Origin: Chlamydiota bacterium | Lineage (GTDB): Bacteria; Auribacterota; JACPWU01 | Length of the DNA: 32,000 bases | Direction: 5' to 3' | NCBI GenBank assembly: GCA_016196885.1 | Contig: JACPWU010000050.1 | Location: 1 to 32,000, forward strand | In this document: in pieces, positions 1 through 32,000 of the stretch | Position numbering within the stretch: position 1 is the first letter of the stretch | How the letters are laid out: each line of letters opens with the position of its first letter | Position numbers and translations under genes: made by a program | The notes under the pieces: generated by a model | What the model was told of the DNA's origin: nothing | Databases searched by the model: none | Seen by the model: only the letters and a program-made list of their open reading frames with translations

Positions 1-843
1 AGAGAAGGTATTATCCTTTTTGACGGTACGATCCTCCTGGAAGAAAAAGAGTTCTTCATTGGCCTCATTGGGGGGAAGGAATCGAATCCTTTGATAATCG
101 AGATTAAAGCGATCAATGGGTCGCATCTCGATAATGGAATGAGGTTTAGAATTATACTCCTCCTCAAGCCAGGCAAGGAACTGACGATTAAGACTGGCTA
201 AAGAAGACAGATCAAGCTGATGGCACAAGAAAGAGGATCTCACAGTATGGAAGAAACGTTCGATCTTGCCCTTGGCAGCGCCATCGGCAAGAGGGGCATG
301 CTGCAAAATAACGCCCAGTCTAGCGCAAACGAGGATAATTTCCTTACAGGTATAAATTGCGCCGTTATCGACATAAATCACCTCCGGGATCCCGCGTTTA
401 TAGAAAGCGGTCTTAAAAACATTGATCAAGGCGGCGATATTCTCCTTAAAAAAGAACTCGCCGTGGGTCACAACGCGGGAGGCATCATCGATGAAGGCAA
501 TAAGAAAAGCCTGCCTCTTCTTATCTTGATCTGAAACAAAAGGGCCGAACATCGTATCGCCCTGCCAGAGCTGATTGGCAAACTGCTTAGAGAAAGCGAG
601 GCGCAAAGGATGGGTCACCTCACCCTTTTTAAGAAGCTCATATTTTAGAATCAATCGAGAGAAAGTATTTCGGGCACATTGTTCAGGGCGAATGAAGCCT
701 TTCTCGACACACTTACGATAAATGGCAGACTTATTATAACGCTTCCCTGTAAACAACGGCAGGACATGGCCAATAGCCTCATTAACTTCTTCGGCAAGTT
801 TGAATGGTACGCCAGGTAAACTTTCTGGGAAGGCCCTGCTCAT
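1..843 (-). pseudogene. DDE (rve / integrase-core) transposase, catalytic part, Mu/TniA/TnsB-like. The 3' end runs off the window.
   Basis: My own minus-strand translation; it is absent from the ORF track because it has no in-window stop. It reads MSRAFPESLPGVPFKLAEEVNEAIGH...QLWQGDTMFGPF...AFIDDASRVV...VIYVDNGAIYT...ADGAAKGKIERFFHTV. The WQGD / DDxSR / VDNG / KGKIERFF spacing is the D,D,E triad. The plus-strand ORF 220-534 is its antisense shadow. Confidence 0.85.
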
Positions 844-955
844 CGGTAAAGACGCGATCGGCTATTTTTTTAATTCTCTCAGTGATGGAGGATCCCTCCA
901 TAAAATCGATGGCGCCCAGGACCCTCATCTTGAGATAAACGGATGGATTTTTCAT
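782..955 (-). pseudogene. N-terminal transposase fragment (57 codons) in a different frame from the catalytic part
   Basis: ATG at 955-953 is preceded by GGAGGT (complement of 961-966). It translates to MKNPSVYLKMRVLGAIDFMEGSSITERIKKIADRVFTDEQGLPRKFTWRTIQTCRRS and stops at 784-782. The catalytic frame is +1 relative to it and the two overlap over 782-861. Confidence 0.55.
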
Positions 956-1093
956 AATGAACCTCCTTTTTGATGGTTAGGCCAGAGTATAGAGGGCGGT
1001 CTGAAAGGAAGGAACAGGCGACACGTGTGGTTCCTTCAGAAAAAAGATGGGCCCATAAAGGCACACGGCACGAAACAGGTCAAAAGGAGAGGA

Positions 1094-1396
1094 TTAATCC
1101 TTGAAAAACGACGCTTGAAAATGGGATTGATAAGCCGCAATGGGACAGGGGGCATTTAAAAAAGCCATTTTGAGATGATCTAGCTGCTGGAACAAGGGTT
1201 GTGGGGAACCAGAGACAGGAGGAAGAATGATTTCCAGCAAATGGGATCGGATCGTGGACTGAAATTGTTTTAACTTCTCCAGCCAGCGGTTAACGCATCG
1301 GACGGTAAAGGGGAACGTTAAATCTTTAAAGACAGTATTTTTCGATTGAGCTTGCCTGAGAGAGGATAGGAATTTCCATAGAGAGCATGTACTCAT
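1094..1396 (-). CDS. IS-associated hypothetical ORF, probably the frameshifted continuation of an upstream zinc-ribbon (CPHC) reading frame
   Basis: Listed as a 100 aa ORF. Immediately upstream, in another minus-strand frame (about 1397-1540), I read ...FKIKLVPCPHCHRIGFLILHGPLVGF...ISP-stop. This suggests a single disrupted gene. Confidence 0.35.
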   Translation of the reverse strand: MSTCSLWKFLSSLRQAQSKNTVFKDLTFPFTVRCVNRWLEKLKQFQSTIRSHLLEIILPPVSGSPQPLFQQLDHLKMAFLNAPCPIAAYQSHFQASFFKD

Positions 1397-1676
1397 GGAG
1401 AAATATTTCCTCTTTTAAGAGCCTTGCTATTGGGATCGAGGCAAAACCCGACCAAAGGCCCATGCAGGATCAAGAACCCGATCCTATGGCAATGAGGGCA
1501 CGGCACTAATTTAATCTTAAATTTAAACTGTTCAAAATCCTGAGGAGTGTTAAAATACTTCACAAGCGCATAGAGGTTTTATAACAGTGTGAACTTTGAC
1601 CAAATTAGCACTGTACTTTATGCGCTTTTTTGTTGGAAGAATTAAATCATTATTTCCCCTTTCTTACGATTAGAGT

Positions 1677-2462
1677 GTGAGATTTAACACCTATCCTGAG
1701 TTGATTGGGCAGTCTTTAACTGGACTGGACGTAAAAGAGGAAAGGGGTTTAGAAGTTTTACTGGACAAGGAGTATTTGTTAGAAAGAGTAGACGTTGAGT
1801 CTTCCGTCTTACCCACATGGATCACAGGGCGAGTGGATGGAAACGGGAATACAGATCATCTCGACTTGGCGATCGCTGTAAATGGGCGTATATGCACGAC
1901 AACAAGGGCGTTTAGGGAGAATGGAAATCTTGAATTTTCAGTGATGATCCCATGGGACTCCTTGCGTCATGGTACGAATGATGTTCAGGTTTTTACCGCT
2001 GCAAGAAAGTCAGGAAAGTATGCTTTGGCTTCGCTAAAAAAAAGATTGTTTTCATTTGTGCAAGAGGGGGATCTCACATATATCAAAGATTCCAAAGGTA
2101 AATCTTATCAAGTTCTTAAAAATGGGCTTGAGGGACAGGTAGATTGGCTCACTTTCAATGGCCACGCAGTTCGCATCTACGGCTGGGCCGCTGATGTCAA
2201 AAACAAGGAGCTTCCGCAGAATATTTTAGTGTACGATGAGGAGCATCGCTTCGTGTTTGAAATGGCTGTGGCAATCAGTAGGATAGATGTGGCAAAGCGA
2301 TTTGGAAATTCTAAGTTTCTTTGGTGCGGGTTTAATAATCATTTTTTTGTTCATCCTGCCCAGGGAAATAAGATTCCTCGCTTCCATGTATTTGCGGTTT
2401 CATCGCGTGGCACTGCCTCTGAGTTAGGTTATAACCGCTCTGTTCTGAATCAATGGAAATAG
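1677..2462 (+). CDS. Hypothetical protein, possibly 5'-truncated
   Basis: 261 codon ORF starting at a GTG directly after an in-frame TAG, with no Shine-Dalgarno sequence. Two similar segments are visible (TWITGRVDGNGNTDHLDLAIAVNG and IYGWAADVKNKELPQNILVYDE). I recognise no family. Confidence 0.45.
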   Translation: MRFNTYPELIGQSLTGLDVKEERGLEVLLDKEYLLERVDVESSVLPTWITGRVDGNGNTDHLDLAIAVNGRICTTTRAFRENGNLEFSVMIPWDSLRHGTNDVQVFTAARKSGKYALASLKKRLFSFVQEGDLTYIKDSKGKSYQVLKNGLEGQVDWLTFNGHAVRIYGWAADVKNKELPQNILVYDEEHRFVFEMAVAISRIDVAKRFGNSKFLWCGFNNHFFVHPAQGNKIPRFHVFAVSSRGTASELGYNRSVLNQWK

Positions 2463-2806
2463 ATCTTTCTCCTTCATTTGCAAAAGAATCTGCACAAAAG
2501 TCCTCTCTAAACCTAAAGATTCTGATTGGAACATTGCAGGTAATCAACTCGCGGCCGAAATAATTTTGCGTCATTCTCTAAACGCGGCTCGAAGCAAAGA
2601 CTAAAGCTTGCTTTTCGACACTGCTTGGTTTAGATGTGGCGAGAGTGTTTATATTAAAATGATCTTGCGTCCCATTTCTCGTATGCTATTCTAAGACCAT
2701 GAAATACTTATGGGCGCCTTAGAAAGGCCTCGGGGACGTTGTAAAGTAAAGGGGTCAAGTCTTTACTTGACTACATTTAAAAATAAAAAACAACGGATAT
2801 TAAATT

Positions 2807-5800
2807 ATGAGCATTGCAGAATTTTCAGTTCGTAAGCCTGTCACTATTATGATGCTTTTTTTCGGCATGCTTTTTTTGGGGCTGGTTTGCGTTTCAAAGC
2901 TTCCTCAAGAACTGCTCCCCGAGATCAGCTATCCCAAACTCACAGTCGTAACCACCTACGCCAATGCAGCGCCTGAAGAGGTGGAGACCCTGATCACCAA
3001 AGTGATCGAGGAATCCATTGCGACGGTGAGAAATCTCACGCGCATTCATTCCAGCTCTAAGGAAGGAATTTCCTTGGTCACGGCGGAATTCTCCTGGGAT
3101 ACCAACATGGATTTTGCGGCTTTGGCCATGCGTGAAAAAATTGACTTGGTGAAAGAGAGACTCCCCCATGACGCCGAAGAACCGATTGTAAAAAAGATCA
3201 ATCCCACGGCAAAGCCGATGATGCTTCTGAGCATCACAGGAGATTACCCCATTGAAGAGATCTTGCGTCTCACCAAAAAGTTTATCAAGGACAAAATTGA
3301 AAAGACAGAAGGCGTGGCCTCTGCCGGTATCAGTGGCGGCCGCGAGCGAGAGATTTTGGTGGAGGTGGATAAAACCAAACTTCGCTCTGTGGGAATTGAT
3401 CTCTTGGAAATCTCAAAGGCCCTCAGCAATTCAAACAGAAATTATCCTGCCGGTTCTACCAAGGAAAAATTTTATGAATATCTTTTGAGAACCATGGGTG
3501 AGTTTAAGAACGTCCCCGAAATGGGTGAAACAGTGATCGGGGTGGACGATCAAGAAAGGTCGCTCGGCGAAGAGGAAGTGACCACCCCCCAGGCTCGTCA
3601 AGAACAGGAAAAAGGCAAGTATCGCCGCTTGGTTCTCCTGAAAAATGTTGCAAAGATTCAGGACACCTTTAAAGAAGTTGAAAGTTACTCCCGCTACAAT
3701 GGGAACGAAAATATTTCTGTCTCCATCCAGAAACAACCTGCGGCCAATTCTATTCAAACCGTACAAAGGGTCCGAAAACAAATTGAAGAATTAAAACCCA
3801 GCCTTCCCAAAGGCCTTTACATTGAAGTGGTAGACGACGAATCTATTTTTATCAAAGAGGCTATTAAAGGCATTCGAGATGACGGCGTTCAGGGTGTGAT
3901 GCTGGCCTTCGGAGTCCTTTTTTTCTTTCTTAAAAGGCTTTGGCCTGCCACCATCGTTTCGCTCACCATTCCGGCAGGATTCATGTTCGTCCTCATTTGT
4001 ATGTTCTTTGCCGGTGTCTCTCTTAACATTGTCAGTTTGATGGGGCTTGCCCTTTCCATCGGAGGCATTGCAGATGCCCCCATTGTTGTCTTGGAAAATA
4101 TCTACCGCCGCAGAAGTGAATTGGAAGAAGACAATCTTGTTTCCACCATTAAGGGAACGAATGAGGTAGCCTCCGCAGTGACAGGCGGGTCCCTCACTGC
4201 CATGGCGGTTTTCTTCCCCATGATTTTTCTTTCAGGGGTGGAGGGACAACTCCTCAAACAATTGGCCTTTTCTGTCATCTTTTGTAATGCTGCTTCTAAC
4301 ATCCTCTGCCTGACCCTTGTCCCAAAACTGGCGGCCCAGGGAAAAAGAGCCCAAAAGGAGATCCCATCGAAATTTGGTCTTAGGGTGGATCGAGTCATGG
4401 AAAAAACGAGAGAAGGTTATGGCCATATTCTAGAAAAATTTTTGGAGCGCAAAGGTTTTTTCATCGGGATCACATTGCTTCTTTTTCTTTTTACCTCCTG
4501 GTTGATGGGACATTTAAACCAAGAACTCCTTCCAAAAGTGGACAAGGGAAAATTCAGCATTGAGGCAAAACTTAAAATAGGAACCCGGATCGAAATTACC
4601 AATCGCGTAGCGAAGAAAATTGAAGAGGTGGTGAAAAAATTACCTGAATTTGAAAATTATTCTGTAACGGTGGGATCTGACAGAGTAAAGGCCTCTGAAG
4701 GTGCTGAAACGCTGGGCTCCCACGAGGCCCTCATCACGGTATCTCTTAAACCTAAGCCACCTCGCAAGCGCTCCAGCAACAAAATCATTCAAGAGCTGAA
4801 GCAAGAGCTGGACAAAATTGATTTGGAAGGAGCCCAAATCACCTTTGCCTCAGAAGAATCCCTTTTCGAAAGCGCCTTGGGAGGAGGAGGAGCTGCCGTC
4901 GCCGTTGAAATTTTGGGAGCGGAGTTCCCTGCCCTGGAAGAACTGGCCCATGAAATTGAACAAAAATTAAAAGGGATCGGGGGACTTTACGACATTCGAG
5001 ACAGCATTCCTGAAAAGGCACCTGAAACCAAAATTCAAATCAACAAAGACAATGCAGGACTCTATGATCTTTCCACCAACGATATTGCCCTCACCTGTCA
5101 AATGGCCATCAAGGGAACGGTTGCAACTCAATTTAAAGAGGAAGGATCTGAGTATCCCATTCGCGTTCGTCTGCAGGAAAGAGATACTGATTCTACACTC
5201 AAGGTGAACGATCTTTGGATTCACTCCCCTCAGGGTTATGAAGTTCCTCTAAAAGAAATGGCGACATTAGAAATAGGAAAAGCCCCGAGCGAAGTTCGCC
5301 GCCTTGAACAGCGCAGGGTGGTTCTCGTCTTTGCAGATCTTTATGGAAGAGCCCTCTCAGAAGTTGAAAGTGACATCATGCTCGCCCTTCAAAGCATCCA
5401 GCTTCCTCAGGATTATACCGTTCGTCTGGGAGGAGAAAGTGCTCAAAAAGCTAAATCCCTAAAGGCACTTTTGACCACCATTCTCATGTCCATTCTTCTG
5501 ATTTACATGCTCATGGCCAGCCAATTCGAATCTTTGATTCAGCCCTTTCTCATCATGTTCTCTGTCCCCTTCTCTGTGATCGGCGTAGCAATCGCCCTTT
5601 TCCTGACGGGAACATCGGTGAATATTTTTTCGATGCTGGGATTCATCACCCTGGGTGGAATGGTCACAAACAATGCCATTGTCATGTTCGAATACATCAA
5701 TGACCTTCGAACGGAGGGCATGGCCCTCGTAGAAGCTGTCAAAAAAGCCTGTAAGGTAAGACTGCGCCCCATTTTAATGAGCACCCTGGTCACATTGATT

Positions 5801-5974
5801 GGACTTTTACCTCTGGCCCTCGGACAAGGTGAGGGAGGAGAATTAAAAGCACCCTTGGCCATCACCGTCGTAGGAGGACTTTTTGTTTCGACTTGTTTGA
5901 CACTGCTTCTCATCCCTTCCTTTTACATTATCGTTGAGGGTTTTTTGGAAAAATTTAGAAAAGAAAAAGCATAA
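2807..5974 (+). CDS. RND efflux transporter permease (AcrB/MdtB/CzcA superfamily), 1055 aa
   Basis: Typical N-terminus (SVRKPVTIMMLFFGMLFLG...LPQELLPEISYPKLTVVTTY) and length. Two large periplasmic loops and 12-TM architecture are apparent from the hydrophobic blocks. Confidence 0.95.
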   Translation: MSIAEFSVRKPVTIMMLFFGMLFLGLVCVSKLPQELLPEISYPKLTVVTTYANAAPEEVETLITKVIEESIATVRNLTRIHSSSKEGISLVTAEFSWDTNMDFAALAMREKIDLVKERLPHDAEEPIVKKINPTAKPMMLLSITGDYPIEEILRLTKKFIKDKIEKTEGVASAGISGGREREILVEVDKTKLRSVGIDLLEISKALSNSNRNYPAGSTKEKFYEYLLRTMGEFKNVPEMGETVIGVDDQERSLGEEEVTTPQARQEQEKGKYRRLVLLKNVAKIQDTFKEVESYSRYNGNENISVSIQKQPAANSIQTVQRVRKQIEELKPSLPKGLYIEVVDDESIFIKEAIKGIRDDGVQGVMLAFGVLFFFLKRLWPATIVSLTIPAGFMFVLICMFFAGVSLNIVSLMGLALSIGGIADAPIVVLENIYRRRSELEEDNLVSTIKGTNEVASAVTGGSLTAMAVFFPMIFLSGVEGQLLKQLAFSVIFCNAASNILCLTLVPKLAAQGKRAQKEIPSKFGLRVDRVMEKTREGYGHILEKFLERKGFFIGITLLLFLFTSWLMGHLNQELLPKVDKGKFSIEAKLKIGTRIEITNRVAKKIEEVVKKLPEFENYSVTVGSDRVKASEGAETLGSHEALITVSLKPKPPRKRSSNKIIQELKQELDKIDLEGAQITFASEESLFESALGGGGAAVAVEILGAEFPALEELAHEIEQKLKGIGGLYDIRDSIPEKAPETKIQINKDNAGLYDLSTNDIALTCQMAIKGTVATQFKEEGSEYPIRVRLQERDTDSTLKVNDLWIHSPQGYEVPLKEMATLEIGKAPSEVRRLEQRRVVLVFADLYGRALSEVESDIMLALQSIQLPQDYTVRLGGESAQKAKSLKALLTTILMSILLIYMLMASQFESLIQPFLIMFSVPFSVIGVAIALFLTGTSVNIFSMLGFITLGGMVTNNAIVMFEYINDLRTEGMALVEAVKKACKVRLRPILMSTLVTLIGLLPLALGQGEGGELKAPLAITVVGGLFVSTCLTLLLIPSFYIIVEGFLEKFRKEKA

Positions 5975-6008
5975 AATGAAACATACATATTCCCCCTGTT
6001 CAAGCTTG

Positions 6009-6066
6009 TGTAGCCGCCCGATTCATCGGGCAATCCATGTACGGCCCCATAAATGGGGCGACTACA
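6009..6066. repeat. REP-like palindromic element, copy 1 (tgtagccgcccgattcatcgggc...ccccataaatggggcgactaca)
   Basis: Imperfect inverted repeat seen directly. Near-identical copies lie at 19607-19670 and, interrupted, at 28391-28432 plus 28617-28631. Confidence 0.85.
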
Positions 6067-6103
6067 AACTCTTAATAACCGTACGCTATACACTCAATAA
6101 ATT

Positions 6104-9100
6104 ATGAGCCTTCCTTCTTTTTCTGTCAGAAAGCCGATCACAACGCTAATGCTCTTTACGGCATTAACGCTCTTCGGCCTCGTCGCCTTCTCCCGTCTCC
6201 CTGTCGAACTCATGCCCAACGCAAGCTATGACAAAATTACAATTCTTGTAGACATCCGAGGGGGCATGCCGCCCGTGGATGTCGAATTTCTGGTCACACG
6301 CCCGATCGAAGAAGCCCTGAGCAGCGTCACCCACTTGGAAAGCATTGCCTCCACCTCGAAAGAGGGAAAATCCACAGTGGTGTTGAGCTTTCCACCTGGA
6401 AGCGACATGGATTTCGCATCTTTGGAAGTGCGCGAAAAATTTGCAAAAGTCAAAAATAAACTTCCCCGTGAAGCAGAGAAACCCGTCATTGCCAAGTACG
6501 AAGAGTCCGATGCCCCCATCATGATCCTGGCCATCGCCAGCTTCATCCAAAGTACAGAAGAGATTCGAACTCTGGTGGAAGATCAAATTAAAGAGCGGTT
6601 GATGCGTATTCATGGCGTCGCCAATATTGAAGTGGGAGGAGGACGGGAAAGAAAAATCTTGGCGGAGATAGATCAAAAAAGAATTCAGGCGCTCAAACTT
6701 CCGATGGAAAAAGTGCTCGCCTCCATTTCCAAAAATAATCTCAATCTGATGGTCGGAAGCGTTGATAAAAATCGTTATAAAATTCTCTTGAGAACCATGG
6801 GTCAACTTCCTTCCATCGAGGCCATCAAAGAAATCCCCATTCTAAAAACGGATCAATTCTCTCTTGTAAGATTGAAAGACATTGCAGAAGTGAAAGATTC
6901 GTTTCTCGAAGCCACCACCTATTCCCGGACCAACAGCCAGGAAGTGGTTTCCCTTTATATTCAAAAAGAATCTACGGCTAACACCGTCAAGGTTTGTGAA
7001 CAACTTCAAAGTGAAATCGACGATATCGTCAAAGGACTGGGTAAAGACATTCGAGTCATCACCGTCAGCAATCAGGCGATTTTTATTCAACAAGCGATCA
7101 ATACCGTTTTAAAATCATTGCGTGACGGTGGTATTCTTGCCATCATCGTCCTCTTTATTTTCCTGAGAGATTTGAGATCCACCTTTTCGATCGCACTCTC
7201 CATGCCTATTTCAATCGTGGTCACCTTTGCCATGATGTATTTCAGTGGTCTTACGGTCAATGTTCAAACCTTGAGTGGACTGGCCTTGGGGATTGGAATG
7301 CTGACAGACAATGCCATCGTTGTGCTTGAGAATATTGACATCAAAAGAGCCAGGGGCATCCACCCGATTGATGCGGCCATTGAAGGAAGCCAGCAAATGC
7401 TCCTCGCCCTTGTCTCTTCAACAGCCACGACTGTGATCGTTTTTTTACCCATTGTCTTCATCAATAAGCAAATTCAACTGCTTTACCAAGGACTGGCCCT
7501 CACCGTGACTTATTCTTTGGTCGCCTCTCTCTTTACAGCTCTTTCCGTTGTCCCCCTCATGGCCTCTCGAGGCACACAAAACCTGAAAAAAAGAGTCGCA
7601 GGAGGTTTCCTAAGAAAAATCAGGAGGCTCTATCGCAAGAGCCTTTTTTATGCAGTGCGATACCGCTACCTCTCGATCGGCATCATCTTCTTCACCCTGT
7701 ACCTTGCGTTCACTTATATCGGAAGCTTGGATAAAGAGCTCCTCGCTTCTTCGGAAGAAGGAAAATTTACAATTTTTGTCGAGCTTCCTTCAGGTGCAAA
7801 ACTTGAAGTATCGGATATTGTTGTCAAACAGGTGGAAGAGATCGTCTCCAAAATTCCAGAAGTCCAGACAGTCTCTTCCCGTGTCGAGGGCTGGTCTTCC
7901 AAAGTCTATGTGGAGCTTGTTCCCGGAGACAAGAGGGAAAAATCCGTCGAGGAAATCATTGAAGAATTGCGGCCTCAATTTAAAGACTTGGGTGAAGCGC
8001 AGAGAGCTTTCATTTATTTTTCGGAATCTCGAGGCGGAGGATCTAAAGAAGTTCTAGTGGACGTCTATGGTTTTGATTATGCTACCTTAAAAAAGTTGGC
8101 CACTGAAATCGCCGGAAAGATGGAAAAGGTGAAAGGCCTCACAGACCTTAAACTGCGCATGAAAGAGGGAAGGCCCGAAATGCAAATCGTGATCGACAAA
8201 TATAAGGCCGCCCTCCATGGACTCTCAACCTACGATATTGGCGAAGAACTGCACGCCCAAATCCGGGGCAAGGAGGCCACTCGATTCCATTCCAAAGGTA
8301 AGGAAATAGAAACCATCGCTAGACTCCAGCAAAAGGACAGGGCCCATTTAAGCGACATTCGAAAGCTCACACTCGTGACACCCAAAGGAGAACTGATCGA
8401 ACTCAAAGATGTTTGTCAATTTAAAGAGGACATTGGCCCCAGCGAAGTTTGGAGAATGAATAAAACACGAATGATTCAAGTGAGTGCCAATCTCCACAAC
8501 CTCAGCATGGAAAAAGCGGCCGCCATGATTCGGGATTCTCTTAAAGACATGAGTTTTCCAAAGGATTACTATTACCTCTTTGGAGGAGATTATGCGCGGC
8601 AGATTGAAAACCAAAAGCAATTGTTGTTGGCTTTATGTATTACCATGGTTTTGATCTACATGCTCTTGGCTTCTCTCTTTGAGTCCTACTTCCAACCTTT
8701 TATCATCATGTCGGCCATTCCCTTATGCGCCATTGGGGTCGCCATTGCCCTGGGCATGACGCACACCACTATCAGCATGGGCGTCATGATCGGGGCCATT
8801 ATGTTGGGAGGCATTGTGGTCAATCACTCTATTGTCATGGTGGACCACATCAATTACGTCCGAAAATTTCACGGCTACGGTCCCTTTCGCTCGGTCGTCA
8901 GCTCAGGAATAGACCGTCTGCGTCCCATCATGATGACGGCAGCAACCACTACTTTAGGCCTCTTTCCCACAGCCATGGACAAAAGCCAAGGGGCCAGCCT
9001 TTGGAGCCCGCTGGCCATCACTGTGATCGGAGGCATCATCAGCTCTACCATCATGACCCTTTATATTGTTCCTAGCCTCTACATTATTTTTAGAGACATG

Positions 9101-9184
9101 GGGAAAGTTTTTCAAAAGATGTTTAAAAGTTTAAAGGTTCAAAAGTTCAAAAGTGAGAGACCCTTTGAACCCTTGAACCCTTGA
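6104..9184 (+). CDS. RND efflux transporter permease, second paralog, 1026 aa
   Basis: N-terminus SVRKPITTLMLFTALTLFGLVAFSRLPVELMPN... and the same architecture as the upstream gene. Confidence 0.95.
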   Translation: MSLPSFSVRKPITTLMLFTALTLFGLVAFSRLPVELMPNASYDKITILVDIRGGMPPVDVEFLVTRPIEEALSSVTHLESIASTSKEGKSTVVLSFPPGSDMDFASLEVREKFAKVKNKLPREAEKPVIAKYEESDAPIMILAIASFIQSTEEIRTLVEDQIKERLMRIHGVANIEVGGGRERKILAEIDQKRIQALKLPMEKVLASISKNNLNLMVGSVDKNRYKILLRTMGQLPSIEAIKEIPILKTDQFSLVRLKDIAEVKDSFLEATTYSRTNSQEVVSLYIQKESTANTVKVCEQLQSEIDDIVKGLGKDIRVITVSNQAIFIQQAINTVLKSLRDGGILAIIVLFIFLRDLRSTFSIALSMPISIVVTFAMMYFSGLTVNVQTLSGLALGIGMLTDNAIVVLENIDIKRARGIHPIDAAIEGSQQMLLALVSSTATTVIVFLPIVFINKQIQLLYQGLALTVTYSLVASLFTALSVVPLMASRGTQNLKKRVAGGFLRKIRRLYRKSLFYAVRYRYLSIGIIFFTLYLAFTYIGSLDKELLASSEEGKFTIFVELPSGAKLEVSDIVVKQVEEIVSKIPEVQTVSSRVEGWSSKVYVELVPGDKREKSVEEIIEELRPQFKDLGEAQRAFIYFSESRGGGSKEVLVDVYGFDYATLKKLATEIAGKMEKVKGLTDLKLRMKEGRPEMQIVIDKYKAALHGLSTYDIGEELHAQIRGKEATRFHSKGKEIETIARLQQKDRAHLSDIRKLTLVTPKGELIELKDVCQFKEDIGPSEVWRMNKTRMIQVSANLHNLSMEKAAAMIRDSLKDMSFPKDYYYLFGGDYARQIENQKQLLLALCITMVLIYMLLASLFESYFQPFIIMSAIPLCAIGVAIALGMTHTTISMGVMIGAIMLGGIVVNHSIVMVDHINYVRKFHGYGPFRSVVSSGIDRLRPIMMTAATTTLGLFPTAMDKSQGASLWSPLAITVIGGIISSTIMTLYIVPSLYIIFRDMGKVFQKMFKSLKVQKFKSERPFEPLNP

Positions 9185-9200
9185 ACTTTTGAACCTTTAA
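9131..9200. terminator. Bidirectional hairpin between convergent genes: 20 bp perfect inverted repeat with a 30 nt loop
   Basis: ttaaaggttcaaaagttcaa (9131-9150) is the exact reverse complement of ttgaacttttgaacctttaa (9181-9200). It overlaps the last codons of the RND gene and the stop of the lipoprotein gene. Confidence 0.55.
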
Positions 9201-10525
9201 GAAGGGGTATTTTTCGGAAAGACTTTAATATCCTTAGACGAGGTTTTTGAAAGACGCACCTCTTTATAATCTTCAAAGTGATATTTCTCCACCACATCTT
9301 GAACCACTTCTAAAGAAAGATCACAAAGGGTTTGAGGAATTTCTTTCATCGAACCTTGAGAAATTTTGAAATCGAAAAAGAAAGAAGGGGTGTGCTCTTT
9401 CTCACCCCCGTCGGTCAAATAATGACCTTTCACAGATTCTACCTTATAACCTAACGCGATCTTTTGAGAGGCCTCAGCTGGCTTCTTCTCTTTTTGCTTA
9501 CTGTTCGGCTCCATTTCCCGAGCTTTGCGGACAATGCGTTGTGCCATCTGGCTGACCAGAAATTGAGGAAGTGTAATGTCTTCCAACAGAAAATCCTGTT
9601 TGCTCCAAGTTTCAACATTCTGAAAAGCTCGATATTCGTCTGGAAAAGATTTTTTCTTAAGGGTCCCATCCTCATCCTTATAATCCAAGGGGATGATCTG
9701 ACGTATCTCCGGTAAATAATTTGAAGCTCCGATTACAAACAAATAATCATAAACAAAATCCGACGGAAAAGTAAAATCTTCTGGTTTATAACCTAATTTG
9801 GCTTCATAAGTTTCCCTCACCCGGCAATACACAAGAGCCCTCTCTTCAGGAATAGGTTTGGTCTTAATTTCTAAAATTTCAAAATGCACATTTTCTTTCA
9901 ATTTCATTTCTAAAATGGTTCTCAAGAAAGCCAGTGAAAATTCAGTGGAGTCTGAATTTTTTCTCAAATAATTGGCCAAGAGGGTTCGGCTGTTTCCCTT
10001 GGAAAGATTGGAGAAAAAATTGAGGACGGTTCTTTCAGCCAAAAGGGAAGGATTAAATCTTACATCTATTATCAGTCTCTGAAAAAAATCTTCCCGCGAA
10101 ACATTTCCGACGAGATATCTCTTCACATCATCTACATACCGAACAAAAACGGCCTCCACGCCTGGAATGGTTTTATCAGAAGCGACCACGGCAAAAAACT
10201 GCAGAGGCGCATCTGTGGAAAGGCTGATGCGGGTCACACCCAAAAGAAGGTCCCCAATATGTTCCGTCGCATCTTTGGTCAACCCTTGTTCTCGATCGAA
10301 AATATTTTCAAGAACAATATGAGCCCCCAAATTACGACCTACGATTTTTGCCTCGACATCAATCTTATACTCGTCCTGACACATCTTCTTGACAGAATCA
10401 AGAACCTTGCCTTCAGGAAAAGAGGGTTTGCCGCACCCTGAAAGGAGGAATAGACTCAAGAGGGAAAAGAGAGAAAGGACGACTGCGGAGAGGCGGTTTT
10501 GAAAATCCGAAAAAAAATTTACCAC
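9197..10525 (-). CDS. Putative lipoprotein, unknown function
   Basis: 442 aa ORF. N-terminal signal peptide with lipobox LLSGC (SLFLLSGCGKPSF). Confidence 0.75.
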   Translation of the reverse strand: MVNFFSDFQNRLSAVVLSLFSLLSLFLLSGCGKPSFPEGKVLDSVKKMCQDEYKIDVEAKIVGRNLGAHIVLENIFDREQGLTKDATEHIGDLLLGVTRISLSTDAPLQFFAVVASDKTIPGVEAVFVRYVDDVKRYLVGNVSREDFFQRLIIDVRFNPSLLAERTVLNFFSNLSKGNSRTLLANYLRKNSDSTEFSLAFLRTILEMKLKENVHFEILEIKTKPIPEERALVYCRVRETYEAKLGYKPEDFTFPSDFVYDYLFVIGASNYLPEIRQIIPLDYKDEDGTLKKKSFPDEYRAFQNVETWSKQDFLLEDITLPQFLVSQMAQRIVRKAREMEPNSKQKEKKPAEASQKIALGYKVESVKGHYLTDGGEKEHTPSFFFDFKISQGSMKEIPQTLCDLSLEVVQDVVEKYHFEDYKEVRLSKTSSKDIKVFPKNTPS

Positions 10526-10537
10526 AATAACATCACC

Positions 10538-12196
10538 TCAAACCTTCTTGGAATACTTCTCTCGGGCTGCAATCCCATGATCTTTCTCATATTCTTTAAA
10601 GATCGCCTCGATTTCATCATATTCCAATTCTTCCTTTGCTAAAAGCTCATTGGCAAAACGATCTAAAAGCGCTGCTTCACTTTTGAGCAATTCCTCCACT
10701 TCTTTCAAGCATTCATCCAAAATATCTTTGGTGTCACCGTTGAGCTCATGTTTCACTTGCTCTGAAAGCTGAGTTTCTGGAATCAGGGTATAATCCCCCA
10801 CATACCCTTTATTTCCCATTCCATACTTCCAAACCATATCATGGGCAACCGCCATGGCATGACGAAAATCAGAGGCCACCCCATTGGAGGTCACTCCAAA
10901 TTTAATTTTTTCACCCATATAACCGCCCAAGGCGACCTTAATGTCCGCCATAAAGCGATCCCGCCCATGCGTGTAAAAATCCTCACGCGGCTGATGATAG
11001 ACCACCCCTAATGTAGATTGGCGACTCGCAATGGAAGCCTTAAAAACATCGTCCGTCGGATGAAGAATGTACAGAACAATCAAATGACCTGTTTCATGAT
11101 AAGCCGTTTCACGACGTTCCTTATCCGACATTTCTCGTTTAATCTTCATCCCCAAATCAATTCTTTCAATGGCCGCTGATAAATCTTTATAGGTCACAAC
11201 ATCCCGTTTGTTTCGTGTGGCAATAAGCGCCGCCTCTTTAATCACACTTTCAATTTCGGCCGGGCTCTTCTCCACTGATTTTCGGGCCAGGTGTCCCACG
11301 TCAATCGTAGGATCATGCTTCACCTTGTCCAAATAAAATTTAAAGAGCTTTTCCCTGCCGGAAAGACCTGGCTTGGCAATATAAATTTTTCGGTCGAAAC
11401 GGCCTGGCCTTAAGAGGGCCTGATCCATGATATTTTCAATGGCGTTGGTGGCCCCCATGACCACGATGCTACCTGCCCCTTCTAAACCATCCATTTCGAC
11501 CAGCAATTGATTCAAGGTGCTGTCCGTTTCAAGACCTCCGCCAAAAGAACCGAAGGATCTTCTTCGGCCAATGGCATCTAATTCATCAATAAAAATAATG
11601 CATCCGCCATGGGCATAGGACAATTTACGGGCCTTGCCAAAAAGCTGTCTCACTCGACTGGCACCCACCCCGACAAAAACTTCCACAAACTCGCTTCCTG
11701 AGATGGAAAGAAAGGGAAGAGCCGCCTCTGTCGCAATCGCCTTGGCGAGAAGAGTTTTACCGCATCCGGGAGGTCCAATCAGCAAAATCCCTCTTAAGAT
11801 TCTGCCCCCGATTTGCTTTAGCTTGGTTCTGTCCTTAATCAACTGTACGACTTCCCAAGCCTCATCTTTGGCCTCATCAATTCCAATCACTTGGTCAAAG
11901 TGAATATTGACCTCATCGGCCTTGACCTTGCTTTTCTTCATTTTAGAAAAGCCACCTCTAAAAACCGCCATGTAAAGGTATACAAAAATGACCGCGTTCA
12001 AGGCCACCATCAGAAGCTGAATCGGCATGGTCGCCAATGTCATATTTCGATAGAAGGACTCTAGTGACCTTAAACCCCAGATGGACAAGATGATAAGGAG
12101 AACGGTGAGAAAGGTGACCAAGATCGGCACCCAATAGTTCATCATGAATATCTTTAATTTTCGATGGATTTTCATAGGATGTATATAACCTAACAT
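10538..12196 (-). CDS. ftsH: FtsH-family AAA+ zinc metalloprotease paralog with a short extracytoplasmic loop
   Basis: Two N-terminal TM segments. Walker A GPPGCGKT, Walker B IIFIDELD, second region of homology ATNAIENIMDQALLRPGRFD, and the M41 zinc motif HETGH. Confidence 0.88.
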   Translation of the reverse strand: MLGYIHPMKIHRKLKIFMMNYWVPILVTFLTVLLIILSIWGLRSLESFYRNMTLATMPIQLLMVALNAVIFVYLYMAVFRGGFSKMKKSKVKADEVNIHFDQVIGIDEAKDEAWEVVQLIKDRTKLKQIGGRILRGILLIGPPGCGKTLLAKAIATEAALPFLSISGSEFVEVFVGVGASRVRQLFGKARKLSYAHGGCIIFIDELDAIGRRRSFGSFGGGLETDSTLNQLLVEMDGLEGAGSIVVMGATNAIENIMDQALLRPGRFDRKIYIAKPGLSGREKLFKFYLDKVKHDPTIDVGHLARKSVEKSPAEIESVIKEAALIATRNKRDVVTYKDLSAAIERIDLGMKIKREMSDKERRETAYHETGHLIVLYILHPTDDVFKASIASRQSTLGVVYHQPREDFYTHGRDRFMADIKVALGGYMGEKIKFGVTSNGVASDFRHAMAVAHDMVWKYGMGNKGYVGDYTLIPETQLSEQVKHELNGDTKDILDECLKEVEELLKSEAALLDRFANELLAKEELEYDEIEAIFKEYEKDHGIAAREKYSKKV

Positions 12197-12321
12197 TTAA
12201 AGATGAAGAGCGTCAAGTAAATCAGCCAATTAACCTCTTCTTAGCCAACATTTATCGACTAAAATTTATTCCCGTAAAAAACTGAAAGGGCCCCCGATGT
12301 ACACCGGAGGCCCCCCTTTTA

Positions 12322-12547
12322 CAAGTCAGCTCATTAAGTTTTATCCACTCAATTCTGACAGTACTAATCCCACAGGGACTATAAAAACATGGGATAAGAA
12401 GTCTCAACGAAATAGTACCGATCCTTAAAGAAGAATAATCAAAAGGTACAACGAAATAGTACCTCTCATTAAAAAAGATTAATAAAAAGGTACAAAACTG
12501 CATCGTTAAAGAGATGACCCATGTATGGTGGAATATGGCCTCCTTAG
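12322..12547 (-). mobile_element. Non-autonomous (MITE-like) element, copy 1, 226 bp, flanked by TA on both sides
   Basis: Reverse complement is nearly identical to 28433-28614 except for one extra 44 bp internal module. TA at 12320-12321 and 12548-12549. Lies in the intergenic gap between the 12573 gene and ftsH. Confidence 0.75.
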
Positions 12548-12572
12548 TAAGTCAAATTGCTGGATCAAAAAA

Positions 12573-14522
12573 TTACTTTTTCTTCAAATCCTCCATTTGG
12601 ACATACATCGTCTCTTTAATGCCGTGGTTTTCATTAACCGCCTCTACCGCAATAGATTTAAAAACACGCAGAGACTCCAAAAAAGGAATCACATTTTCTT
12701 GAATGATTTGATCTGTTTGAGCTCCTGCCTCTCCTCGACCCTTCTGTAAGTTATTTGCCCAATTTGTAATATCAATCACCACCTGAAGGGTCTTTTCCAT
12801 ATTTAAAAAAGCGACTTGATTGACCTTGGGACTGAAATCGGCAGTGGTGGACCTAAAAGCTGAATCTTCAGTCACGGCCTTAGAAGTTCCCTTGCTTACA
12901 TCAATGACATGCTTAACGCTGTCTTTGTTGATGCCAATCACCAAGAAATTATTCACCAAGGCATAAGAAGGATTCAAAGTCTGATAAGGAAGTTGAACCT
13001 CCAAAAAGTGGATGTTCACCCCATTGTATTCTTCCTCACTGACCTTGATTTGCCCTAACAAAGAAGGAGAAGGAGTAGGTTGAGGGGAGGAAAGAAGGGC
13101 TGTGTCTCCCTCTGTATTTTCAGAGAGCCCAGCCGTTTGGCCTGCTGGAGCGCTCACTCCTTCTGGAGCTGACTTATGAACCGCATAATCCGCTATTTTC
13201 TGCATCCCCTCCAAGGCCTTCCCACCATCCTTCACCTTTGCCAAGAAAACCAGATGAGGAAACGGGAAAAGCCCGCTCATGTCCACGTTGGTAATCGAGA
13301 AACAAACCTCGTCGTCCAACCAGCTCAAAATATCTTGTTTAATTTGAACACCCGAATCCTTTTCAAAGCTCGCGAGTCCATCCAAAATAGCCTTGGCTTG
13401 ATCGGCATTTTGAGTTTCAAGATTCTTCTGCCAAACATCCCAAATCTTCATGAAGTCAATGGAATTAGAAACCGTCAGGAGAAGACTGTCCTCCGGTAAA
13501 TATTTGAGAGACTGCGTTTCCTTGGGTAAGGAGTCCCAACCCGTGAGAAGCTGACCCTGAGGTGAAGCCGCCGCAACCTCTTGATTCTTCACAAAGAAAA
13601 GCTTGACCAACATCCCCCGATCAAAGCCAACAGCTGCTGCAACCGACTTGATCGTTCCCAAGGTTTGCTCCAGACCCTCGGTAAAACCCTTGGGGGTACC
13701 TTCTGGAGCCGGCATTGCCTTAATGAGATCTACAATCTTTGACATGTTGACAAAGATAATTCCGCGAAGATCTCCGCGAATCTTGAGAGCTCCGACCGCA
13801 TCTTTATATTGGGTGCTACTTCCCAATGCTTCCATTGACTTCTTAGAAACCAAATCCGCCACTTTACGAATCCCTGTATCATCTACACCAATGGTTAGAG
13901 CAAAGATATCTCCAATGATGGCATAATTAAACTCAGGTCCCGGCACATTAGGATTTCTAAGCCGAGAAATTTTCTGACCATTGTATTCAACCTCTTCCAC
14001 GGTCACAGTGGGCTTAACTTTTTCAACCAACGCACTCATCTTACCCTGAATGTCCACTTTAGGATCCGTCTTGGCCATCAACAAAAGTTGAGGATTGGCC
14101 AGACCTTCTTTGCTCCCCAAAAGAGCAATGCTCAAGTCCTGGCCAAAAAGACCCAAAACATTCTCTTCTGTCAAATCAAAACCCATATTGGTTTTGAACT
14201 GATCTTTAAAATTTTTGAGTCCCATTCCCAACTGAGCAGATTCCCATATTTTCAAAGAAGAGGCCTGCTGCCAAAAATTCGAATTTTTGATCAAATCCCA
14301 TGTGGAACGAGTGTTTCGAGCAGAGAGAAAAACCACCACATCGCTCGGAACCACATCTGCAATGGCCACACCTGAATAAGAAGAAAGCGCTTCTGTAACA
14401 GGTCGTTCAACACCCGAAGGACCCTCGACACCGGCCGTTCTCGACTTAACTACTTTGAGAGCAACAAAAGCACCCACCGCGACAACAGCAACAATAACAA
14501 TTCCTAAAATACCTTTTTTCAT
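12573..14522 (-). CDS. Membrane-anchored or secreted hypothetical protein (about 649 aa from the preferred start)
   Basis: Long ORF. I prefer the ATG at 14522 (MKKGILGIVIVAVVAVGAFVALKVV), which is preceded by AAGGAG, over the listed 14570 start. Confidence 0.75.
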   Translation of the reverse strand: MKKGILGIVIVAVVAVGAFVALKVVKSRTAGVEGPSGVERPVTEALSSYSGVAIADVVPSDVVVFLSARNTRSTWDLIKNSNFWQQASSLKIWESAQLGMGLKNFKDQFKTNMGFDLTEENVLGLFGQDLSIALLGSKEGLANPQLLLMAKTDPKVDIQGKMSALVEKVKPTVTVEEVEYNGQKISRLRNPNVPGPEFNYAIIGDIFALTIGVDDTGIRKVADLVSKKSMEALGSSTQYKDAVGALKIRGDLRGIIFVNMSKIVDLIKAMPAPEGTPKGFTEGLEQTLGTIKSVAAAVGFDRGMLVKLFFVKNQEVAAASPQGQLLTGWDSLPKETQSLKYLPEDSLLLTVSNSIDFMKIWDVWQKNLETQNADQAKAILDGLASFEKDSGVQIKQDILSWLDDEVCFSITNVDMSGLFPFPHLVFLAKVKDGGKALEGMQKIADYAVHKSAPEGVSAPAGQTAGLSENTEGDTALLSSPQPTPSPSLLGQIKVSEEEYNGVNIHFLEVQLPYQTLNPSYALVNNFLVIGINKDSVKHVIDVSKGTSKAVTEDSAFRSTTADFSPKVNQVAFLNMEKTLQVVIDITNWANNLQKGRGEAGAQTDQIIQENVIPFLESLRVFKSIAVEAVNENHGIKETMYVQMEDLKKK

Positions 14523-14757
14523 TCCTGATTCTCCTTTATTGATGGACACGGTAAGAAGATTGAACGACACGATGGTCCGTTCGAACCCAATGTGTTAGGC
14601 ATGTTCGACATTTGTCTCTTAAGGAAATGAGTTAAAGTTGAAAACCCCGGCAATTAGTTAGCACCTGGCAGTATATGACAAAGGGCCTAGAATAAGCAAG
14701 CTTTTTTATATAATAAACATTTTTGAACACGCTTGTCCGTCACTCTTGATAACCCCC

Positions 14758-16524
14758 CTATTCTCTACCCTTATTCAAATGTAATTCTTTTAATTGCCGC
14801 TCAGACACCTCTGATGGTGATTCGGTCATGAGACAAGACGAGCTTTGTGTTTTTGGAAATGCAATTGTATCACGAATGGATTTCAATCCCAAAAGCAACA
14901 TGGTCAGGCGGTCAAGACCCAAGGCAATCCCTCCATGAGGGGGAGCCCCATGTTTGAAGGCCTCCAATAAAAAACCGAATTTCACTTGCGCATCTTGATC
15001 ATTAATACCCAATAAGTTAAACATTCTCTTTTGAAGGTCTTGCGAATGAATTCGGATGCTCCCTCCTCCAGCCTCTGTCCCATTGATCACCAAATCGTAG
15101 GCCTTGGCTCTGGCTTTGAGAGGTTCTTTGTCCAAGAGCGCAATGTCCTCCTTTTTAGGACTGGTAAAGGGATGATGAACCGCAACGAATTTCTTTTCTT
15201 CTTCGCTGTATTCTAAGAGAGGGAAATCCACCACCCAAAGAAGCGCAAAATCTGTTTTGGGCTTTATCCCCAATTTCTCAACCACTTTCAAACGTAAAGG
15301 TCCCAAGGTTGAATGAACCACCTCTTTTTTATCTGCTACAAATAAAATTAAATCTTCGGGTTCGGCCTTCATTTGATTTTTTAATTCAGCCAAATTTGTG
15401 GTGAGAAAAAACTTCACAATCGGAGATTTCCATTCTCCCGATTCTTCATATTTCATCCAAGCCAAACCCTTCGCTCCCAAGCTTTTTACAAATTCAGTTA
15501 AGTCTTCTATATCCTTCAGGGAAAAAGAAGCTCCTTTTTTGGCATTGATCGCCTTAACCTTTCCACCCTTCTCAGCCGTCTCACGAAAAATCTTAAATTC
15601 GACTGTTTTGGCCCAGTTTGTTAAATCCACCAGCTTAAAGTCATATCTCAAATCTGGTTTATCAGAACCGAATCTCGACGTGGCTTCTTCATAAGTCAAA
15701 CGCGGAAGAGGCATTTTTAACTCGAGGTTTAAAACGCCTTTAAAAACCTCAGAGAGAAGTCCCTCTATCAATTTAAAGACATCCTCTTCATCTATAAAGG
15801 ACATTTCAATATCGATTTGCGTATGCTCTGGCTGACGATCGGCTCGTAAATCTTCGTCGCGGAAGCATCTCGTCAATTGGTAATAGCGATCATAACCTGA
15901 CACCATCAGCAATTGTTTAAAGAGCTGAGGTGATTGAGGAAGGGCAAAGAATTTTCCAGGGAAAATTCGACTGGGCACCAGATAATCCCGAGCCCCTTCT
16001 GGCGTGCTCTTGGTCAACATGGGTGTTTCTACTTCTAGAAAATTCTGTTTATCCAAATAATCTCGCGCAATTTTGGAAATCCGGTAGCGGTTTAAGAGAT
16101 TGCGCTGCATGAAAGGCCGTCTCAAATCCAAATAACGATACTTCAAGCGAATGTCCTCTGAGACCTCAACTTCATCTTGAATTTCAAAAGGAGGCGTTTG
16201 AGAGGGATTCAAAATTTCAAGCACTTCGGCAGAAACTTCTATTTCCCCTGTAGGCAACTTTGAATTGGTGGTTCCGGAAGGTCTTTCGGAAACTTGACCT
16301 TTAATGGAAATAACAAACTCGGGACGAAGGTCTTTCGAAACCTCATAAGCTTGAGGATGGACCTTGGGATTAAAAACGACTTGAGTGACTCCATAACGAT
16401 CTCTCAGATCAATAAAAACAAGACCGCCATGGTCTCTGCGGCTTCCCACCCAACCGCATAATGCGATCGTCTCACCCACATTATTTTTTCGTAACTCTCC
16501 ACAGGTATGCGTTCTCAGCGACAT
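14758..16524 (-). CDS. aspS: Aspartyl-tRNA synthetase
   Basis: MSLRTHTCGELR N-terminus, class II motifs (FRDEDLRADRQPEHTQID, GGGSIRIH, GLDRL). The start at 16524 is preceded by GGGGAG. The 13-codon upstream extension in the ORF track lies in a repeat. Confidence 0.95.
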   Translation of the reverse strand: MSLRTHTCGELRKNNVGETIALCGWVGSRRDHGGLVFIDLRDRYGVTQVVFNPKVHPQAYEVSKDLRPEFVISIKGQVSERPSGTTNSKLPTGEIEVSAEVLEILNPSQTPPFEIQDEVEVSEDIRLKYRYLDLRRPFMQRNLLNRYRISKIARDYLDKQNFLEVETPMLTKSTPEGARDYLVPSRIFPGKFFALPQSPQLFKQLLMVSGYDRYYQLTRCFRDEDLRADRQPEHTQIDIEMSFIDEEDVFKLIEGLLSEVFKGVLNLELKMPLPRLTYEEATSRFGSDKPDLRYDFKLVDLTNWAKTVEFKIFRETAEKGGKVKAINAKKGASFSLKDIEDLTEFVKSLGAKGLAWMKYEESGEWKSPIVKFFLTTNLAELKNQMKAEPEDLILFVADKKEVVHSTLGPLRLKVVEKLGIKPKTDFALLWVVDFPLLEYSEEEKKFVAVHHPFTSPKKEDIALLDKEPLKARAKAYDLVINGTEAGGGSIRIHSQDLQKRMFNLLGINDQDAQVKFGFLLEAFKHGAPPHGGIALGLDRLTMLLLGLKSIRDTIAFPKTQSSSCLMTESPSEVSERQLKELHLNKGRE

Positions 16525-16611
16525 GAATATCTCCCCAAAAGAATGAAAATCTAACCCCTCCAACCCCCCTTAAATTAAGGGGAGAGTCAAAAACTCACCT
16601 CACTCAAAAGA

Positions 16612-16652
16612 GAGAGTTCTCCCCTCTTATTTAAGAGGGGTTGGGGGAGTTA
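16612..16652. repeat. 41 bp repeat containing the palindrome cccctcttatttaagagggg, copy A
   Basis: gagagttctcccctcttatttaagaggggttgggggagtta matches 18025-18064 with a few substitutions plus a one-base length difference (41 versus 40 bp). It overlaps the hisS stop and its last 9 codons. Confidence 0.8.
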
Positions 16653-17934
16653 ATTCATTTGTTTTTGATAACTGGTTTTTTATTTGGCTTAAAATAATTT
16701 CAACAACGTGCTCTGCGCTTACTTCTTCTTCCATACCGGAAACCATATTTTTCAATTTCACCACTTTGCGAGCGATTTCATCTTCTCCCCGGATCAGAAC
16801 ATATTTAACTCCCAATTTGTTGGCACGTCGAAATTGGGACTTAAAGCTTTTGGCTTCATAATCTATTTCAGAGAGAATACTCAATTTTCTCAATTCTTTC
16901 TGCAAAAGAAAATTGAGTTGAAAGGCCTGTTCACCTAAACTCGCTAAAAAAAGAAAAGGTCGAACGGGCAAAATTTTTCCCTCGAGTTCGTTTTGCAAGG
17001 CCAAAAGCATTCGTTCCATTCCCATTCCAAAACCTACGGCACAGACGGAAGGCCCACCCAAGGACTCGACCAAATGATCGTAGCGCCCGCCTGCTGCAAT
17101 TGCGTCTTGAGCCCCTAAATTTGCATGAGTTACTTCAAAAATGGTTCGCGTGTAGTAATCCAGACCTCTAACCAATTTGGGAGCCAATGTAAAAGAAACA
17201 CCCAATTCAGCCAAAAGCAACTCCACCTGGTCAAAATGATTTCGGCAATCCTGACAAATCACATCGGGCAACAGAGGAATATTTTCAAGCGCTGCCTGAC
17301 AAATTTCATTTTTGCAATCAAGCACCCGAAGTACATTTTTTTCAAACCGACGCTGACAATTTCCGCAAAGCGCATGGACCTTGGACTTCAGAGACTCCTT
17401 CAAAAGCTCTCCATATTTGGGCTTGCAGACACGACAACCCACACTGTTGACCTTGAAATGGGCTCCCGAAAGACCCATTTCACTCAAGAAACTGGATAAA
17501 AGATCTATCACCTCTACATCTAGCGAGGGATGCCCAGAACCCAAGACTTCAACCCCAATTTGATGAAACTGACGCAACCTCCCTTTTTGAGGCCTTTCAT
17601 GACGAAACATGGGGCCTATGTAAAACAATTTTTGAACACGATCCTCATGGGCAAGGTTATGTTGCAAAAAACTTCTCACCACAGGGGCAGTCGCTTCAGG
17701 TCTTAAAGTAATGCCCATTCCCCCTTCTTCGGGAATAGTGTACATTTGCTTTTCAACAATGTCCGTGGTCTCTCCCACCGATCGAATAAAAAGCTCTGTC
17801 TCTTCAAAGATGGGCGTTCTGATTTCCTCATACCCATAGCGACCAAAAACGCTTCTCGCTTTTTCTTCCAGGAAGCGCCACCTCATGACTTCTTGAGGCA
17901 AAATATCGTTGGTCCCTCGAACGGCTTGGATCAT
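16627..17934 (-). CDS. hisS: Histidyl-tRNA synthetase
   Basis: MIQAVRGTNDILP start, FRHERPQKGRLRQFHQ motif 2, GGRYD and the C-terminal anticodon-binding region. Confidence 0.95.
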   Translation of the reverse strand: MIQAVRGTNDILPQEVMRWRFLEEKARSVFGRYGYEEIRTPIFEETELFIRSVGETTDIVEKQMYTIPEEGGMGITLRPEATAPVVRSFLQHNLAHEDRVQKLFYIGPMFRHERPQKGRLRQFHQIGVEVLGSGHPSLDVEVIDLLSSFLSEMGLSGAHFKVNSVGCRVCKPKYGELLKESLKSKVHALCGNCQRRFEKNVLRVLDCKNEICQAALENIPLLPDVICQDCRNHFDQVELLLAELGVSFTLAPKLVRGLDYYTRTIFEVTHANLGAQDAIAAGGRYDHLVESLGGPSVCAVGFGMGMERMLLALQNELEGKILPVRPFLFLASLGEQAFQLNFLLQKELRKLSILSEIDYEAKSFKSQFRRANKLGVKYVLIRGEDEIARKVVKLKNMVSGMEEEVSAEHVVEIILSQIKNQLSKTNELTPPTPLK

Positions 17935-18024
17935 AAAGAACCCATTTAACCCCTCCAGCTCCCCTCAAGATTTTCTAGTCCCCGTGGGATTAAACTAAAG
18001 GGGAGGGAAAACCCCTTTCATAGT

Positions 18025-18064
18025 GAGAGTCCCCCCTCTTATTTAAGAGGGATTGGGGGAGTTA
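18025..18064. repeat. Palindrome-containing repeat, copy B
   Basis: gagagtcccccctcttatttaagagggattgggggagtta, same orientation as copy A, about 90 nt upstream of the hisS start. Confidence 0.8.
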
Positions 18065-18163
18065 TTTCCTATAATTTTTTCCGTTTATTTTTTCCTTTAA
18101 AAACAAAATCCCATTCTATGCACTTCAAATACTTTACGCAAGACGATAAGAACATAACTTTTT

Positions 18164-18212
18164 AAAAAAAGGGTCCAGTAACCAGGGTCCAGGCTCCCCG
18201 ATCACTGGACCC
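18164..18212 (-). terminator. Rho-independent terminator of the ATPase/STAS module
   Basis: 9 bp stem gggtccagt / actggaccc (18171-18179, 18204-18212). On the minus strand it is followed by a run of seven T (A-run 18164-18170). It lies 13 nt after the stop at 18225. Confidence 0.7.
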
Positions 18213-18224
18213 TGATCTCTTTCC

Positions 18225-18539
18225 TCAATCTTCCTGTGTTTCAATTCCCATGCCCTCCTGCATATAGTCCACAACAATCCCAATAATTTTTTTAACTGTT
18301 TCATTGCAAGATTTAAAAAGAATATGTTCCAATGCATGGTCAATTCCATATTTACGCAGTATATCGCTAATAAGCGCATGAACAAAAGATTGAGTTGCTG
18401 CCTCTACGCCCTCAAAATCAAGAGTGATTTCCTCATTGCAAGTCAATGCAGGAATAATTTCATTGATTCGGATGTCTCTTGCAATATCCTTATTCTCGGC
18501 AAAAGTTCCAGCCTTATTAAAAATAGAAATGCTTTTCAT
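18225..18539 (-). CDS. DUF4325 / STAS-like domain protein, 104 aa
   Basis: The segment ITLDFEGVEAATQSFVHALISDIL matches my memory of the DUF4325 (STAS-like) signature (LDF.GV....SF..E). Its start overlaps the upstream gene stop by 4 nt (ATGA). Confidence 0.75.
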   Translation of the reverse strand: MKSISIFNKAGTFAENKDIARDIRINEIIPALTCNEEITLDFEGVEAATQSFVHALISDILRKYGIDHALEHILFKSCNETVKKIIGIVVDYMQEGMGIETQED

Positions 18540-19498
18540 ATAAACCTCGGCTTCTTATATCTGGCTTTCCTCCGTTCTCGAATAGCACTTGTGTACGTCT
18601 TATGGATGGCATCTAATAAAAGTGAAAATTCTTTGGTTTGATCAAGGGTGATATCAACCCCTACCACTGTCCCCTGCCAATAGGGAAGATCACCCTCCGT
18701 TGAATGCCTATCCTTAAATGGATCCGCGTTCAAACGTAATCGAGAACTGGGAGGTCTCTTAAGCAACTTATAAAATCCATTTCCACTGTAAATGACAAAA
18801 AAATCTCGGCTCGCCCCTACAATCGATTTGATAAAAAAAAGACCCGCTCCTGCATTTTGCTCAGTTCCACCTTCTCTGCGAGTCGTTCCGGTAATCCCAG
18901 GCCGAAGAGCGAGTTGAATAGCTTCTAAGTCAGTTGTTGCAGAATAGGCTTGATTAATCGTTTTTTTAATACCCACACCTGTATCAGCAATTCCTATTCG
19001 GATGGCATTACTCTTTACGTAGTATTGAGCACATAGAAAAGCTCCATGCTCGGAACTAGCATGCTCTATGACATTGCGTACCAGTTCACTAACGATGTAT
19101 CCAATGGTTTTAGCCTGATCAAACCCAAGATGCAATAAAGGAATCATTTCTGTCATAAATTTCGTAAGCTCGTCTGAAGTACGAATCTGTGTTATAGGGA
19201 TGAAACGACCGGCTGGCTCATGCTCTACAACTCTTATGACTGATGGTATGTTCAATATCCTGAACAAACCCATACGTACAAGATAATGTTTTGATTTAGC
19301 TTCTAAGGGCACGCATTTTATGTGATCAGGCCTCACCCGTACACCCAGAGCCGCAATCATTGACAAAACAACAGGATGAACTGAAATCCATTTTTCATTG
19401 GCCGTAATTTCAAGGGAATCTGATCCAGAAGGATCAAATCCCCTTAGAAAGGGGTCAATATTTCCTAGGAATGCACTATTAGGAAGATGAATTTTCAT
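18536..19498 (-). CDS. GHKL-superfamily ATP-binding protein (SpoIIAB/RsbW-like HATPase fold) with an unknown N-terminal domain of about 130 aa, 320 aa
   Basis: N-box SELVRNVIEHA, G1 IADTGVGI, G2 NAGAGLFFI. There is no HisKA/H-box, so it is not a classical histidine kinase. Confidence 0.8.
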   Translation of the reverse strand: MKIHLPNSAFLGNIDPFLRGFDPSGSDSLEITANEKWISVHPVVLSMIAALGVRVRPDHIKCVPLEAKSKHYLVRMGLFRILNIPSVIRVVEHEPAGRFIPITQIRTSDELTKFMTEMIPLLHLGFDQAKTIGYIVSELVRNVIEHASSEHGAFLCAQYYVKSNAIRIGIADTGVGIKKTINQAYSATTDLEAIQLALRPGITGTTRREGGTEQNAGAGLFFIKSIVGASRDFFVIYSGNGFYKLLKRPPSSRLRLNADPFKDRHSTEGDLPYWQGTVVGVDITLDQTKEFSLLLDAIHKTYTSAIRERRKARYKKPRFI

Positions 19499-19504
19499 AC
19501 TTCG

Positions 19505-19557
19505 AATTTACCAGGAATCCAGGTATATGTCAATATTACCGGGATTCCTGGTAAATT
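19505..19557 (-). promoter_or_regulatory. Sigma-70-type promoter embedded in a 16 bp perfect inverted repeat (candidate operator)
   Basis: aatttaccaggaatcc (19505-19520) is the reverse complement of ggattcctggtaaatt (19542-19557). On the minus strand, TTGACA (19533-19528), a 17 nt spacer and TAAATT (19510-19505) end 6 nt before the ATG at 19498. Confidence 0.55.
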
Positions 19558-19606
19558 TTCACCTTCTTTGTAACAAGTTTAGCTTGTACCTCTCAAGTCA
19601 ATTCTT

Positions 19607-19670
19607 TGTAGCCGCCCGATTTATCGGGCAAATTCATGCAAGGGGCTGCCCCATAAATGGGGTGACTACA
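19607..19670. repeat. REP-like palindromic element, copy 2
   Basis: tgtagccgcccgatttatcgggc...ccccataaatggggtgactaca, between the rnhC stop and the module promoter. Confidence 0.85.
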
Positions 19671-19693
19671 AAAGCTTCAAGGTAGGCGTTTGT

Positions 19694-20611
19694 CTAGTCT
19701 GATAAATGAGAGATAATTTTTTCCGTAAACTTAAAATGAATTTTTGCTACTTTTGAAAGTCCTTCAAGTCCATTTTTCTCAAATATTTTTTTGGCCACGT
19801 TCTCTACTTGAACTCCGGCTCCACGGGGAAGTTCCATGCCTGTCTCTTTCCCCAATTCTTCCAAGCGCGTTACAAATTCGTGACGCGCTACAATTGAAGC
19901 AGCAGCCACCGCAATGTCTTCCTCACCGTGATGCCTTTGAGTCAGCTTCACCTTGCGTCCCTCTTCCATTAAAGCATTAAGAACGAGGCGCTCATCCCCA
20001 AATTGATCCAACATGACTTCCGAACAAGAAACTTTTTCTAAAATATTTTCAATGGCTCTGGCATGACCCCAGGCGAGCATTCGATTCAGATTTTTAATTT
20101 TTTCGTAAAGCTTGTTATACCGCTCAGGGCCCATCACGACAAGAGAAAAAGGACAATCTGTTTTAATCATTTGACTTAAAATGCGAATCGCAGGTTCTGA
20201 AAGCTTCTTGCTGTCTTTGACACCCGCCTGGACCAAACGAGCAATTTTATCTTTCTCAACATAAACGCTGGCGACCACCAAGGGACCAAAATAATCCCCT
20301 TTACCGCTTTCATCGACGCCCGCATGTGAAGACCCCTGAGCCTGGGCCAGTTCACCTTCATAACCAAAACTCATTTTTTGCAAAATTTCAGGTTCGAGAA
20401 AAAATTGAACAAACTCGGCCATTCCCTTCCCCTGAACAACCAATTTTCCCTTCGAATAAAAAACGATATTCAAATCTTTCCGAAACGCAGCCCACTGGGC
20501 ATAAGGAATTTCACGATATTCAAAATCTTTTTCGTCCAAGGCTTTTTTCAATTGAAGCGCCTGGCTTTTTTCCAAAACACAAACATAATAATTCTTTTGA
20601 ACCGGATTCAT
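19694..20611 (-). CDS. rnhC: Ribonuclease HIII
   Basis: About 300 aa with an N-terminal extra domain, followed by the RNase HII/HIII core GVDESGKGDYFGPLVVA. The length and the N-terminal domain favour HIII over HII. Confidence 0.85.
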   Translation of the reverse strand: MNPVQKNYYVCVLEKSQALQLKKALDEKDFEYREIPYAQWAAFRKDLNIVFYSKGKLVVQGKGMAEFVQFFLEPEILQKMSFGYEGELAQAQGSSHAGVDESGKGDYFGPLVVASVYVEKDKIARLVQAGVKDSKKLSEPAIRILSQMIKTDCPFSLVVMGPERYNKLYEKIKNLNRMLAWGHARAIENILEKVSCSEVMLDQFGDERLVLNALMEEGRKVKLTQRHHGEEDIAVAAASIVARHEFVTRLEELGKETGMELPRGAGVQVENVAKKIFEKNGLEGLSKVAKIHFKFTEKIISHLSD

Positions 20612-20676
20612 GCGAGTGATTGGGTTTTAAAAGATCTCGGGCTTCATGAGTTGTTATAAAAAGTAAGCATCGTCAA

Positions 20677-20982
20677 TCATCTTAACTTCTTTACCTCACT
20701 GATGAAAAAAGATTTTATTTGTTTCCACGGGACTTCTTTTAACATCTTTGGCATTTCTTCAGGCTCTGCATCTTCAAAATGACCGAGATGGGAAAGTTGA
20801 TTGGAAAGCTGTGTTGGGTTAAACGGTTTGGGCGTAAAGAAATCAAAATCAACCGAGATTCGATGCCCCAATTGCAAGGCTAACGCCGTCCCCCCAGCCA
20901 GATAAGTCTCTTTGAGAAGACCGGACTGTCCTAATAAGGCCAAACAATTCCGGGATCCTTGGACAAGTGTCTCTTCAAACAT
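20677..20982 (-). pseudogene. Truncated or internally deleted AbiEii/AbiGii-type nucleotidyltransferase (type IV TA toxin family) remnant, 101 aa
   Basis: The signature YLAGGTALALQLGHRISVDFDFF is present, but the protein is far shorter than the usual family length as I recall it (roughly 200-300 aa). Confidence 0.55.
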
Positions 20983-21103
20983 GCAACTTCATCCTTATAC
21001 GCTTGAGAATAAAATCGCGGTGCTTATCCACTGTCAAGTGATTAAAATTAACATCCCAAAAAAGTTTTTCCAAAAATCCAGGCAGCTTGGAGAAAGAATG
21101 CAT
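20975..21103 (-). pseudogene. 42-codon remnant of the partner gene usually found upstream of AbiEii-like genes
   Basis: My own translation: MHSFSKLPGFLEKLFWDVNFNHLTVDKHRDFILKRIRMKLHV. The LFWDV...L...KH..FI..R motif resembles the N-terminus of proteins paired with these transferases. Its stop overlaps the downstream ATG. Confidence 0.35.
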
Positions 21104-21225
21104 GAGACTAAGTTTACCTTATGTCTTTAGTCTGGTGAATACATACCTTCATTAAACTCAAGTTATTATAGCAAGAAATAAGGTGTGATTGAATCCTGGA
21201 ATTGAAGCAGCATAAACCGGATGCT

Positions 21226-21269
21226 GTATTTAAAAGTGTGTCCTTTTAAAAGGACACACTTTTAAATAC
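21226..21269. repeat. 44 bp perfect palindrome downstream of otsB (possible terminator or element scar)
   Basis: gtatttaaaagtgtgtcctttt followed by its exact reverse complement. Flanked by the direct repeat cataaaccg at 21211-21219 and 21275-21283. Confidence 0.8.
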
Positions 21270-21296
21270 GCGATCATAAACCGATAAAATGTCCTG

Positions 21297-22106
21297 TCAA
21301 GTCACTTTATCTCGATAAAATGACCTCACAGGGAATATTATCTGGTTTAAAAAATCAAGAACCTCCTTGGGGGACTGAACATAATGAGAGGCGTATGATT
21401 TTTTGGAAAGCCCCACGCGGACAGTGAGACTCTTTGATTTTAGAACGCGAAACACATCTTCATCGGTTTGATCATCCCCGATATAAATTTTAAAAGCATC
21501 TCGAGAAAGATTTTTAACACGGCCCATTTTTAAAAGAGCCTTTCCCTTATCCCAATTTGTCCGGGGTCGAATTTCAAAAACTTTTTTACCTGAAGTCAGT
21601 TTGATTTGTTTTAAGTGAGAAGAAAGAATGTGATGCACTATTTTTTTAAGATATGGAATTTGTTGCAAAGACACATCACGATAATGCACCGTTAAGGTTG
21701 CCTTTTTATTCTCAATAAAAATTCCTGGAAAACAAGAAAGTCCCCGTTTTAGTTTTTTTAAAATCTCTCGATAAAGAGGTTTGAGTTTCTTGGACAGGGG
21801 ATGCGTCCAGGTTTTCTTGCCCCACTTCATTTCAAAACCGTGATTGGCAATGAAAAGAATCTTCGGAAGTGGAATCAATTTAAGAATGGAGTCCATGGAC
21901 CGGCCCGTCACAATGCATAAAATGATTTTCGGATTTTTCGAAAGTTTTTTCAGCAGTGAAAGAGAATTAAGAGAAAGTCTCGCTTCTTGAGGTTTTGAAA
22001 CGATCGGGGCAAGCGTCCCATCATAATCTAGAGCTAAAAAAACCTGAGACGCGCCGTGAATCTGACAAAGATGGGACTCGAGCTCACGCCTTCCTAAGGA
22101 TTTCAC
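21297..22106 (-). CDS. otsB: Trehalose-6-phosphate phosphatase (HAD family)
   Basis: HAD motif I LALDYDGTL, motif IV GDDQTDEDVF, size 269 aa, and operon context with otsA. Confidence 0.85.
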   Translation of the reverse strand: MKSLGRRELESHLCQIHGASQVFLALDYDGTLAPIVSKPQEARLSLNSLSLLKKLSKNPKIILCIVTGRSMDSILKLIPLPKILFIANHGFEMKWGKKTWTHPLSKKLKPLYREILKKLKRGLSCFPGIFIENKKATLTVHYRDVSLQQIPYLKKIVHHILSSHLKQIKLTSGKKVFEIRPRTNWDKGKALLKMGRVKNLSRDAFKIYIGDDQTDEDVFRVLKSKSLTVRVGLSKKSYASHYVQSPKEVLDFLNQIIFPVRSFYRDKVT

Positions 22107-23326
22107 AAATAAATGGTCTCACCCTCTTTTTCAAGGCTTAACATCAATAGAAGATAATCCCTTATATGCCGCGTAATCAAGTAATTTTGTCGAATGTGTT
22201 CCCGTCCATTTTTTCCAAGACGTTCGGCAAAACTTGGATTGTGCAAAATCTGTTTTACATAATAGGCCGTCCCTTCAATAGTATGCGAAAGAAGTCCCGT
22301 GTAGCCATGGGCAATTTGAAGGGTAATTCCGCCCACAGCAGAAGCAACCACAGGCTTGCCTTTCCAAAGTGCCTCTGCCACCGTTAAGCCAAATCCTTCA
22401 CGCAACGATTTCTGAAGAACCACATCAGACGCTCTTTGCAATGCATTGATTTCAATGTCTGAAGAAGGCGGCAAAAAAAGAACCCGAATGTCCGGATCAT
22501 CTTGGGCCTCCTTTTGAACCATTTCTAAAATTTGGAGTCCTTCAGGATCATCCGTCGCACCTCCTCCCGCAAGAATCAATTGGCAATCAATATTTCTTTT
22601 GACCATGCGATAAACCTTGATCACCCCCAGTGGATCCTTCTGATAATCAAAGCGAGAAATTTGCGTGATAATAGGTCGAGAACGGTCAATTTTAAATTTC
22701 TCCAAAACTTGATCCACCATTTCAGGAGAAAGATCTTTATTCTTGTCACTCAAAGGATCAATGGACGGACTGATAATGGTCTGGCGAATAGATAAAGGCT
22801 TTGAAAAAGAAGGAGCAGAAAAAACAACGGCATCATAATTTTTGACATAGCCCTCGAGATAGTTCCACAAGAAGGGATCACAAACCGTGGAATCAATATG
22901 ACATCGCCAAACCCACTTTTTCCCAATTTCTCCTTTTTTATGAACGAGGCCAATCGGCTGGGGGTCATGAATGAAGAAAAAATCCGCATTGAGATTCATC
23001 TCTTTCAGATTCATTTGAGAGACTTCTTGAAAATGATCTAAATCTTCTTGTGAAATCTCCTCTTTTCTCCCATGAAGCATGTTGTGAAATTTTTTTGTGA
23101 TGGTAAAAAAACGTTCCCCTCCTTTGATCACATCCCATCTGGCATCAAGTCCCAAATCCAAAAAAAGGGGAATCATGCGATTCAAGATTTCGGCCACTCC
23201 CCCTCCCACGGCCGTTGCATTCACATGCTGCATGGGGCGCCCTTTCAAATGCTGGGCCAAGAGACGAAGCTCTTGAATCAGAGCCGGTCCAACCACGGGT
23301 TCATAATCTGCGATTTTATTAAGCAT
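22103..23326 (-). CDS. treT: Trehalose glycosyltransferring synthase-like GT4 glycosyltransferase
   Basis: Strong resemblance from memory to archaeal/bacterial TreT: HVNATAVGGGVAEILNRMIPL, WRCHID, PSIDPLSDKN, ITQISRFD..KDP.GVI, FQRASDVVLQKSLREGFGLTVAEALWKGKPV. Confidence 0.8.
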   Translation of the reverse strand: MLNKIADYEPVVGPALIQELRLLAQHLKGRPMQHVNATAVGGGVAEILNRMIPLFLDLGLDARWDVIKGGERFFTITKKFHNMLHGRKEEISQEDLDHFQEVSQMNLKEMNLNADFFFIHDPQPIGLVHKKGEIGKKWVWRCHIDSTVCDPFLWNYLEGYVKNYDAVVFSAPSFSKPLSIRQTIISPSIDPLSDKNKDLSPEMVDQVLEKFKIDRSRPIITQISRFDYQKDPLGVIKVYRMVKRNIDCQLILAGGGATDDPEGLQILEMVQKEAQDDPDIRVLFLPPSSDIEINALQRASDVVLQKSLREGFGLTVAEALWKGKPVVASAVGGITLQIAHGYTGLLSHTIEGTAYYVKQILHNPSFAERLGKNGREHIRQNYLITRHIRDYLLLMLSLEKEGETIYL

Positions 23327-23987
23327 GGAGTCTCTCCTCGGCCAAAGAACAAATTTTGGTTCTAAGTTCTTCCAACGTGTGTGTGTAAGGATCTAATTTG
23401 GAGATTTGCTTGGCCAGTTTCTCTTCTCTCACGCAACTCTTAAGCCACATGGAAAAATCATTGTCGTTTTTTCCCAGACGCAGCCGAGCATCAAACATGT
23501 GATAATAAATGGAATAAATTGTTACTTGACGTAAAATCTCATTAAACTCTTCCAAACTATGAGCCTCATAAGGCAAGGGAAGAATAAATTGAACAGATTT
23601 CATAAAATAAAACTCGTGTCCCAAAGATGCAAAACGCATCAAAGCATCTGGAGAAAGATTGATATACTCTTCAAGTGTTCTCACAATTTCTTTTCTCAAA
23701 GACTCGATGTCACCAAATTGTAAAATATCGATCGAAAAAAGTTTTTCCCCCAAAACTTTATCCCCCAAGACATTTTTCACCCAATAGGCAAAATCATTCG
23801 GGGGCTCTGGAGAAAGGTACTGATGCTGCTGCAAGAAGCGATGCGTATGATAATAAACAGAGGAAGGCGGAACCTCCTTTAAATGGAGGAGCAATTCTTG
23901 CAAATTCTTCGCTCTTCGCCCCAGCGTCTCTGTCAAATCCAAACTGGTTGAAAATTTAAATGATGTAGTGTTCATTTCATTGCTCAT
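23319..23987 (-). CDS. Hypothetical protein with an internal duplication (possibly the DUF5752 family seen next to TreT-type genes)
   Basis: Two similar halves: SVYYHTHRF...NDFAYWVKNVLGDKVLGEKL...IESLRKEIVRTLEE and SIYYHMFDA...NDFSMWLKSCVREEKLAKQI...LEELRTKICSLAEE. Both ends overlap the neighbouring genes. Confidence 0.7.
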   Translation of the reverse strand: MSNEMNTTSFKFSTSLDLTETLGRRAKNLQELLLHLKEVPPSSVYYHTHRFLQQHQYLSPEPPNDFAYWVKNVLGDKVLGEKLFSIDILQFGDIESLRKEIVRTLEEYINLSPDALMRFASLGHEFYFMKSVQFILPLPYEAHSLEEFNEILRQVTIYSIYYHMFDARLRLGKNDNDFSMWLKSCVREEKLAKQISKLDPYTHTLEELRTKICSLAEERLHA

Positions 23988-25014
23988 AAGAAGGCACCTC
24001 TTCTTTCATTACATGAATCACTCTTTGGGGAAAGGGCATTTCTACTCCTTCTTGCTTAAACCGCTTAAAAATTCTTTTACGCAATTCATGCTGAACCCCA
24101 TATTGATCTACAAATTCTTTGACCTGACAATTAAGGGAAAAATCAAGCGAGCTTTCTCCAAATCCAGGAATAAATACGACAGAGGGCTTGGACTTGGGAA
24201 CAAGACCTTTCACCTCTTCCACAGCCCTCTGGGCTTCATCCAACACAATTCTTTCAACCTTTTCAATGTCCACTTCACGGCTTACAGAAAAAGAGATGGA
24301 AATTCCCATGGATCGATCTGGCAAATGAAAATTGGTCAAAACGGCCTGAGAAAGTTTCTGATTGGGAATGATGATGACATTATTTCCAAGTGTTTTCATT
24401 TTGGTCACGCGAGAAGTGATATCTGTAATGTAACCCTCTTGCCCCGAGTCTAATTTTACATAATCCCCCGGCCTAACATTTCTTGAAAGAACCAGATAAA
24501 TACCGGAAAAAAGATTTGAAAGAGTGTCCTGTAGTGCCAAGGCCGCAGCCAATCCCCCCACACCCAGGGCTGTCAAGATGGGGGTAATCGAAATATCCAA
24601 GGCATTCAAAATCATCAAAAAACCAATAGAAAAGATAATGCATGAGGAAATATTTTGCGTAAGACTGGTCAAGGCCAGACGATGCTCAAGACCCTGACCA
24701 TATTTACAAATCACAGCACTGGAAATATTGGAGATGACCACTGCAATAGAGAACATTAAAATGACTTCAATAATTTTATGAAGAACATCTACTTCTATAA
24801 AAGGAAGCTTCTCAAATCTTAAGGCGATTGAGCCTGAAATGAGGATTGTCCAAAAAAAGGAAGGCGTTCGCATAACGCGTAAAAGAATATCATCCACCTC
24901 TCTGTGACGCCATTTCCGGATAAAATGAAAAACAAGACTACGAATACCTAATCCACTGAAAATGGAAACGGCAAAAACCAAAAGAGGAATAAAGTCTTTT
25001 ATGTCTATACTCAT
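23977..25014 (-). CDS. MscS-family mechanosensitive channel
   Basis: TM3/beta-domain signature LSNLFSGIYLVLSRNVRPGDYVKL...GYITDITSRVTKMKTLGNNVIIIPNQKL. I prefer the ATG at 25014 (MSIDIKDFIPLLVFAV), because the listed 25188 start would overlap otsA by about 100 nt. Confidence 0.85.
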   Translation of the reverse strand: MSIDIKDFIPLLVFAVSIFSGLGIRSLVFHFIRKWRHREVDDILLRVMRTPSFFWTILISGSIALRFEKLPFIEVDVLHKIIEVILMFSIAVVISNISSAVICKYGQGLEHRLALTSLTQNISSCIIFSIGFLMILNALDISITPILTALGVGGLAAALALQDTLSNLFSGIYLVLSRNVRPGDYVKLDSGQEGYITDITSRVTKMKTLGNNVIIIPNQKLSQAVLTNFHLPDRSMGISISFSVSREVDIEKVERIVLDEAQRAVEEVKGLVPKSKPSVVFIPGFGESSLDFSLNCQVKEFVDQYGVQHELRKRIFKRFKQEGVEMPFPQRVIHVMKEEVPSYEQ

Positions 25015-25084
25015 GTGAGACTCACCCGCCTTTCCCACAATTACCTCACCCCCAACTTTAACTTTTAGCTTAAGACTCTCCCTA

Positions 25085-26584
25085 TTAAACCGGCCGAGAT
25101 GAAGCCGGTTGACGGGGTTCCACTTTTTTAAATTCAGAAATAATTTTTCCCGCCCATTTATAAATATTATTTTCCTGAACCACCTCACGCATTTTCCGCA
25201 TTCGGGTTTTCCTTTCTTCAGCAGGCATTTCTAGCGCCGTTTTAAGGGCATGAGCAAAATCATCCGTCGCATAGGGATTCACAAGCACTGCATCTGTTAA
25301 TTCTCGGGCAGAACCTGTGAATTGACTCAAGATCAAGACTCCATCTCCATCTGATCTTGCTGCCACAAATTCTTTCGCCACCAAATTCATTCCATCATGA
25401 AGTGAACTCACCACACAAACATTGGCCAAGCGGTAATAGACCATTTCTTCTTTTAAATTAAAATAGGCCTTGCGAAGCACAATCGGCTTCCAGTCTTTAA
25501 AGCCATATTTTAAATTTGTCTCGACCATAATATGATTAATCTCATCGTTGTATTCTTTGTATTTTTGAATGTGAATCCTGGAAAGAGGGCCCAGTTGTAA
25601 AAAAGTAAATTTTCCAAGATACTCAGGATATTTTTCAAAAAACAGGTCCACAGCCCTCAAGCGATCCGGAATGCCCTTGATATAATCCACGCGATCAATC
25701 CCAATTCCGATCAGCCGATCTTTAAGCCCTAATTCTCTGCGAATCTTTTTGACTTTTTCATCCAAATCAGACGCCTGACCCAAAGTGTTGATCTCTTCAA
25801 AATCCACACTGATCGGAAAGGGTTTTACAAAGGTCTCCCGCCCTCCCCGAATGACCGAAGATTTCTCACGATCAATTTTGGCCTCAATCATAGAATCGAC
25901 CGCTTCCAGAAAATTTTGACAATGATAAAGAATGTGAAAACACAAAAGATCATTGCCTAAGAGGCCATCCAAAATTTCTTCCGCCCAGGGACACACTTTA
26001 AAGACCTCCGGATTCGGCCAAGGAATATGCCAAAATTGGGCCACCATAATGTCTGGCCTGATCTCCTTTAAAATTCTGGGCAAAAGCGCAAAGTGATAAT
26101 CCTGAATAAATACAAATCCTGTATCTCCATTTAATTCCTCTAAAATAACTTGAGCAAATTTTTCATTCACTCGTTTATAAATTTGCCACTGAGCCTCATT
26201 AAAAATGGGTCGGCTATAGGCAATGTGAGAGAGCGGCCACAGCGCCTCATTTGAAAAACCGTAATAATAACCTTCTTCTTCCTCTTTGGTGAGCCACACC
26301 CGTCTCAAGGTATAATGAGGATTGTCCGGTGGAACTTTTACATGGTCAGAAGAATCCACCACTTCTCGATCCGCGTCTCCTGCGCCATGCGCAACCCAAA
26401 TCCCTCCTGAAACCTTCATCACGGGATCTAGTGCAATGGCCATCCCGCTGGGAGGAGGTTCACAATGAATTTCCTCTCCCTGAAAGGTGTGAACATAGGG
26501 CTCACGGTTGGAAACAATGATAAATTTATGAGAGCCAATTTTAGATAAAACCGTTTCTTGAAGATCTTTCTTATTCCAAACCAT
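25085..26584 (-). CDS. otsA: Trehalose-6-phosphate synthase (GT20)
   Basis: FIIVSNREPY, GGIWVAHGAG, FSNEALWPLSH, IQDYHFALLP, VDYIKGI, SLHDGMNLVAKEF. Confidence 0.9.
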   Translation of the reverse strand: MVWNKKDLQETVLSKIGSHKFIIVSNREPYVHTFQGEEIHCEPPPSGMAIALDPVMKVSGGIWVAHGAGDADREVVDSSDHVKVPPDNPHYTLRRVWLTKEEEEGYYYGFSNEALWPLSHIAYSRPIFNEAQWQIYKRVNEKFAQVILEELNGDTGFVFIQDYHFALLPRILKEIRPDIMVAQFWHIPWPNPEVFKVCPWAEEILDGLLGNDLLCFHILYHCQNFLEAVDSMIEAKIDREKSSVIRGGRETFVKPFPISVDFEEINTLGQASDLDEKVKKIRRELGLKDRLIGIGIDRVDYIKGIPDRLRAVDLFFEKYPEYLGKFTFLQLGPLSRIHIQKYKEYNDEINHIMVETNLKYGFKDWKPIVLRKAYFNLKEEMVYYRLANVCVVSSLHDGMNLVAKEFVAARSDGDGVLILSQFTGSARELTDAVLVNPYATDDFAHALKTALEMPAEERKTRMRKMREVVQENNIYKWAGKIISEFKKVEPRQPASSRPV

Positions 26585-26740
26585 AGTGGCCTCCCTCCCG
26601 AAAAATTCCCTAAAACCCCAATACCGAAGTTAGGTGCGAGCACCGAGGCGAAAGAGCTTGTACCAGATTGGGAGGTAAAATGCAAGAGCGACAGTTTCAC
26701 CTTTCAAACAAAACTGCCGCTCTCACATCCCCCTCATTTT

Positions 26741-27187
26741 TTAAAGAACTTGAATCGAACGAGCCACATGCTTCCCTAACCATGAATCCTCATACATCAC
26801 CTTCACTTGTGCACCCGCCTTGAGATCGGCGAATGTCAATGACTTACTCCCATCTGTGATTCTCGTGTCATCCTGAATGCTAAAGGTCTCAGGTTGTCTA
26901 ACTGCCTCAGAAGTCTCCCCTGCACTGACCCCTTGCTGCAACGTGAGTAATTTCTTCTCCTCGTTGACCGTGGCAATTTGTCCTGAAGCCTCTTTGAATT
27001 GCTTAGATTCTTTGCTTTCAGGTGCTCCTTGCTCACTTATGGGCGACTTCGTTTGACTCATCGCCGGCTTTGAAGCCCTCTGACCATACCCTTGCTCTTC
27101 TGCTGCTTGTGGGACGGCTCCCAGATTTAAAAGGCCCAGAGAAACAATCCCGCATGCAAGCCCTGTGACAACTTTGAGTGTTTTCAT
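26741..27187 (-). CDS. Secreted hypothetical protein
   Basis: 148 aa with an N-terminal signal peptide (MKTLKVVTGLACGIVSLGLLNLGAVPQAAEE), preceded by GGAGGGGG. Confidence 0.65.
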   Translation of the reverse strand: MKTLKVVTGLACGIVSLGLLNLGAVPQAAEEQGYGQRASKPAMSQTKSPISEQGAPESKESKQFKEASGQIATVNEEKKLLTLQQGVSAGETSEAVRQPETFSIQDDTRITDGSKSLTFADLKAGAQVKVMYEDSWLGKHVARSIQVL

Positions 27188-27310
27188 GATACCAACCCCC
27201 TCCTTTCACCTAGACAAAAGCTCTACGTGGTTTGTTCCCTTACAGGGCCCAAAAGTTCCATTTAAAAATAGATAATTCTATAACTAATTTGTAAGGAATG
27301 AGTTATGGTT

Positions 27311-27362
27311 AAAAATAAAACAGGGTCCAGTACCCAGAAATTTTATCCTGGCTCCTGGACCC
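27311..27362 (-). terminator. Terminator-like hairpin of the same GGGTCCAG family as 18164-18212
   Basis: gggtccag (27323-27330) pairs with ctggaccc (27355-27362). On the minus strand it is followed by tgttttattttt. Confidence 0.45.
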
Positions 27363-27547
27363 TAGCTCGCATTTCTCATCAGATTTCGTTGCGAGGAACG
27401 CCTGAGTCCGCTTTGGATGCGAGGAAGACGCTCCGCGCCATGCGAGGCATACTTTACAGTATGTTGAGCGTGGCCGACCGAGTCTGACGAAGCAGACGAG
27501 GCGGACTCGACGCTCGCAGCAGAAATGTGATGAGAAATGCGGGCTAG
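27362..27547. other. Long imperfect hairpin of about 186 nt (structured RNA or palindromic repeat) in the divergent intergenic region
   Basis: Basal 20 bp pair with one G-U (ctagctcgcatttctcatca / tgatgagaaatgcgggctag). Then come internal stems tgcgag/ctcgca and gagtccgc/gcggactc, and the apical hairpin catact-ttac-agtatg (27448-27463). Confidence 0.6.
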
Positions 27548-27581
27548 CCCCTGTTTTTTAAATCCTGTTTTTTCTTGAATT

Positions 27582-27590
27582 TGTTATAAT
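27582..27590 (+). promoter_or_regulatory. Possible extended -10 promoter (TGtTATAAT) for the sigma factor gene
   Basis: TG at 27582-27583 and TATAAT at 27585-27590. No good -35 element, and about 110 nt upstream of the ATG. Confidence 0.3.
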
Positions 27591-27701
27591 GTGCTCGAGT
27601 ACTTCTTCCCCCACTCCTAGCGAGGGTGTTTCCCCTTTTGAGAGAATTTAAAAAAAAAGAGCTGCTTTGGTTTTTTTTAATGAATACTCAAGGGAGGGCT
27701 T

Positions 27702-28310
27702 ATGAAAACAAATGAAGTTTCTTTCGAAGCTCTGAGTCAGGCTCAGGAAAAAAGTCTCATCTTGAAAGCTCAAAAGGGGGACCGTGCTTCTTTTGAAGAA
27801 TTGATTCTGAGATTTCAAGAAGAAGCCTATGCAATGGCTTTGAAAACGCTAGGAGATCCTGATGAGGCAAGAGATATTGTTCAAGAGGCTTTTCTTCAAG
27901 CTTATCAATCTATTCGTAAGTTTCGCCAAAAGGCAAGGTTCTCAACATGGCTTATTGGCATTGTCATTAATCTCTGTCATCGCCAACACCGAAAATGGGC
28001 TCAACGCCGAAAGTATATTGTAGGGTCTCTCAATGAGCCTTTGGAAGAAAAGGGAGAGTTGATTGACAAAATTGTAGATCCCTCCCCCACTTCAATGGAA
28101 GAAGCCGTCCATCGAGAAGCCATGAGAAAGGTGATGAGGGCCTTGAGGACTCTGGACAGACCCAGCCGAACCGCTATGTTCTTGAGAGACGTGAAAGGAA
28201 TGTCCTATGATGAAATCGCTCGAACCCTCGGTTGCCGCATAGGCACGGTGAAATCACGCCTCAACCGAGCCCGGCTCCGAGTCAAAGGACTTTTAGAAGG
28301 GAAGATATAA
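27702..28310 (+). CDS. ECF-type sigma-70 family RNA polymerase sigma factor
   Basis: Region 2 (DPDEARDIVQEAFLQAYQSIRKFRQKARFSTWL) and region 4 (MFLRDVKGMSYDEIARTLGCRIGTVKSRLNRARLRV). GGGAGGG RBS. Confidence 0.9.
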   Translation: MKTNEVSFEALSQAQEKSLILKAQKGDRASFEELILRFQEEAYAMALKTLGDPDEARDIVQEAFLQAYQSIRKFRQKARFSTWLIGIVINLCHRQHRKWAQRRKYIVGSLNEPLEEKGELIDKIVDPSPTSMEEAVHREAMRKVMRALRTLDRPSRTAMFLRDVKGMSYDEIARTLGCRIGTVKSRLNRARLRVKGLLEGKI

Positions 28311-28317
28311 TTCGCAT

Positions 28318-28696
28318 AGCGTTTAGCGGGTAGAAAAAAATTTTATTTTAGGCATATGCACTTGACTCAAGTATTCTTGATCCGTCAAGCGTAGTCGCCC
28401 GATTTATCGGGCAATCCATGCGTGGCCCCATACTAAGGAGGCCATATTCCACCGTACATGGATCATCTCTTTAACGATGTAGTTTTGTACCTTTTGATTA
28501 TTCTTCTTTAAGGATCGGTACTATTTCGTTGAGACTCCTTATCCCATGTTTTTATAGTCCCTGTGGGATTAGTACTGTCAGAATTGAGTGGATAAAACTT
28601 AATGAACTGACTTGTAAATGGGGCGACTACAAATGGACGGCATCTTTAAGTCAAGTGCATATGCCTATTTTATTTTAATAGCACCGGCTAAACGCT
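28318..28696. repeat. Composite palindromic locus: outer long inverted repeats enclose a REP-like element that is itself split by a MITE-like insertion
   Basis: Outer arms agcgtttagcgggt / accggctaaacgct and aggcatatgcacttgac (28351-28367) / gtcaagtgcatatgcct (28651-28667). REP halves at 28391-28432 and 28617-28631. Confidence 0.8.
28433..28614 (+). mobile_element. Non-autonomous (MITE-like) element, copy 2, 182 bp, flanked by TA on both sides
   Basis: It interrupts ccccata|aatgggg, which is contiguous in the two intact REP copies. TA at 28431-28432 and 28615-28616. Reverse-complement match to 12322-12547. Confidence 0.8.
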
Positions 28697-28851
28697 TTTA
28701 CCTTGCGTCCTGCTTTTAATCTCAGAACTCAATTTCCACCTCAAACCAAAGTCTGAATAAGATTAAATTTTTCTAATCCTATTTTAACTTTCCTTTAATC
28801 CCCTCCATGAAATAATGACCCCGTAAGTTTAAATGGAGAAAGGAGAAGGAG

Positions 28852-29217
28852 ATGAAAATAAACGAGAAATATCTTAAATCAGGCGGATTTCAATGCAATG
28901 GCTGTGGAGAGATACTGAGTTCTCGAGACGCACTCCATGAACATAAAATTTACTGTGAGGGGATGGAAAAAAGCCTTGGCGATCACGAAAGAAAAAATCC
29001 TAGGGATCTCGATAAACGTGAAGAAGAGGAAAAAACAGTTGAAGAATTTCTGAAAGAATCTTTATGGGAATGCGCTCGCTGCGGAACACCCTTTCATTTT
29101 GAAGAAGATTTAAAAACACACGAATTCCACTGTAAGAAAAGTCAAAACACGTCTCAACACGGACAACACCATTATAGGAATAATGCGAAGGGGTGGGCAC
29201 AACCCATAGTCTCCTAA
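28852..29217 (+). CDS. Small protein with two C2HC zinc fingers at classical (eukaryote-like) spacing
   Basis: FQCNGCGEILSSRDALHEHKIYC and WECARCGTPFHFEEDLKTHEFHC both fit C-x2-C-x3-hydrophobic-x5-L-x2-H-x3-C. Strong RBS (GGAGAAGGAG) and an acidic linker. Confidence 0.7.
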   Translation: MKINEKYLKSGGFQCNGCGEILSSRDALHEHKIYCEGMEKSLGDHERKNPRDLDKREEEEKTVEEFLKESLWECARCGTPFHFEEDLKTHEFHCKKSQNTSQHGQHHYRNNAKGWAQPIVS

Positions 29218-29246
29218 AAAGAGATGAAACCCTTGGGGAAGGGATA

Positions 29247-29297
29247 GCAGTCCGAAGAAGATTTCGCAAGATGTAAGACACTCTCTCTTCGGACTGC
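29247..29297 (+). terminator. Hairpin after the zinc-finger gene (12 bp perfect stem, 27 nt loop)
   Basis: gcagtccgaaga (29247-29258) pairs with tcttcggactgc (29286-29297). No clear T-tract follows. Confidence 0.35.
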
Positions 29298-29599
29298 TGG
29301 GTTGTGAAGAAAAATCTTTTCCAACTACATAAAGGGTCCTCCCCCTTTGTGACCGAGTCCGACGCTTTCATTGCTAACGATGATCTTGAACAACAGTTTT
29401 CTGTAAACTAAAAACACTCTCATTATCAGCAAAAAAATCCTTTTTTAGGTCATTTACTTTGCTATAATAAATTCTTATGTTGCCGGATATTTTTATCCAA
29501 AGTATTTTTCAAATTTATCTCTTCGTCGAGTTACCTAAGTTGATAGGGTACGGCCTGGTTGAAATTCGAAACAGCTAAGCGATCCAGGGAGGTGACTGC

Positions 29600-30265
29600 A
29601 TGCGCATTCTGGTTATTGAAGATGAGAAGAAAATCGCCTCTTTTATCAAGCGCGGACTCAAAGAAGAGGGGTATGTGGTAGATACCGCCTCTGACGGAGA
29701 AGAAGGTCATTTTGTCGCTACCACCCATGAGTTTGACCTCATCATTCTTGATCTCATGCTTCCAAAGCTAGATGGGATAACCCTTTGTAAGAAGCTCAGA
29801 GATGAGAACATCAAAACGCCGGTCATCATGTTAACAGCCAAAAGTGGAACCCAAGATAAAATCAAAGGCCTCGATATAGGAGCCGATGACTATGTGACAA
29901 AGCCTTTCGATTTTCAGGAGCTTTTGGCAAGGACACGCACTCATCTCAGAAAGAGAGAAAGTTCTTCTACACAACTTCAAGTGGCTGATCTCACAGTTAA
30001 TCTCCTCACCCACAAGGTAGAAAGGGCAGGCCTAGAAATTATTCTCACCTCAAAAGAATTTATTCTCCTTCAATATCTCATCAGAAACAGAGACACCGTT
30101 GTGACTCGCACAATGATTTCAGAACACGCTTGGGACATTAACTTCGATATTTCTTCTAATGTCATCGATGTCTATATCAACTATTTGAGACATAAAATTG
30201 ATGAGCAACATCCAAAAAAACTGATTAAGACCATTCGAGGGCGAGGTTACCTTCTTGAGGGATAA
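29600..30265 (+). CDS. OmpR-family response regulator, heavy-metal (CusR/CopR/CzcR)-like
   Basis: Receiver domain (MRILVIEDE...DLIILDLMLPKLDG...KP) and a winged-helix with CusR-like features: QVADLTVNLLTHKV, LTSKEFILLQYL, AWDINFDISSNVIDVYINYLRHKID, IRGRGYLL. GGAGG RBS. Confidence 0.9.
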   Translation: MRILVIEDEKKIASFIKRGLKEEGYVVDTASDGEEGHFVATTHEFDLIILDLMLPKLDGITLCKKLRDENIKTPVIMLTAKSGTQDKIKGLDIGADDYVTKPFDFQELLARTRTHLRKRESSSTQLQVADLTVNLLTHKVERAGLEIILTSKEFILLQYLIRNRDTVVTRTMISEHAWDINFDISSNVIDVYINYLRHKIDEQHPKKLIKTIRGRGYLLEG

Positions 30266-30271
30266 AAATCT

Positions 30272-31774
30272 ATGGATCTGTTTTTTTATAAATCAGTCCG
30301 TTTTAAAATCATCCTCTTATGCCTATTAACCTTGATGGGCATCTTTTTTGTTTTTAGCATTTTCATACAAACGCAGTTCAGCCACAGCTTGTATGAAAAG
30401 ACAGATGCGCTCATTATGACCAAGGCGGAAGGGATTGAAAACGCCATTCAAACTTATTGGCAAACACAAAAAATGGATTTGACTCGAGACTGGTTCTCTT
30501 CTCATGTCTTTCCAAAAGGGAAAGACATGAAGTTTGAAAAGATTGCCGACTATCTCACCACAGAAAAATTGAGAGACGAACTTGAAATCAATGCGATGAG
30601 TGTAGATATTTTAAATCCCAAAGGAGAATTGATCGCCTCTTCGCGAGAAATCCCTGAAGTGGATGCCTTAAGAAGAAAACTTTTTGAGAAAACCTCACCA
30701 GAGACTCGTTTCGATAATTTAAACGTTTCATCAAAAGGGGGAAATGATTTACCCATTCGCGTTTTAACCAAGACCATTAAAAGTCAGAATCGAGTTCAAT
30801 ACATTGTACAAATTGTGGCTTCCCTCTCCCCAGTTATGTCAGAAATGAAGCGGTTGAGAAAAATATTCTTCATGCTTTTACCTATTGCCATTTTAATTGC
30901 CGGCGTCACCGCCTTTTCGTTGGTCAAAGTGACATTGCGTCCCATTGACGAAATGGTCAGCAGAATTGGCGAAATTAAACCCGATAATTTAGGCGTACGC
31001 ATTCACATCCATCATTCAGACGATGAAGTGGGACGACTCGCCCAAACATTCAATGAAATGCTCGAGAGATTGGAAAAATCATTTTTATCCCAGCACCAGA
31101 TGATTGAAGACATTTCTCATGAGTTAAAAACGCCCATCACCATTATGAAAGGTCAATTACAACTGGCCTTAAACAGACTACGCTCTTCGCGAGAGTACAA
31201 ATCTGTTTTGTACAGCAACTTAGAAGAAGTAGAGAAAATAAGAAACATTGTTGATGAAGTTTTGACCCTGGCTCGTTTAGACAGTCAGGAATTTTCCGCG
31301 GAAATGGAGGAAATAGATTTAAATTCCCTCCTGAATTTAGTTTTGGAAGACATTCGTGTGTTAGCAGAATCAAAAAATGTGGAACTTTCTCTTCAGTTGC
31401 GGCCAAAAACAATTTTAAGAGGAAATGAAACTCAACTCCGAAGACTTTTCTTCAATCTACTTGAAAATGCAGTAAAATACAATCATCCTGGAGGTAAGAT
31501 CACAGTGAGAATCAAGACCCAGGGCCAAGATGTACAAGTTGAGGTCTCAGACAGCGGCGTAGGAATTCCAGAAGAAGATTTGCCTTATATTTTTGATCGA
31601 TTTTATCAAGCGCACAAGGCCCGCGAGAACCATGACGGCATTGGCTTGGGACTCAGCATTGCAAAATCGATTGTTCAAGCCCATAAAGGAGACATTCAAG
31701 TCAAAAGCCATTTAGGACAAGGAACCACCTTCCAGATTTATTTTCCGATGTTTAGTAGCTATGTTCATAAATAA
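30272..31774 (+). CDS. Sensor histidine kinase (two TM segments, periplasmic domain, HAMP, HisKA, HATPase), CusS-like
   Basis: H-box ISHELKTPIT, N-box LLENAVKYN, G1 DSGVGI, G2 GIGLGLSI. HAMP-like segment RPIDEMVSRIGEI...DEVGRLAQTFNEMLERL. Confidence 0.9.
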   Translation: MDLFFYKSVRFKIILLCLLTLMGIFFVFSIFIQTQFSHSLYEKTDALIMTKAEGIENAIQTYWQTQKMDLTRDWFSSHVFPKGKDMKFEKIADYLTTEKLRDELEINAMSVDILNPKGELIASSREIPEVDALRRKLFEKTSPETRFDNLNVSSKGGNDLPIRVLTKTIKSQNRVQYIVQIVASLSPVMSEMKRLRKIFFMLLPIAILIAGVTAFSLVKVTLRPIDEMVSRIGEIKPDNLGVRIHIHHSDDEVGRLAQTFNEMLERLEKSFLSQHQMIEDISHELKTPITIMKGQLQLALNRLRSSREYKSVLYSNLEEVEKIRNIVDEVLTLARLDSQEFSAEMEEIDLNSLLNLVLEDIRVLAESKNVELSLQLRPKTILRGNETQLRRLFFNLLENAVKYNHPGGKITVRIKTQGQDVQVEVSDSGVGIPEEDLPYIFDRFYQAHKARENHDGIGLGLSIAKSIVQAHKGDIQVKSHLGQGTTFQIYFPMFSSYVHK

Positions 31775-31843
31775 ACGTTATGCCGCACACTTCCATCCTT
31801 CCAAATCCAAATCTTAGTGAATTGGGGAAAGTTTATCCACAAA

Positions 31844-32000
31844 TTAGACCGCGATAGGGATGCTAACCGGACAGCTGTCTTGGCGAAGAATAATGGGAGG
31901 GTTCCAAACTTTATGCGCCTTTTTCCACCCATACTCCTCCAGTACATCTTTCCAAGTTCCTTTTTGCGTCACATATTCCATAAACAATTTTAAAGACTTC
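31844..32000 (-). CDS. 3' end of a minus-strand gene that starts beyond the window (unknown product)
   Basis: My own translation of the open frame: ...KSLKLFMEYVTQKGTWKDVLEEYGWKKAHKVWNPPIILRQDSCPVSIPIAV, with the stop at 31846-31844. It is convergent with the kinase gene. Confidence 0.3.
   Translation of the reverse strand, partial: KSLKLFMEYVTQKGTWKDVLEEYGWKKAHKVWNPPIILRQDSCPVSIPIAV

What the first reader, a model, noticed from the sequence alone, without database searches (positions are those of the whole stretch)
18164..19557. Orphan GHKL-ATPase plus DUF4325/STAS-like two-gene cassette with private promoter and terminator: candidate uncharacterised conflict or partner-switch system
What the sequence shows:
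- A 320 aa protein has a Bergerat-fold ATPase core (N-box ELVRNVIEHA, G1 DTGVGI, G2 GAGLFFI) but no H-box, and an N-terminal domain of about 130 aa that I cannot assign.
- It is translationally coupled (ATGA overlap) to a 104 aa STAS-like DUF4325 protein.
- The cassette has its own promoter inside a perfect inverted repeat and its own terminator.

Context:
- This resembles SpoIIAB/SpoIIAA or RsbW/RsbV partner switching. However, no sigma factor, PP2C phosphatase or other output gene is adjacent.
- The cassette sits between housekeeping genes (hisS-aspS on one side, rnhC on the other).
- It is bracketed by repeat elements, and a decayed AbiE-type module lies about 1 kb further on. That placement is typical of small accessory or defence cassettes.

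To my knowledge this ATPase plus DUF4325 pairing has no experimentally defined function.
Basis: partly seen in the sequence, partly recalled or inferred. Interest (0 to 1): 0.75.

Follow-up and report, generated by a model that had tools for sequence, protein, structure and literature searches.

The report
Mobile kinase–STAS pair lacking an effector
This is a self-contained, horizontally spread two-gene cassette: a serine kinase and its small STAS-domain substrate, related to the VapK–VapS/CapK–CapS DNA-damage-sensing pairs described in 2026, but with no toxin or regulated operon attached and with its own conserved operator kept in both bacteria and archaea.

Summary
**Observation.** It holds. 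On the minus strand, a 320-aa GHKL protein ("K", 18536-19498) overlaps by ATGA a 104-aa DUF4325 protein ("S", 18225-18539). The pair has its own promoter and terminator.

**New assignments**
- K's N-terminal domain is STAS-like, followed by a SpoIIAB-like kinase domain and a basic C-terminal helix and tail.
- K is homologous to VapK (hhalign probability 97%) and CapK (93%).
- VapS is itself a DUF4325 protein.

The closest known systems are therefore VapKSC and CapKS (Chambers et al., EMBO J 2026).

**How this cassette differs**
- It has no PIN toxin, no HTH domain and no conserved neighbouring gene. Only K and S recur across 106 loci.
- The box is kept in 98 of 104 loci although synonymous sites are saturated.
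- Bacterial loci pair the box with σ70 hexamers. Archaeal loci pair it with a TATA box. In both, the spacing predicts a leaderless mRNA.
- The proteins stay 54-83% identical across many bacterial and archaeal phyla.

**Most likely mechanism (inferred).** A self-repressed kinase switch, probably triggered by ssDNA, that phosphorylates S Ser51. The output is unknown; it may be the kinase itself, as in a toxin–antitoxin or abortive-infection module.

**Verdict.** A new variant of a known kind.

The parts
19537..19553 (-). Operator box 1: TACCAGGAATCCCGGTA, a 17-bp palindrome just upstream of the -35
   Evidence: The box core starts at a modal -54 relative to the ATG in related loci. A box within 2 mismatches is present in 98 of 104 upstream regions.
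19528..19533 (-). -35 hexamer TTGACA, lying between the two boxes
   Evidence: TTGAC is conserved at this position in 63 of 104 loci.
19509..19525 (-). Operator box 2: TACCTGGATTCCTGGTA, occupying the -35/-10 spacer and abutting the -10
   Evidence: The box core starts at a modal -26.
19505..19510 (-). -10 hexamer TAAATT (TATAAT in most relatives). Only 6 nt (CGAAGT) separate it from the ATG and there is no Shine-Dalgarno sequence, so a leaderless mRNA is predicted.
   Evidence: The -10 to ATG distance is 6-10 nt in all bacterial loci inspected. The transcription start site was not measured.
18536..19498 (-). K gene, 320 aa: VapK/CapK-like Ser/Thr kinase of the GHKL superfamily
19184..19498 (-). 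K residues 1-105: STAS-like N-terminal domain. It has H41-P42 where STAS substrates carry the acceptor Ser. F10 and W37 are conserved aromatic residues.
   Evidence: Foldseek match to RsbV 6m36_C: probability 0.99, TM-score on the target 0.58, rmsd 2.1 Å over 78 columns. The Marinitoga phage homologue hits Pfam STAS above the gathering cut-off. CapK and VapK have the same STAS-GHKL order.
18647..19177 (-). K residues 108-284: SpoIIAB-like GHKL kinase domain, with N-box E138/N142, G1 D172xGxG and G2 G217AG
18539..18646 (-). K residues 285-320: long C-terminal helix plus basic tail (RERRKARYKKPRFI). Net charge about +6. It is specific to this subfamily and absent from VapK.
18225..18539 (-). S gene, 104 aa: a single DUF4325 (VapS-type) STAS domain, acidic (pI 4.8). 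It is translationally coupled to K by the ATGA overlap, with a GAGG Shine-Dalgarno sequence inside the 3' end of K.
18387..18389 (-). Codon of S Ser51 (motif EGVEAATQSF), the candidate phospho-acceptor in the first turn of helix α2
   Evidence: Invariant in the 23 sequences aligned. Its helix position comes from the well-modelled S part of the fusion model. The motif matches CapS EGIVATDSS54F. The hhalign register against VapS is off by one residue, so T49 remains an alternative.
18163..18213 (-). Intrinsic terminator: 18-bp stem, 8-nt loop and T-run
   Evidence: Its sequence is not conserved in other loci; homology ends at the S stop codon.

Best explanation
The locus is an autonomous, horizontally transferred ~1.3-kb cassette. 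It consists of two operator boxes with a promoter, a leaderless K gene, a translationally coupled S gene and a local terminator. It belongs to the kinase–STAS superfamily of CapK–CapS and VapK–VapS.

**Shown**
- K is a STAS-like domain fused to a catalytically intact SpoIIAB-type GHKL kinase domain.
- S is a single DUF4325 STAS domain with an invariant Ser in the first turn of helix α2.
- The two genes always travel together and are sometimes fused.
- A 17-bp palindrome is kept at fixed positions around the core promoter. This holds even where the σ70 hexamers are replaced by an archaeal TATA box.
- No third gene is associated with the pair.

**Inferred by homology with CapKS/VapKSC**
- K is held inactive until a nucleic-acid cue appears, most likely single-stranded DNA from DNA damage or from replication of an invading element.
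- That cue binds between K's STAS and kinase domains.
- K then phosphorylates S on Ser51, and this changes what S binds.

**Inferred from the anatomy**
- A cassette-encoded protein binds the palindromes and represses the operon. No HTH domain is present. The basic K protein, with its subfamily-specific basic C-terminal helix and tail, alone or with S, is the best candidate.
- Repression would keep the pair at a poised, low level.
- No effector is attached, so the output is most probably K itself. Once its inhibitory partner S is phosphorylated, K would be free to act on a target common to bacteria and archaea (nucleic acid or a universal protein).
- The result would be growth arrest or abortive-infection-like behaviour, as in a reverse-order toxin–antitoxin pair.
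For: **Architecture and homology**
- Pfam and NCBIfam hits.
- AlphaFold model with pLDDT 81. Foldseek hits to SpoIIAB (probability 1.00) and to RsbV for the N-terminal domain (probability 0.99).
- Pfam STAS in the phage homologue P0241.
- hhalign of the K profile against VapK: 97.2%, E=4e-11. Against CapK: 92.8%, E=4e-7, including the linker motif SKHYLVRMGLF ~ SAKNYLNRLGFF.
- VapS is PF14213, E=2.7e-17. The S profile against VapS gives E=2.8e-5.
- Catalytic residues are invariant.
- Ser51 is invariant and lies at the helix α2 N-terminus.

**Experimental precedent**
- ssDNA activation of CapK.
- CapS Ser54 and VapS Ser48 as the phospho-switch residues.
- ~2-log phage protection by VapKSC.

**Coupling of K and S**
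- S is adjacent in 22/22 and then 89/89 loci.
- Natural fusions P0062, P0251, P0375 and P0389.
- A PADLOC DrmA model and phrog_5816 contain K followed by S in one polypeptide.

**Autonomy**
- Only K and S recur among 961 ORFs in 106 loci.
- DNA homology runs from box 1 to the S stop codon only.
- No conserved alternative-frame ORF lies inside the cassette.

**Operator**
- The box is present in 98/104 upstream regions at modal positions -54 and -26.
- It is absent elsewhere in the 23 genome loci and in the window.
- It is kept although dS is saturated in 23/25 K comparisons.
- It is kept with TATA-type promoters in archaeal loci.
- A 45%-identical phage clade has the same layout with a different box sequence.

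**Selection**
- dN is about 0.22-0.28 while dS is saturated.
- Proteins are 54-83% identical across bacterial and archaeal phyla.
- Cassette GC content tracks host GC content from 31% to 61%.

**Mobile or conflict context**
- A moron between head and tail genes in a siphovirus-like contig.
- Distant pairs in prophage lysogeny modules and on plasmids beside TA genes or IS elements.
- Scattered PIN, Fic, MNT, AbiEii and AAA_21 neighbours.
Against: - No kinase activity, ssDNA activation, DNA binding, toxicity or phage protection has been measured for this subfamily. Every mechanistic step is by analogy with proteins only about 30% identical in the kinase domain.
- Neither protein has a recognisable DNA-binding domain and S is acidic. 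The identity of the operator-binding protein is a guess.
- I could not map the CapK W68 or VapK F54 ssDNA-stacking residue onto K with confidence. hhalign did not align the N-terminal domains.
- The Ser register differs by one residue between the VapS and CapS comparisons.
- Stable natural K–S fusions are unusual for a classical toxin–antitoxin pair.
- Most neighbours are housekeeping genes, so a defence role is not supported by guilt by association.
- PADLOC gives no system-level hit.
- Leaderless transcription is predicted from spacing only.
- The attempt to model the K–S complex failed.
Confidence: 0.45

Rival explanations
1. A Cap-like transcriptional controller. The pair exists to regulate other genes in response to DNA damage, as CapK–CapS does. 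The targets would be the gene downstream of the insertion site or distant genes carrying the same box. The pair would have no toxic or effector activity of its own.
For: CapK–CapS is exactly such a regulator, and it autoregulates through palindromes that overlap promoters. In this cassette palindromes also overlap the promoter. In about 12 of 19 genome loci the next gene lies on the same strand. hisS follows the pair both in the window and in L003.
Against: No downstream gene family recurs in 106 loci. The window has a strong terminator after S. The box is not found anywhere else in the flanking DNA of the 23 genome loci or in the 32-kb window. S has no wHTH and K has no HTH. Two hisS neighbours among 23 loci is roughly what chance allows (my estimate, about 0.1).
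Confidence: 0.2
2. A purely selfish addiction module. It would be a reverse-order type II-like toxin–antitoxin pair, with K as a kinase toxin and S as a labile pseudosubstrate antitoxin. It would persist by post-segregational killing and need no ssDNA sensing or defence role.
For: It is a small, overlapping, autoregulated two-gene unit. It shows extensive horizontal spread with strong purifying selection. It lies among other TA-like genes in some loci: VapBC-like pairs in L001 and L018, MNT, Fic, and BrnTA on the Acinetobacter plasmid. In VapKSC the S-family protein is an antitoxin.
Against: Covalent K–S fusions exist, which does not fit an antitoxin that must be degraded. Most copies sit in chromosomes between housekeeping genes rather than on plasmids; the plasmid search gave only 5 distant hits. 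The STAS-GHKL architecture that forms the ssDNA groove in CapK and VapK is conserved.
Confidence: 0.15
3. A classical SpoIIAB/SpoIIAA- or RsbW/RsbV-type partner switch, in which K is an anti-sigma factor for a host sigma factor encoded elsewhere.
For: The best NCBIfam hits are anti-sigma F and anti-sigma B factors, but far below their cut-offs: 23 bits against 135. There are structural matches to SpoIIAB and RsbV. One related locus (L033) has a SpoIIE-type PP2C gene and a STAS gene two genes upstream.
Against: No sigma factor or PP2C recurs near the pair in 106 loci. Cassettes that are 54-69% identical, with TATA-box promoters, occur in Methanosarcinales, Thermoplasmatales, Iainarchaeia and Aenigmatarchaeota MAGs, which lack sigma factors. 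The extra N-terminal STAS domain and the C-terminal tail are absent from SpoIIAB.
Confidence: 0.03
4. A decayed remnant of a three-gene VapKSC system, or of a larger system such as the DISARM variant, that has lost its effector and is no longer functional.
For: VapKSC and a DrmA variant show that K and S normally serve an effector. The window also holds a decayed AbiEii fragment nearby.
Against: More than 3000 close homologues and 106 inspected loci share the same two-gene layout with intact ORFs. dN is far below the saturated dS. S lacks the VapC-inhibiting C-terminal helix throughout the family. K has gained a conserved C-terminal tail. The promoter and operator are conserved.
Confidence: 0.02

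Closest known systems
VapK–VapS–VapC (VapKSC) toxin–antitoxin/anti-phage system, Escherichia sp. E4736 (Chambers et al., EMBO J 2026, PMC13373217)
   Same: - The kinase has a STAS-GHKL architecture with no HTH.
- The kinase domains are homologous: hhalign 97.2%, E=4e-11, 30% identity.
- The partner is a small DUF4325 protein. VapS and S both hit PF14213.
- A Ser at the start of STAS helix α2 is conserved.
- Gene order is K then S.
- It is a stand-alone operon, not a regulator of a neighbouring system.
   Different: - No VapC/PIN gene in any of 106 loci.
- S ends at the STAS domain and lacks the C-terminal helix (VapS residues 94-116) that blocks VapC.
- K carries an extra long C-terminal helix with a conserved basic tail.
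- The cassette has conserved palindromic operator boxes and a predicted leaderless mRNA.
- It occurs in archaea as well as bacteria.
- The N-terminal domains did not align by profile.
CapK–CapS ('controller of associated pathways'), a DNA-damage-activated kinase and phospho-regulated repressor (same paper)
   Same: - A GHKL kinase with a preceding STAS domain. Homology extends into the STAS-kinase linker: hhalign 92.8%, E=4e-7.
- The local acceptor motif is nearly the same: CapS EGIVATDSS54F against S EGVEAATQS51F.
- Palindromic sites overlap the system's own promoter, implying autoregulation.
   Different: - CapK has an N-terminal HTH and CapS a C-terminal wHTH. Both are absent here.
- CapS is not a PF14213 member.
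- CapKS sits upstream of an immune operon (Bub, CBASS, Thoeris and others). Here nothing conserved follows.
- The operator half-sites are unrelated: TTAA against TACCGGGA.
SpoIIAB–SpoIIAA / RsbW–RsbV partner-switching modules
   Same: - The kinase domain and STAS fold are shared: Foldseek probability 1.00 to SpoIIAB and 0.99 to RsbV.
- The kinase phosphorylates a STAS Ser. This is inferred here.
   Different: - No sigma factor and no PP2C phosphatase.
- The kinase itself carries a STAS-like domain.
- The cassette is mobile and occurs in archaea.
- Sequence scores are far below the family cut-offs.
Reverse-order type II toxin–antitoxin modules (for example HigBA, HicAB, BrnTA) and kinase toxins (HipBA)
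   Same: - Two overlapping genes with palindromic operators on the promoter.
- Promiscuous horizontal transfer, with insertion between housekeeping genes and on mobile elements.
   Different: - Neither toxicity nor neutralisation has been shown.
- No DNA-binding antitoxin domain.
- K is large (320 aa).
- Natural K–S fusions exist.

Membership tests
VapKSC (Chambers et al. 2026) | Kinase with a STAS domain followed by a GHKL kinase domain, homologous to VapK | tested here: met
   hhalign of K profile A3 against VapK: probability 97.2%, E=4.2e-11 over K residues 130-284. The N-terminal STAS-like fold is supported by Foldseek and by Pfam STAS in homologue P0241. The N-terminal domains were not aligned by hhalign.
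VapKSC (Chambers et al. 2026) | Small STAS partner of the VapS type with a conserved Ser/Thr on helix α2 | tested here: met
   Both S (E=1.3e-13) and VapS (E=2.7e-17) match PF14213 above the cut-off. hhalign of S against VapS gives E=2.8e-5. Ser51 is invariant and lies in the first helix turn. The exact register against VapS S48 is off by one residue.
VapKSC (Chambers et al. 2026) | C-terminal helix of VapS that inhibits VapC | tested here: not met
   S homologues are 96-108 aa and end at ...IVVDYMQEG, straight after the last STAS helix. VapS has 23 further residues.
VapKSC (Chambers et al. 2026) | Third gene encoding a VapC-like PIN toxin | tested here: not met
   No gene family other than K and S recurs in 106 loci. 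The two PIN neighbours are separate VapBC-like pairs, not adjacent third genes. No hidden ORF lies inside the cassette.
VapKSC (Chambers et al. 2026) | Activation by ssDNA and protection against phage | not testable with these tools
   This needs kinase assays and plaque assays.
CapK–CapS | HTH at the CapK N-terminus and wHTH at the CapS C-terminus | tested here: not met
   No HTH family was hit in K or S. K's STAS-like domain starts at residue 1. S is a single domain of 104 aa.
CapK–CapS | Encoded immediately upstream of an immune operon that it regulates | tested here: not met
   Downstream genes are unrelated between loci. In the window a terminator and then hisS follow.
CapK–CapS | Repressor binding to palindromes that overlap its own promoter | tested here: inconclusive
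   Conserved palindromes flank the -35 and abut the -10. The binding protein is unknown and no binding was tested.
SpoIIAB/RsbW partner switch | Cognate sigma factor and PP2C phosphatase in the module or regulon | tested here: not met
   Neither is enriched among 111 flanking proteins or among recurrent families. The cassette is present in archaeal MAGs. One coincidental PP2C plus STAS pair lies near L033.
SpoIIAB/RsbW partner switch | HATPase_c_2-type kinase domain | tested here: met
   Pfam 27.1 bits against a 27.4-bit cut-off, which is borderline. Foldseek probability 1.00 to 1thn_A and 1l0o_A. The NCBIfam equivalog models are far below their cut-offs, so K is not an orthologue.
Type II toxin–antitoxin module | Toxin whose activity is neutralised by the co-transcribed partner | not testable with these tools
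   This needs expression of K with and without S.
DISARM DrmA | DrmA helicase core | tested here: not met
   Only positions 75-246 (K) and 325-392 (S) of the 1750-position PADLOC model PDLC02567 are matched. No helicase is present. The hit shows only that some DrmA proteins carry a K–S-like N-terminal module.

The most novel reading that the evidence does not exclude
The cassette is a minimal 'universal' immune or addiction unit that works in both Bacteria and Archaea. Three features would make it portable: a leaderless mRNA, an operator recognised by its own product, and a core promoter that is swapped (σ70 hexamers against BRE/TATA) on crossing the domain boundary. In this reading the kinase K is sensor, autorepressor (through its basic C-terminal helix and tail, with no classical DNA-binding domain) and effector at once. 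S is its phospho-releasable inhibitor. That would be a new operating mode for the CapK/VapK kinase family, and a rare, clearly documented case of one regulated gene cassette maintained across the two prokaryotic domains.
Probability: 0.25. Interest if true: 0.8.

Novelty: new variant of a known kind. Interest (0 to 1): 0.6.

Why it matters
**What it adds to CapKS/VapKSC**
- The CapKS/VapKSC work (2026) showed that a GHKL kinase and a STAS substrate form a DNA-damage-sensing switch that is bolted onto different effectors.
- This cassette is by far the more abundant form in environmental data. A word-indexed search of 5.8 billion proteins returned 3075 hits (E ≤ 0.001), the best 120 of them 74-100% identical. 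A search of 50%-identity cluster representatives returned 2667.
- It has no effector at all. Either the kinase itself is the output or the switch acts on something universal.
- Resolving this would show what the ancestral or minimal function of the kinase–STAS module is.

**Why it is a good experimental handle**
- It is a clean natural experiment in inter-domain gene transfer. The coding sequence and a 17-bp operator are conserved while the core promoter is rebuilt for bacterial or archaeal RNA polymerase.
- The mRNA is predicted to be leaderless in both domains.
- This makes it a compact system for studying how regulated genes become portable between domains.
- It also points to sequence-specific DNA recognition by a protein pair with no recognisable DNA-binding domain.

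**Practical use.** It links Pfam DUF4325, phrog_3364, phrog_5816 and the N-terminus of a PADLOC DrmA model to the VapS/VapK families. This should improve annotation.

Tried and rejected
1. **Modelling the K–S complex.** I used the natural fusion P0062. MAFFT misplaced the S homologues when many K sequences were included. The only alignment that worked had 10 K rows. It gave a poor model of the K part (pLDDT 51, pTM 0.33). Only the S domain was usable, so nothing can be said about the interface.
3. **Third homology search.** I seeded it with the Marinitoga phage kinase and it returned only that protein. The one useful result was its precomputed STAS annotation.
4. **Sequence search of the PDB.** Searches with S and with the K profile found neither CapS nor VapS nor anything else significant. 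The link to them rests on sequences taken from the paper's appendix.
5. **Single-sequence scan of IMG/VR.** It found nothing. The alignment-based scan found only three contigs of a 45%-identical clade.
6. **Metagenome scan.** It was meant to reach divergent clades but returned only the 63-81% clade, because the best 80 loci are kept. Co-variation of operator and protein therefore rests on a single additional clade (L029-L031).
7. **Region-by-region comparison of that clade with the window proteins.** It did not single out a specificity-determining region.
8. **Rfam.** It gave only sub-threshold noise on the palindromes.
9. **Ideas rejected**
   - The flanking repeats as cassette ends: they are host REP-like elements.
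   - The boxes as recombination sites: both are on one side, phased with promoter elements, with nothing at the 3' end.
   - A hidden third ORF.
   - ssDNA 'Frpo-type' hairpin promoters: the -35 would lie in the loop.
   - Shared hisS synteny between the window and L003 as evidence of site preference: it is compatible with chance.
10. **Mapping CapK W68/K237/K239 and VapK F54 onto K.** It was attempted by eye only. K162 (YYxKSN) plausibly matches CapK K237. The aromatic residue could be F10 or W37. I make no claim here.


Full report
**1. What is in the window**

Both genes lie on the minus strand.
- "K" is 320 aa (18536..19498). "S" is 104 aa (18225..18539).
- The K stop codon and the S start codon overlap as ATGA. 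A GAGG Shine-Dalgarno sequence for S lies inside the 3' end of K.
- S is a clear DUF4325/PF14213 protein (E=1.3e-13, above the cut-off).
- K scores 27.1 bits on HATPase_c_2, just under the 27.4-bit gathering cut-off. It has no HisKA or H-box hit.
- A σ70-like promoter (TTGACA-17-TAAATT, with a TG extension) lies at 19533..19505. A strong intrinsic terminator lies at 18213..18170.

- The inverted repeat is 20/21 complementary, not perfect.
- It is really two copies of one palindromic box (section 4).
- K's N-terminal domain can be assigned (section 2).
- The flanking repeats are host dispersed REP-like elements. They also occur at 6000-6073 and 28381-28432, and at 16549-16666 between aspS and hisS. 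They do not delimit the cassette.

**2. The proteins**

K was modelled with AlphaFold from a 107-sequence alignment (pLDDT 81, pTM 0.85).
- Foldseek against the PDB matches the anti-sigma kinase SpoIIAB (probability 1.00, TM-score on the target 0.66) and other GHKL ATPases.
- Separately, it matches the STAS protein RsbV (6m36_C: probability 0.99, rmsd 2.1 Å over 78 columns).
- A distant phage homologue (Marinitoga phage MPV1_51) hits Pfam STAS above the cut-off at residues 20-88.

K therefore has three parts.
- A STAS-like domain (residues ~1-105).
- A SpoIIAB-like kinase domain (~108-284).
- A 29-residue C-terminal helix ending in a basic tail, RERRKARYKKPRFI.

Further properties:
- The ATP-binding and catalytic residues are invariant even in a 27-49%-identity alignment: E138, N142, D172xGxG and G217AG.
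- The STAS-like domain of K has H41-P42 where STAS substrates carry their Ser, so it is not itself a substrate. This rests on motif comparison by eye.
- K is basic (pI 9.6, net charge +11). S is acidic (pI 4.8, net charge -8).

The motifs G-FAENKD, LDFxGVxaATQSFxHAL and IVxxYMQE are conserved in the 23 S sequences aligned from the window and the genome loci, several positions invariantly. In the well-modelled S part of a fusion model (pLDDT about 90), the Ser of QSF sits in the first turn of helix α2. This is the position of the phospho-acceptor in SpoIIAA, CapS and VapS.

**3. Relation to known systems**

A full-text search for STAS + GHKL + phage found Chambers et al., EMBO J 2026 (PMC13373217; preprint February 2026). 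I read the paper.

CapK–CapS:
- CapK has the architecture HTH-STAS-GHKL and is activated by ssDNA.
- It phosphorylates Ser54 of CapS (STAS-wHTH).
- This dissociates the CapS dimer and de-represses capS and a downstream immune operon.

VapKSC:
- It is a stand-alone operon.
- VapK has the architecture STAS-GHKL. VapS is a STAS domain with a short C-terminal helix. VapC is a PIN toxin.
- VapS is the antitoxin. The S48E mutant loses antitoxin function.
- The system gives about 2 logs of protection against one phage.

Using the sequences from the paper's appendix, I found:
- The K profile aligns to VapK with 97.2% probability (E=4e-11, 30% identity over the kinase domain).
- It aligns to CapK with 92.8% probability (E=4e-7). 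That alignment includes the linker motif SKHYLVRMGLF ~ SAKNYLNRLGFF, which is not a generic GHKL feature.
- VapS is a bona fide PF14213/DUF4325 protein (E=2.7e-17). CapS is not.
- The S profile aligns to VapS at E=2.8e-5.
- The local acceptor motif is closest to CapS: EGIVATDSS54F against EGVEAATQS51F. The ungapped VapS register is shifted by one residue. Ser51 is therefore the best candidate acceptor and T49 an alternative.

Older clues now fit.
- Matelska et al. 2017 noted a PIN.4 VapC group 'transcriptionally coupled to DUF4325 genes'.
- A PADLOC DrmA model contains a K-like segment followed by an S-like segment at its N-terminus.
- phrog_5816 is a K–S fusion family.

The pair belongs to this recently characterised superfamily.

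**4. What is different here**

*(a) No effector and no HTH.*
- I pooled 106 related loci: 23 from species-representative genomes, 80 from metagenomes and 3 from exact-protein look-ups.
- S lies immediately downstream of K in 89 of 89 loci with room for it. In 62 of these the two genes overlap by 4 nt.
- Among 961 ORFs in 791 kb, only K and S recur. The next most frequent family is in 6 loci.
- No alternative reading frame inside the cassette is conserved as open.
- DNA similarity between loci runs only from the upstream box to the S stop codon, about 1.32 kb.
- S lacks the VapC-blocking helix of VapS.
- K has a basic C-terminal tail (…RKKxRYKKPRF[ITA]) that VapK lacks. The tail is conserved across the subfamily, still recognisable in most members down to about 30% identity.

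*(b) A conserved operator.*
- Upstream of K, every locus examined carries TACCGGGAWTCCCGGTA, which is itself a palindrome.
- In the window the boxes are at 19537-19553 and 19509-19525. They flank the -35, and the second abuts the -10.
- The box occurs twice in the window against 0.03 expected by chance.
- It occurs nowhere else in the 23 genome loci.
- Over 104 upstream regions, 98 have at least one box within 2 mismatches and 56 have two or more. The modal start positions are -54 and -26. Several loci show a third, degenerate box a further 28 bp upstream.
- The box is kept although synonymous sites are saturated: dS is saturated in 23 of 25 K comparisons and 19 of 25 S comparisons, with dN of 0.22 and 0.28.

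*(c) The core promoter differs between domains.*
- All 17 bacterial MAG loci have the two boxes, or one box plus a degenerate second copy, around a -35-like hexamer (TTGACA in most), with a -10 hexamer 6-10 nt before the start codon and no Shine-Dalgarno sequence.
- Five of the six archaeal MAG loci have a full box at about -57, a TATA box (TTTATAAA) at about -33 and, in many of the TATA-type loci, a half box (TTCCCGGTA) just before the ATG. These are from Methanosarcinales (two loci), Thermoplasmatales, Iainarchaeum and Aenigmatarchaeota. The sixth, an unclassified archaeon, has two boxes around an A/T-rich element.
- At least 21 of the 104 loci are of the TATA type.
- In both designs the spacing predicts a leaderless mRNA. 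This was not measured.

An operator that survives replacement of the host-specific promoter elements is most simply explained by recognition by a cassette-encoded protein.

A 45%-identical clade gives further support. It sits as a moron between the head genes and the tape-measure gene of a siphovirus-like IMG/VR contig. It has the same layout: an inverted repeat flanking TTGACA, abutting TATAAT, with 6 nt to the ATG. Its box sequence is different, TACCCGTAGATCGTA. More distant homologues (~25% identity) on phages and plasmids have ordinary Shine-Dalgarno leaders and no such boxes.

*(d) Spread and constraint.*
- The word-indexed search gave 3075 proteins (E ≤ 0.001). The best 120 are 74-100% identical. 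Those that carry a source name come from Chlamydiota, Omnitrophota, Elusimicrobiota, Spirochaetota, Saganbacteria and Deltaproteobacteria.
- The genome scan added Planctomycetes, Nitrospira, Bdellovibrionales and Saccharibacteria, plus the archaeal lineages at 54-69% identity.
- The search of representatives gave 2667 clusters at 50% identity.
- Cassette GC content follows host GC content from 31% to 61%, with a few laggards.
- The picture is of many mostly old transfers under strong purifying selection.

**5. Context**

Immediate neighbours are mainly housekeeping genes: formyltransferase, GatA/B, gyrase, DprA, TopA, ComEC, pyrophosphatase and others. A minority are accessory or TA-like genes.
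- PIN/VapBC-like pairs.
- Fic.
- MNT nucleotidyltransferase.
- A small GIY-YIG protein.
- AAA_14/DUF4143.
- AAA_21/OLD-like proteins.
- The AbiEii fragment in the window.

Distant pairs sit in several mobile contexts.
- The lysogeny modules of Marinitoga phage MPV1 and of Francisella phage KIRK.
- Next to IS elements on an Alicyclobacillus plasmid.
- A K-like gene, with no S gene annotated beside it, lies beside BrnTA on a 6.8-kb Acinetobacter plasmid.

The cassette is clearly mobile and accessory. Association with defence islands is only weak.

**6. How it most likely works**

*Shown:* the anatomy, the homology, the coupling of K and S, the autonomy of the cassette, the operator conservation and the selective constraint described above.

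*Inferred by homology:* K is a Ser kinase activated by a nucleic-acid cue, most likely ssDNA, bound between its STAS and kinase domains. It phosphorylates S at Ser51, and phosphorylation releases S from its partner.

*Inferred from anatomy:*
- The operon is auto-repressed through the boxes by K and/or S. With no HTH present, my best guess for the DNA reader is the basic K protein with its subfamily-specific C-terminal helix and tail.
- With no effector attached, the output is probably K itself, restrained by unphosphorylated S. That would give TA- or Abi-like growth arrest.
- The archaeal distribution means the target must be common to both domains. This excludes a sigma factor.

I put about 0.45 on this composite explanation. 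The family assignment on its own is much firmer, about 0.85-0.9.

Rival explanations and my estimates:
- A Cap-like regulator acting on other genes: 0.2.
- A purely selfish addiction module: 0.15.
- A classical sigma-factor partner switch: 0.03.
- A decayed VapKSC remnant: 0.02.

**7. Novelty and verdict**

The kind of system is known since 2026. This is a new variant of it.
- It is effector-less and HTH-less.
- It has a new C-terminal tail on the kinase.
- It has its own conserved operator and a predicted leaderless mRNA.
- It is maintained across Bacteria and Archaea, with the core promoter rebuilt for each.

It is also far more abundant in environmental data than the 289 VapKSC and 443 CapKS loci reported in the paper. 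Interest: 0.6. The decisive experiments are kinase assays, DNA-binding assays and toxicity assays, plus 5'-end mapping.

Noticed in passing
window 6000-6073, 19598-19677, 28381-28432 and 28609-28638; also 16549-16666 and 17944-18078: Two families of dispersed intergenic REP-like repeats. The first has the form GTAGCCGCCCGATTYATCGGGCAA…GCCCCATAAATGGGGYGACTACAAA. The second has the form TCYCCCCTCTTATTTAAGAGGGRTTGGGGGAGTTA. One copy of each flanks the cassette, but both also occur in other intergenic regions, so they belong to the host genome.
   Followed up: partly
window 12308-12549 and 28431-28628; also 28349-28370 / 28646-28667: A segment of about 245 bp is present twice in inverted orientation, 16 kb apart (144 nt at 97% and 101 nt at 91% complementarity). 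The second copy lies inside a ~320-bp element bounded by 22-nt terminal inverted repeats, which looks like a MITE. The 16-kb stretch between the copies includes the cassette.
   Followed up: no
window 21226-21269: A perfect 44-bp palindrome (22-nt arms, no spacer): GTATTTAAAAGTGTGTCCTTTT|AAAAGGACACACTTTTAAATAC. It lies between the AbiEii fragment and the next gene (21297-22106). Its function is unknown; it could be a bidirectional terminator or an operator.
   Followed up: no
window 20677-20982 (minus strand): A 101-aa ORF matches only the first ~50 positions of the 238-position AbiEii profile (E=2e-7). It is a truncated toxin remnant with no AbiEi partner ORF evident upstream.
   Followed up: partly
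archaeal-type loci, e.g. L062, L067, L073, L082, L087, L105 (about 75 nt upstream of K): The archaeal version of the control region is stereotyped: a full box at about -57 followed by AAAATAG, a TATA box (TTTATAAA) at about -33, and a half box (A)TTCCCGGTA 3-5 nt before the ATG. The half box would overlap the predicted transcription start.
   Followed up: partly
L008, L012, L015, L017, L018, L019, L023 (about -80 to -100 upstream of K): A third, degenerate box lies about 28 bp upstream of box 1. This gives a 28-bp phasing (-82, -54, -26), which suggests cooperative binding of several protein units along one face of the DNA.
   Followed up: no
PADLOC model PDLC02567 (DrmA), positions 75-246 and 325-392: Both K and S hit the N-terminal part of one 1750-position DrmA model. 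Some DISARM DrmA helicases therefore appear to carry a fused K–S-like module. The CapKS/VapKSC paper lists no such effector pairing among its associated systems.
   Followed up: no
L025 (Marinitoga phage MPV1) 2825-3940: The gene directly upstream of the phage K/S pair is annotated 'chromosome segregation ATPase'. It is actually a DUF4041 + T5orf172/MUG113 protein, a type often seen among accessory or defence genes. The block lies between the CI-like repressor and methyltransferase genes and the serine integrase gene.
   Followed up: no
L032 11282-14297; L033 4900-6816 and 9707-12115; L026 5011-6630: Genes for DNA uptake or ssDNA handling lie next to the pair in three loci: DprA plus TopA in L032, and ComEC in L033 and L026. 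L033 also has a SpoIIE-type PP2C gene and a STAS gene two genes upstream. This is probably coincidence, but it is worth noting for a kinase predicted to sense ssDNA.
   Followed up: no
P0006, P0053 (homologues of K with N-terminal 'extensions'): Their extra N-terminal residues (…GNPGNVDI-RDSRY…) are simply the operator/promoter region translated in frame. These are start-codon mis-calls in public annotations caused by the leaderless design.
   Followed up: yes
C-termini of distant K homologues (MPV1_51, the Alicyclobacillus pAACI02 protein): These distant homologues lack the basic tail and the operator. They end instead in an acidic stretch with a terminal Trp (…DEDFDEEW, …DYMMDDLW). This points to a different C-terminal interaction motif in that branch.
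   Followed up: no
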